A program made the position numbers and the translations under genes. The notes under the pieces were generated by a model. It was given only the letters and a program-made list of their open reading frames with translations, was not told the DNA's origin and searched no databases. Shown here one piece after another: positions 1-64,000 of a stretch of DNA of 64,000 bases. The stretch's first letter is position 1. Every line of letters starts with the position of its first letter. The stretch lies in assembly GCA_045837725.1 (NCBI GenBank), contig JBEWZL010000123.1, forward strand, positions 1 through 64,000, written 5' to 3'. This DNA comes from Vermamoeba vermiformis (lineage: Eukaryota).

Positions 1-2945
1 AAGTCTTTTAAGAGTTTGCTCGATCCTTAACGAAAAAAGCTGCGAGCCTCAAAGTGCAGGTAAAAACATCGTCAACTCAAGTCATTATAAATTAGGGCCT
101 AATTCTTTTATGTAGAGCAAGTCAGATCTTTTTGGAACGATCGCGTAAAGGTCCTTCCTGAAGACGTTCAAGCCAAGATTGCGTCTCAGTGCTCATTTTC
201 TACTTTGAAATGCGTGCACCAAGATGAAGTATGGCTGTTGGATATTGAACTCCTCATCGGAAGGTAACTCAACAAAACGCATCCGTACAAATTTATTAAC
301 GCTACTTAGTATCAAACAAGAAGAGGATATGCTTCGCTATATGTATTGGAAAGACCCTAAACATCCGTTGTTGCGTCATTACGAAGAAAATATGCTCTTG
401 AAGCCCTTGCAAGATCCGCAACTTTTTGACAAGATCTCCCAACCCTGGAATACCGTATACAAAGATGCCGTAAGAAAATTAGACTATAATTGGCTCCAGG
501 ACTGACCATATTTTGATAGACTTACTTGGATCCTTTGATCCAGCCTAAAAACCAATACCTTAAACACTTAAACGACAGAGGGTACTACAACAGGAAGAAG
601 AAAGAGGAGCTAAAAATAGAATATAATAATGAACAACAATCCATTGCAGAGTTCGAGAGGTGGAGCAGAAATCAATTGAACGGAATGAACTGGAACAACG
701 TTCTCGTCGTTGGTGGATCTATTCTTGGCAGCATCCGCTACTCGAACACAAAAGGCATAGACCTGAGAAAGACTCTTCGAGAATACTCAGATATTGATAT
801 TTATGTCTATGGATTAAGCCCCGAAGACGCACAAAAGAAGGTATAAATTCTAATTCTAGATTTTAGTCTTGACCTGATCTGATCGTACTCGCCAATAGGT
901 CTTTGAGATATTCAAGATATTGCAAAGCAACACAGAGGAGTCACTGGGTATTTGGAAGTCCAACAACACTGTTACAATAGTGTCGTCCACTCGTCGCGAA
1001 TCTGTCAGCTGCTTCGTTAACGTTCAGATCATTTTAAGGTACGCGCTTCTTCAATCAAGCAAACAATACTAACATATATGTAGTGCATATACATCGCCAC
1101 TGGAGGTACTACTGTCGTCTGATTTCAACACGTGCGCAGGTAAGATAAATAAATAATTTTTCAAAGGGCGGATCTTAACGCGTAATTTTCACAGTGGCTT
1201 ATAACGGCAGGGAGATCATTGCGATACCGAGGTAATATATCTGCCTAGTAGAGCCATGTGACAGTGTTTTTAACGTGATCTAGATTCGTTGCCGGCATGA
1301 TGTACGAGATGAACTTCTTGGACAGCAGCATCAAGTTCGGACCTAAACTTCGTTGGGAACGAATTGAGAAGTACTACAAGAAAGGCTTTGACTTTAGTGC
1401 CCCTCTTCATCTTCGTGTACATGGACTTGGTTCATTCAGTAAGTCAGATACATCATACTCAGTACTTCTATTGTCTTGCTAACGCACGCACGATACTAGC
1501 CACCCGCGAGGAGTTCAAGCGCGGACAAGCACTGCATCCAAACACAGTTCAAATGGTCGAGCTCATGTGCTTGCTCAAGCCACATATTCTCGGCACTGCT
1601 TTTGGTAACAACGACTCTAACAGCACGTTCGGCCTTGAACGCGAGGGCGTGTTCAGGAACTGGCATTGTAAGTTACTTCTGATTGATCCATCGTACCTTA
1701 TGCATCGACTCACTCTGCTGTCAGTGACGTGGATGAAAGGTATTTGGAGTGACAGGCAAGTACGACAGTTCCCCGTGAGTGGCGTGATCCAGGACAGAGA
1801 CAATCCCGTGGAGTACAAGTCGGATTATCTCATGCTGAAAGAGAAGTTGCAAGATATTCCGCCTTGGGTCACACAGTACTACAAGAAGTACGTCACGTGA
1901 TTCAGTGAACTGGACAGCATTACTAACATTACTAAATATAGCCAACAAGTGCTGTTGATGCCGCACACTGGCATTCGCGAGCCTCCTCACTACTTGACGT
2001 ACATATTTAACCAATTCGATGTGAGGTATGTGACATTAATAGCGTCTATTAGTGATAACATATTAATAATAAAATGGTAGTGAGGGCGACATGCACTTCG
2101 ATCCAAAACGACATACTGATGTTGAGGCATATGTCGACCAATACTGCAAGTTTACGCCTTATAATGACAGTAAGTGCACTCGACAGCATTGTGCGACAGT
2201 ACGGCATTAACTTTGCGGAAATTTCAGGCGCGTACCAGTGCTTCCATTTGAACTATCTCGTGGACAAAGAGTTCAACAGTGCCATCAACCCTTATGTCCA
2301 GTCTAACACTAGTCTCATGGAGCTCGTGCATAATACTGACTGCACGTGGTTTGAGTTTGGAAATTTCGAAGAATATTTGAAGGGCGAGATCCGCACCCTC
2401 GAACATGCGTTCCAAATGCACGGCAAGAACTGGTACGGATATTTCATCCTTGGCTTGGTTTCTAATGTCCTTATTAGGAAATTGACATTGAAGTATGCAA
2501 GTCCGGAGATCTCATTCGTAATGTTGAAAAAAGAGCCTGATGATGCTCAAGTGATGCAAGATCCATTTTATTGTCCGAAAACATTTGTTAATTTCACGAT
2601 TGTTTGCCAAAATCGTGAAGATATGTATTTTTTGCTTGGCACTCCCACGAAATACAGGCACAGCTGCGATTATGTTATGGGTAAGTACATCCGGAAGATC
2701 CCGGATCTGATCTCCTAATTTTTTTATTTTAGACGGCTCTCAGGTATTCACTAATGAGGAGCCCCATAATACATGGATGACCTGGATTACAAACGACTAT
2801 TTCCAGCCTAAAAAGGGTTGCATTGGCGATTACATCACTACACCAAGGTTCATCGACGATAACGAGACTATTTGGCTCGTAAATATGCAGATCATACGAC
2901 CTAAATTCAATGCAGTAGCTATATAACCATGTCGTATTAGTAAGT
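1..2945 (+). CDS. Multi-exon, 5'-truncated protein with a Pol-beta-type nucleotidyltransferase-like domain
   Basis: Motifs NVLVVGGSILGSI...YSDIDIYVYGL (GS...DxD) and ERIEKYYKKGF. ORF pieces 224-505, 526-846, 1297-1482, 1364-1900 and 2074-2718 are joined by short GT-AG introns (e.g. 264-310, 469-519). The 3' end is approximate. Confidence 0.6.
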
Positions 2946-3135
2946 AAAGTTAGATAGCTTTAAAGTTTGGATCCGTTTGCCCAAATTTAGTAACGTGATC
3001 GCATATTTACAAGAATGTCAATTTTATTACACTACGACTCACTAACCACTAAAAATTATCACTGAGTGCTCAATGATACAAAAACTCTTTCGAGAACGTC
3101 GTTACTGAACCGTAGCGGATCCAGTACGCGACCCT

Positions 3136-3935
3136 TTAAAAGAGAAGAGGGTGCTCAGGGACCTTGAATTTCTTCAAGTTCATGAACGGTCTAGCGGACA
3201 ACTTGTAAGCAGCGCTATCGCAAGTGCTGGGCAGGGTTGAAGGCGGCGGGATCAACAGAGCCAACGAAGGTAGTGATGAAGTAAAGAGCTTCAACTTGAG
3301 TGCCGTTGTACGAGCCAATGAATACAGGGACATCGTCAGAAAAACAAGCAGCAATGTAATATCCATTTCCTGAAAGAAGAGTTAGTTACTTCGTAAGCGG
3401 ATGTAGCGTTTTTAAACTCACCTAGAGTAGTTACCCAAAGATCGCATCCTTTGTCGCCAATGTAGCTGTCAACACCCCAGTATTCAGCCTCGTCTAAGAA
3501 GCTCCAAGCGTCGACCCAACTAGAGCTGAGACCCCAGATCGAGCATAGGCCTGTGGTGCTATCGTACCAGAATGCCTGGTTCTGTCAACGATATCAAAAT
3601 TTTCGTTTTTTGAGCTATAGACAAGTAACTTACGCTTTCCCACGAGGCAATGAACTCGCCCAAAGGGCTGAAGTCCTTGTCAAAAGTATCGGTGCGAACT
3701 CTAATTCGGATACAATCAATATAAACTCCGCAACGATAATGAACTCAATACTAACGTACCTTTGGTTTGCTTGGTCATAGTAGATGCGAGCAGAAGTGTA
3801 GCCGCTTTCGGTCAGTGCGAAGGCAGAGATTGTAAACTCGGTTGGTGGATTTGGCTTAGGGGCGTCAAATATCACTGCTGCAGTAACAGCACAGAGCGCT
3901 GCTAATGCGAGGAAGATCATTTTAGTGGAGTTCAT
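3136..3935 (-). CDS. Secreted ependymin-related (EPDR-like) protein with an apparent +1 frameshift near the C-terminus
   Basis: Signal peptide; P-x-EF...ARIYYDQANQR; GCDLW; C-terminal VDPAAFNP followed, one base out of frame, by PSTC, matching the EPDR D-P-x-x-F-x-P-P-x-x-C ending. Confidence 0.6.
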
Positions 3936-4501
3936 TGTTGTGCTTGATGTTATTGGTGAGCGTCAAATTGAAATTGAAGAGAAAGTGATCGGATCTTGAT
4001 ATTTGTATTTGCCGGCGAGCACGTGACCTCCTTATGAATTTCAAGAACACAAACGCAGGTTCAATTTTTTACGCGTAAAAACAACACGAAAACAAAGCAT
4101 CAAAATGTTACTTAAATCGAATTGGCACGTGAAGTTTCCAGTTCACCGGACAACAGGACTCATTTATCTAATCAAAAATCTCTCCTTCTGCTGCCTACCA
4201 GTATAGCACTGCTACTGCTTGGACGAGCAATTATTTTTTTGGCGTGTTCTGTTCTACATCGGGATTTTGGTTTGGATCCGAATTTTTTCACTTATAAAAC
4301 AGTGGCACCGAGAACTTAGTGCAAGTAAAACCGTAGCTTAGTCAATTTTAAGACTTTGTTACGGAGGTGATGATTTGTTTTTTCAGGTCTCGTTGTGAAT
4401 CAAAATAATTGAAAGATATTTTCCGATCACCGGCAAAAACAAATTGTCTGCGGTTTATTATTTATTTTCCCCCAATAGCGGCGCAACATAAAACCTAGAA
4501 A

Positions 4502-5655
4502 ATGACTATTCTAGCTAGACTTATTCTGTTGGCAATTTTATTCTGTGGATCTGCTTTCGCGCGCCAAGTAAGAAACAAATATCTATGCGAGTTAAAATCA
4601 ATCTAATTATTTTTCAGACCATCTACGTGACACGCAACAGCCCTTCATTTAATTGCCCGAATTATTTATTCTATGCGGGTCTTGCTGCCGCCGGTCAAAG
4701 CGCCGTGACTTTGGAGCCTGTTTTGACACCTGTCGTTCGCACTTACAATCGTAATGCGGCTGGTTTTTACAACAATGTCAGCAGAATTGCCGTAGATGCG
4801 GGCAACGCGCAACTCGATACAAACGGCAAATGGTACTCGTATTTACACCCACTAGGCTACTCTCAATTATGGCAAGTCGATTCTAGCAATCAAATCGTCA
4901 ATCTTCAAACAGTTCAGACTGGCGGCATTTTCGCGCGACTTTTGAGCGACAACAGTTACATCGTTGTGCAGTTCTCATTCATTGATACATATGCTTATAA
5001 CAAAAAGGCGTGGACTAGAGTCGATAGAATTTTTTACAAGAATAACACTTTAAACCACATGTTGCCGTTTTTCGGACTTTCAGAGACCGGTAAATCCTTT
5101 GTTATAATGGACCAATCGTTCATGTCCGTGCAATTATACACTCGAAAAGGATTGACGTGGTCTTACGTCGAAAACGTGCCGCTCAACCTCACTCTCGGCA
5201 TCACGCAGTTCATCTTGCCGATCGGTACTGGCCAAGACACGATGATCTCCTCGTACTACAATTATGGTCCAAGCCCTGATGTCCCGTCAGGAGCTGTCGT
5301 CGTGCATACAAAGCGCAACGGTCAGTGGCAACAAACTGTCACTACAGCACTGGATCTTGGTCTCAAAGCACCTGCTGCGTTTGGATCCGGGGTCTTAGTA
5401 GTCGACCAAAACAACGTTCTTGTGGCTGCCCCTCGCGACAACTTCAATGTCAATGCGAGCACTGGTGGTCGAGTCTTGTTGCTGCACCGTCAATTGGACA
5501 ACAGTTGGAAATTCATCGCGGACTACGTGACCAATGACCCAGTGGTGCTCGGCAGTGGACTCGCGAAAACTAGTCAAGATATCATTATTGGAGGAGGCCA
5601 GGCTTCTCCTGTTGGCGGCGTTTGTTGGATGTATACTGCGCCATTGCCTAATTAG
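4502..5655 (+). CDS. Secreted beta-propeller-like protein with FG-GAP-like repeats
   Basis: ATG 4502, signal peptide MTILARLILLAILFCGSAFA, intron about 4568-4617; repeats AFGSGVLV...LVAAPRD...GRVLLL and LGSGLAK...IIIGG. Confidence 0.6.
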
Positions 5656-5743
5656 GAAATTGAACGAAATAAATCTTGATCTAAAACTACTTGAATTTAC
5701 TGCGAGATTAACAACAAAAATAGATAAAGTAGGACCTAGTATA

Positions 5744-6700
5744 CTATGCCTCGCGCTCTAGACCATCCATATACTCATCGCTTGCCTTAGCGTTCAAGTC
5801 CACGCTCGAATCCAACACGAAGCTCTCATTTCCGATCTGATCGCTTTCGATGCTGATGTTCGTAATGTCCATGGCGTCGTTAATGGGAATGAGTACAGAA
5901 GCACGACAATCTTCGTCCGAAGTCTGCTGTTGAAGACTTTCTAAGTGTTCTTTCGTCGCGAGGACTTCGATCGAGAATTGAAATTTCTCTTCGCTAAATG
6001 TAAAAGCGCCTTCATCATCGCAAAGCTCGAAGAATTTGTTCATTATACATCGTTTCTTATCTTAAAGTATAATTAGACACTAATGAGTTTTGAAGATCTT
6101 ACGTACTGGCTTTGACATGAAGCAAATCTGCGACAACCAAGGGTCAGAAAATTAAGATAATGGTTCCATAATATAACTTACGCGATTTGTATTCGCTGGT
6201 ATCCGATCCGATAATATTGCTGATGCAGGCCTACGAGATTTCTTAATTGTAATTTTCGGCTAGGCTCTTACCTTCAGATCTTCATTCAGAATCGCATAGC
6301 TACTCAAATCTGCAGCTCTAGTATACGATGTTATTGAATTTCAAAGTTAGAGTTCAATCGATACCTATCCGTTTGAGCTTCAGCTGTTCGAAGGTAGATC
6401 TGAATGACTTGTCGACCTTTGAATAATAAGGCAGGACCAGGTACGCTTAAGAAATCGTTCATTATGTGTTTTGATGCTAATAGAAAAGCAAAATAAATGG
6501 AGATTGCAATCGCGTACTGAACAAAAGCTGAATTTGCCTAATAAGGAAATAACGAAGAAGAACCGTTGGTACTTTTGCCCAAGCTTCCTTGTGGTCAAGA
6601 TTAGCATTTACATCACCGTAGTAGACGAATACAATTTTTCGCCAATCAACCAAGGAAAGCCTTGTCGCGTAGGTAAACGTCAAAATTTGTGGCTAGAATA
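5744..6700 (-). CDS. Hypothetical multi-exon protein with acidic C-terminus
   Basis: Terminal ORF 5744-6043 plus several minus-strand donor sites upstream; start not resolved. Confidence 0.4.
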
Positions 6701-6764
6701 AAATTGATAACTTTTGAAGAATAATCTCCCTTCCAATCCTTTTAGTTCAATTACAACCACCAGT

Positions 6765-7567
6765 ATGGCAGACGAAGACTATCGCCACCGCACTAAAGGC
6801 AGATTCGGCATCCGAACCAACAAAACGCTGAAATACAATATTGACGAAGCGTGGAACCGTCGAAGAGAAAATTTAGATAGTATTGTGGTTATAGACAAAG
6901 ATGATGAGTCTTACCGAAGAACTGATGTACGACAACTAGTTGGAGTCAGTTTGAACGCAAGAAAAAATTGGGAGTTAATTGAAAATAAAGACAAAAATTC
7001 TCTCAAAAGTTCTCAAGATGGTAAGTTTAATAGCGCATTAATTACAATGCAAAATAAAAATCCCGAGCGAATTCTAATTTTAAATTAGACTTGGAAGTAG
7101 ATTACGGACCCCGTATTGTTGTTTTAGAGGATAACCGACGAAGAGTTCAATCGTCACGCAAAGCAGAGATTCTGTATGAAATACATGGTGCAAGCTCTGA
7201 CCAGGAAGAAAACGAAAAAGAATCCGAATCCAATTTTATCAGCGGCACCAATAGAAAAGGCTTCTTCGTCAAAGAAAAGCGAAAGAAAGGCAAGAAAGGA
7301 GTACTAAGGCCCGAACGAAAAGGCAATCGAGCGAGATCCAAGAGTTTCAACAACAAAAGTGATTCCTCAGAGTCGGATTCGGACTCAGCGATCGACGAAC
7401 CAGAGAAAGACAATCGTCTGATTATCGCATTAATCAAGCCTAAAAACCCTGATTATGTTCGTCATGCAGATCTGCCTGGCTGTGGCTGTCCGTTGTGTAC
7501 TGGCAGAGTAAAGAACTCTAAAGTAGCGCAACGAAGAGAAATCATACGCGATATTAGTGACTTGTAA
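6765..7567 (+). CDS. Hypothetical basic/acidic low-complexity protein with C-terminal H...CGCxxC motif (paralog A)
   Basis: ATG 6765, one intron 7021-7088, intact frame to TAA 7567; homologous to 8576-9400. Confidence 0.65.
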
Positions 7568-7743
7568 ATAGTACATAAATAATAGTAAAATCGATTGTCT
7601 ATGGAAGCTTGATCTGTCTTACCTGATAGAGAAGCGGAGACACCAAGAAGGAGGAAACGAAAAAAAAAGAAGAAAGAAGACAGAGAAAAGAGAAATTTCT
7701 CCCAAAAGAAGCCTTTAACACACATGAAAACAACTGCCAAAGA

Positions 7744-8148
7744 ATGGGAAGTTCCAACAGCTACTGCAGCACCGCCCTGATAGAACACTTAGTTTACGTT
7801 ACGGAGGATTTTTCGAGCAGGCGTATGAAAGAGAAGTTTGAGAGCAGTGACCCGAAGAGAAGGATTTTTTGCTGCACTACCAATGGGCCATACGAGTTCC
7901 TTGTTCATACGCCCGCAGAATGCCCCTCATGTCATAGACAAACAAACTTCTATGACATTGTCAAGAGCGCCCTGAATGGTAATACCCACAATTCTAATTT
8001 TATTAGAACTGCAGTTGCCGACGGGAAACACAAGATCCAGATTCAAGGATCCTCTGTTAAATTCAAGTACCACTGCGCAAAATGTAATGCGGAGGTATAT
8101 CCTAACCAGCACAGCTACTACGGTGCTACAAGTTACTGTTATGCTTAA
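7744..8148 (+). CDS. Small intronless Cys/His-rich putative zinc-binding protein, possibly N-myristoylated
   Basis: 134-aa ORF starting MGSSNS; CC, CPSC, H and CAKC residues. Confidence 0.55.
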   Translation: MGSSNSYCSTALIEHLVYVTEDFSSRRMKEKFESSDPKRRIFCCTTNGPYEFLVHTPAECPSCHRQTNFYDIVKSALNGNTHNSNFIRTAVADGKHKIQIQGSSVKFKYHCAKCNAEVYPNQHSYYGATSYCYA

Positions 8149-8575
8149 GATGGACAGCGGAGTATCCTTCCAGAACGAGAACAGCTATCCTTCTTTGTAA
8201 CCGGGTTCTTTGTAACTCAGAATAAACTCTCATCACTTTATTAATGGTATGAGTGCTGTTGCATATCTTTAAAACTTGGACTGAGTAGTAATCATTCTGA
8301 CATTATCGGGGCGCGGAGACGGAGTAAGTTACAAAAATAGAAACGACTGAAAGTGTGAAACGCCGACAGTCTACTCCGCGTTGAAGAATTTTAAATTAAA
8401 CTTGACATGCCCAAGAACCTCTAGTACACTAATGGGCGTTCAGTTTTTGCATAGGCATAAAACAACGTTGTTATTTGCACCACTTTTATTGTCTTTGCAG
8501 TCTCTTCCTGGTCGGTAATATTGGTCCGCCTAAAGAGGACGAAGGTTCATATTTCAATTTATTATATTCTGTAAA

Positions 8576-9400
8576 ATGGAAGAGGAAGATCCTCGGCGAT
8601 TTCAACGTAACAAAGGCAGATTCGGCATCCGCACCAACAAAACGTTGAAATACAGCAGAGATGAAACGAGGTCTCGTAGAAAAGAAAATTTGGATACTAT
8701 TGTTGTAATAGATGCAGATAATGATTTGAGCCAACACCATGAATGGCCGACAATTGTTAGGAATCAGTTTGAAGGCAAGAAAAAATTGGGAGTTGACTTG
8801 AAAATCAAAACAGAAATTCGCTAAATAGCTCTCAAGACGGTAAGCTTTGTAGTATTATTTTTGCAAATTAATTGGCGCATATTTACATTTAATATTTAAA
8901 ATGTCACTTAATACAGACATGGATGTCAATTATGGACCCCGCATTGTCATTGTCGAGGATGAACATGTTCGAAGTAGTAGTAAACCTACTAAGTGGGGAG
9001 ATTACCACCATAAATTTTACGGCCCAAACTTCTGACAAGGAAGTAAACGAGAAGGAATCCAAAACGGAAGTCGTCAGTGGCACCAACAGAAAAGGATTCT
9101 TCGTCAAATAAAAGCGAAAGAAAGGCAAAAAAGGTGTATTGAAGCCACAAGCAAATAGAGCGAGATCGAAGAGTTTCAACAACAATAGTGATTCGTCAGA
9201 GTCGGATTCGGACTCAGCGATCGACGAACCAGAGAAAGACAATCGTCTGATTATAGCATCAATCAAGCCTAAGAACCCTGATTATGTTCGCCACAAAGAC
9301 AAACTCGGTTGTGGATGCACGCTGTGTAACGGCAAAAACAGCAAAGTTGCTGCGTGCGTTTAAAAGAGAAATTATTACGATCGTAATCGATGCCTTGTAA
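8576..9400 (+). pseudogene. Disrupted paralog B of 6765-7567
   Basis: Same intron position and near-identical blocks; GAA>TAA at 9109-9111; frameshifts at about 8735-8800 and about 9355-9390. Confidence 0.65.
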
Positions 9401-9504
9401 ATAATAAATAAGATTAATTTACTTTTGATGATATTGTCTATATATTACGCTTATTTTCACATATTTGAACAAAACTGTTTTCGCGAGTATGGATCTGGCC
9501 AGTT

Positions 9505-12500
9505 CTAATCCCAATCCTTCTCGTTGTCGTTCTTGACATAGAAATTATCATCGTCTAATGAACCCAAATCTTCTACATCGTTCATATTCATGTCGATGAA
9601 CCTCTTAGACAGACCTGAACGCAGAACTGTGCCTAGCGGATGACTCGGATCCGCGTAAGACGGTCGTTTCAAGTGAGACATATCAGGCTTCTTCAACGAT
9701 TTCCTATTAGAAACATAACATATTAACATCGCAGTGCCTTCTATTATCGTAATTATAACTCACCTTGCGTTGGACAAGTCTTGCAATAACCTAGCCTCGC
9801 GTTCATCATCCGTTTCTAAAATTGACATTGTCGATTAGCAGCAGATCTGCATAACAAACTCAGACTTACCAGCAGTAGATTTGATTCGTATACTGATTGA
9901 ACCTGATGGAGGTGGCAGCGGGGCAGCGGGAACAGGAATGCTAATCAATTGTTAGTTATGTCAGGGGTATGAAGTAGATCTGAAGTACCTGAACTCCGTG
10001 ATGGATATTTCAGTACTAGTGGCAGTGCTTGAAGTAGGTGAGCCACGCTTTTGAAGCTCTTCGACGAGGTTATCACGGTCTTGTTTCAACAAATAGAACT
10101 TCTTTTCGATCTGATCCGCACGTTGTTTCCATTGCTCTTTTTCTTGAGCTTCACGAGCCAAGCCGCTCTAAAAGCATACATTAAGTAATATCCGACACCT
10201 ACTATATGAATATGACGCCGTACCTTGATCTTGGTGATATCTGACTCCAAGCCCGAAGCCAAATGTTCGGCCTTTGTAGCACGTGATTGAAGAGTTTGAT
10301 TCTCTTTGCGCAATTGTTCAGCCTATTAGCATTAGATATGATGATACAAGTGTATTCCTTAAGTCATTTTACCTGGTCCATGGCCTCCTTAGTCTTTGTC
10401 AACAAGTTCTGACGCTCGTTGGAAATGTTGGTGAACTTGACTTCCAACGACTTGAACTGATTGGTCAACTGCTTCAACTCTTTTTCAATGTTCTCTTTTT
10501 CTTGGATCTTCACAGTGGCCTCTCGCTTGTACTTGTTCATGTCCGCACGTGCTGCCTCAGCTTGACCGTGCAAAACTTTGATCTGATCTTCAGCCTTGGT
10601 CAGACGAGTGGCATATTGGTCCTTAATAATCTCCAACTGCATAATATCACCGTTAGAATCTTGAATTAATTGGAGTTGAAAATCGTTCGTACCTTCTTCT
10701 GAGTCTCGGCGTTAGCGGCCTCTTTGCTGAACTCAACCTCTGTAGTATATATTAGTATATGATTATAAATAGGATAGTATAGTAATAGGAGCCGGTCTTA
10801 ATCGATTCGTACCTTTGATGCGCTCTTGTTGCACTTTGTTGATTTCTTCTGACCGCGTTAACTTGGCCTCGCAATCCTTCAACTTCTCGTTCAAATCAGC
10901 CACAATTTCTTCTTGTTTTTGAATCTCGCCTTGATGTTTCAAAGACAACGCCTCCATCTTTGCATTATATTCATCTGCGCGCTCGTGCAACAAATTCTCA
11001 TAATCGTTCTTTTGTTGCTCAAGTGTCAGTTGCAATTTTTCATTGCTCAATCGCTCTTCTTCGAATCGGCGCTGCAAATTGTCAATGCGATCTTCGGCCT
11101 CCATTAATCTCGAATCGAGATCTATTTTCATTTGCATCTTTTCTTCGTTCAATTCTTGCAACTGTTGCGTCAGATCTTTGTTCTGCTCCAAAAGTTCCAA
11201 ATTCATTTCATCGGAGTGAAGCTTTTCTTCTTTTAATTTAATATAAGCTTCTTTAAGGTCCTTTCTATTCTTCAATAAATCGATGATTTGTTTCTTCAAG
11301 CCGTGGATCTGCTGCTTCAGATCTCGCTTTTCATTAATATGATTTCCTAATTGGTTATCCAAGTCCCTAATTGCATCACGTGCTTGAGCAACAGTCAGCG
11401 TGTCATCAATTTGCGTCCAAACATATTCTGAAGTGAATCTCAAGGACTTTCGTTTCTCGCCAGGAGGCAATACGGATCGACCTGGTAACGTTGACAATTC
11501 AACCAATTTGACCGACATTTGCTTGAATTTAGTTCCCAAGCCATAAAATCCAAGACCCTGTAACAACATTGAGTAACTATCATATTGATGAATTTTCAGA
11601 ATTTTAAAACTCGGATCTGTCAGTTCGGAAAATTTACTAACTACGTAGTATATATTTTTTTATGCACGTACCTCTTTTTTGCTCAATAATTGTCCGTCCA
11701 TGGTCGTCAATCCGTAGTTCTGCGGATCAGGCACTTGGAATCGTTGGCACAACAATTCAATAATTTGACCGGTCGGTGTAATGGCTTGAATTAATTTCTT
11801 TTGACTGCTGGCGCCATAAAACGAGGCAATTGGTGGCAAATAAATGCTCACCACGTACCCCGCGCCTCCAGCACTCTTCTGCTTCTGAATTAATTCATCG
11901 GACTTTGGCACCATGCGCAGCTCCCAATGTCTTAATAGAGAACCAAATCCATATGTCGCGAGGTCGAGTTCATCGTCCAGTAATGATCCTTTGGGCGTGG
12001 CAAGAGTGAACCGTCTAGATCCTTCGATTTTGAACTTTTTACAGATTAAACCGAGAACCTATGTAAAATAATATATTAGTATAATATACTATCATGTACG
12101 CTATTCGTATTTGTAATTATGACCGGTGCATCTGGATCTAGATCCTTGTGTAACGGAGAATAAGTTGTGTACGAGAAATTATTTCTTTGGGACAATATTC
12201 CCAAGGCATAAATAAGGTCTATAATATAATATTATAGTACTTACTTGATACACAGGCTTCAAATAATTGAGTTTGAATGCTTGGTTGCGAATATTAAGTG
12301 TTACTAACTCGGGAACATCTTCGAATATGAAATTGATAGTGCATGATTCATGATTCTCTTGTGCTATAATAATCATTAATATTAGTCATATTACAAAATA
12401 TAATACTCTTTCATATTTTCAACCGCGTAACAACACACGTGCGATTGAACAAATTGGAATTCAAGTTCAATTAAAAATAGAGCAATATCAATATACGTAA

Positions 12501-13398
12501 TGTACTATAATAAATTTTAAGTATTATTTACCAATTTCAAGCATTTGTTGCTTCATTTGAGCCAGGATCGGGTAGACACGGTGATCGCCATCCCAAATGT
12601 CCTACGGAAAAATCGAATGAGATTATCGTCATAACCACTTAAAATATTAAAGTAAATGCATTAGTTACTATTACATACACGTTCAGTGAGTCCTTGCTTC
12701 TCCAGCGCATCCAGAATTGCGCGCTTCTGTTTGTTTTTGCCGTCTTCGTCTTCTTTTACTACTAATGTCGCACCAAGATCGACCTATGACATTATTAGTC
12801 ATTATGAGCTCGTAATTGATAGTGCCACTAAATTAGGAAGTTTCGGCCGTGGAAATACGTAAAATTTTCTAAGCTTTAAATTGTAATATTCGGTTACAAA
12901 TAATATTAAATAATTATCTATTGATTTTTTTGTTGAGATAAGCAATTAAATTTTTCGATCGGTTTGAAAAAATTACTGTCCAGAATCTTCAAATAGAATT
13001 AATATTATTATTACCGAGACTTTTTTATTCTCCTCAGTAGGTGGCGTTGTATTTGTTGGCTCTGAACCATTTGCTGATGAATTTGAGTCATTACTCGTGA
13101 CCAACGCTGCTCGTGTAGCCGCTTGATCGGCCGCTTGAACCTTTACAGCACGCCATTTGGCTGTAGGAGGTGCAGTCATACTATTTGCTGTTGAAGGAGA
13201 GCCTACAGGTGTGGCTTCCGAGCTTCCGCTTGGTACGCTCGAGACGGATTGGGGAGGAGATTCGGTCGGAGGTGTAGTCGTGCCTGATTGGTCCTTTGGA
13301 GGAGGTACTTGTGGCAGTGCTTTATGAGGACGAGATACTTTCATCCATCCTCCTGTCGGTGCAGCTGGTTTATCATTGTCTCCCTGCTGCGCGCTCAT
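9505..13398 (-). CDS. Multi-exon protein: Pro/Ser-rich N-terminus, two tandem ubiquitin-fold (RA/FERM-F0-F1-like) domains, long coiled coil
   Basis: Spliced repeats VLGLICKKFKIE...FTLATPKGSLLDDELDLATYGFG and IIELLCQRFQVPD...YGLTTMDGQLLSKKE.LGFYGLG; heptad-rich ORFs 9961-11400. Confidence 0.65.
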
Positions 13399-13999
13399 CT
13401 TTTACAGGCCAGTACAGTACTCAACGGTAATGAGCGTTCAATTAATGATCAATATAAATAGAAATATATACAAATAAATAAGGCGTCGTGGTCGTGGTCT
13501 CGCGCTTTGGGAAATTAAAAAAATATGTCAACGGAACGTCAAAAAAAAAGTCTACTCGATTTTGTTTCGATAACATTAATTTACTGTTAGATTAAGCACC
13601 ATTCCCTATCTTATTTTCGATTAATTGTATGTCAAAATTGCATCGCGATATGGCATCTTTGCCTACGAAAAGAATCCAAATCCGGATTCAACGCTACGGA
13701 TGCGTGGTCCTTGTTTGCCCTTACTATTGCACAATACACTACTTGACAAAGGTAAAAGTGTGGTATTGACGCTATCGGCCTCGGTCAATTGATTTTATTA
13801 AATTTATTTTTTGTCCATTTTGTGCGCCGTTGTTCCTTTTTCTTTCTTCGCAGTTTCTCGTTCATTAGAGATCGAACAAAGAGGAAAGTTAGGTCCGGTT
13901 AGACGCAGCTTAGACTGACTTCTCTTTGTATTACCTATTCACCTTGACTATTTATTTGTATTTTTAAATACCGTTACGTGCAACAAAAGAAGCGGGAAG

Positions 14000-16900
14000 A
14001 TGGCCTCTAAGCTACCCTCACTCGAGCAAGTTCAAGAGTTATTGCGTCAATTGCAAAACCCAGCTACAGTCAAGGCTGCCTCGGACTATTTACGAAAATA
14101 TTTTAAGCACCCTGCATCCATGCCGGTGCTCTTTCAGCTGATGCGCGTGTCACCACACCCAACTGTAAGTGCTCAATATAACGTTTTACTGATTTATAGG
14201 AATATTTGGGACATTTTCTCGTATTATTTGGACTGTTTCTAGCGAATACTGTAATTCCAGATCTGATTTACTTCCTGATCAGGTTCGTCAAATGGCTGGT
14301 GTCTATTTGCGCAAAAAGCTCTTATCACACTGGAAGAAGTTAGACGCTGAAGCTAGACACGCTATTAAGATTGGTGCTCTTGAAACACTTGTCCAAGAAC
14401 AAGAGTAAGTTTTGGCAGCAAATCCAACCCTAAATATTGATTATTGTGGCCTATTTGATGCACATTTAGTGCACTAATATTATTGGAATATTTATGGCAA
14501 ATAATCAATTTAAAATATTTAACTGCATAACGCGGGTCTGAATCCTTGCGCCTCTCTAAATCAATTAATAGCGTTTTGATTACCGCTTGAAACAGTACAT
14601 ACGCATGCAGTCATTTTATACAATTATACTTCGATAGATAATTTGTTCAATTTATTCGCGATCTTGAATCCCTTAATCCAGATTTTGATCTAACCATTTA
14701 ATTTTCACTTGTGCAGCCGTGGCGTCCGAAATTCAGTCGCTCAATTAATCAGCTTGGTTGCTCGTATCACCCTCCCAACCAACGAATGGAACGATTGCTT
14801 GCCTTCTCTCTACCAGATCGTAGGCAGCCCAAATCCCGATCACAGAGAGGTAAAAATTCAATAATATGCAGTTTTATATTATCTCAATTGCGGCTATTGG
14901 ACTATGTTATTAACAAGAATATTATGGCTAGTCTGCTTTGATGATTATTGAAGAGATCGTCGAACACTGCGGAGATGCAGCAAATGTCAAACAACAATTC
15001 CCTGGTGTCATCGAATATTTGCGCAAATGCCTTGCTCTTAATGAACACCCTAAAGTCCGCGTTGCTGCTTTGAAGTAAGTCAATCAATTACGTGCAGCAC
15101 ATCCGACAAATCGGAAAATCTTTTTATATCAAGTTTAATTAATTGATCACAGAATTTTATTGACGCTGGCGTAAAATTTATGCAATATTAATCATAAAAA
15201 TAATGCAGAGTCGTTGGTGCTATGACCAACTGGTACACGGAGCAGGATGACCCCAACGCTATCGCCAAGTTCAGAGAATTCGTTCCTATTATGTTGGAGA
15301 ACATCAAGAACTTTATTGAAACTAAGAGCAATGAAGAAGCTGTTACTTCTCTCGGTGTATTCGACGATATTGTTGAGTCGGTAAGTCATCTAGATCCCAC
15401 CATTACTCTCACACGTCCAAAAAAATTCATAATAATTTTCTAATTATTTAAAAATTAATAAGAACTTGCCCGCCTTCACCGACACTTTGCCGTTGATTAT
15501 GAACTTTGTCCTCGAAGTCGGCAAACGACCCGAAATTGATCTGAACGTCCGTATCGAAGCCTTGACTTTTATCCAATGGGTTGCTCAATTGTAAGTATTT
15601 ACGGTCTATATTAGACGTATACACGAAATATATGAGTTCGGATGATGAATTTTGTGTCGCCCCAGACTTAATTGGTGCTAATACCACCGCGTTGAAGACG
15701 TGACCATTTAATACTGAAAAATACTCAAATGTTATTTTAAAGAACCATTTTTACGTTAAATATTTATTAACGTTGTTCCATATTAAAGCAAGCCTAAAAC
15801 TATCACTCAAAACAACTTGGTCGAGCCTATTTTGGCCGTTATTTTCCCTATGGGCGCTGAACCTGAAAGCCAAGAAGAAGAAAGCAGCGACAGCGAGTAT
15901 GACATCTCTGCTCACAAGGTACGAGTAGCAATATTACTAGACATTTGAATAAGGCTAAATATGTCTTTGTAGTACTCTGCTCAAGTCATCGACTCGATGT
16001 GCAAATACTTGAAATCAAGCAAGGTCGTTGAGCCCGTCATGAAATACGTGCACGAATACGTTCAATCGCCCAACCCTCACGCACGCAAGGCCTCCATCTC
16101 CGCCTTGACTGTGCTCGTCAGAAACTGCGCTGATGCTTTGCAAGAGAAATTGGGTGCTTTGTTGCCTTACGTAAGACAGCTGCCGATACCTTTCCTACGC
16201 GTACAATTCTCACCGTTTATTTCTAGTTGTACAAGGGTTTCGCTGACGACGACGTTCGTGTCCGCAAGGTGGCTTGCTTGTGCTTGAGCCAGTTCTCTGA
16301 GAACTTCTCTGACATCACTGAATACCACGAGCAAGTTATTCCTCTCTTGCTCCGCGCTATGAACGAGAACGACGCTGAAGTCCAAGAGCGCGCCTGCTAC
16401 TCCTTGGTGGCTTACTTGGAGAACCTCGACGAGCGTGTCTTGAAGTACAGTGACATGTTGATGACTCGTTTGATCGATTTGTTGCGCAAGGGCAACAAGG
16501 ACATTCAAGAGATGGCTATCTCCGGCATTAGCGCTGTCGCTTCTTGCGCCAAACAAAGCTTCATGACTTACTACACACCTGTCATGGAGATGATGAAACA
16601 GTTGATGACCATCGCGCACCACGACCAACTGTTGCTCCGATCACGTGCTACTGAATGCGCTGGTATCGTCGCCCTCGCCGTCGGCAAGGAGAACTTCAGA
16701 GTAAGCTATTGCAAATTATTATTAACTCGGCACGGATATTAATATTTTTAATAGCCTTTGTTGCCTTTCTTCATGGATCTTGCCGTCCGCGGTCTTGCTT
16801 TGCCCAACGGAGAAGAAATGCGCGAATATACTTACAGTTTCTTTGCCAACGTTGCCGAGGCATACAAGGTAAGGACAAACTTTGTCCTAATGCTATTGAG

Positions 16901-19151
16901 TTCAAGTTCCTAAACACATCCGCTTTGCAGGAGGAGTTCAAAGACTTCTTGCCCGTTGTCGTGCCATTGTTGCTCGCTGGCATTGAATCCACTGACGGTA
17001 TTGAAGAGGCTCCTGCTGAGGCCCAAGAAGACGATGGTCTTGACTTTGAGGGCGAAGAAGAGGAAGACGATGAATTGGATCCTCTCAACTACCAAGCCCC
17101 GACCTCTTTCATCGACGAAAAGAACCAAGCTTTGTCAGCCTTGGCTGTTATCTCCGTAGCCACCAAGGGCTTCTTCTTGCCATTCTTGGAACGGTGTCTC
17201 GCCACTTTGAAGGTCACTGCTACTCACGTGCACCCTGATCTGCGACGAAACTGCATTAACCCTCTTGAAAGTAAGTTCTTTTGATTTTTGAGCGTAGTCT
17301 AGTTAGTATAATTTTTGAGATTTGATGACAACCTTTATCCAGAATTTAAACCCTGTTGATAAATTTTACCATAACTACCAGATGGTCTGATCTCAAAACA
17401 AAAAATTATCCTAATTCTTTTAGCATAGCCTCTTTTTAAATATGGCTATTGTCGAGCTTATGTATTTCATTTTGCTAACCATTACCTTGCTTTCAGACTT
17501 TATTTCAGTCGTTCACACAACACATCCTCCTGCCAGACCAGCTATGCCTGGCTTGCCTCCTAATGAACAGCCTCTCCCTGACGTCACTCGTCAATTCATT
17601 GACGCTTGCTTCCAAATCATTTTGCCCATGTTTGAAGACGACGACAAGAACAACGTCGCTCGTGTCTGCGAATCTATCTCACACGTCGTTGCTACCTGCG
17701 GATCACCGGGTGTGGACGCTTATATGACTAAGATCGCCCCCGCTTTGATGAACATTCTTAGCGGCACTGCTTCCTGTCAGAATATTGACGACGAAGATTA
17801 CGACGACGTTGAATCCGTCAAGGCTGAAGATCTGTTGCTCTTCGAAGCCTGCTGCGATTGCGTAGTTAACTTGGCTAAAGGTTATGGTCCTCTCTTTGTA
17901 AATTTCTTCCCCTTGCTCCAAAACATCTCAACCTACTTGGTACGTAACAACCAAAATTTTAGATTCGGATTTCAAACCTGAGAACGAGTCATTTTTTTCC
18001 TGATTAGACTAATGGTCTTTACTATATACAGAAGGACGAGATCGAGGCCACTTACCGCCAAGAAGCCATGGGCTCATTGGCCGACATTGCCAACAGCATT
18101 GCCATGGGCCTCATGACTAAGCTCGATGAGTTCGCTCAATGGTCTTTGGCTGGTCTCAAGGACAAGCACGGTCCTACGCGCTCCAACTCTGCATTCTTGT
18201 TCGGCATTCTCTGCCACTACTGCGGCGAAGCTACCGTCAAGTTCTTCCCCGTGGCTTTGGAGGGCTTGACTGCCATGTTCAACGAGACTGACAACGTTGT
18301 TCGCGATAACGCCTGCGGTGCTATTGGTCGCATGATCATCAGCGCACCCGCCGCCGTTCCTTTGGCTCAAGTAAGTTGTCGGTTCGAATCCGTTTCTGGA
18401 TCGATCGCATCTGTTTTTAGCTGCAAATTTGAGCGAGGGATTACTGACGTGATTTATCGCTCTTTACGATGATTTTGGACACATTTTTGCAAATTTCGTT
18501 TGGGGTCCCACTCCCATAATATTTTGGTTCAAAATTGCGGGATCGTCTTTTGTGTTCAATTCACGTATACTTTTGTTTTGTATTGGATCTGCTCAATAGA
18601 GAAAGATACAATGGAGAAAGTGCGTAGATGATGAATTTTGTGTCGCCCCAGACTTAATTGGTGCTAATACCACCGCGTTGAAGACGTGACCATTTAATAC
18701 TGAAACCACTTTCAAATCCATTTGTTTTCTTTTTTGTTCGTGAGCAGATCTCATTCTTTTCGCTCATACTGATATTAATCTCTTATATTAACTAGTTGTT
18801 GCCTGTTTACTTCGCTGCTTTGCCCATCCGCGAAGACTTTGAAGAAGCCAAGCCCGCTTACGGCGCTATTATCAAGTTGGTGCAACTTTCTAACGAAGCA
18901 GTACGTCCTTATATGATTTAAATATGGTCTAGGTCCTAATTACATTCATTACGTAGATTACACCGTTCATTCCTCAGATCGTCAACATTTTCAGCTTAAG
19001 TGTTAATAACGAGAGCATTACGCAAGAGCTGCGAGTACAAATGGTGGAGTTGTTGAAGAGTTTGTTTAGAAACTTTGGTCCTCAATTGCAAGAAGTTGTT
19101 AAGGCCTTGTCCCCGACACAACAAGAAGTTCTCAGCAAGATCTTGGCTTAA
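14000..19151 (+). CDS. IPO4: Importin-4 / Kap123-like importin-beta family protein (multi-exon)
   Basis: IBN_N start (VRQMAGVYLRKKL..HW); HEAT repeats (VQERACYSLVAYLENL, IQEMAISGISAVA, LRSRATECAGIVALAVG, VRDNACGAIGRMI, LPIREDFEE); acidic loop. Confidence 0.9.
15641..15719 (+). ncRNA. Intronic box C/D snoRNA, copy 1 (SNORD31/snR67-like, LSU rRNA P-loop guide)
   Basis: Box C ATGATGA 15642-15648; guide TGTCGCCCCAGA antisense to conserved LSU CUGGGGCGGCA; D'-like CTTA; C'-like TTGAAGA; box D CTGA 15714-15717; flanking TGAGT/ACTCA stem. Confidence 0.85.
17313..17398 (+). ncRNA. Intronic box C/D snoRNA targeting LSU rRNA
   Basis: Terminal stem TTTTGAGA/TCTCAAAA; TGATGA 17323-17328; CTGA 17387-17390; D guide ACTACCAGATGGT nearly antisense to conserved LSU ACCAUCUAGUAG; possible D' CAGA preceded by CAACCTTTATC. 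Confidence 0.8.
18627..18705 (+). ncRNA. Intronic box C/D snoRNA, copy 2 (identical to 15641-15719)
   Basis: 79/79 nt identical to copy 1; own terminal stem GAAAGTG/CACTTTC. Confidence 0.85.
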
Positions 19152-19366
19152 AAGAGCAAGATGAAAACGGATCTGCGTTTTTTCTTTGCAAATTTTTGTT
19201 TCCCTCTGCGATGTGTTAATAATAATAACTATTTAATGGTAATATCAATAAAATGATTTCAAATAACGGATCTGCTAGACATTTCGAAAAGCGCGCGTAA
19301 TTGATAGCCACAACTGGCGGTGCTGTTTACGATAAAAAATGGTTAAAACGCTTTAGTTAAATCAAA

Positions 19367-21063
19367 ATGGAAGAAATAGACGATGATATCGCTGAGCACG
19401 GTAAGATCCGTTAACGATCCGATCAGATCGTCTGTCAAAAAAATTCCTTTTAATTCTGCAATATTTATTTTGGCTCGCATAATACTACCCAAACTCTATA
19501 GCTTTATTTTACGACAAGCAAATAATTCTAGCGTTTATTCTAATAAATTTATAATTTTCGAAAAAGCTTTGACCATTCTGCAGCCCTTTATTTATACTTA
19601 TATAGCGTATATATAAATAGCAAGTTTTATTTATTGGTTTTAGATCGCTCGCTGAACATAGACAGCAGTGACGACTCGGATCTAGAGGATCTACTCTTTA
19701 GAGACGTTGAAGAACCATTCAGCGATGAGAATTACTCCAGATATATAGAAGATGATATAGACGGGTTCATGATGGCTTCGGATCGCGACGAAGAATCGGA
19801 TTCAGAACTTTTGATGCCATTAACTCAACGTCCCTCAGCATTGAATAGCAGTTGGATGAGCGAAAAAGAAAAGCCTATTCCTAAGCATTTAATAATGCAT
19901 ATCGATGAAGAGGATGAGTTCTACAGCAAGCAAGACAGCGACATCTACTTCAACTTCAAAACCGAGGAGGAAGACAAAGAGGTCAAAAAGGTACTACAAT
20001 GCTAAAATATGCTTCCTACATAATATTTCCGATGATATCAAGGCATTTACTTATTATTCTTACTTCGTGTACTGGCTAACTTTGGATGTGTTTAGAACGA
20101 ATTACTGGAAGCGCTTGAAATAGAGCTAGTATCGACGTTGCCGAGCTGGTCTAAGAAAGAGTTATCAAGGTTTTACAAAGCACTGGGGCGTTATGGCAAA
20201 AACGCACTGCATCCGATCGCTGCTCGCGTCCAAACTAAAAACGTGTTACAAGTCCGTCGTTTGATCTATTTATTAGACTCAATGAAGAAAAGTACGTAGT
20301 ATAGTATACTATTATATTTCTTAATATTCTAATTGAGATTACAGTGATCAGATTGCGAATGAAAACCGATTTCCCTGAGGCGTGGGAAGTGTCGGATCAT
20401 TGGCTGAAATTAGAGGAAAAACGTGCAGCAAAAGAAATGAGGAAATACAATCAAGAAATGAAAGCCGAAAATGAACTGTACGAATCTAAAGAACGCTTCA
20501 TGTTTGATACGAAAACCGTGATGAAGCTGTAAGTCGCTCAAGATGATCATTACTATAAAAGGCAATTATCTGATGTTCGTTTTGATAGATCGGAGAACAA
20601 GCCCGTGCACTCAGAGGCCTATCAAGAGTTCGTTCAGTCGCTAAAAGAGTGGATGACACCTGTCATATTACGAGCAGGCGAGTTTGCAATTGAACGACAG
20701 AAAAACACACGAGACACAATCTCACGTACAGCTAATGTCATGAGAGAAGATATTTTACAAGCGCTTTATCAAACTGGATCGGTCTATGATGACGGCGATG
20801 ATTCGGATCTGCTTGAGATCGAAGAACAAATGCAATTGGACGAAGATAGTAACAGTAACAGCAATCACAGCGACAATAGTGCTCAAAGTGACGAGAAGAA
20901 CAATGGTAGTGCGAAGGAGACTGCAAATCAAGGTGACATGTTGAGCATTGACGGCGAGAAAAGTGACGCTGAGAGCAAAGATTCACGCGTGCACAGCGAG
21001 GACTTGCTGGCCTCAGACGACGACGATGATGAATACGAACAATTTGCTCAACGAGGAGACTAG
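19367..21063 (+). CDS. Rrn5-like SANT/Myb plus histone-fold protein (putative Pol I upstream activation factor subunit)
   Basis: Exon about 20097-20291 encodes WSKKELSRFYKALGRYGKNALHPIAARVQTKNVLQV; then FPEAWEVSDHWLKLEEKRA; then a histone-fold-like long helix and VMREDILQAL. Confidence 0.6.
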
Positions 21064-21088
21064 ACAAGAGAGGAAATTTATTGCACAA

Positions 21089-21307
21089 TTAAGGGTTGTA
21101 TTCGAATCTGAACGAGTAGTTTTTCTCATCGTTGTAACGATGCAGATTAATGCTCATTTGGAGCTGCATGTTGTAGTCACTGATGTACGGTGGCGCGATG
21201 GGCACTTGATACGGCAGTGCTTGCAACACAACGAGCTCGCGAGGATTGCCAGTCATGTTGTTGTCGATGACCATGAACTCAATGTCTAGCGCTACAGTGT
21301 CGTCCAT
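21089..21307 (-). CDS. Small hypothetical ORF (72 aa) or gene fragment
   Basis: ATG-initiated ORF with coding-like codon usage between two convergent genes. Confidence 0.3.
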   Translation of the reverse strand: MDDTVALDIEFMVIDNNMTGNPRELVVLQALPYQVPIAPPYISDYNMQLQMSINLHRYNDEKNYSFRFEYNP

Positions 21308-21433
21308 CTTGAGGGGCTTGCCGAGAGTGCCGTGTGCAGATTAACCAATATTGGCTCGGCAAATTTTGGAGCTCAGCAAAAAAGTTGAAGTATTGTAATA
21401 AAAAATGCTAAATTGAGTGATTTAATGATGAAT

Positions 21434-24400
21434 TTATTTGGTACGACGAGTTTTGTCTTGATTGAACTTCATCAACGAGGCCAAGAAAGTTAAAATCATA
21501 TTCGCCTTGACTTCAACAATGTCTTCCCAAACTAAGAAAATAAAGCAACCAATCTTACGCGCAATGCTAATAATGTACTTAGCATTGAGAGCTTTCTCCT
21601 CGGCATTAGATCCAGGCGTAACTAACTCGTAGTTGACTACACCAGGCTCGCAAGAGTCCAATAAATCAATTAAGAACTCTCCGGTGCTAATAGTCTCATC
21701 TTTAAAGTTGTCGATCTCTTTGGCCTTCTTGTTAGCGGCGCGGATCTGCCAGAAAATAAAATAAATAAAAGTTCAGATCCGGATTTGAAGATCCACATAC
21801 CGTTTGATTAGCCCAATTCTTAATCGTAGTTTCATCAACGTAATTGGTGTTGCCAATAGTCTTCAAAATATGCAGTAAATGATATTTGCAAGCTTGCCAC
21901 ACGAGCGCCAAGATCAGCTTGCGGTTCTTGTCGACAAAGTCTTTGCCTTCAATGCCCACGAGCACAAAGCCCAATTTCTTGCCTAGTGTCACGCACATAT
22001 TGCAGTTCTCGTTTTTCATGAACCGATTGGTTGGTCGTTGATTGACACGTGACCAATCCACAACACCCGGCGAGATCTTGTCGAACATCTGTGTTGTGAC
22101 AAAAATTAGCGCAATGATTTCGATATGACACGTGTCAAACACAAACCTGTAACAAGACGAGACCATCACTGACGTCTTCGTGCAAATTGTTGACGAATCT
22201 GTCGATGCCCAGCGAGTTGATCCACGTGCAAAAAGCTCGCTCTTCACGACTGCCTTCAACGTCTTTGATCTCAAGCGCTGCTTTGACGACTGAAGCCTCG
22301 GCCTCTTTGATCGGTTCGAGACCTGTCACCACGTCAAAGATCGTGGCCATCATCGCCAAGTTGAGACGTTCATTGCCCGCGTTGATGTCTTTGGGCGTGA
22401 CCCAAGGTCTGAACTGCGTCTTCAACAAGTTGACGAGCTGTTCTGCTCGCTTGTGCGCGTCAGCTTCGGTGAGCAGCGACAAGGAGTACTTCTCAGGCTC
22501 TAGTTTGGACATCAAACCGACGTAGGCTTCCACATTCTGGACCGAAGTTTAGGACTTGCAAACTTGACAAAAGAAGCTAAAAGAATTACGTACGGCAAGA
22601 TCACGGCCAAAGTTCTTGACACCGCGTTCGGAGCCTCTAGGTGTGATAGGCTCAGCAGAGACTTTACCGCCAGACAAGTGGTAGTTGATCCAGCGCAACA
22701 AGATCTGTTCGCCAGGTACTGTTTGAAGCTCTTCGAGTTGAGAGTTGTCGAACAGACGAATGATTTCTGGGTGCTTTTGAATGGACACCTTGGACAGCAG
22801 GGCAACTTTGATGACTTCCCACGTCAGATCCAAGAATGCCGAGGGTTTATCTTCGAGCAAATCTTCGATCTGAATGTGGAACACTTTGCAGCCAATAGCA
22901 GGTGCCGAGTTGAGACACAAATTGTAGTTCTGAACAATCTCAGCCTCTGAGAGGTCTGGCTTCGTATTCAACACTCGGTCATCGATCGTGCCTGGTTTGG
23001 CCAAGTTGATCAGCTTGCTAAAGAGAGTACGGTTAGACCAGGCCTATTAACGCGAACAACTATGCATACCATATCAACAAGCCGCTCTTTAATGCTGCGA
23101 GCATGTTCGGTGTCGCTTTGTAGATCGGCAACAAGTGCTGCAAATCTTTGTCGTCCTTCAACATGTCGTTGATGTACAAGGCCATGGCTTTCTCTTCGGC
23201 ACTGTGGAAGGTTGTAGGCATCACAATCTCTTCCTCCTCGCGAATTTTCTTCAGTTCTAATTGTTGCTGCGTTTGTGCGAGTCGCGAGGCAAGATCCGAG
23301 ATCTGACAATACTAGCTGATCAGTAATGTTTCGGCGAGATTTTATGCTGTGCTAGATATTGCAGTTAATAATATTGTTCGTATTGAATAGTATTAAGAGG
23401 TTATTTACCTATAGATTTATAATGATTCTTATACTAGTATCCAAAATCAAAAAATCTAACCTGAGTATCGAATTTCTTAGTCTTATCGTCCATTTTGCCT
23501 TTCAATTTGTCTAATTCTGCTCTCAAACTAGCATTTTCTTTCTCTAATTCTGCTATTCTAATTTGTTGCTGCTGAATGATTTTATCTTTTTCTTGCAGAT
23601 CCGCAAGTAGCTTTGTATTGGTCTTTGTTAAATCATTCATATTGGTCTGCAATAACGTGTTCGACTCGACTAATTTAGCTTTGTCTGCTTCAAATTGTTT
23701 CAATTGCTCCGTTAATTTCTGCTTGGCTTCAAGTTCCTTTTCGAGCTCGGTCATTCTGGTCTTGACCTCGCTCTCGTACAACTTCTGTTTCTCGAGCAAA
23801 TCTTGTTTTTCTTTCAATTCGCTCTCGAGTTGTGAGATCTTGCTGGCGTGTTGGGACTCTTGATCGCCCTTCGCTTGGAGACTTCGTTTGGCTTCGTCCA
23901 ACTGGCCTTCCAGCAACGTGACTCGTTCATTCGCGGAATTCTTTTCAGACTCCAGCTCTTTGCGCAACTTTTCCAAACGATCCAATTCTTCGTTCTTGTT
24001 CGCCAACTGACCTTTGAGCTCATCAGCACTGCTGTCACGTGACAAGACTTCTTTCTTAAGTGACTCAAGTTCATCGCGCAACTGCTGTTCTAATTCGGTC
24101 TTCTGGGTCAAATTCTTCTTTACGCCTTCAAGCTCTTCGTCTTTAGCAGCAAGAGTGGCCCGATAGGTCTTCTCATTCTCGTTGATCAAGTGTTCTTTAG
24201 CCTCCAACATCTCTTTGTACTGCTTCTCCAATTTTTGCTTCTCTTCTTCAGAAGACAACCGCAAAGCTTCGAGCTCGCCAGTCAGCTTTGTGTTCAAGCT
24301 AGATTGCTCTTCAATCTTGGCTTGGGCAGTAGTCAACTGATTGCTCAATTCGGCCTCACGAGCCTTCAATTGGTTCAACTCTTCTTGCAGCTGTGACATG

Positions 24401-27400
24401 CCTGACACGCCACTTCGCAACTGCGTGTTCTCTTCGGTCAAACGTTGCAATTCTTTCTGCAATTCATCGCGCTCCTTGACAGCAGACGCGAGCTGAGTGC
24501 TCAAGTCGTCATTGCGGGCCTTGTGCTCGTCAATAAGTTTCTGCAGCTCGTCAGCCTTCTTATTGGCAGCTTCAAGCTGTTCTTTCAACGAGCCGTTCTC
24601 GGTTTCGAGGGCACTCTTGGCAGTTTCCAATTCAGTGAACGCCTTTTGTCGCTCCTCACGCAATGAAATCTCGCTGTCGAGTGAGGTTTGAAGTTGTTTC
24701 AGCTTGTCACTGTTCGCGCTGTGTTCTTGCTCGAGTTCAGTGATTTTCTTCGTCCTTTGTTCGAGCTCAGCTTGGAGTTGTTGTACTTGACCTTCAAAAT
24801 CGTGCACCTTGGCTTCGAGTTGAGTGTTCTTAGCACGCTCTTGCTCGAGCTGTGTGTTCAAGGCTTGAATATCGCCTTCGAGTTGGGCCTTGGCAGCCTT
24901 CAGTTCTTCGCGCAAGGTCTCAAGTTCCTTGGCAGCTGTCTCTTTGCTCGCTGACAATTCTTCTTGCAGCACTTTGATGCGCTCGTCCTTCTCGTTAAGC
25001 TCCTTTTGCGCCTGTTCGACACGTGTTTTCTGCTCGGCCAACAAAGCATTCAACGATTTAAGTTCTTCAGTAGCACCTTGCTGCGAGGCCTTTAACTCGT
25101 CGTACTGCTTCAAGTTCTCTTTCAGTTGAGCCATATCACGTGCCATCTCGTCCATCTTCGACTTGAGGTCTTCATTCTCGTTGTTGATGTTCTCGCGGAT
25201 GTCTTGGATCTTGATCGACTTCTGCTCTTGTTTGTTGAGTTCAGCTTTAAGTGCGCGGATCTCGTCTTGCAACTCTTTGTTTTCTTCGAAGAACTTGTTC
25301 AATTTGCTTTGCAGCTTCTGTTGTCGTTGATAAGAGATGACAGCAGCCAGCAACAAATTGACATTTTTGCGCGGAGTTGTGGAACCGCTCTCGCCTTCAA
25401 TCTTAGACAAAAGTGAAGTAGCCAACACCTTCTCAGTATTCTGACTCGGTGTCTCCTTGTCCTTGACATCTGTTTGGAGCTCATCGATCAAGCGGCGAGC
25501 GTCATCGAGCACTTTGTAGTTATCTGCAGGATTAACGTCGCTCAATGATCGTTCAATCATGTCAGTCAAATTGCTGTCGTCATTGTCGTCCAGGCCAGAC
25601 TTGCTGCCGTGTGACGTGGCCTATGAAATTTCACGAATGAGATCGCGACGAGATACAACCGTAATTTAAATCCTTACCTCTCTTAATTGAGCTTCCAATT
25701 GCTTGTTCTTCTTCTTAAGGGCCTTAATAGTCTCGTTCAAGTCTTCCAAGTCGTTCAGTTGTCGCTTCAAAGTGTAAACTTCTTCAGCCAAGTTCTCTTT
25801 CTCGCTTTCAAGTGCAGTATTGGTCTCTTGTAATGAGCTATTTGTAGTCTCGAGGTGTTCGATAGTGTCTTTGGCTTGTTGCAAATACAATTTGTACTCT
25901 TCCAAGCGTTCTTTCAGTTCTTGCATGGTCTCGAGTCCGTCAACATCGGGACCTCGTCTCAGCGCATTGACGCTGGTCTGCAGGTCCTTAATTGCTGCCT
26001 CTTTTTCTTTGAGCTCGGCTAGTAACGTTTGGTTCATTTTACCAGCCTCTTCGACCTCTCCTTGAAGAATCATGTTGCGCTACAAATATAACAACGGATC
26101 AATTTTAAGGGCCACAAAATCTTAATAGATACTACGTACTGTTTGTAAGCGCTCATTTTGAACGCGAATGTCTTCAGTATTGCGGAGTTTTTCTTCAGTT
26201 TCTTCGACTTTACGTTTAATGTTTTCAATCTCATTCAAAAGCTCTTCATTTTTCAGCAATAAAGCTTTGCCAATTTCAGCAGCCAAGTTCGCATCGCGTT
26301 CTTTTTCCTCGAGCAGCTTTGTCAGCCAATAAATCTTGCGCGAGGTATCAGGGCCTGAATCCTCATCTTCTAATAAGCGACGCGCAGATGGAGATCCTAG
26401 ATACTCCAAATGATCGTGTAAATTCTGTGCGCGTCCTGATGGAGATGAAGGAGGTGTTCCAGGATGATCTCCTTCTTCCTCTTCAGGTTGTCTAATTGCA
26501 AAAATTTCAGCAATGAAAAACCGATCAGGATCGGAAACAAAAATATCTTTCGAAATGAATCTTTTAAATTATTGCATGAAATTACCTTGACTCGCCGAGT
26601 TTATAAGCTGACACTGTTTTCAGATCCAAACTATTGATGCCTGGTGGCGGGGTTTTGCTGCGTGGCCGTTTGTCACGATCGTGCTCGCTCTTTGGCGTAG
26701 TAGTGCCGTCTGAGCCATTCTCAGACCTTTCCATTTCCAAAAGCTCCTGCAATTTACTATTTAAATTCTGGATGTCGCTCTGGTCGTAGATCCGTGGAGT
26801 AACTGGTGTCGGCGGAGTGGCTTTGTATCGATTTAAATTTGGTGATGATAGGCTTCTGTGGAACGGAGAAAACGGCTTTCTATATAAACTATCTACAATA
26901 TCTTCTTCTCTTAGTTCCAAGTGGTCCTGAAGTTAAAAAATCAATTAAATTGAGCGGGATCAAAAAAAAAAACACAAAAAATCTCCATTTAATTAATAAC
27001 ATGTTCTAGATTGGTACAGTTAATGTATTGATAAACAAAAATTAATAAATTATTTGCATTTTAATTACTTGGATAAGGAGATTATTCTTGGGTTGTCGAT
27101 CTCAAGCCCAAGATCACTTCAAGAACCGATGCAATTAGGACAAATAAGAAGTGAATAATATGCCGTGTAACCCTCCGCCACGAGGTAATGTTCAAATGTC
27201 ACAAATTTAATCTCGCTATTAAATTTTATAAACCTCGCCAAATAAAGGATATATGACCCAATACATGACAGTTTAAAGCGAGAATGTAATAATGGCGTTG
27301 TAATAATACAACAATTACATCAAATAAATGCTTTTAATGAGTGTCGCAGTCCGGATCCCGCTCAAAAACACTTACCACATTTTTTAAATATTTAGTATAA

Positions 27401-27685
27401 TTTCCCATTGTCTCCCAGTGGTCTAAATACATTCCGCGGTCGGGTTCAAACAATCTTCCGACTGTTCCCGCTTTTCGGTAATTTTCTGAAGGAAAAGATC
27501 TAAGTACAAAAATATTTACGATTTTACAACAAGATCTACGCACCTAAACCAAGGGACAATATGACATATGATATCGTTTCCTGTACTGTGAAATTTGGGT
27601 GTAACTGGACGATTTTAAAATCGTAGGGATACTGAAACGGAAACTTGATCTTCACGCTGATCTTCTTCTGTTGCTGTGGTTCCAT
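21434..27685 (-). CDS. Large fimbrin/plastin-family fusion: talin-F0-like Ubl, CC1 box, long coiled coil, four CH domains
   Basis: Fimbrin CH1-4 motifs (EEKAMALYINDML, EQILLRWINYHL, SREERAFCTWINSLG, NAKYIISIARKIGCFIFLVWEDIVEV). In-frame splice DTQ|ISDL joins the coil to CH1. First exons from ATG 27685 splice in frame into DHLELRE. Confidence 0.8.
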
Positions 27686-27962
27686 GATAATAATAAAATA
27701 AATATATTAATAAATAAAATATCGCTAATATATACAAAATTGTGCTTGACAAAACAGTCCGAACTGGACAATGACGAGAATAATTTTTCGCGGGCTATTG
27801 TTGGCAGCTCGCACAATTAATTTGAAAGCAGCTTTTCAAGAAAATTGCTGTAAACAGCAAACAACTTAATTTACATTGTACTAGTAAAGGAATACTGATT
27901 GCCACAGTCCTAATTATTTACAAGATCTGAACTTTATCTACAGTACACTCCGGAAGGTTATA

Positions 27963-29093
27963 TTACAGGTCCTTAGCATCAAATGCCAATAAAATATCAC
28001 CGATTTGACGAGCCACACGTAAATCGACCTGTGCTAAGTTTGTCAGCAGATCGAGCAAGGTGGTCGATTTCTCGTTCACTTGTCGCAACTGTCTTTCTTT
28101 CTCAGCAGAGGCAGGTAGTACGTGATACACTATCACAGCTCTCTTCGTAGAATCGTCACGTGCTAGTGAAAAAAACGAACACAGTTCTTGTTCTGCGAGC
28201 TGAAATTGCGCGTTCTCCGGTGAGAAACAACACGAGTGGATCACGACTGAACGAGGCTCGAGCGATTCAAACGTTATGCCTGCATCTTTTAGGTCCTGAT
28301 TATAATATACTATATCAATATCGTTGATAGACACGGCACTAGATCTGACGGGGAATATTTGCAAAGTCAACTTACCAAATGAACCGGTTTTATGCCGTAC
28401 GCTCCAAATATGCCCATATTGATAAATTTCGTTACCTAACGTCATATTAATATCCATTATAATACTTAACGAGATAAGGAAGCACGAGTGAGACTTACGT
28501 TTAGATCTTCAGTAAATTTCTCGTTCGCGTAAAGCCAGGTGTGATACATCATATTAACTTCGTTCCAATTCGAGCACATAAATTTCTGACACTCGCCAGG
28601 CCTCGGTTGCGTGCAGATACTAATATAGAACTCGATGCTGTTGCTGCTGTCATTTTGAAGCATATCTTTGATGGCCTCAACTAGTGCTTGTGGGACTTGC
28701 TTTATGAGTTTAGCGGGTATGACAGGCAGTTTGATTAATGTTAATAGCGTGCAGGGCGTGTAATCGTCGCCATAAACACCTGCAATATTTAAATTAAATT
28801 AGAAACTCGCAATAAAATATTACGGTTAAATACAATGAATTATTGGCCAAGTTTATGACTTTAAATAAATATTTTATCTGATAATTACCTGTTAAAGGCA
28901 CGCAAGGAAAGCCAAAAATATCGAATACAGAGATATCCATCGGATCTGGCGTTATAACATTTCCTTCACCATCAAATTTAATAGATAATTGAAACAAATT
29001 GTCTTCAAAGCTGCCCAGATTGATTTTGTTCTTTGTCCGCAGAAGAATTTTCGAGTTTTCAGATGCGCTCTTCCATTGCTCTTGATCAGCCAT
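27963..29093 (-). CDS. Hypothetical multi-exon protein
   Basis: ORFs 28794-29117, 28466-28663 and 27963-28457 separated by GT-AG introns. Confidence 0.5.
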
Positions 29094-29370
29094 CGGTTCG
29101 AGTCTAAATGATGGCACTTTAATAATTAAACTATTGGGCGTGTGGTTTTTTCAACAAAAGGATCCTTGAAATTGTTCCTTGAACGAACCAGCGACAGGGC
29201 CTGCTCGGGGCAGTTTCTTTTGAAAAATACCTCACAACGAGCAACACAACAACAATTAATATAGATCATTTGCACGAGGATCATTGCTTTATTAATGCTT
29301 TTCAAACCGTTGCACTAATTCAAGCTGAAGACTCAGGAATTAAATATTTTGAATTTTATTTAAAACAATT

Positions 29371-32300
29371 ATGGCTTGGCCCTATTCATTCTCTGGATAT
29401 CCAGGTAAGCAATCATAACCAAATCAATGCTTAATTAAATATTGATTACATCGTTTCGTATTTTTACACGCGTGCGGGATGTGAATTTGATAGAATTCCA
29501 GTTTACCAGCTTAATTCTGCTTTTTTACGTGTTAAATTAAATGACAATATTGTTAATTTGATCGTTTTAATATCATGATATAATCGCGAGGTCGACAGAG
29601 GTGGATTTAGGATTTAACACCTTTAGATTTCATTTATAATTAGAACAAATGCTGAAAATATATTCTAAACACTCACTTCTATAGATCCATTAAATCCATA
29701 TGGCTCAGCGCCTTATCCTCCCCCTGGAGGTCCTGGATTAGATCCGTTCTCGCCCATGTTCACCCCTGGAGCCCCCAGCATGGGTCTGCCACCAATGCCT
29801 GGCACATCACAGTACAATGCTCAAGCAACACCGACGTATTTGGGTCCTGGAGCACCTTATTCAACCCCAGGCAGTGGATATCCGCCAGGCTTGACGTCCT
29901 CGCCCTCGTACCCCGCCACTTCATCGCCGTCATATCCTGCTACTAGTTCGCCTTACTCGACCTCTTCCCCGTCATATCCAGCGACCTATGGCTCAACGTC
30001 ATCGCCGTACTCAACTACCAACACATCACCGTACTCGACTACCAATACGTCACCGTACTCAACTACCTATCCCTCGAGTACTTATGGCTCAACTTCAGGC
30101 ACGTCTTCGTACTCCTCGTCGAGTACTTATGGCTCAACTTCCACGTACAATCCTACGACACCTTCATCGACTTATGGTGGCACGTCTTCGTACACGACAC
30201 CGGGCTTGACGTCCTCACCCTCATATCCTGCCACTTCTACAGCACCTTATACAACTCCGTCGTATTCTTCAGGCACGTCTTCGTACTCCTCGTCGAGCAC
30301 TTACGGCTCAACTTCCACGTACAATCCTACGACACCTTCATCGAGCTACACACCCACTTACCCTTCAAGCACCTCTTCACTCCCGTATTCATCGTTCTCT
30401 GATCCGTACAGCTTGCCGTCGGTCACGTCATCGCCGTACTCGTTGCCGAGCTTGACTTCAACACCGTCAACTTACAACTTGCCGACAATGTCCAGTGCTC
30501 CTGCTTCAACAACATCTCCCGCATCGACTTACAACTCGTCGTATTCATTGCCTTCCACTACCATGCCGTCTTATTCGTTGCCTAGCACGACACTTAACAC
30601 GGGATTTTCATCGTCGTACTCACTGCCTTCAACGACGACTCCGAGTTATTTGACCACACCTGTGTCTACTTACTCCACTCCAAGCACATCATTGCCCGCA
30701 ACTACTGTTGGCGCAACAACCAACCTTGCCCCAACAACAAGTATATCACCCGTTCAAGCACAGCTTATTGCCCAGCACACCCAACAATTGCAAACTCAAT
30801 CAACCCCGTACCCTCAAATTACAACGGGAGCTACAACCACAACGCCCAGCACGAGCACTTACACCACGCAACCAACTGCTGGCACAACTAGTGCTGCCCC
30901 AACAACATTCCAGCCCGCTCAGCCGTCTGGTCAAGTGTCGGAGGTTGACAAGCTTAGACTGGAAAAGCTACGTTTGCAACAAAAAGAGAACGAGCGCTTG
31001 GAAGAACAATTGCGCAAGGAACGAGAGGCGCAAGAGAAGTTGCGAATGGAAATGGAAGTTAAGCGCCAAGAAGAGGCCAAGCAGAAGTTCTTGCAATTGC
31101 AACAGCAAAAGATGGAAGAAGAGAAGCGAAAACGCGAGGCACAACGCAAGATTGAAGAGCAACAGAAGTTGGAACTCGAGAAGAAACAACGTGAACTCGA
31201 GCTGAAGGCGCAAGCGATTGAAAAGACCAAGACGCCTGTCTCTTCACCCACTGCACCTAAACCTACTGCCCCGACATCTACCGTAAGCCCTTCATATTAA
31301 TATGTTATTAGTGTCACTAACTAACACGTGCCCAACAGACTGCCAGTCCTGAAGTCACGGACACGTTCTTCGGCTCGTTGATTGAGACATCAAAGAGCAT
31401 TGCTAGCAACTGCAAGAGATTGTCAACGTTGATTATGGAACAATACGACATTGTTATTCACGAAGGTTCTGCTGGTCGTTCGTTGATGCTGGATCTGATC
31501 ACCGTTGTTGATGGCACTTTGTCGCGAATGATCGGCATGTTGAATAACAACGTGATGAATATTGAAGACAACTTGCATGATTCAATCAGATTGGCTGCAT
31601 CCAATTTGAACGGCACGGTCCAAGCGCTGATCGGATGTGTCAAAAACGTGTCAGATGTGCAAAAGGCTGGATCCATCCCTGCTGAAGAACGCACCAAGCA
31701 AATGCGACAACACAACATTGCTGTCAGCTACGCCATCAAGAACCTCGTCGAAGAGTTGCAAAAATTGAAAGTTGCTGAGCGAGCAGATCCACACGCAGCT
31801 AAACTTCTTTCTGCGAATTCATTGGAAGAGGCCGAGAACATGTCTATTGCTGTCACTGCCACGCAGAATGCAATCGATGAAGTGCGCATTGCTCATATGC
31901 CCGTGACACCTCCTCCAAGACCACATCTGCCCTCGCCGCCTATCAGCAGTCCTAAGCGCAGACTCGACACGCAAGCGCGGTTGAATATTATGAACGCACC
32001 TGCTCCCGCTAAGAACGTCAAATACACCGAAGAACAGATTAAAAAAGTACGTAATTACTAATTCCGGTGCGAAATATTTTTGTTTTTGTTCGGTTCAAAT
32101 ATTATCGGTGGTTCAAAATCACACCACATTCGCACTAATAATGGCTAACCAAAGAAATTTCAAAATTAACTTCTGAATTTACCAGCTCGTATCAATTTTA
32201 TTTCCTTATTTGGAAAAACCTAAAACTTTCAATGTCTTTGGTTGAACTACAAATAATTATCCAGCCGCTAATTCTCATTTTTAGATTTCTGTTTTACAAC

Positions 32301-33909
32301 GTCGCCTCAAGAGCTGGATTGTCAGACGAAGAATGGCTCGCACACTTGAATTGATGCGTGGATCCGACGAAATGAAACAAACTCACCATCGATTCCGTGT
32401 GTTGAGTGAAATTATGGAGACTGAGGCTTCATATATGACCTCCTTAGAGATTTGCAAGAAGGTACGACTATATTTAAAACGTTCGTATGGTTAAACTAAT
32501 CTTTGCAAAAGTTTTTCTTGGATCCGCTCAGAGCTGCTTTGAACTCGAAGCCAATCTTGTCTATGGAGGACATTAAGACCATTTTTTCGTCTGTGGAAAT
32601 GATTCTTGGTTTCACCGTGCAAGTGAAGAGTCATTTAGAGGCACGCATGAAACAATGGCCCGCCGTGCAGAAATTAGGCGACATTTTCAAGGACCTCGTA
32701 AGTCAATTATAAGCTAATATATTATAAGCTCCTTTAATAATTAATAATTAGGCCCCTGCGATGAAAATTTATGCGGACTACGTGAACAAATTCGATGCCG
32801 CTATGGAGGTGTACAAAGAACGCATTCAAAAGCCAGCCGTTGCAGACTTCTTGCGCGATTGCATGACACGTGCCAACACACGCCTCGATTTGCCGTCATT
32901 TTTGATCATGCCCGTGCAACGCATGCCGCGCTACCAATTGTTGTTGAAAGAGCTGCTCAAGTTCACGCCCGAGTCGCACGTGGACCATCAAAACTTGAAA
33001 GAGGCAGCTGATGCCGTGACCGAGGTCAACGTGTACATCAACAGAAAGAAACAAGAACAAGACAATCGCCTCAAGATTGTGGCCTTGCAAGAGATGATCA
33101 AGTCCACCGTGCCACTCGTCTTAGTCGCGCCTCATCGCTTGTTCGTGCGACAGGGCCCGTTGTTTGTCAAGCGCAACAACGAGACTACGCCCGTTGCTTG
33201 TGTGGTACGTGACCTGCTTGATCTTTTCTAATTCTTCACGTGACTCATTCTCGGTGCCCATACAGGTGTTCATGTTCTCTGACTTGCTCATTGTCACCAC
33301 GCAAAACAAGACCAGCGACAAGAGCTTGAGCTTCAATTATGTGGATAAGCTCAACTTCGCGAAATGTGACTTCACTGATCTCGGCAACAGTACGTAGCTA
33401 GATCCGGGTTCTAATTCCGTTTGATCATGACTAACACTTGGATTATTATAGCTGATTTCAAGATTACTGAAGAGAAGAAAGTCATTACGTTCACCACTTC
33501 ATCGCCGGAAGAACAACGAGGCTGGGTGAAGGAGTTGCGAGAGACGATTGAAACCGTCAAGCTGCACTCACAATTCGACGGCGACATTAGCGACACGAAC
33601 AACTTCAAAGAGGGCTTTGTCTTGCTCAGCGCTACTTACGGTCAACTGCACAAACCTCGTCACTGCATCGATGTCACGAGTGCTTTGCAAAGCATTATCA
33701 AAGAACAGGGCGGTGCGATGCTGACGTTGAATGCGGACACGAAGAGCAAATTGCCTGGTTTCTCTGACCCTTCCAAGCACAAACTAATGCCGGGCTCGTC
33801 AACGCGCAAAAAGAATTCGTTGATGATTGTGTTCTCAGCGAACGGTCAAGTCAAAACGAGAACATTTGCGGACTCAGATCCGGTCAATTTGGACGCGAAC
33901 ACACCGTAG
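29371..33909 (+). CDS. RhoGEF (DH-PH) with Y/S/T/P-rich N-terminus, coiled coil, helical bundle, IQ-like motif and C-terminal DUF3395-like domain
   Basis: DH motifs VLSEIMETEASY, YADYVNKFD, LPSFLIMPVQRMPRYQLLLKELLK; PH motifs FMFSDLLIVT and EEQRGWVKEL; IQ-like LQRRLKSWIVRRR. Confidence 0.85.
29890..30345 (+). repeat. Coding tandem and dispersed repeats (TSSPSYPA, STTNTSPY, and a duplicated block of about 78 bp)
   Basis: GTSSYSSSSTYGSTSTYNPTTPSS encoded twice (about 30095-30170 and 30268-30343) with near nucleotide identity. Confidence 0.8.
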
Positions 33910-34073
33910 TATGCATGAGCCATATTGTGAATGCATTGTATTTGTAAAATAGATTTCATCGTTAATTTTACGTTTTTTTGATAACTTTAAATTTTGGGAT
34001 CTGCATTATTGGGCAGGTGTTTATTCATATTTGTCCTATTCGGTACAGCGAGTGTACAATTCAAAATTGAAAT

Positions 34074-35082
34074 TTAATCGATGCTTAATGTGAGGCACGA
34101 GTCCCAGACAGGTCTGTCTTTCTCAACGCAGAACTGTTGGAAATCGTGGAGACCGTCGCCGTTAGCCTTATTAGGGCCTGGATAGATATTCTTATTGACG
34201 AAGATGTTAATAGCCTCTGGCCACAACTTGCCGCCAATGCCTACTGCGTACATCTGGCCTGTGTAGGTTTGACCTTCTTGCAGTCTGTTCTCATAAGTGT
34301 TTGGCATATCAAATGATACATAGACTGGGCCCTGATAACAACACGTACGTTATGACATTATAGCTAAATTTGATTGTAACTAGATCGTGTACCTTACGAC
34401 GATGAGGATTGCGACTGTCGGTCTGTATAGTCACCAAAATTACGTGATCAAAGTCTGGAGCTGTGGTGATAGCATCTAGTATAATCTATGTGTCAGCATA
34501 ATATTCTCTGGTGGATGCGGTACTTACGCGTCATGAATCGGTTCAATTGTTGGTCTTCGTACAAATAATAGCCGAGACTGCCAGGTTGCACAATGTTGAT
34601 CATCTGGGCGTAGTTGACTTCCATCAAATTGATGGTCACCGAGTTGAACATGACTGTACTAAAAAAGCCTTGGAAGAATTGTGACTGAAAAGTCATAATC
34701 TGCCGGTTCATGAATTGTGGTAAGACGAATTCTATATCAATGTTAGTATTGTTTGATATATTTTGAAGATTAATTAAGTACCTGGAGCAACGCCATAGAC
34801 TGTTTCATTTCCGGATTGCATCGCTTTACAATATGCAGCCTTGACTTCGGGTTGCACAGAGACTTGGGCGACGACAATGTATTGATGAGGACATTCGAGT
34901 TCAGCAAGATGATAGATGAAAAAGTTATCGCAAAAGGTGTTGTAATTGGGACTGAAGAAGAGGAATCCGTGCGCAGTTTTATAATCGCAAGCGCTATCAG
35001 CAGGCACTACCATACTATTATGGCCTTTGTAGGCATAGCAACTCGTGGCTAGCAGAGCGAACAACAACAGCCCTCGAAACAT
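34074..35082 (-). CDS. Secreted hypothetical protein (multi-exon)
   Basis: Signal peptide MFRGLLLFALLATSCYA; exons 34774-35082, 34493-34711 and 34074-34330. Confidence 0.6.
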
Positions 35083-35629
35083 CCTATGAAGATAGATTCA
35101 GTCGTATTCTTTTAAGTTGTACTTAGGGTTAATTTTTCTTTCAAAGTAGGCTGCAGCCAACGTCGCATCGACAAATTTAAAGTAGATTTTACCAGATAAA
35201 GATAAAGGCATGCAACGTTCTTCGCCGTTAATCAACGTCGTTACAAATAGAACTTACACAAACTTGAGAAATTACGAGATGTGGTTCTTCAGCACAGAGG
35301 AGGAGATAAATTAGTTCCATATACAGTACAAAAGGCCTTTCTTAGGAAATTCTTAGGTCCTTGTCGGCGAGCCAATCGTTTTAAGCCAAGGTTTGCATCG
35401 CTTTCTAGAAAGCGAATTTTGTCGGCAACTTCCGCCCAAAATAGAAGTTAAAAATTTTCCTAATGTACTCAATAATATCAATGTTGTGTTTGCGTTGAGA
35501 TTTTCGACGAGAAGCTGCTTTCGTTTCAAAATTTAAGCGCGTTCGACCCAACTACAATACTAAGATCGATCAGCTCTTTACCACAATCAGCAACGACAAC
35601 GTTTTCTGCACTCCGTAGTCATAAAAACA

Positions 35630-35660
35630 AACTTACCGATGATCCAGAAGCTATCCCAGT
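35630..35660 (-). repeat. 31-bp exact copy of a trehalase exon end and splice donor (61582-61612)
   Basis: AACTTACCGATGATCCAGAAGCTATCCCAGT occurs at both positions. Confidence 0.85.
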
Positions 35661-35936
35661 TTCGTTAGGCTGGCCACATCGCGGCTGGCTTTGGAATATT
35701 ACGAGGATCGCGTCCCCTAACTAACTACAACCGGCTTAATGCATTTTTTGAAACTAATTGCAACAAATATTGTGATTAGATGGGAATTACAGTAGAAATA
35801 TGCATTGAATGCTTTGTTCGAGAAATTTGCTTCATTTATCGCATTTTATTTGAAATTTGGATCGGGTAATTATAAAACGCGAAACGGAAGCATTTTCAGC
35901 AAACATACAAAGTAAACACCACATTACTCACTAAAG

Positions 35937-37091
35937 ATGGGCGATGATATTGAAGAGGACCAATTTGACGAGATTTACAAAAGTAAGTTACAGATTTCGA
36001 CTGCAATTTGCAAATTTAAGTCGAAATTAATAATCTACCTTATAGACGTGTAATTTTATAAAATTAGCACTAATTTTAAATTGAGCTCGAGCAAATTACT
36101 TATTATTCAGTACGCGCAATGTCTTTATTTCAATTTATTAATTATTATTATTATTTTATAGTCGTCGTGATTGGTGATTCAGGCGTGGGTAAATCCAATA
36201 TAATTAGCCGCTACACAATGAATATTTTCAAAGAAGACTCGCTCACCACCGTCGGCGTCGAGTTCGGTCACAAAACTGTTGAGATCGACAACAAAGTCAT
36301 TAAAGCACAAATTTGGGATACTGGTACGTATAATAAATACTTTAATATCAACCAATTAAACTCTAATTATTTTCTTTTTCCATTGCAGCTGGTCAAGATC
36401 GGTTTAAGGCCTTAGTACGAGGGTAAGCTTAGTTGCATTTTATTCATTAATAGAAATATCGCTAGCTATATGATTAGAGTATAGTACTAACATCTTATTA
36501 TTATTCAGATACTATAGAAATGCAGTTGGAGGTTTGATCGTGTACAGCGTAACGGATCGCAACTCATTCGAACACCTCGAGAAGTGGCTCGAAGAATTGA
36601 CGAGCAACGCTGATGCAGGCATATTAGTGATGCTAGTTGGCAACAAATCTGACTTGGAGAGTGCTCGTAAAGTCACTACTCAAGAGGGCAAAGGTAAAGA
36701 AGATCCTCTCATTCAATTCTTCTAAAGCAATTACTTTTGAGACTATAGTGGTATTAATATGATTATACAGATTTCGCTATGAAACACGGTTTGAATTTCA
36801 TCGAGACCTCTGCTAAGATGGGCACGCAGATCGACGAAGCATTCAAGAGGATTATTCATGGTACGTAGTGCGCTGTTCAATTAATCTATGGACCGTATTA
36901 TTAATACTACTATTATTATATTAGAGATTTACGGCAAAGGCAAGAAGAAGTTGAAGACGGGAGGAGAACCAAGTCCCGCGCCAGTCACGCCCGGATTCAC
37001 GATCAAACCAGAGCCCGAGCCTGTTGAAGGCAGTGGCACTAATCCACCTGACAACGAACCTACTCAGAAGTGTCGTTGTTCAATCATGTAA
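35937..37091 (+). CDS. Rab11-subfamily small GTPase
   Basis: [44 protein letters not shown]-terminus CRCSIM. Confidence 0.9.
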
Positions 37092-37524
37092 ATACTACTG
37101 TAGTTAATTTATTATAAATTTTGACGCGAAATTTCCTTTAACGTTATGCTTTAATATTTATGGCAGCTAGTGGAGAATAGTGTCCGCAGCACGGTTAGCC
37201 TGGATCTATCCGATTCCTGCAGCTCGAATCCGTACTGATTGTTCCAAATGAACGCTATTATTGCTTCCATTTAGAACGCTTTCAGCCAAATAGTGCCCAC
37301 GAAATTCGACGGCGCTGTGTTGACGCCATAGAGTTTGTGAATCGAAGTAAACGGTAATATCTAATTCGATCCTAAGAGATAATCTGATAAATTATAATCC
37401 GGTCCTACAGAAGGTATACGCGGTGCTTGATGCAATCCAATTGCGGAGGCCGACTCCATGACGATGGAAGGCGGGATGGAGTTTCGTGCGTACGTTTTGC
37501 ATCTTCCTGCGACAGATACTGTTC

Positions 37525-38845
37525 TTATGTGCACTTGGTCCAATCGAGAGTAATATTAGCGAGTCCTATTGCTGCTACGATGGTTCCGAGAGCTAAATTT
37601 GGTACATCCGGCGCATCCATTTTGCTTTTCTTCAGCAACACTCCAGCAGCCAATCCAGCAATAAATTTATCACCAGCACCTACTCCAGCTGTTTCTACAT
37701 GAAGCGCAGGACTATATTGAACCAAGTAACTGCTCTTCCAATGGTATTGCTGAGTCGCATCCAACAAAAACTTGGTTAACTTGTTGTAATCCTCTGCTGA
37801 TATATCGCTTCTATTTTGGCTTATTAGATCTTTTAATTCCATTCGGCTGATAGAATTGATTGCTGTTTCTAATCCAGGCCAAGTTGATACGTTTATTGTT
37901 GTACTCGAATCCGCTGATAATTTTTGCAAAGACAATGATCCGCGACTGCCTAATGTCAATACAACCCATCGTGCACCATTAGTAGCGAATAGCAATCGTT
38001 CTAACGCAATCAGTTCTCGATCTGGATCCAAACTCTGCGTACTGGAATTATCGTCCATAAACAGCTTGATGTAATTCAAACTGGCGACTAAATATTGCGC
38101 CTGTTTTCTCAATTCTTCGAATTCTTCGCTGCGGGCTCGTTCGCAGTCCAGAATCAGCGGAATAATTGCTGTACGAGCACGGGACAACTCGGCTACTCTT
38201 AGCGCTGCTTTTGTAAAGCGTCCGTCGAGGTAAATAAGGTCTGTATTATCTAGCATAGCACTGTGTATAGTATTGTCGACATTTAGCTCGTTGGCAGGGT
38301 TATGAACAATTGTTCTGGTTCCATGAGCCACATCCGCTATTCTAAACAAAAGAAATATAAGCTATCGGTCCTTATAATACCTTAATATATTCCTTACACG
38401 AAACTGAATGCCGTGTTCATATTCTCATCAATAACAATATGTTGCGTGTCAATATTATTCTGCTGGCATAATTCAAGCACTTTTTTGCCGTGTGGATCCG
38501 CTCCAACTTTCGATATAATTCGCGTGTGTATTCCCATAGACGACAACATGGATAGGGCATTGTAGCAATTACCGCCACCTGTGCACTGAAATTAAAATCA
38601 GACTTGAGTTCAAAATGCTACTGAGGCCGATTATTTTGCTTTAAATATACCTCTAACGATTGACTACGCATTTTTTCATCGGGTTCGGGGTAATGATCGA
38701 CAGTGGCAATGTAATCTAACGGAAATAAATATTAGAATATTAGGTTCAGCATTTCAAATGCATAATTGAGTGGTATACTGTGCTTACCAATAATTGCCAA
38801 GCCTACACCAAGCACGTTATAATTTTTTAAATTAGTTTGCGCCAT
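37525..38845 (-). CDS. PfkB/ribokinase-family carbohydrate kinase
   Basis: VLGVGLAIID, GGNCYNA, SKVGADPHG, TRTIV, LTLGSRGS, GAGDKFIAG; 3' end uncertain. Confidence 0.8.
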
Positions 38846-39064
38846 TTGAAGAGATTTGACACTGTTTGCGTCTTGGTGCTAAATACGTTGTACTGATACG
38901 AATAAACTATGTCGCGCAATACACTGTATCTTTGATATTGTTTTGAATTGTGTTACGCCTGTGGTCACAACTAGGCTTTGGTTTTGAGTTTCAATTTCGA
39001 TTTTTTGTTGCGCGAATCAACACAAGCTCTTTTCAGCTCGTTATATTAAAATAGTAGCATAAAT

Positions 39065-40564
39065 ATGTCTCTTAAGGGCAAGACTCTTTTCATCACCGGT
39101 GCCACTCGTGGTATTGGTAAAGCAATCGCGATCAGGTAAATTATTGCAATTTTAAAATATCTTCTCGTGCTTTAATTATTTCAATTTGCGTATAATATTA
39201 GCGATAATAATTTAATCGATATGCACGCTAGACAATCGATAAAAGCCGCATCTGACTCAATTTGAAAAACTAAATTTCTGTTTAACAGAGCGGCACAAGA
39301 CGGCGCCAATATTGTAATTGCAGCTAAAACAGTGACCCCACACCCTTCATTAGAGGGCACTATTCACACTGCTGCTGAAGAAGTGCGAAAGGCTGGAGGA
39401 AAATGTCTCGCGTGTGTTTGTGACATCCGCAATGAGGATCAAATCAAAAAGGCTATCGATGAGACTATTAAGACATTCGGAGGTAAGATATTTATTAATT
39501 TTGCGTTATTTGTATTTTATGCGGAGGAAATTTGCCTTTCCCACCTCCGCGGATCGACGCATTAACCTTTAACACTCATCAAGAGAGAATTAATATCAAT
39601 GTTAATACTGATATCAGGCATCGATATCTTGGTGAACAACGCTAGCGCCATTAACTTGACCGGTACACTTGAAACTGACATGAAGAAGTTCGATCTGATG
39701 CACTCCATTAACCTTAGGTACGAGCAGCTAATATAAATATTTAACTATAACACTATATTTTAATGTGACGAATTAACGAGATCTCGTACTTGAATAATAT
39801 CATTAATTTTATCGCGCAGAGGCACGTACTTGGTGTCCAAGCTGTGTTTGCCTTATTTGTTAAAATCATCCAACCCGCACATCTTGAACATCTCCCCGCC
39901 ACTCACTATGCAGCCCAAATGGTTCCAACATCACGTCGCATATACTATGGCCAAGTAAGTGTCACGAACATGACACGTGTCAACTGCATCGCTAACTCCT
40001 CACCAACAGATACGGCATGTCAATGTGCGTGTTGGGCATGGCTGCTGAGTTCAAGTACGTAATTGATTGCCACAATAGCCGAAGAATATTGACATGTTGT
40101 TCAGGGACCAAGGTGTTGGTGTCAATGCTTTGTGGCCTCGCACGATGATCGCCACTGCTGCTGTGGTAAGTGTCACCGTAATATTACGATACTAGGCGAC
40201 GGCAGTAACGTGATGTGATAGAAATGGATGGGTGGTGATGCGATGATGAAAGCCAGTCGCAAGCCAGAAATCATGTCTGACGCGGCTTATTGGATCTTGA
40301 CTCAAAAGGGCTCGCAATGCACGGGCAACTTCTTCATCGACGAGGACTTGTTGCGCAACAAATGTGGCGTCAAGGACTTTGAGCCGTACGTTCTATACTA
40401 TAATCTATAATTTAAGGCGAGAAATATTTATTAACTAATTTGTAACTAGCTACGCAAATGTACCGGGTGAGAAGCTCGGCTTAGACTTCTTCTTGCCTGA
40501 TGAAGACGTGCAAGTGGACTTCACTAAGGATCAAACCATCTTTTCGAAGAAAGCAAAGCTTTAA
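39065..40564 (+). CDS. HSDL2: HSDL2-like short-chain dehydrogenase without SCP2 domain, with peroxisomal PTS1
   Basis: ITGATRGIG, IAAKT..PHP.LEGTIHTAAEE, LVNNASAI, NPHILNISPPL, YTMAKYGMS, NALWPRT; ends -AKL*. Confidence 0.88.
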
Positions 40565-40755
40565 ATAGCGGATCTCAATGTGCTCGTTTCATAAACCTCT
40601 AATTTTTGTTTTCCTGACTTCAACTCGTTATTGCATAGCCTCTTGATTGATTTATTGTGGTCATTACTTCTGGATCCGATTTCAGACATTGTCAGATTAC
40701 ATCTTAAAAAGGTTTTATTTACATTTCGCAGTTATATTTTGTGTTGTATTTACAA

Positions 40756-41268
40756 TTAATGAATTATATTAACAGGTTGTTCATCGTCTACATGATGATC
40801 TTCAAATTTTGTACAAATGTATTCGATCTGCTCGCCTTTACAAGTTATAAATTAGATCAGCCATATTTACCGCAGATCAACTAGTACTTACTTAACATGC
40901 GTTGTTTCTTAGTCACGCGACCATTTACAGTATCCTTACTCACATCTTCTTCAAACGGCTCGTTCTCGTTGTAAGTAGATTCGTATTTTCTTTTGCGAGG
41001 CTTAACTTGGATCACGACTACAAAGACGCTGAGTAAGGTATAGCGATGAAAAGTGGGTCTTATAGCACGTACCATTGTTATTATTATAATCCACATCGGA
41101 CATGGAATCATCTACGGATTAATAACGTTAATTTATTGCAAGATCCGACGGATGCGTTAATTAAGACTTACCGGATGAAGATGAATCGCTAGAATAGCTT
41201 TCAATGACCATTTTTGCTGAATGGATCTTCTTAAGAACCAATATTCTTAACGGCGTTTGGCGTCTCAT
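40756..41268 (-). CDS. Small hypothetical multi-exon protein with basic NLS-like motifs
   Basis: KPRKRK and KKQR; plausible splice sites. Confidence 0.3.
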
Positions 41269-41695
41269 AATTTTAAACTGAAATCTGAAAATTATAAAAA
41301 ATGCTTTAGTTTATATTATTAAGTTTCTGCTTAGTGTATGATATGCATAACATCGCTTATATTGATTTTATTAATAATTTAAATATTTTGAAAATGGTTT
41401 AAGAAAAGTCCGATGCGATCGGTTAATTTACGAACATTACCTGAATTTAAAATCTGTACATAAGTCTCCGGCCACTAATACTATTTTACAACTACTATTA
41501 TACAATACTATGCACCACTTTGTGTGGCTCACGAGACGAATTGTGGACAAAATGCGCAAAAGTGAAAAGCGCAATAAAATAGGAACAATTAACCACGTCA
41601 GCACAACAGAATTGATTGTAAATATCTATATTGTAATATATGTTAAGAGAATAGAGTATATTTGAACTCTGCAAACGAATTTAAGAAAAGTTGAA

Positions 41696-44130
41696 ATGAA
41701 TCCATTCACAGAACTTGAAGAAGAGCTCAGATGCTCGTTGTGTTTGGAACTATTTACTGAACCACGAACACTACCATGTGGACATACTTATTGCACGATG
41801 TGCTTGCAAGATGTTTGTAAGTTAGTCGATGTTGAAAAGATCTTGCATAATTGAAAAAAAATTTAATTCTCCACGGAAAGGAAAATATTTATTCCCTTCA
41901 AATATTAAATGAAATTATCGCGTATATAATTATTTACGAATTTTTATTGTGATAAATTAATATTAAATAATTATTTTGACAGATCGCAAGTCAAACTCGT
42001 CTAACTGGCTAAATTGCCCTTTATGTCGCGAAAAACATCCGATAGAAGGCATGGGCATATTGTCATTCCCTAAGAATTTCCACATAGCAAATATAGTCGA
42101 TAAAGTCAAATCACTAGCCTCTACAAATCAGATGCAGAATAACGCGATCCGACCTCCAACTCAGCCCTTAAGCAATTCAAATAATATAGCCCCACCTATG
42201 GACGATGTACATAATATGAGCATGCACGACGTTAATCCTTCAGCACCACCAATCATAGAAGAAGAATTTCATAATCACAACGTGCCACATCCACAACCCA
42301 TTCACGTACACCAGCCTTATTACCCTCCAAATACTCAGCCATATGTATATCCCTACCCTACTACATACCAATTCTCCCCGATTCAATCGACGAACACCAA
42401 CACGAATCCACATCCCGTTACACAAACTCAAGTGCTGCCTTACCCTGTCGAATATAGTGCTGCCGTTGATAGGAACACTGTTGATATGGAAAAGAAAAGA
42501 CAAATGGAATACGATGAACTATTAGCAACGAGTCTGCAGTTTGGCGATGATCAGGTACGTTTGATCTGAAAATTAAATTTCGCTTATTTAATGCTCATAA
42601 TTAATGCATATTATAGGCACCTCATAATGCTATGGATGCACCGAATATCAACAGCAATGCGCAACAACCATTAGAATTTCCAGTCGTTAATCCATTCGAC
42701 AAACCAGCCACGAGTCCTAAAAGCCCTAACAATGTACATAATACCACCAATAATACTATGAATACGAATAGAAGCAATAATAATAACAACAATAATGCAT
42801 ATCCTGGTGCTCATTCAACGAACAACATCAGACCTGTAAATAGCGCTGAATTCGTAAGTACTCGTACATTGCAGCATATTCATCAATGTCTTCCATAATA
42901 TAGTGACCTATTAATTATGTACCAAAGTTATATATTAATACTGTATTAACTAACGAATTCTTCGTGATCAGGTCTCCATTCGCTACGGTGATTTTATGAC
43001 GCAGTTGAGTGACGTGGCACCACTCATTTCTGAATGGGCGTACTCTATTTGGTTTGCACCTGCCAAGTACGTAATATACATGCATATAAGAGATTATAGC
43101 CCTATTACCTAAAATCACACTAACACCTCGGATCCAGCTTTGCGAAAGACATCCGATTAGGCCCCATTCAAGCAGCAGTCGCGCCGTATTATATCTTCGA
43201 TGTCAAATTAGAGTTGCGATTCACGGCTGAAGTGAATTATGTCGGCACACGTGACTGGCGACCAATCACAGGCCGTCGTCAGGGTCAATACGCCAAACTG
43301 CTCGCGAATGGCGTGGACTCGTCGTGCGTGCATCACAGACTCATTGTGCAAGGCGATGCGGAGTTTGATTTGTCCAAATTAGTGAGGATCCTTATTAAGT
43401 AATGTAATTTCGTGACACTAACTTTGATGCTAGGAAGTTGTGAGTGGTGTGGGAGGATGGCTCTGGAAAGGAATTAACAAGCTACTAGGTGCCGAGGTAT
43501 GTCTAGTTATAGCATAGATCGAATGATGCTCGCTGCTTGAGCGGATCTGTCACGTGTTCAAATTGACACTAGACCAATTGTTTGGATGTACTTTGAAAAT
43601 AGATTTCTATCCATAATTTAGGTATTTATTATCCCAATACTAATGTAATTTCTCTGCAGCAAGAAAAAAGAGACAAAAATCAACCGCCCAAGAACGCACT
43701 CGTGTTGGGTGCATTGCCGTACCAGACGTGTTGGCAGACAGTGATGGAGAACATTAAGACCAGTGAATTGACTAAAGTAGAGATCGATCTGCGTAACGAT
43801 AAGAATATCAGTGGTATTCGTAATGTAAGTTTAATAACTAATCGAATTTTCTTGCGAGTGGATCCGATCCAGATCTGACCTATTTTTGTCGTTTAGATTG
43901 AAGTCAAAATAGGCGAGACACAATTGACCAAGTCACTAGTGTACTTCCCAGTATATTTGACCTCGTACGCGTACCAAACACAAGTATATCTGGTCGTCGT
44001 CAATGGTCAAAATGGTCAAGTCTACGCTGATCGACCGCACAATGCAATGGGCAAAATGCTTGATTTGACCAAGTCAGGCATTGAATTCATCGCTAATTTA
44101 TTCCCTGGCAAGACAAACAAGAAGATCTAA
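41696..44130 (+). CDS. C3HC4 RING E3 ligase-like protein with UIM-like motif and a C-terminal domain resembling a bacterial family
   Basis: CSLC...[11 protein letters not shown]...[49 protein letters not shown]. Confidence 0.8.
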
Positions 44131-44191
44131 TGCGAGTAAGTGTAAATAAAATATTAATTTATTCCGACAAAAATGTATAGTTCAAAATAAG

Positions 44192-45441
44192 TTACAGAGA
44201 AAGAACCGCTGTTGTAAGCGCTAACAGTATCAGTTCTGTTAAGTGGAGTGTAAATGTATTTCCTGGTGATGATGCGAGGCCTTCGCGGTTGTCCGAAGAA
44301 CCGGTGATGTTCGACTGAGGTGGCAAATAATTTTTCAAACTAGATTTGCATCAGATTACTTTACGCTTTCAAATAATCATATAAAAATAAGCTTACGTCG
44401 TGATGAAGTCGACGTCTTCGTTCAAGCGCTTCAAAAGCTCCTGCTGAATTTCCTCCGAAGTCAGCTGGTACAAATACGGAGTAGCTATAGTAACCTTGAG
44501 CACATAACCATCTTCAAAGGTTTCGGATACCTAAAATTTCGCAGTAAAAAATGGTACCTTCGAAGGAACGTCCTTACCTCAACAGTTAATCGGGGTCCAG
44601 CCCCTAAGCTATCTTGCAAATAACGCTCCAGTTTTTCCAGTTGATCACTTGAGGGAACCGCACCAACGATGCGAATGAAAACAAATAACGGCTCTGAGGA
44701 AAATTTCAGCGTACAATATTAAGTGGACTTGCTAACCTATCGTTATCCAGCCTAGATGATATGTTAACTCGAGCATGCAAATACGAACATGATACTTACA
44801 GCGCACATCTATGCCGAAGGGACCATAATCGTCTCCGTCATAGTCGTAGAAGGTAGAAACCGCGTAGCAAGATACTTTTGGGGGTATATTCTCGATAACT
44901 GCGTTTGTTAGAAGCTATGTTGCGGCACAATCAATTACCTGTCGTAAAGGGAACAATTCCATAATTTAGCCACGTTACGAGACGTGCGCTGAAAGTCTGC
45001 AAGGTTCTGGGTTGCAGTGTTGCGTTGGCCAAGTAGCTAGCGTCGACAGTAACGTTGAAGGTCGCTTCCTCGTAATTTAACCCTAAAAGGAGGATAAAGA
45101 AAATGCGAATGAGACGTCCGTGTACTTACAAAATTCTTGATCTTCCAATTGAATCTGCCCAAAAGTTGATGGTAGAATAAAGTTAAATAATATTGCGGAA
45201 CCATTGGCTAAGGTAAAATTATTTCCAGTAAATCTGGCAGTCTGAAGTCCAACGTCGAACGCTGAAGAGATGCGCAAATCCGAAAAGTAAAGCACATCAT
45301 TGGTGCAGTTGAATGCTCCGTAGCCTGATATTGAGCAATCAGCGCGAACTCCTAAGAAAAGATTAGACAAAAGCGCGTTTCGGCTGAATTCGCACCGAGG
45401 CAGATGCAAGCCAGAAACAGAAGAACGTAGTAAGCTTTCAT
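44192..45441 (-). CDS. Secreted, probably GPI-anchored surface protein (multi-exon)
   Basis: Signal peptide MKAYYVLLFLACICLG; hydrophobic C-terminal tail ELILLALTTAVLSL*. Confidence 0.5.
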
Positions 45442-45717
45442 TGGACGCTGTCTCTTATCAAACGGAAAACAAATTAATTATGCAAGTAGAACAAAAACTC
45501 CGCCATTGAATCGAAGCAATATCAAAAAAAAAGAATATCATTTTGTGAACGAAAGTGATCTGACAAGCGTCGGCGTTTCGCCGCGTATTACAAAATATTG
45601 ATTCACTTTTTGTCTGGCTTTCTTTTTGATTCATTTGCATAATAGATAAGGGATCATAGTCGCTGTAGTCATAATCCTTCCCCACGAGCTTTTTTAGGTT
45701 GCGAATAGCTTCTTTTT

Positions 45718-46413
45718 TCAAAACAAATTGCCGTTTCTATACAAATACTCAGGGTAACTCGCTTTCTGTCCGTGATCAATGGCGTCAGCGATGAATTCTT
45801 TGAGTTCCCGTCTGACAGCCTTCAATTTCTCCAAGTTCGAGCCTTCAATTGAAATTGTGCGGAACAATCGAGGGCTGTTGCCGATCTGCAGCTTAGATTG
45901 CTCGACTTTTACACCGTCAATCGTGTCAATTCTTCTGGTTTTTACGACGATGATTGGCTGGATTTGGGCTCGATTTTCCAGAAGCTGTGTGACAGCAGGA
46001 TATGCGTGCAAATTATTTTCCTCTTGCAGTTTGTTTAAAGCACATTCGGTCAATTCTCCGATGTGGACATTCAGCTCGGCCAAAGTTAATTGACCGAAAT
46101 TAGTCGTAAGAGAAGAAGTAATTACTTTGCTCCAATCTTCATATTTTCCTGCATAATAATATAAGAATGAGTACGTCACGTTCAAGAAATCAGATTCGCT
46201 GTCAAGAATAGGACCTTTTTTATCAATTCGCAATTTGACCTCCAATTTTCTTTTTTGAGAATCAGCATTCCGAATTTTAACTCCGATAGTGTGGCCAATG
46301 TAGCGTAGAAAAACGTCAATCTGGAGCTTCTTTTTGGGCTTTCTCCGTTTGCTTTGTCGCCATAGTCCTTTTCCTTTATTTTGGTAACCAATGATTCTGC
46401 GCTCGTATGTCAT
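45718..46413 (-). CDS. Intronless CYTH/triphosphate-tunnel-like protein
   Basis: N-terminal TYERR; D.FL...GVKIR...LEVKLR; EDWSK; VVKTRR; EQSKL...RTISIEG, a pattern of CYTH-like beta strands. Confidence 0.5.
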   Translation of the reverse strand: MTYERRIIGYQNKGKGLWRQSKRRKPKKKLQIDVFLRYIGHTIGVKIRNADSQKRKLEVKLRIDKKGPILDSESDFLNVTYSFLYYYAGKYEDWSKVITSSLTTNFGQLTLAELNVHIGELTECALNKLQEENNLHAYPAVTQLLENRAQIQPIIVVKTRRIDTIDGVKVEQSKLQIGNSPRLFRTISIEGSNLEKLKAVRRELKEFIADAIDHGQKASYPEYLYRNGNLF

Positions 46414-46594
46414 TCTTCAACGTGTTAATACATAAGACGGAATTAAAAAATAATGCTTATTTAACTCAACAAGCTTTTTAACACGCCACCAAAAGAATCG
46501 GTCGCGAATTTTCAAAATAAAAATCAATTCTTCAAAAGAATACAACAGAAACTTACTATTATACAAGCTACGTAGCTACTACGATGGTGTGGTA

Positions 46595-48252
46595 CTAATA
46601 TACATTTGCCACAGTCACTGACGGCAGCTGAGTCGTGAGTGCTTTAAATCCTTTCTTCGTCGTCTCGACCACGCGCTGCAAATTCAACTGCTGCAGATTG
46701 ACGAGCACGCTCAGACACGCGAGACCCAAGTCAGTGACATTAGGACAGTTGATACTAAGCGACTTGATGTTCATCAGATGCGGTGCTAGTAACTTCAAGG
46801 CGTTGTTGTCGAAGTAGTTGTCGGTGATGGAGAGCCGCTGCAGATTGGTCAATTTGCTGAACTGACGCAAGTGCAGCTTGAACTCGTTGCGCGAACTGGT
46901 CTTGTAGTAAAAGTTGGACAGCGACAGCTCTTCTAAATGGACCAATGACGTGGCAATCAGCTTGATGTAATCGGTCAGCACGACCTCTTTGTTCAAGTAA
47001 TTGCCTGTCAATTTGACACTCTTCAGCGCTGACATGTCACGTGTCAACTGTTTGACACCGGCCTCGCTGATGTGCTCGCACAGACTCAGATCTAAATTGA
47101 CCAAATTTGTACATTTGCTCACGTGATGCATGGTCGCGTCGGTCGTGAAGGCTGGTAGTTTGAGAGTTGCCAAATTAGGAAATGTTGATATTAATTCAAG
47201 TTTCTTGGGCTTCATCGCGTTGCAAGAGCTGATGTCGAGTGCTGTCAGACACGTCAAATGCGTGACACTGTTCAGATCTTCGGCGTCGAGTGGCAGACTC
47301 AGTTCATGAATGCCGCTGACACGTGTCAAATAATTGACGGAAGTGCTGTCAATTTGCCCGCATTCGAGCAAGTGCAGACCTGTCAAATTTTGACACTTTG
47401 ACAGCGCAATCAAAGCCTGGCCCGTGACACCGTTGCAGTAGTTCAAATTGACTTGTAAAGTGACACTTGGTGGCACTTGGCGCACGAACCACATGAAAGA
47501 CTCGTCGGAGAGCTCATCGCGATTACTAAATATGGAAAAGTCGAGTACTATTTCTGGTGCTGCTTGGAGCAGTGACCTGGACCATGATTTGGAGACTAAT
47601 CCGAGTCTAATAATGTGTTAGTACGCATATTAATTACGAATAACAACGTACGTGAGAATTGTTCGGAGATCCAATCCGACAAAATGAAGGATCTTTTGTC
47701 GCACTTCAACTGGCATTGAAGAGAAGTGAAATTCGGGTTTAAACGACTATTAATATTTTAGAATATGGACCGACAATTGAGTGCTCGTACCTCTTTGATA
47801 AATTCAGCGAGCTGAGCAAATCTGGCGTTCAACAATTCAACTTCGAGAGATTGAACCTATATCGCGATATTAACACGTGCATATTATTATACGTCGATTT
47901 AGCATGCTTACATGCACAACTTTTTTCAAATAGTCGAGTTCTTGTACGACTTTCTTGTGATCAGAAAAAGAGACGTAATTTGACGGATCAAACCTATAAA
48001 AGTGGGCCATATAAATAAAAAATTGCTAGAATTTATCGCTATGATTATTGCATAATATTGCGGTAGAATTCCATACTTAAAATTTTCTTGGATCGGCTGA
48101 ACAACAGGCTGCAGAGGCTGCGGTGCTTGTCCCAAGGATAATTCGTAATTAGAAAATACTTGCAATAAGTCTCGTTGCAAATGCAGCTTTATTTTCAACT
48201 CCTCATTCTCGCGCTGCAGTCGTTCAATTTCACGCCTATTTTCCGAATTCAT
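46595..48252 (-). CDS. F-box/LRR (FBXL-like) protein
   Basis: F-box FSSMPVEVRQKILHFV...LVSKSW; cysteine-containing LRRs (NLVNLDLSLCEHISEAGV, CPNVTDLGL). Confidence 0.8.
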
Positions 48253-48568
48253 AACACGGTCGTTTATTTTTATAAATAATAAGGTAATATTAACCGTGTT
48301 CTATTGTTGGTGTGGTGTATTAAAGGACAAAATTAGTTGAATGACGGCGCGAAACTAAATTCTTCTCCTCGGCGACTGATAAACACCACAGGCAAGCTTA
48401 GTAACGCAGTACCACCAGCGTTCAAAAATAGCTACTGACGATCAATGAGCCTCACATTGAATTGAACAAGTGCCAGGTACTTGCCTTTTCTTGGCATTTC
48501 GCAGGTGCGATTTTATTATTTTCAACTTTGATATTAATTGTTTATTTACAGCAAAATACCGAATAAAA

Positions 48569-49960
48569 ATGAAAAGATCATTCGAAGAAATATTTATTGA
48601 CCCAAATGGCGACGAGGATCTGCACCAAAACAAAAAACAAAAAATAGATTTGACTGTGTTCCGTCACTTGCCTGCAGAAATACTCGTGCATCACCTAGTA
48701 CCCTGCATAGCACGCGATTGGTTGTATGTTTCACGAGAATGGAGCACAGTTGCGCGTATTAGTCTCACATCCGATCCGCGTGTCAAATTCACAACCGGCT
48801 CCTTGATGGCAGTGGTGGCTAATAACGATATTGTAGGCGTGAAAACACATTTTAAGTCGCTGCAAATGTCTGCAACAGATATGTGCGAGGCATTTATCTT
48901 TGCATGCAACCTCGGCTAGCACGAGATCGTGGATTTGCTCTTGACTCAGCCACAAGTAGATCCGCACTACGGCAGCGATGTAGCTATTAAAAACGCAGTA
49001 ATTAAGGGCGACTATCAACTTCTGAAGCGATTGGTCAAAGGCAAACACGTGGATCAGAACAGCTTTCCGGCAGTGATGCTCGCGATCAAGAACGGACATT
49101 ACTACATCCTCAAATTACTGCTCAAAGACAAAAAAATTGATCCCAGCACCAACAATAACGTAGCCATCATCAAGGCAGTCGCTTATAGCCAGTACAACAT
49201 GGTCAAACTGTTGTTGAAAGATCCACGAGTGGATCCGAGCGCACAAAACAACATAGCCATATGCAAAGCTGCAAGAAGATCGTATCAAATTGCTAAATTA
49301 TTAGTGAAAGACCCACGCGTCGATCCATCGGCCAAGTCAAATGGGGCACTAAGAGCAGCGATTGATAATGGCCAGTACAAAATTGTCAAACTTTTGATGA
49401 AAGATCCGCGAGTGGATCCGAGCGACAATTCGCATCCTGAGTGCCCCCCGCCCATCGTTAGTGCAGTATTGAATGACAACTGGAGAATATTGAAGCTATT
49501 GCTGAAAGATCCGAGAAGTGATCCAACAGTCGCGAACAACCGGCTGATCCGTACTGCAGTGCGAATCAACGAGATGGACTTGGTGGAATTGCTCTTGCAA
49601 CACCCCAGCACTGACCCATTGGGCCATGACGGCATTGCCAGCGAGTACCAAGAACACAACAAGTACGCCACGAGCATTGACATTGCCGCGGCCAATGACA
49701 ACTTGCCAATGTTGCAGCTGTTGTTGGCTGATCCACGTGTCAATTTCCTTTTTTGGACAGGACATGCAATACAGCGGCTAGTCCAGCTCGGCTGTTTCGA
49801 AACCGCTCATGCACTGCTCAAAGACCCTCGTGTAGTTGTCTCCAAGGAGTTGTTTGAAAAGATCTCACTCGCTCTTCGACAGCAGGAAAAACGAGTGGAT
49901 CTGGCGCCGGAATTAGGTGCCTTTTTGGATCTGTTGCATTCGAAGCGAGATTCCCAATAA
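48569..49960 (+). CDS. Intronless F-box plus ankyrin-repeat (DPRVDPS-type) protein interrupted by an in-frame TAG
   Basis: FRHLPAEIL...VSREW; repeated KLLLKDPRVDPS; TAG at 48917-48919 within ACNLG*HEIVDLLL. Confidence 0.75.
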
Positions 49961-50007
49961 ATGTCCGTTAGGATGCTTTTGAAAAAACTGTTTACTATTT
50001 AACATGC

Positions 50008-52149
50008 CTAATTAAGTAATATTACAATTCTTTTGCTCATCTCAGGTCCCACAGATCGCACAAACTCGTAAATGCGTTCTTGATAGCGCAGAATGTGATC
50101 TTCTTCTAAAAACAGCTTGGCATCCTACGGTAAATCAGTCAGTATGACTCAATACTCCACATTATACTAGCATACCCCGAACTTGAACAGGTCACCAAAG
50201 TACTGCACCATGACCTCATTGATCTCGGTCGGATCTGGTTCCGGTGGTCGTTCTGCATTGACGGCTAATTGTGCGTACCCGAATTCATCCATGATCGGGC
50301 GAGCTTCTTCATACGGCACATAGACATACGTATCTAAAAGATGGTTAGATCATTTGTTATAGTACATACTAGTACAACGTACCAGGACACAAGATGTAAC
50401 AGGGCTTGAATTTGCGTTTGTAATTCATCTTGGAGCACGTGTGAATGTACCAGCCCAAGAAATAGTACTCGACACCCGGCAAACTCTTGCAGAACTCGAT
50501 TTCTTTCAACGCAGAATATATTCCAAAGGCGTGGTTGCGGTACTTCGGGTTCCAGAAGAAATAGACTGAATTGACACTGTGCGGCAGTATGTCCACTAGC
50601 ACACACCAATTCATTAATTGCTGTCAAAGATTTATCAATACGAGTGATACTTACGCACAGCGACAGCAATCAATTCACCGTCCAATCTCCAGTGCATGTG
50701 ATATGAGCCACACTCGACGCCTTGGTCACTCGTCTCGTACTGTCCATGCGTTAGTATCAACACATCGCAAAGTGTCACTAGTACGTACCATCAGGGGCGT
50801 GTCAATTAAGAACTCGGTCATGCCTTTCTCCGTGACCTCCTCGTACTTGTCACCGTGAATGTGGACTTGAAACTCGCGATAAACATTGAACACTTCGTCT
50901 GTCAAATGCGGCTTGTGCTTGGTCACTTCCAAATGATGTTTCTTTTCAACGGCCACTTCACTGGGATTGTTCTTCGGCGCTTTCACTTCTTGTGACGCAC
51001 TTAGTTTTGAATGCTCTTCTACAAGCCTCTTCGTCATCTCGTCGTTGAGATGAAATTTCACGAATCCAGGCTCGAACACGGAGACTGAAGTCACGCCTGT
51101 GCCGTCCAAGCGACACTGATCGACTAACTTTTGTGCGACCTCTTTGACACGTGTCTGGATCTCTTGCTTGGACAGTTCAGCACCACTAGGCCTCGTTAAC
51201 TTCTCGATTTTCATTGCGACAGGTGTCATGAGCTGCGGTGTTTGATTGCCCTTGCCGCTCCATCGCACTGTGAGTCCAGTGTCCAGTTCTGACACTTTGA
51301 CACTCAGCTCTGATCTCTCCAGTGCTGCTGTGATAATCGACTGGAGCAGTGTTGTAATCTCTTCGTGCACGAGCTGTGGACTTTTTTCAACTGCCATGGA
51401 CTTGTCATCATTCGCGCTACTTCCGCGTTCAATGCCGCGCTCTAGATAATCCTCCACGTGCTTCTTGACTCTCTTTTGTGCGCGTGAAGGTTGAAATTGG
51501 TGCACTGGAATGCGAATGCAGTAATGTGCGCAACAAGTATTGGCGTTGATTGTTTGGTATAATAATGTGCCAGATCTAGTCCAACCTACACCAACGTTAA
51601 ATAATGCTCATTTGATAGCTTTCCTATACCTCTGTTTAATAAGTCTTCGAAGTCAGCCGGACGAAGTTGGTTTGAATAACTGCCTTGAAGACGAATTGTC
51701 AGTAGGTAAGACTTGTTTATTAATGTCAACTTACCAAAGTGCGTAGTTTGTCCAATTTTACAATAACCGCAGCCTCCAGAGAATATTGACCGCTGTGAGC
51801 GAAGTAAACGCACGGATGAAAGTCTTAGAACACAAAATAATTAATTTTCTATTTTCTTGAATTCAGAAAATTATAAGACATGGAAAATTAACATTCTTAC
51901 AATGATTACTTACGGGTGGTCGGGTTTAATTATTTTTTCTGAGCGTTCTTGTTGTGAACTTCGGTAAGGTTCAAGTAACGCGTTAACTTTGGCCGCATCT
52001 TCTTCCATAGGAAATACTTCTTCCACATTTATACTTAAAAATTTATTTCCATCGATTTGATTTGTAAAGAAGTAGTCCAGAGAACCGGCAACGTCATTGT
52101 TGATCAGCCAATCTATCACCTGCTCTACACTCCAATTTGGAAGACTCAT
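50008..52149 (-). CDS. ATE1: Arginyl-tRNA--protein transferase with N-terminal SAM domain
   Basis: CGYCK, TCCAHYCIR, FQPSRAQKRV, FQVHIHGD, VDILPHSVNSVYFFWNP, YYFLGWYIHTCSKMNYKRKFKPCYILCP; SAM exon 51914-52149 splices in frame (CC|A). Confidence 0.88.
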
Positions 52150-52300
52150 TCCGTTGTATGATTAGTGTACCTTGAATTAATAAGTTGCAAAAATGACTAC
52201 AGCAGTAATTCTTAGTCAAAATATACTAAACACGTGATTTTCCTAATTTGGGTTTGGAATGTTTACAGCAGTTTATTACAAATAAATATTAATACAGAGG

Positions 52301-55300
52301 TTAAGATTTTTCACGTGGCTCAATTTCTAGTGAAGTATCGAACAGTTCTTTCTCGCCTAAGGGTTGGTATTGACGGAGATAATTTGAAATGGCCGTGTCT
52401 CGATCGATGTTGTACCCTTGTTGCTGGTACTGTTGCACCTCTAATATAAACTCAGCTGACAATCGCTGCTTGAAGAAATTGATCAGCTCAATGCCATCTT
52501 CAACGACCGTGTGGGGATTGCCCTCGTCGATAAATGTCAGATCTGACAGGTACGTGCCCAAATAAGGAATGATGGGCGGATTTGAATTGTGCACGTGTTC
52601 GCGCAGCTTGGCAAAGTTCTTGTCGGGGTGTGTGACTTCGCGCAGTTGTTCGAGTTGCTTCTTCAGTTTTACGAGCTAAAGTGTGACCGTTAGAACAACG
52701 AACTGAGTGATTGTTAAGCAACGGACACTTACCGCCCAGGTCTTGTTTAATCGATTGACTGCCGAGATACCAAAGCCACTGAGTACTTCCACGAGACCAT
52801 TGAAGTTGTTGAGGTCATACAACGCCTTGGCCACACGAATGAATCGGTTGACGACTTCAGCACGCAAGTTCAAGTCCTTGCACTGACAAATCTCTGTGGC
52901 CACCCACATTGTGATCTTGTTGGAGTTGGCAATCATGAGACGAATGTTAGGGGCGTTTTGGTTCTTCACCTCCACTGTGCCCTTGTTCCACGCTTGGTTG
53001 AGGAATTCTTTGGGCTGCAGTGCACTGTACAAATCGAACTCGATCAAACAGAGCTGTCGCGCCAATATCTCGGGCTCGATATTCAAAATCAGATTCACTT
53101 CGCCAATCACAGTCGTGAGGCCCTTAGACATTCCTCGATCACGTGGCGTTAGTTTTCCTTCTGCTTCGACACGTGCCGCTTCTTTGGCCTTGTAATCCTC
53201 CTCGCTGGTGCGGGTAATTTTGATCAACTGGGCTGCCAGCTTTTTCATGCCTTCATCCGTGATATCTTTTTCCAAGAACTCCAACACTCGTTCTAACAGC
53301 TCTGTGTCGTGATAAAAGTCTCTAAAATGATTTTCAATCCAACTACGCAGTACGTTGATGACTCGTAATTGCACGGGCAGCTTGATTGATTTTTGCCATG
53401 TTTTCAGTGCTTCAGGATCATTTTGTTTTTCTTTGGGTGGCCCAATATTGAATCGCGCAATAATCCTATTCAACAAATCTTTCGATGTCATAAAGGCTCT
53501 GTACGTCAGCAGGAAAATCTTTTGATATCGCACATCAGGGTGCAACTCGTAAGTTAATCTGTACACTAGCTGGTCCACTGTGGCAGCTCTGTTCACTTAG
53601 TCAGTATCGGGAAAATTACTGCGCAAGATTGAACGTACCTAATTTGAGGTCCTTTAGCAGTTTTATCCTTTGAAAACTTCAAATCTTTTTGATCCTTAGC
53701 TGTGATCATCAACAACACGTTGGCTGAAATAAGAGATTGATTGGATTCATCTGCTAAGAAATCTGTTGAGGCTCCTTTGTCAATCAATAGTTTGGCTATT
53801 GTTTTGCGCTTGTGTCGCAAGGCAATGGCGAGTGGAGTCTAATGCCAATACGGTTAGCGGGACTACATTACGATAAGATATATATAAAGTGGCACGACGT
53901 ACCAAACCCTCGTTGTCCTTGGCGTCAATCTCAGCTCCAAAACTCAACAGCATGTTAGCAGATGTCGGGTCTCCAATGGTGACCAAATGGTGAAGAGCTA
54001 GTCATTTATGTCAGAACAGGTTGCTAATTCAAATTCATTAATTGACACTACTTACGAGTGCTTCCATTCGCGTCACGTGCTTTGACGTCACAACCGAGCA
54101 ACAGCAGCAGGTTAATGCAATGTCGACATGATTTCAAACCAGCATCGTGCAGTGGAGTCATTCCATTCTTGTCTACGGCACTCACTTGTGCACCCTAACC
54201 TCATGTTAATAAGGACATTACAACGTTATGTCTATGGTACATACTGCTTGAACCACAGCGTTCATGCACTCGTGTTTGTTGTATTTGGCCGCGTAATGCA
54301 GTGCTCCTTTGCCGTCAATTGAATCAACAACTGTTGCAAGAGCACCTGTAACGCGTGGTTAGAGTCAACTTTCACGATAATTTCTTCGAGTACGTACCTG
54401 ATTCTATTAGCTTCTCGATCATTTTGTTGTCGCCAGTGCCCATGAGTGCTGCCAACAATGGCGTTACACCTTCAATATTGGCTGCATTCACGTCTGCTTT
54501 CTTGTCAAGTAGCAATACCACGCTGTCGAAGTGATTGCTGTGCGCGGCTTTCCATAGAGGAGTGCTCTTTTTTTCTGAATATAATTCCATATTAGCAAGT
54601 TGTGCATCGATAATAGTAAGGCTAGAATGGCTAGAAAAAGTTGCAATATTTTTTCAGTTTTATTAGGCGTTGGATCTGCCGTTCGAGTAACTTCAATTTT
54701 ATGATCGTTGCGAGCATGATATTACGAATAATTCGTAATAACTTACCACCAGGTGCCTCTACCGGAACATTTTGATTTAAAAATAAAGCGATCACATCTG
54801 TTCGTCCGTTTGCGGCGGCCCTAATTCAATAATAATCGTTATCACAAAATCTTGATTTAAATAGTATAAAACAATATAAAATAATTATAAAATGAGCGCA
54901 TGAATAGTAACAAAGGTGAATTGAGTTTGCTCACGTAAGTGTGAATGGAATCTTTTAGGAATTATAATGCACGTTATATTATAAGCTCGAAAATATTACT
55001 TACCAGTGAATAGGCAAATTTTCTTTGTGATCCGCCGCATTAATATTTGCTCCGAATTTTACCAGCAGATTAACGCACTCGATCCAGCCTTTGCCGCTTA
55101 CTAAGTGCAACGGCGTTACGCCATTACTATCTGCTACATTAATGTCCACTTTTAAGTCTTGCAATAATCGCACAAAGACCTCTCGGTGGTCAGATTTGAT
55201 CGCCAACAGCAGCATGGAGTTTCCCTCTTCATCTCTTATTGGGTCTTTCATCTGCTCGATAAAATCTGGCTTTTTTAATATCTTCTCGATTTTTAATAGC

Positions 55301-55392
55301 TCTCCCAATCGAACAGCCGCGATGAAGTCATCCTTGATCCTAAAGTTGGATTTGGACGGCTTCTTCGATGAGAGGAACGCTTTGATGCTCAT
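52301..55392 (-). CDS. Ankyrin-repeat RasGEF (REM plus CDC25)
   Basis: Ankyrin TPLH repeats; REM FLLTYRAF...RVINVLRSWI; CDC25 LARQLCLIEF, LNNFNGL, PPIIPYLGTYLSDLTFIDEGNP. Confidence 0.9.
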
Positions 55393-55738
55393 TGCTGAGC
55401 TATAATATATACGTAAATAAATATAGGTACAGTGTTTGAATTCAACTGTCGTTGACTCCTCTCTCGTGAAAGAACAAAAATGAAAAATTCTAAAAACTGC
55501 CTCGGCACTCACTGCAATTACGGAACGTCGTACTCATAAAATTACTTAGTACTTATGTACTGCTATATTAGTTGAGGTGTACGAAGATTTACTGATGTGC
55601 ATGCACTAGTGTGTAAATCTTTTTTTGGTTATCCCTTCGTTAATACAAATTTTGTTGTTGCCATACAGACACAACAGGGCATGCTCACAGTAATTAACGT
55701 CTTATATATATGATAGAATTGTAGAATAGAGCATTGTT

Positions 55739-57895
55739 ATGGCACAGAAACACATCCAAGCAGCAGATCCGTCGGAGTCAACGCCACTGTTAGACGAAAG
55801 TCTCACTGGAGCTGATCATTTAATTAAGGTAATTGTTATTATGATGAAGATCGTAGCCTCTCGGGGCGAGATGGTGCCCGAGATGTTGCATCTAACGAAA
55901 TAATTATTGTAGGAGCCTACAGAAAAAACGGGCGACGAACAAACAATTGGTTATTTAGGATCATTAGTATATGTAGTTAATCAAATCTATGGCATTGGTA
56001 TTTTGGCATTACCGTTATTATTTCAGCAAGGTATGATGATCCGCGATTTCATGGCGCACAATTAGGCTCAAAAATGCTTCGCACGACACACTTATTAATT
56101 GTATACATATAATTATTCGAATATTATTTTTGTGGCTTCGAGCAAGCAAGATTGTGTCACCGGTGATCCGGATTTCATGTGTGTGATTCTTGATTGAATT
56201 ATTTTAATATGATTTTAATACTATATTGATAGTACTATTCATGTATATCATACTCCCTCATACTACGAAAATTCGTGTAACGCGTTAGTAGCCGCGAAAC
56301 TTACTTCTACATTTCTAATACTAATTTTAATTTTATCGCTTTATTTTATCAATACTCGCGGTTAAAATATAACTTTATTTCTGCTAGTATTGGTGTAGAT
56401 CCGTAATTTTAATTTTATTGCGAGCTAACGTATATTGCTTCCTAGTTGGGCCAATTATGATGGTCGTATTTTTGCTGTTTTTCACCGCCGTGTCAAGTTT
56501 GGCCTCAACAATGATCACTGAAGCTATGGCGTTGATCCCCGGCAACGAGAATTTCCAGCGTCGCCTTGAATTCTCCAACTTGGCCTTGATTTTATTCGGC
56601 AAGAAGTTCTATTACGTGCAACAATTGTTTTTCAACGTGTCAATGCAGTCTCTGAATATTGCTAGTATTATTATTACGGCACAAGTACGCACCGGTTAAT
56701 TTTGGTGGATCGAGATCTAACACTTTGAGCAGCCTGTGGACTCGTTGTTGACGATTGCATTTGGTCGCACATATGCCATTACATTCTACCCGCACATCGA
56801 GTTCATTACAGTCACTTACGACACCTTGGACAAGATTTACGGCAATGATTTTGGCCTGTCAGTCTCGCTGGGCTACATTTTGATCTTGGTACGTAGATCC
56901 TGTCATTGTTATTTATTTATTCAAAATCTCTAATGCCCTCGACAGGCCATCTTTTTGCCACTTGGTTTCCTCGATTTGAACGCCAACATCTACATTCAAT
57001 ACGGCGCATTCTTTTTGATGATTTTCTTGTTGGCCGAGTTCTGCTGGCACTTTGTCAAGCTTGGTCTCAACCCCGACAACGTGCAGATATTTGGGACGCA
57101 TACATTTTCACAAGTCATATCTATATTTATATTGTCCTACGCCTATCCAATGCTAGTAAGTGTCACGTGTCTCCGCCATCATATTGTACTAACCGTTCAT
57201 AAGATACCTTCGTGGATCAATGCCAAGAAACCCCACGTGTCGGTCAACGCTGTGATCTGGTTCTCGGGTCTGTTGGCTTTGATCGGCTACATTCTGATTG
57301 GTCTGTTCGGAGCCATGGCCTATCCTGGCTTGAACAGTGACGACGTGATGGACGACATGACTTCCAAATCGACGGAACTCATCACTCGTATTGCCGTCTA
57401 CGTATTCAGCTTCTCTATTGTCGCTACAAGTAAGTAACTTGGCCCCTCATTTGACACGTGTCACTTGGCTGACACTGACATCACGTGGCAGGTATCCCCG
57501 TGTACAGCATCTCCGTCAAGTACAATTTGTTTATCGGTGGACTGTGCGGCAAGAAACAAGCCGTATTCTGGGGCATTATCGCACCGTGGCTCGTCGGCTT
57601 CGTGTTCATGCACGCGCAATTCTTCGCTGCGTTTTTGAACTGGACCTCGTTGATCTTCAGCGGCATTGAAAACTTCTTGATTCCTTTCTTGTGCTACTGG
57701 AAGGCGCAAAAGAACTACGTCGAATTGCACGGCAAGCCAGGCAGTTTTGTGAATGCTTTGCCTAAATGGCTGTTGCCATTCTGGAAGCAGTTCTCGCTGG
57801 GCTTGTTCGGCACTTTGCTCGGCATGATTGTCTTCCAGACCTTTATTTGTTTGTTCTATTTGATTGTGTTGCATAAGAATATCTTAGGCAATTAA
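55739..57895 (+). CDS. Amino acid transporter (AAAP/Aa_trans family), probably vacuolar or lysosomal
   Basis: VNQIYGIGILALPLLFQQ, many hydrophobic TM segments, N-terminal ESTPLL dileucine signal. Confidence 0.82.
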
Positions 57896-57946
57896 TGTTA
57901 GTAAATACACCTTCGAATTTTTGTAAAGTATGTACACGATGAAGTT

Positions 57947-58798
57947 TTACTCGATCGGATCTTTCTCCGCAACTAAATTATACAAGAAATAAGTGTGATA
58001 TTGCTGTTGCTGCTGCCTCGTCTTATTCTCTATTCTAAATGAAGTATAGTTCGCGTCCCAAGTCACGTTTTCATCGCCGCAAATGTACGGCCAAGTGATG
58101 AATTGATCATTGCCAGAGACGATCAGCCACTTGCCGCCAGGTTTGAGCACGCGAAATATCTCTCGCTGCAACGCAATAACAAATTCATCGTCGCCAGTTT
58201 CATTGCGTCCATGAGATAGCAGTGCATCGAGCATGCCTTTGTCTAGTACGACATCGAATGTATTGTCTTCAAACTCGTTCATATGACAGACGTCCATAAC
58301 GTGGTAAGAGATTTGGTCACGCGTGAATATACGTTCCTTAAAATTTCGCTTGATTGGTCCGGATTTTGACCTGGAGAAAAATATTAATACCGATCCAGAT
58401 TCAGATCCCGATCCAAAAAATGGATCGCGACAAAAAATTGCTGAAAAATATCCAAAAAATGCTCACTTTTTTTCTGCGTGTTTTTGTAGGTCTTCCATGT
58501 CTTTTAATGTCTCTTCAAGTCGTGTCTTCATCCGCTCAATGACATTTTCACAAATATCCACGTTAATTATCTTCAATTGTTCAGGATAATCACAATCTGA
58601 TAACACTCTCTCGGCAAGTAATGAATTGCCGCAGCCAACGTGAAGAATTTTATCTCCCTCTTTTAGATTCTTCTTGATAAATGTGTTTACCTGATCGAAG
58701 TCCACGTACCATTCATAAAGGTTCTTGCCGATCCCTTCATCGTAAAATATTTCCCAGAACTCCTTAGTCGCAGGGGTAACGCTCTTGTCGTCTGCCAT
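57947..58798 (-). CDS. Class I SAM-dependent methyltransferase, EEF1AKMT4/METTL13-N-like
   Basis: FWEIFY...YEWY, ILHVGCGNS, MDV, FDVVLDKGMLDAL, IFRVLKPGG. Confidence 0.85.
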
Positions 58799-58939
58799 GG
58801 TTGTAATTTGTTTTAAAGAGAAAATCTTGCAACTGCGTCACGCTCGGACTTAGTTCCTCAAGGGCACGTCAAAAAGACCCTTTCAACTTTTGAAGATGGG
58901 TATTGGAATCAATTCTGCACAAAACTCGGTCAACAGAAA

Positions 58940-60004
58940 TCATCGATGTATTAATTTACTAGTCATTAGCTTTACAAAATATGTACAAATATTAACAATC
59001 ATGCGAATCACAATGGTGTGGTTCGCGCGCAGTATTTGTGATGAAGTGCTTCTTGCGCTGTAATTCTCTTCTTGTAGTCTTTGCGCAGTAATTGTCAGAA
59101 GTAGATCCCTTGCATCCTCGTCGTGAATTAGCTCGCTCGTGACTTCGAAATCGTCGTCCTCCATATCCAAAATATATCTCCGATCAGACTCGGGATTACT
59201 GCTTTGATAAAAATCTTTGTCTTCGAATAATAGCTTAAAGTCGTTAGCATGACAGTTTAAGTTATGCCCGTTACCACTATAACTTACGAGTTCAAGGAAC
59301 ATTATACCAACGCTCCACAAATCAATTGCCGTGCCCGCGTCCTTCGGTACAAACTTGCCTAATAGTTCTGGGGCTCGGTAATGAACCAAACCAACAGGGC
59401 GCCTGAACGCAGGGTCATATATACTCACTGCGTACTTGAAGTTGGTTAATTGAACTTCAAATTGTTCTCTTGTGATGACGTGACCGGGCACAATTTGAAG
59501 ACTTCCAAAATTGATGTTTCGGTGAGCGATGTGCCGATTATGCAAATTACAAAGACCCTAAACAGCCTTAATAAATTGACTATGCTTAACGCTGCCTTAC
59601 GTGAAGCACACCGCACATAAATACATTCGGGTTTTGTTTAGCCCAGGCGTAAGTCACTATGAGGATAATAGGGCGTAACAATTACTCCAAAAGAAGGAGA
59701 AATATAGCGCGCCAAGCGCAGGTGGACGATAGAGAGCTTCTGACACTTCTTAAGAGCGCGATATACAGCAAGGACTCGATTGAACTGCCTAATTGGGTAG
59801 ATCCGACCCCGGTAGAGAGTTTTGCCATCGCTAAGGACTTGCTGCAACCCAGAAGCTCGCACTTTTATCGCTTTAAACCCTTCAAGACGAAATTGCAAGG
59901 GGTTGCTGCTTAAACTCGTTAATAAGAATTATTATGAGTATTCTGAGAAACGCTTACTTGTTCGGCTGGTTCGGAGAGTTCGACCAGGAATTGTTGTTTT
60001 GCAT
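58940..60004 (-). CDS. Divergent protein kinase fold (pseudokinase) with apparent +1 frameshift in subdomain XI
   Basis: HRNINFGS replaces HRDLKPEN; TNFK replaces DFG; YRAPELL and IDLWSVG retained; LLRKDYKKRITAQEALHHKY lies in a shifted frame. Confidence 0.65.
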
Positions 60005-60127
60005 CGCTATTGTTGTTAACAATGACTTGTGGTATTGTGAGTAAATTTAAAAGAGTGCCTGGCAAAAAATGTTGTTTTAATCTTTTTTGGTAATTTTGTA
60101 ACGGCTAGTTCTTTGGGCGGGTACATT

Positions 60128-62232
60128 TTAGTCAGTGCCAACCAAGTTTCGGGAATGCAATGCATTTTCGGTAATTCCTATTATCGTGTCCTCGCACGAG
60201 CCCAAAGTCAATTGTGATCCGTATTTTTTGAGCAGATGCAACACCACACCGTTTGTCCAACCAAATCCAGCTTGAACTGGGTATTCACCACCATGACCAG
60301 GAATTCCCACGCTGAATTAATTATTAGTATTTTAAGAATGGTTTAGCAGCCAGTACATACGTCTCCGCGTTGTATTTTTCAAACATTAGGCCTCCGTATG
60401 AAGACAGTGTTTCGTTCCATCCACAAAAATTCGAGGTAATCCAACGCTCAGCTAGTTTGAAAGCAACTTCGGCGCCATTGGAGTCCGCACCCAAGTTGTC
60501 GAAAGCTTCAATAACGAAGTATTGCAATGGAGGCTAAATAAGGAGTCGTTAGTACTGACATTAACGAGTCTCTGTGAGCATACCCAAGCATTAGGGAAGT
60601 CCCACTGCTGTCCTGTCTTCGAGAGCGAGGTAGGAACACCACCGGGGAATGAAAAGATGCCCATGACTTGATCAACAAACTCCTTCAACTGTGCGTCAGT
60701 GATGAGTCCTTGGTAGCTCTTGGACCACAGCGGCATGAGGTTCGAGGGATAGAACTCCGCGGTGTGCTTCTTTGTTACGTAGTTGAAGTCATTCCTATTG
60801 CACGTTACGATTAGTATTTGCAGTGCTGAAAAGGCCGTCAACTTACCATTGACCGTTCTTGTTGTTCCAAAGCACTGCCATCATACCAATGCTTCTATTG
60901 AGCGCCGCTTGAGAATAAAACGCAGCCTTTTGATTGTTGCCCACGATTGAATACATGTCAGCCATTCTGATTTCGTTGGTGTACACAATGTTGTTCAAAT
61001 CAACGGGCACGATATTTCTCGCGACTATCTTGCGCAGCGATCGACCGTCCGCGAACCAGCGAGAACTAAAGTCCCAACCAGTCTCAGCACCCGTAGCGAT
61101 GTTAGCGTAGACTGCTCGCTGATCTTGAGGGCTGAGACCTTGAGCTGTTTGACGATCTTCTGAGTACGACTCTGTTCACGTGATCAGCAACTAACCCTTC
61201 GTACAAAAATCGATATTGAATGACTTACCGGGTCTCGGAGTATCATTAGTGGCATTGAAAATGTTCAACGAGTATCCTTGAACTTTCACGACACGATCAG
61301 TCATCCAAAAGTTGTATTCAACATCGAGCAGAGGAAGAGCTTTCTTTAAGAAATCTACGTCCTTAGTCTCTTGGAAGTAGCGCCAGACCATTTGAGTCAA
61401 GAGCGGCGGTTGACTTCTATTCTCGTAATATACTCTGCCACCATTGGGCACAAATCCAAGCAAGTCAACCAAATACAAAAAGTTCTCAATCATGCCTCGT
61501 GCTGTGTCGTACATTTCACTGACCAAAAGTCCCTCTGTATCGCTGTCAGTAAGTGCGGGATATTAATTATCACTAAAGACTAACTTACCGATGATCCAGA
61601 AGCTATCCCAGTAATAATATTCGCGGAAACGGCCCCCTGAACAAGAAGTAAATTAAATCACGCGCAAAATCTTCGAGGAGATTGCACTACTCACCAGCAA
61701 CTACAAATGGGTTGGGGACTGGAATGGATGAATAGCACGCGAGGCAGTTTTGTGAGTAGTTAAATGCGCGAAGTAAGTCTTTCCATTTAGCGTGAACTGC
61801 CAAACCAAACGTCTTGAGGTTCGGATCTGCCAGACCGTTCACAAAGTCAGGAACTTCTTTCCAATCAGTCGGTTCGACAGTCACGACCTAACATAACATA
61901 AATTAGTGTCTAGTGGTTGATCTGACAAAACATACGTCGCTACCGGCTGGTTCAAAGTACGCATCGACAAACTTCTTCAACTCGTCTGCCGTGGCGTTGT
62001 TGTACGGAAACAATTCATTGAATGCCTTCTGAATTTCTCGTGGGTGTTTTCGTGCAGGCATGTCAACGAAGGTTTTGGAATCAAAAAACAGATTCGCTGA
62101 TTGAACCGTATCTAAAAGTCTGCCTCCGCAATATAATTCACTTGTGCATAGTGCGTTGCTAAAGCTCCAAAGAGCGGCGAAAAATATAACGGCAACCGCG
62201 ATCCGCAATCGCGAGTGGATAAATTGTGACAT
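60128..62232 (-). CDS. TREH: Secreted trehalase (GH37)
   Basis: Signal peptide; [68 protein letters not shown]. Confidence 0.93.
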
Positions 62233-62872
62233 TTCCTACATTGATATCAATATTAAATACGATTACAATTAGTGATTGTATAAATCATTGTAATGACCAA
62301 ATTAAATTATTTGAACTAATTTTCTGAAAACTCGTCAATGAAATTATGGAACCACCGATCGGGAATGCTTACGTTGTTTATAAAGAATACACGCTAGTGA
62401 ACTATAATCTGCGTTGATAAAGTATTACCAAACGCGTTATGGTTTACTCTGCGCACAGTTCGATTTGACTCACACTTTGTCGGTTTTTGGTTTTGACTCA
62501 TGCGGTGGCAATTATTATCAAAAATTCTGCACTACAACCACAACTTACAATAATAATTTGTTACCAACATCAGCACTTAACAAACCTTTCTATAATTAAT
62601 TGGCCAATTAATGTCTTTTTTCAGCTGCTTAAATTATCTTCAGTTCTCGATCAAATAATAATGGCCGATGAACAAAACTGTGAACTGTAATTGTTAAGCT
62701 ACTTTCTGCTCGTTCTCACGAAGGATGTGGTCTTGCCATAATGATAGGAATACCTACAAAACACGGTCTTGTTTGTTTTCGTTGAATTCGGTCAAACAAA
62801 GTCAATCGTGCACGATTTATATGTTAAGGACTTCGAATATCAGTTCAATCAAAATTAAGAACAATCAACAAC

Positions 62873-64000
62873 ATGTTACATCATCAAAGAAGCGACGGGG
62901 CAACTGCCGTCTTGAACAAAGTTTGTTCGATGGTCAACGATCAAGAGGCCAAGAAGTTGGCCGGAAAATACGGCTTGAATGTACAAAATGTATCGTGGGA
63001 AGATAATGCACGCTCGAAGAACAGTTGCTGGGGTCCTTGCATTTCGGACAGTAAGTACATTAAATTAAATTGTATTTTGAATTTTAAATTAAATTCTAAC
63101 TGCCTTGTAGTGACTTTGCAAGTTAATTCTTCAGCCCTGCCAGTTATTAGATCACCGAACTTCACCGACTTGACCTGGGACATCCCCATTGAAAAAATTC
63201 CCCTCGTTGTCGGCAACGAGAAAGGCTCCAACCTGCACGTGGTGACTTTGAAAGAGTATTTGGCCAACTTTAGAAACTACTTGCACAAGCCCAATGGTTG
63301 GAAGGGCAACAAGGTCTCGCTGCTCGCCCCTCGTGACACGCACGTGGTGACCTCGGCACAAGCTTGCTTCCTGCCGATCCCAGCCTCCGAAGACGCCAAG
63401 TTCAACGTGGCTATCTATAATTACCAAACTACAGCGAGCAACCCCGCAGTGCTGGCCATTGTAGCCTCGAGCAAAGGTACCTCGGCACAAGTCTTGGGTC
63501 AACACAGCGGCAAACTGTTCTTCAACAACAACGGTGAAAGATGCTCGTTTGTGGGTCAGCGACTGAGCGACTACCGCATAGAACAAGGCCAGACTCAGAA
63601 CTTGTCAGCACCCATGTCACAAGAAGAGAAGCAGCAGAACATGTTGCTCATCATTCAAGTACCGCTCAAGCAAAAACAAGCCCCACGAAGCTTCTTTGCT
63701 CAAAATGAGTGCTCGTCGTCAATGCCTGTGGTCAAATCAGCTCGATTATCATCAAAAAAGTCGTCCAATGTTGAAGACGCAATTATCAGCATTGGCAAAA
63801 GCGAAGGCCAATTCACTGAAATCGGTGACTTGGAGATTGAACGCGATGAAAGCTTTCCAGTCCGCGTCACAATGCAGTTCTACAAGGCCACTGACAATGG
63901 TGTGGTAAACGAAGAAAACATCAAACAGATCTCCGAACAGATCCAAGGTGCACGAAAGAACGCAGACTTCATTGGCTCACTTGTAGTTGCCGGCACTACC
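62873..64000 (+). CDS. Conserved hypothetical protein (WEDxxR...WGPxISDMTL family), 3'-truncated
   Basis: NVSWEDNARSKNSCWGPCISDM|TLQ, IRSPNFTDLT, AQACFLP, YNYQT, RDESFPVRVTMQFY; one intron about 63051-63110; strong coding codon bias. Confidence 0.75.
   Translation, partial: MLHHQRSDGATAVLNKVCSMVNDQEAKKLAGKYGLNVQNVSWEDNARSKNSCWGPCISDSKYIKLNCILNFKLNSNCLVVTLQVNSSALPVIRSPNFTDLTWDIPIEKIPLVVGNEKGSNLHVVTLKEYLANFRNYLHKPNGWKGNKVSLLAPRDTHVVTSAQACFLPIPASEDAKFNVAIYNYQTTASNPAVLAIVASSKGTSAQVLGQHSGKLFFNNNGERCSFVGQRLSDYRIEQGQTQNLSAPMSQEEKQQNMLLIIQVPLKQKQAPRSFFAQNECSSSMPVVKSARLSSKKSSNVEDAIISIGKSEGQFTEIGDLEIERDESFPVRVTMQFYKATDNGVVNEENIKQISEQIQGARKNADFIGSLVVAGTT

Follow-up and report, generated by a model that had tools for sequence, protein, structure and literature searches.

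Dynein-dynactin activating adaptors of the CC1-box type (BICDR1/BICDL1, TRAK1/2, HAP1, BICD2 and Spindly) are one of the two groups of proteins that our locus resembles, and the fimbrins and plastins are the other. Fimbrins such as Arabidopsis FIM1 (1pxy), S. pombe Fim1 (1rt8) and human plastin-3 (7r94) have four tandem CH domains, which make up two actin-binding domains, and an EF-hand headpiece is said to occur in all fimbrins and plastins (PMC10533516). The two groups have already met in Dictyostelium. Lumsden et al. 2016 described fimbrin-3 (fimC) and fimbrin-4 (fimD), both with four CH domains, as top matches of the HAP1_N region of TRAK1 and Milton, with values of 2e-06 and 2e-04 (given as best) for fimC and 0.001 and 0.079 (given as common) for fimD (PMC5064798). 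In its account of these matches that paper, which predates the CC1-box/Spindly-motif framework, reads the likeness as a general ability for coiled-coil interaction and not as a dynein-adaptor module (PMC5064798).

Here we describe a gene in a window of 64,000 nucleotides (the whole stretch of DNA that was analysed) from Vermamoeba vermiformis. Its product resembles the CC1-box adaptors in having a CC1 of about 200 residues, a break in the coil, a short helix with a candidate L-Phi-x-E-Phi motif at a spacing like that of BICDR1, and a divergent C-terminal cargo end. Unlike them, it has no canonical Qxx[H/Y] and no Milt/TRAK domain, its HAP1_N match is below the cut-off on the whole protein, its cargo end is a fimbrin core lying beyond about 650 residues of extra coil, and an optional, putatively beta-grasp-like head lies upstream. 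It resembles fimbrin and plastin in its four CH domains, but in place of the EF-hand headpiece it has a head, a linker and coiled coil, together about 1190 residues. The same domain combination, a HAP1_N-like coil with four CH domains, is that of fimC and fimD, with which it was compared by their published description only. The initial annotation, which did not recognise this architecture as described, was thus too strong on this point in view of the account of fimC and fimD (PMC5064798). What appears to be new is the dynein-adaptor reading of the fimbrin-linked coil; our literature search found no report of a fimbrin-linked dynein adaptor.

Links from a microtubule motor, or from microtubules themselves, to the cortex or actin are made by NuMA, yeast Num1, the spectraplakins (ACF7/Shot), nesprin-2 and the plant KCH kinesins. 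NuMA has adaptor-type motifs, while nesprin-2 and the spectraplakins bind actin via CH domains. None of them is known to have a CC1 box linked directly to a double actin-binding core of the fimbrin type. Judging from sequence features, we put at a little under one half (about 0.45) the probability that the product of this locus is a long coiled-coil protein with the build of a CC1-box activating adaptor and with a complete fimbrin actin-crosslinking core as its cargo end. Such a protein may tie microtubule motors directly to actin.

Gene structure, transcripts and the fimbrin core

The locus is a genuine gene, conserved and coding for a long protein with two distinct ends. Our minus-strand model has 11 exons (Table 1) and runs from the ATG at 27685-27683 to the stop codon at 21436-21434, giving a product of 1717 aa, and all 10 introns have GT..AG borders. 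Nine of these introns are backed by RNA contigs, reads and the spliced proteins of relatives. The CT..AC joints of introns 4-10, including the coil-to-fimbrin junction (23461/23302), are present in RNA contigs X1/X2, and raw RNA reads (X16/X18) also show introns 6, 9 and 10 together with an alternative form that uses a donor at 23409. Intron 3 was verified via P0009 and P0012, which are 1569-aa ORFs from transcript contigs of about 5.0 kb, and intron 1 via the relative P0015, in which exon 1 is spliced to exon 2. Joints between 26981 and 21753, and loose poly-A ends, were rejected as artefacts of the T/A runs at 26962-26981 and 21753-21770, and the joint 23018/23073 (TA..AT, with two letters between) was taken as a misalignment of diverged reads. 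Neighbouring ORFs matched RasGEF, ankyrin and LRR families only.

Table 1. Features of the locus, with positions in the window.
Feature	Position	Strand	Evidence
Exon 1: start codon and first half of N-terminal head, aa 1-47 plus one base	27544..27685	-	P0015 splice; 81% nt identity to L001, dN/dS 0.017
Exon 2: second half of head, aa 48-84	27376..27485	-	P0015; 95% nt identity to L001, all 5 differences synonymous
Conserved promoter-like block in intron 2	27140..27260	-	72% identity to L001; the adjoining upstream part of the intron has 37%
Alternative non-coding first exon (at least 71 nt)	27069..27139	-	one X2 contig; donor 27069 to exon 3 acceptor
Exon 3: aa 85-197, putative last head strand (DHLELRE), disordered S/P-rich linker, M149	26586..26926	-	dN/dS, indel, AF2
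Exon 4: aa 198-315, two short conserved helices (222-240), start of CC1 with CC1 box	26140..26491	-	Pfam HAP1_N 6.7e-12; joint 26079/26140 in X1 and X2
CC1 box core A268-A269-E-I-G272 (AAxxG)	26269..26283	-	sole AAxxG in 1717 aa
Q309-N-E-R312, only Q-x-x-basic/aromatic heavy-chain candidate in CC1	26149..26160	-	non-canonical, +41 from A268
Exon 5: aa 316-449, rest of CC1, kink at 357-363 (RGPDVDG)	25678..26079	-	RNA joints both sides; AF2
Exon 6: aa 450-1169, break region (three short helices) followed by long coil CC2	23461..25620	-	one 2160-nt open exon; joints 25620/25678, 23302/23461
L493-I-D-E-L497, canonical Spindly-type motif	25477..25491	-	short helix 480-503 after coil break/linker
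T517-SLLSKIE-524, Spindly-like motif of the initial annotation, K522 for E	25396..25419	-	sequence
Exon 7: aa 1170-1246, coil end and first half of CH1	23070..23302	-	joints 23302/23461, 23017/23070; aligns to fimbrin structures through P0005
Exon 8: remainder of CH1, beginning of CH2	22594..23017	-	Pfam CH 9.6e-10; P0005 95% identical
Exon 9: CH2 end, inter-ABD linker, CH3 start	22147..22536	-	Pfam CH 2.5e-08; RNA joints
Exon 10: CH3	21801..22088	-	Pfam CH 1.7e-10; RNA joints
Exon 11: CH4 and stop codon (21434-21436)	21434..21745	-	Pfam CH 9.4e-15; joint 21745/21801 in 4 of 4 RNA runs examined

It is highly improbable that the model is an artefact that wrongly joins two genes, whether between the coil and the fimbrin part or between the head and what follows it. 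The RNA form with the donor at 23409 would close the frame ahead of the fimbrin part, no RNA record examined shows exon 2 joined to exon 3 (27376/26926), and P0015 ends in the retained intron 2, so that an 87-aa head-only product is conceivable. For the coil and the fimbrin part, however, separate genes are refuted: P0009, P0012 and record 2 of X1, which spans exons 6-7-8, all cross the junction, and P0009 carries the HAP1_N-like coil, the long coil and the four CH domains in one transcript. For the head, the artefact is opposed by the unconserved read-through tails and by purifying selection on exon 3 before M149 (see below). The region from M149 to the stop codon is a single transcript. The expectation of one transcript across 27685-21434 is thus borne out from M149 onwards, but was not confirmed at the exon 2-3 junction. 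All the features listed in the initial annotation were present in the sequence where it had placed them, and the CC1-box coil and a complete fimbrin core without EF-hands do form one gene.

The fimbrin end is as had been claimed, four CH domains with no EF-hand head. Each of exons 8-11 has a Pfam CH match, and P0009 has four CH stretches (188.2 bits). No EF-hand family was found in any exon (Pfam, E <= 1) or in P0009 (E <= 0.01). The core aligns end to end with 1pxy (2.4e-112), 1rt8 (1.8e-99) and 7r94 (2.2e-100), in the last case with residues 121-624 of plastin-3, which follow its EF head, and it is about equally distant from the plant, animal and yeast structures.

The CC1 box and the coiled coil

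From its sequence, the CC1 box is genuine and is the most specific signal in the protein. It lies in LLEEKERDANLAAEIGKALLLKNEEL (L257-L282, 26316-26239), and its AAxxG does not vary between the window, P0009, P0013, L001 and a more distant fragment, P0003. The A and G of this AAxxG occupy core d/a positions, as in the adaptors, and its context, EKERD-x-x-LAAEIGKALL-x-x-N, is close to that in BICDR1 and TRAK2. When the register was read from the sequence by eye, A268 fell at heptad d and G272 at heptad a, in an a/d series of I251, L254, L258, K261, A265, A268(d), G272(a), L275, N279, L282, I286, I289 and V293. In BICD2, A43 has been placed at d and G47 at a (PMC7655957).

HAP1_N was the top Pfam family for exon 4 (45.7 bits), for the N-terminal 482 aa of P0009 (29.0 bits, E 8e-07; next family E 0.0029) and for the whole of P0009 (21.1 bits, below the gathering cut-off of 33.9 bits for this family, PF04849). 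The alignment is collinear across model positions 62-268. In the PDB, 5 of the 6 sequences with E <= 1 were TRAK2 or BICDR1, whose alignments fall exactly on the box, with TRAK2 the best; these matches are weak (E 0.043-0.11). The proposed AAxxG box is upheld by the exon 4 score, these structure matches and the d/a register, and the profile check suggested for it gave HAP1_N as the top family, yet under the cut-off on the whole protein. A search of 1.84 billion protein representatives with exon 4 gave four matches at E <= 0.001, two of which were a TRAK-like fragment (P0004) and P0003 (LAAEIGQALL; 1572-nt contig), and one the unspliced ORF of the locus itself. The bacterial P/S/A-rich repeat protein P0002, which also matched exon 4, was dismissed as low complexity. 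In a metagenome scan, 596 pattern matches yielded one confirmed locus. For residues 60-420, the language model gave generic coiled-coil clusters as neighbours, with BICD2 at rank 17 and Spindly at rank 24, both at 0.91.

AF2 modelled CC1 as two helices, 247-356 and 364-452 in window numbering, with pLDDT mostly 75-89, after which come a linker of low confidence and short helices. At about 206 residues (247-452), CC1 falls within the span of about 200-250 residues that separates the LIC site from the pointed-end motif in adaptors. Its length in the model, and the break ahead of the candidate Spindly motif, fit those of adaptors. The heavy-chain site differs. In BICDR1 (Q150/H153) and TRAK1 (163-166), the Qxx[H/Y] of the CC2 box, or HBS1, has been placed about 34 residues after the first Ala. 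None of the three Qxx[HY] matches of our protein falls in CC1, and N302 occupies the canonical +34 position. This does not exclude function, because FIP3 lacks Qxx[H/Y] and NIN has Q/R (Q378/R381), as reported in a 2026 preprint.

The Spindly-like motif TSLLSKIE named in the initial annotation lies 251 residues past A268. Its counterparts are TSLLSEIEQ at 345-353 of BICDR1, TSLLAKIE in P0009 and TSLLSKIE in L001. It lacks the glutamate that, in Spindly motifs, has been described as contacting p25, and on this count the motif falls short; we found a canonical motif, LIDEL, 26 aa upstream of it instead. LIDEL satisfies both L-Phi-x-E-Phi and the updated J-x-x-E-Phi, is invariant in 3 of 3 relatives, and lies 225 residues past A268, compared with 231 in BICDR1 (A116 to L347). 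The Spindly pattern occurs 6 times in strict and 23 times in loose form in the 1717 aa. A Spindly motif alone is therefore at chance level, the pattern being short and common in coils. LIDEL is the only strict match between aa 413 and 1408.

Because HAP1_N proteins also bind kinesin-1, the motor partner could differ from dynein. The protein would then be a TRAK/HAP1-like adaptor whose main partner is kinesin-1, both motors or another coiled-coil protein, linking plus-end transport to F-actin. HAP1_N is the best family and TRAK2 the best PDB match, TRAK, Milton and HAP1 have been described as binding kinesin-1 as well as dynein (PMC10011603, PMC8319186), and the absence of Qxx[H/Y] and the E-to-K change in TSLLSKIE might be expected if dynein-dynactin contacts were not under selection. 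However, a Pfam search of P0009 gave neither a Milt/TRAK domain nor any other sign of kinesin binding, and the conserved features (AAxxG, CC1 length, break and LIDEL) are those of dynein-dynactin adaptors. We consider this alternative distinctly unlikely.

CC1 is the best-conserved part of the protein. Compared with P0009, aa identity is 96.1% in CC1, 94.3% in the fimbrin core and 89.4% in CC2, although all the relatives found are close (84-92% aa identity), except P0003, which is more distant and only a fragment. Against L001, dN/dS is 0.042 in CC1, 0.023 in the break region and 0.106 in the coil at 700-860. CC1 is therefore no mere spacer.

This bears on another alternative, that the protein works purely on the actin side as a long-armed dimeric crosslinker or bundle spacer, the coil serving just to pair two fimbrin cores and hold them apart, and its likeness to HAP1_N and the CC1 box being an old coiled-coil resemblance with no motor binding. 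The HAP1_N score of the whole protein (21.1 against 33.9 bits), the many generic coiled-coil families that match the same region, the generic coils among the language-model neighbours and the lack of a canonical HBS1 are all consistent with it. Coil similarity also inflates such searches; in Dictyostelium, the matches described as HAP1_N-like include myosin II, kinesins and SMC (PMC5064798). Yet our match is centred on the atypical AAxxG core and not on generic heptads, and the small d/a residues of this core, disfavoured in a plain dimerisation coil, are nevertheless invariant even in P0003. Moreover, CC1 and the break region are under tighter constraint than the spacer coil, and the short helices of the break region are conserved, although a plain spacer would have no use for them. 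We regard a purely actin-side role as rather unlikely.

Alternative first exon and N-terminal head

One X2 contig joins 26926 to a donor at 27069 (joint 26925/27068, cut +1), which defines an alternative first exon. The donor is conserved in L001. The alternative exon has an in-frame stop in both the window and the L001 species, and no ATG in the window. The promoter-like block in intron 2 lies directly 5' of it and may act as an internal promoter. P0009 begins at the equivalent of M149, P0015 keeps intron 2 unspliced, and the transcripts sampled by RNA start at M149 and have no N-terminal head.

We infer a head-bearing long isoform from the strong purifying selection on its sequence (dN/dS 0.02-0.05) and from an in-frame 6-nt indel relative to L001 in exon 3 upstream of M149. 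Against L001, dN/dS is 0 in exon 2 and 0.046 in exon 3 before M149, which is continuous in frame with exon 2. The read-through tails after exon 2 are unconserved, with 14 aa in the window compared with 41 aa in L001. Two promoters would give two forms, a short one from M149, which is the form seen in RNA, and a long one that would add a head of 85-90 aa, likely of the beta-grasp type, and a disordered linker. AF2 models M149-219 as disordered.

The head had been read as a ubiquitin fold related to talin F0 and regulated through Rap1. Searched as P0015, a query without the putative last strand, which exon 3 encodes, it had no FERM_f0, RA or ubiquitin match in Pfam at E <= 10 and no match in the PDB by phmmer, and the AF2 model from this single sequence was unusable (pLDDT 43.8). 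The ubiquitin fold was thus not confirmed. For talin F0, the sole lead is the language-model neighbours of the head, all below 0.9: Kindlin_2_N (0.89), PI3K_p85B (0.88), FERM_f0 (0.86) and RA (0.86). Regulation through it also finds no support in the transcripts sampled, which carry no head. We regard the head as a candidate regulatory or targeting module.

A possible link between dynein and actin

If the protein is built like an activating adaptor, it would probably be a parallel dimer. CC1, kinked at 357-363, would run along the dynactin filament, and after the flexible break the LIDEL helix would dock on p25 at the pointed end, perhaps with help from the TSLLSKIE helix next to it. Another stretch of coil, about 650 residues long, would separate this motor end from two four-CH fimbrin cores holding F-actin. 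Either dynein would be anchored on cortical actin and pull on microtubules, or dynein would carry or organise actin bundles.

A wider proposal seems to us unlikely at present. Here the protein would be a bona fide dynein-dynactin activating adaptor with F-actin as cargo, serving this lineage, and perhaps amoebae generally (fimC/fimD), as the cortical dynein receptor anchored on actin, with a small-GTPase-binding beta-grasp head toggled by the alternative promoter so that Ras/Rap steers microtubule pulling.

Annotation in the style of 'plastin-1' conceals the non-fimbrin part of about 1190 residues, within which CC1 outranks the fimbrin core in conservation. Even if the N-terminal module binds no motors, this would still be an unusual fimbrin, with a dimerising rod instead of an EF-hand head. 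If the module engages dynein-dynactin, the protein would be an activating adaptor with a classical actin bundler as its cargo domain, and thus a one-protein bridge from a minus-end motor to F-actin. It would then be a concrete candidate for holding dynein at the actin cortex where an organism lacks anchors of the NuMA or Num1 type, and its uncharacterised relatives would gain a testable function. Among these, fimC and fimD of Dictyostelium, if orthologous, are in a genetically tractable model.

Gene model and transcripts

The gene lies on the minus strand. Its model, built from stop-to-stop ORFs between 21434 and 27706 together with the sequence, has 11 exons and a product of 1717 aa, and all 10 introns have GT..AG ends. 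The range in the initial annotation was correct: it begins at the ATG and ends with the stop codon. Likewise, the AAxxG box lies within L257-L282 (26316-26239) and TSLLSKIE is T517-E524 (25419-25396), both as it had placed them.

Exons of the gene model and Pfam matches of other ORFs in the window
Feature	Position	Strand	Basis
Exon 1	27685-27544	-	ORF/sequence model
Exon 2	27485-27376	-	ORF/sequence model
Exon 3	26926-26586	-	ORF/sequence model
Exon 4	26491-26140	-	ORF/sequence model
Exon 5	26079-25678	-	ORF/sequence model
Exon 6 (coil exon)	25620-23461	-	ORF/sequence model
Exon 7 (first fimbrin exon)	23302-23070	-	ORF/sequence model
Exon 8	23017-22594	-	ORF/sequence model
Exon 9	22536-22147	-	ORF/sequence model
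Exon 10	22088-21801	-	ORF/sequence model
Exon 11	21745-21434	-	ORF/sequence model
RasGEF_N + RasGEF	52676-53596	-	Pfam match of ORF
Ankyrin repeats	48920-49960	+	Pfam match of ORF
LRR	46595-47617	-	Pfam match of ORF

Four of the 18 sequencing runs listed were compared: X1 and X2, contig sets labelled 'RNA?' and mostly 95-99% alike to the window, and X16 and X18, raw RNA-seq of a more diverged relative, mostly 90-99% alike. Introns 4, 5, 6, 7, 8, 9, and 10 were matched exactly by CT..AC joints in these runs. Intron 6 (23461/23302), which separates the coil exon from the first fimbrin exon, was found in X1, X2, X16 (2 reads), and X18 (3 reads), and X1 record 2 (495 nt) contains exon 7 in full, flanked by the end of exon 6 and a portion of exon 8. 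One RNA joint, which 'goes back 5229', was rejected as false: T/A runs at 26962-26981 and 21753-21770 catch poly-A read tails.

A protein search with exon 8 returned one cluster among 354 candidates, containing P0009 and P0012, proteins of relatives named plastin-1 at source (1569 aa each; their transcript contigs measure 5020 and 5019 nt). Their identity to the model is 91.8%, with 1439 of 1568 aligned positions the same, and they extend from the M149 equivalent as far as the final residue. This confirms intron 3 and shows that one transcript, in one frame, encodes the coil with HAP1_N likeness, the long coil, and the fimbrin core. The single transcript proposed initially for the coil and fimbrin parts is thus borne out by these proteins and by the intron 6 joint in four runs. 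A split gene model is refuted for the coil-fimbrin junction, and a split or head-only model is, overall, very improbable.

An alternative donor at 23409 (minus strand; extra 23409-23460) was also joined to the exon 7 acceptor (X16, 3 reads; X18, 1 read), at a frequency close to that of the main 23461 donor. In the window, the 52 nt gained translate to VRFFDFGY-stop. This form would encode the coil alone with no fimbrin core, be an NMD target, or represent an alternative first exon of a fimbrin-only form.

The N-terminal head and its isoforms

The exon 2-exon 3 junction was found in none of the RNA records examined. In one X2 contig, the exon 3 acceptor was spliced to a donor at 27069. The exon upstream of this donor lacks an ATG and carries a stop in frame, 11 codons ahead of the junction, so such transcripts would begin translation at M149; P0009 starts at the M149 equivalent, exactly as expected of them. 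The exon 1 search yielded P0015, an 87-aa protein from a 3890-nt contig, in which exon 1 is spliced to exon 2 and followed by read-through into intron 2. This structure confirms intron 1 and the expression of exons 1-2, with intron 2 retained.

For comparison we used L001, a locus of a more distant relative, the sole one confirmed among 596 metagenome pattern matches, with ~78% nucleotide identity to the window. Identity was 81% in exon 1, 95% in exon 2, and 37% in the first part of intron 2. The dN/dS was 0.017 for exon 1, 0 for exon 2, and 0.046 for exon 3 before M149 (dS 0.3-1.3), the sole indel before M149 (6 nt) keeps the frame, and the read-through tails after exon 2 showed no conservation between the window and L001. 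These figures settle that the stretch is coding, and the predicted head-bearing long isoform is therefore well supported by evolution. Within intron 2, a block at 27260-27140 is 72% identical to L001 (37% just upstream) and is followed by the non-coding first exon 27069-27139, whose donor is also conserved. The block and this donor fit a putative internal promoter making the head-less M149 form.

Intron 1 (27486-27543, 58 nt) is 78% identical to L001, a value near that of exon 1, whereas the other intron stretches, at 37-57%, are far less conserved. The upstream neighbour gene (minus strand; 27963-28508 to ~29093) ends at 27963, 278 nt before the ATG, and is conserved in L001 (76.6% over 1136 nt). 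No Pfam family was found for it, nor for six further long ORFs of the window at E <= 0.001.

The initial annotation had taken the head as a talin-F0-like, putative Rap-binding domain, which the Pfam profiles did not uphold: no FERM_f0 or other ubiquitin-clan family matched the single exons (E <= 1) or P0015 (E <= 10). A PDB sequence search with the head returned nothing relevant, and its AF2 model, made without an alignment, had a pLDDT of 43.8. The nearest families in a language-model atlas were Kindlin_2_N (0.89), PI3K_p85B (0.88), FERM_f0 (0.86), and RA (0.86), all of them beta-grasp families and all below 0.9, where scores serve as a lead only. A beta-grasp fold is plausible.

The HAP1_N-like coil and adaptor-like motifs

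Exon 4 alone matched Pfam HAP1_N with 45.7 bits (E 6.7e-12, model positions 61-117; cut-off 33.9), and its L001 counterpart matched likewise. The N-terminal 482 aa of P0009 scored 29.0 bits (E 8e-07; next family 0.0029), and the whole protein 21.1 bits. The proposed HAP1_N likeness thus held for the exon and fell under the cut-off for the whole protein; HAP1_N is the top family in each context, and by these profile scores formal membership is borderline. Among PDB sequences, five of the six matches at E <= 1 were TRAK2 and BICDR1 (E 0.043-0.11), with the CC1 box as the aligned part. A rival reading, a kinesin-1 or dual adaptor of TRAK type, seems to us improbable. Only four proteins among 1.84 billion representatives matched at E <= 0.001: the locus's own ORF, an unrelated bacterial repeat protein, the TRAK-like fragment P0004, and P0003, a 65-aa fragment that is 44% identical and keeps LAAEIG-ALL.

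Read from the sequence, the heptad core consists of I251, L254, L258, K261, A265, A268 (d), G272 (a), L275, N279, L282, I286, I289, and V293. The small A268 at d and G272 at a are like A43 (d) and G47 (a) of BICD2, described as forming the LIC pocket (Lee et al., PMC7655957). BICDR1 is reported to have its CC1 box at A116/A117/G120, its CC2 box at Q150/H153, and its Spindly motif at L347/L348/E350, with E350 contacting p25 (Chaaban and Carter preprint). A scan of the whole CC1 found no Qxx[H/Y]; the residue 34 after the first Ala is N302; QNER lies one heptad beyond, at 309-312. Since NIN is described with a Q/R site and FIP3 without QxxH/Y (10.64898/2026.04.25.720804), this is a miss on a strict feature rather than an exclusion.

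TSLLSKIE, taken initially as Spindly-like, matches TSLLSEIEQ of BICDR1 at seven of nine positions and has K at the p25-contacting glutamate; its P0009 counterpart is TSLLAKIE. LIDEL (493-497) lies 26 residues farther upstream and conforms to both L-Phi-x-E-Phi and its updated form J-x-x-E-Phi; it follows A268 by 225 residues (231 in BICDR1). It is the sole one of six strict matches in the protein located between residues 413 and 1408. The loose pattern matches 23 times, so a Spindly-type motif alone carries little weight.

In the AF2 model of P0009 residues 1-482 (mean pLDDT 67; window numbering), a disordered start and short helices at 222-229 and 232-240 precede a 110-residue helix (247-356) carrying the CC1 box, a kink (RGPDVDG), and a second helix (364-452). 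A low-confidence linker, short helices at 464-475, 480-503 (which holds LIDEL), and 511-525, and a coil resuming at 533 follow. This predicted layout matches that reported for adaptors whose CC1 is interrupted and whose Spindly motif follows a flexible linker (10.64898/2026.04.25.720804). The helices NLHDHLEY and SPSARRLLE (aa 222-240; 26374-26430), just before CC1, are almost invariant in three relatives. Autoinhibitory helices are reported to shield the TRAK1 CC1 box (10.64898/2026.04.25.720804); that these might act similarly is, by analogy, only a thought.

The fimbrin core and a possible motor adaptor

P0005, a 548-aa relative of the fimbrin core, could be aligned throughout with three structures: the core of Arabidopsis fimbrin (1pxy, E 2.4e-112), residues 121-624 of human plastin-3 (7r94, E 2.2e-100), and S. 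pombe Fim1 (1rt8, E 1.8e-99). No EF-hand was found in the protein by Pfam search; an EF-hand headpiece is described in a 2023 paper as common to all fimbrins (PMC10533516).

In Dictyostelium, the HAP1_N regions of TRAK1 and Milton found their best BLAST match in fimbrin-3 (fimC; 2e-06 and 2e-04, respectively), with fimbrin-4 (fimD) as a further common match; both fimbrins are described with four CH domains (Lumsden et al. 2016, PMC5064798). Compared by description only, our gene has the same combination of HAP1_N coil and four CH domains. This combination had therefore already been noticed, and the architecture is not, as the initial annotation held, undescribed. Lumsden et al. read the likeness as generic coiled-coil affinity, and no dynein-adaptor reading of HAP1_N-coil fimbrins was found in the literature searched.

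Identity to P0009 was 96.1% in CC1, 94.3% in the fimbrin core, 89.4% in the long coil CC2, and 87.5% in the break region. The dN/dS against L001 was 0.042 for CC1, 0.023 for the break region, and 0.065-0.106 for the following coil. With CC1 the most conserved part and these ratios low, the N-terminal module is more constrained than a spacer needs, on figures from close relatives only. A serious rival, somewhat less probable than the reading we favour, is an actin crosslinker with long arms that binds no motor, its coil serving as a spacer. We favour, at a probability of roughly 45%, a dimeric CC1-box-type motor adaptor with the fimbrin core as its cargo end, linking dynein-dynactin to F-actin. 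Such an adaptor would act as a cortical anchor for dynein-dynactin or as an actin carrier. For the domain combination, a precedent in Dictyostelium has been published and left unexploited.
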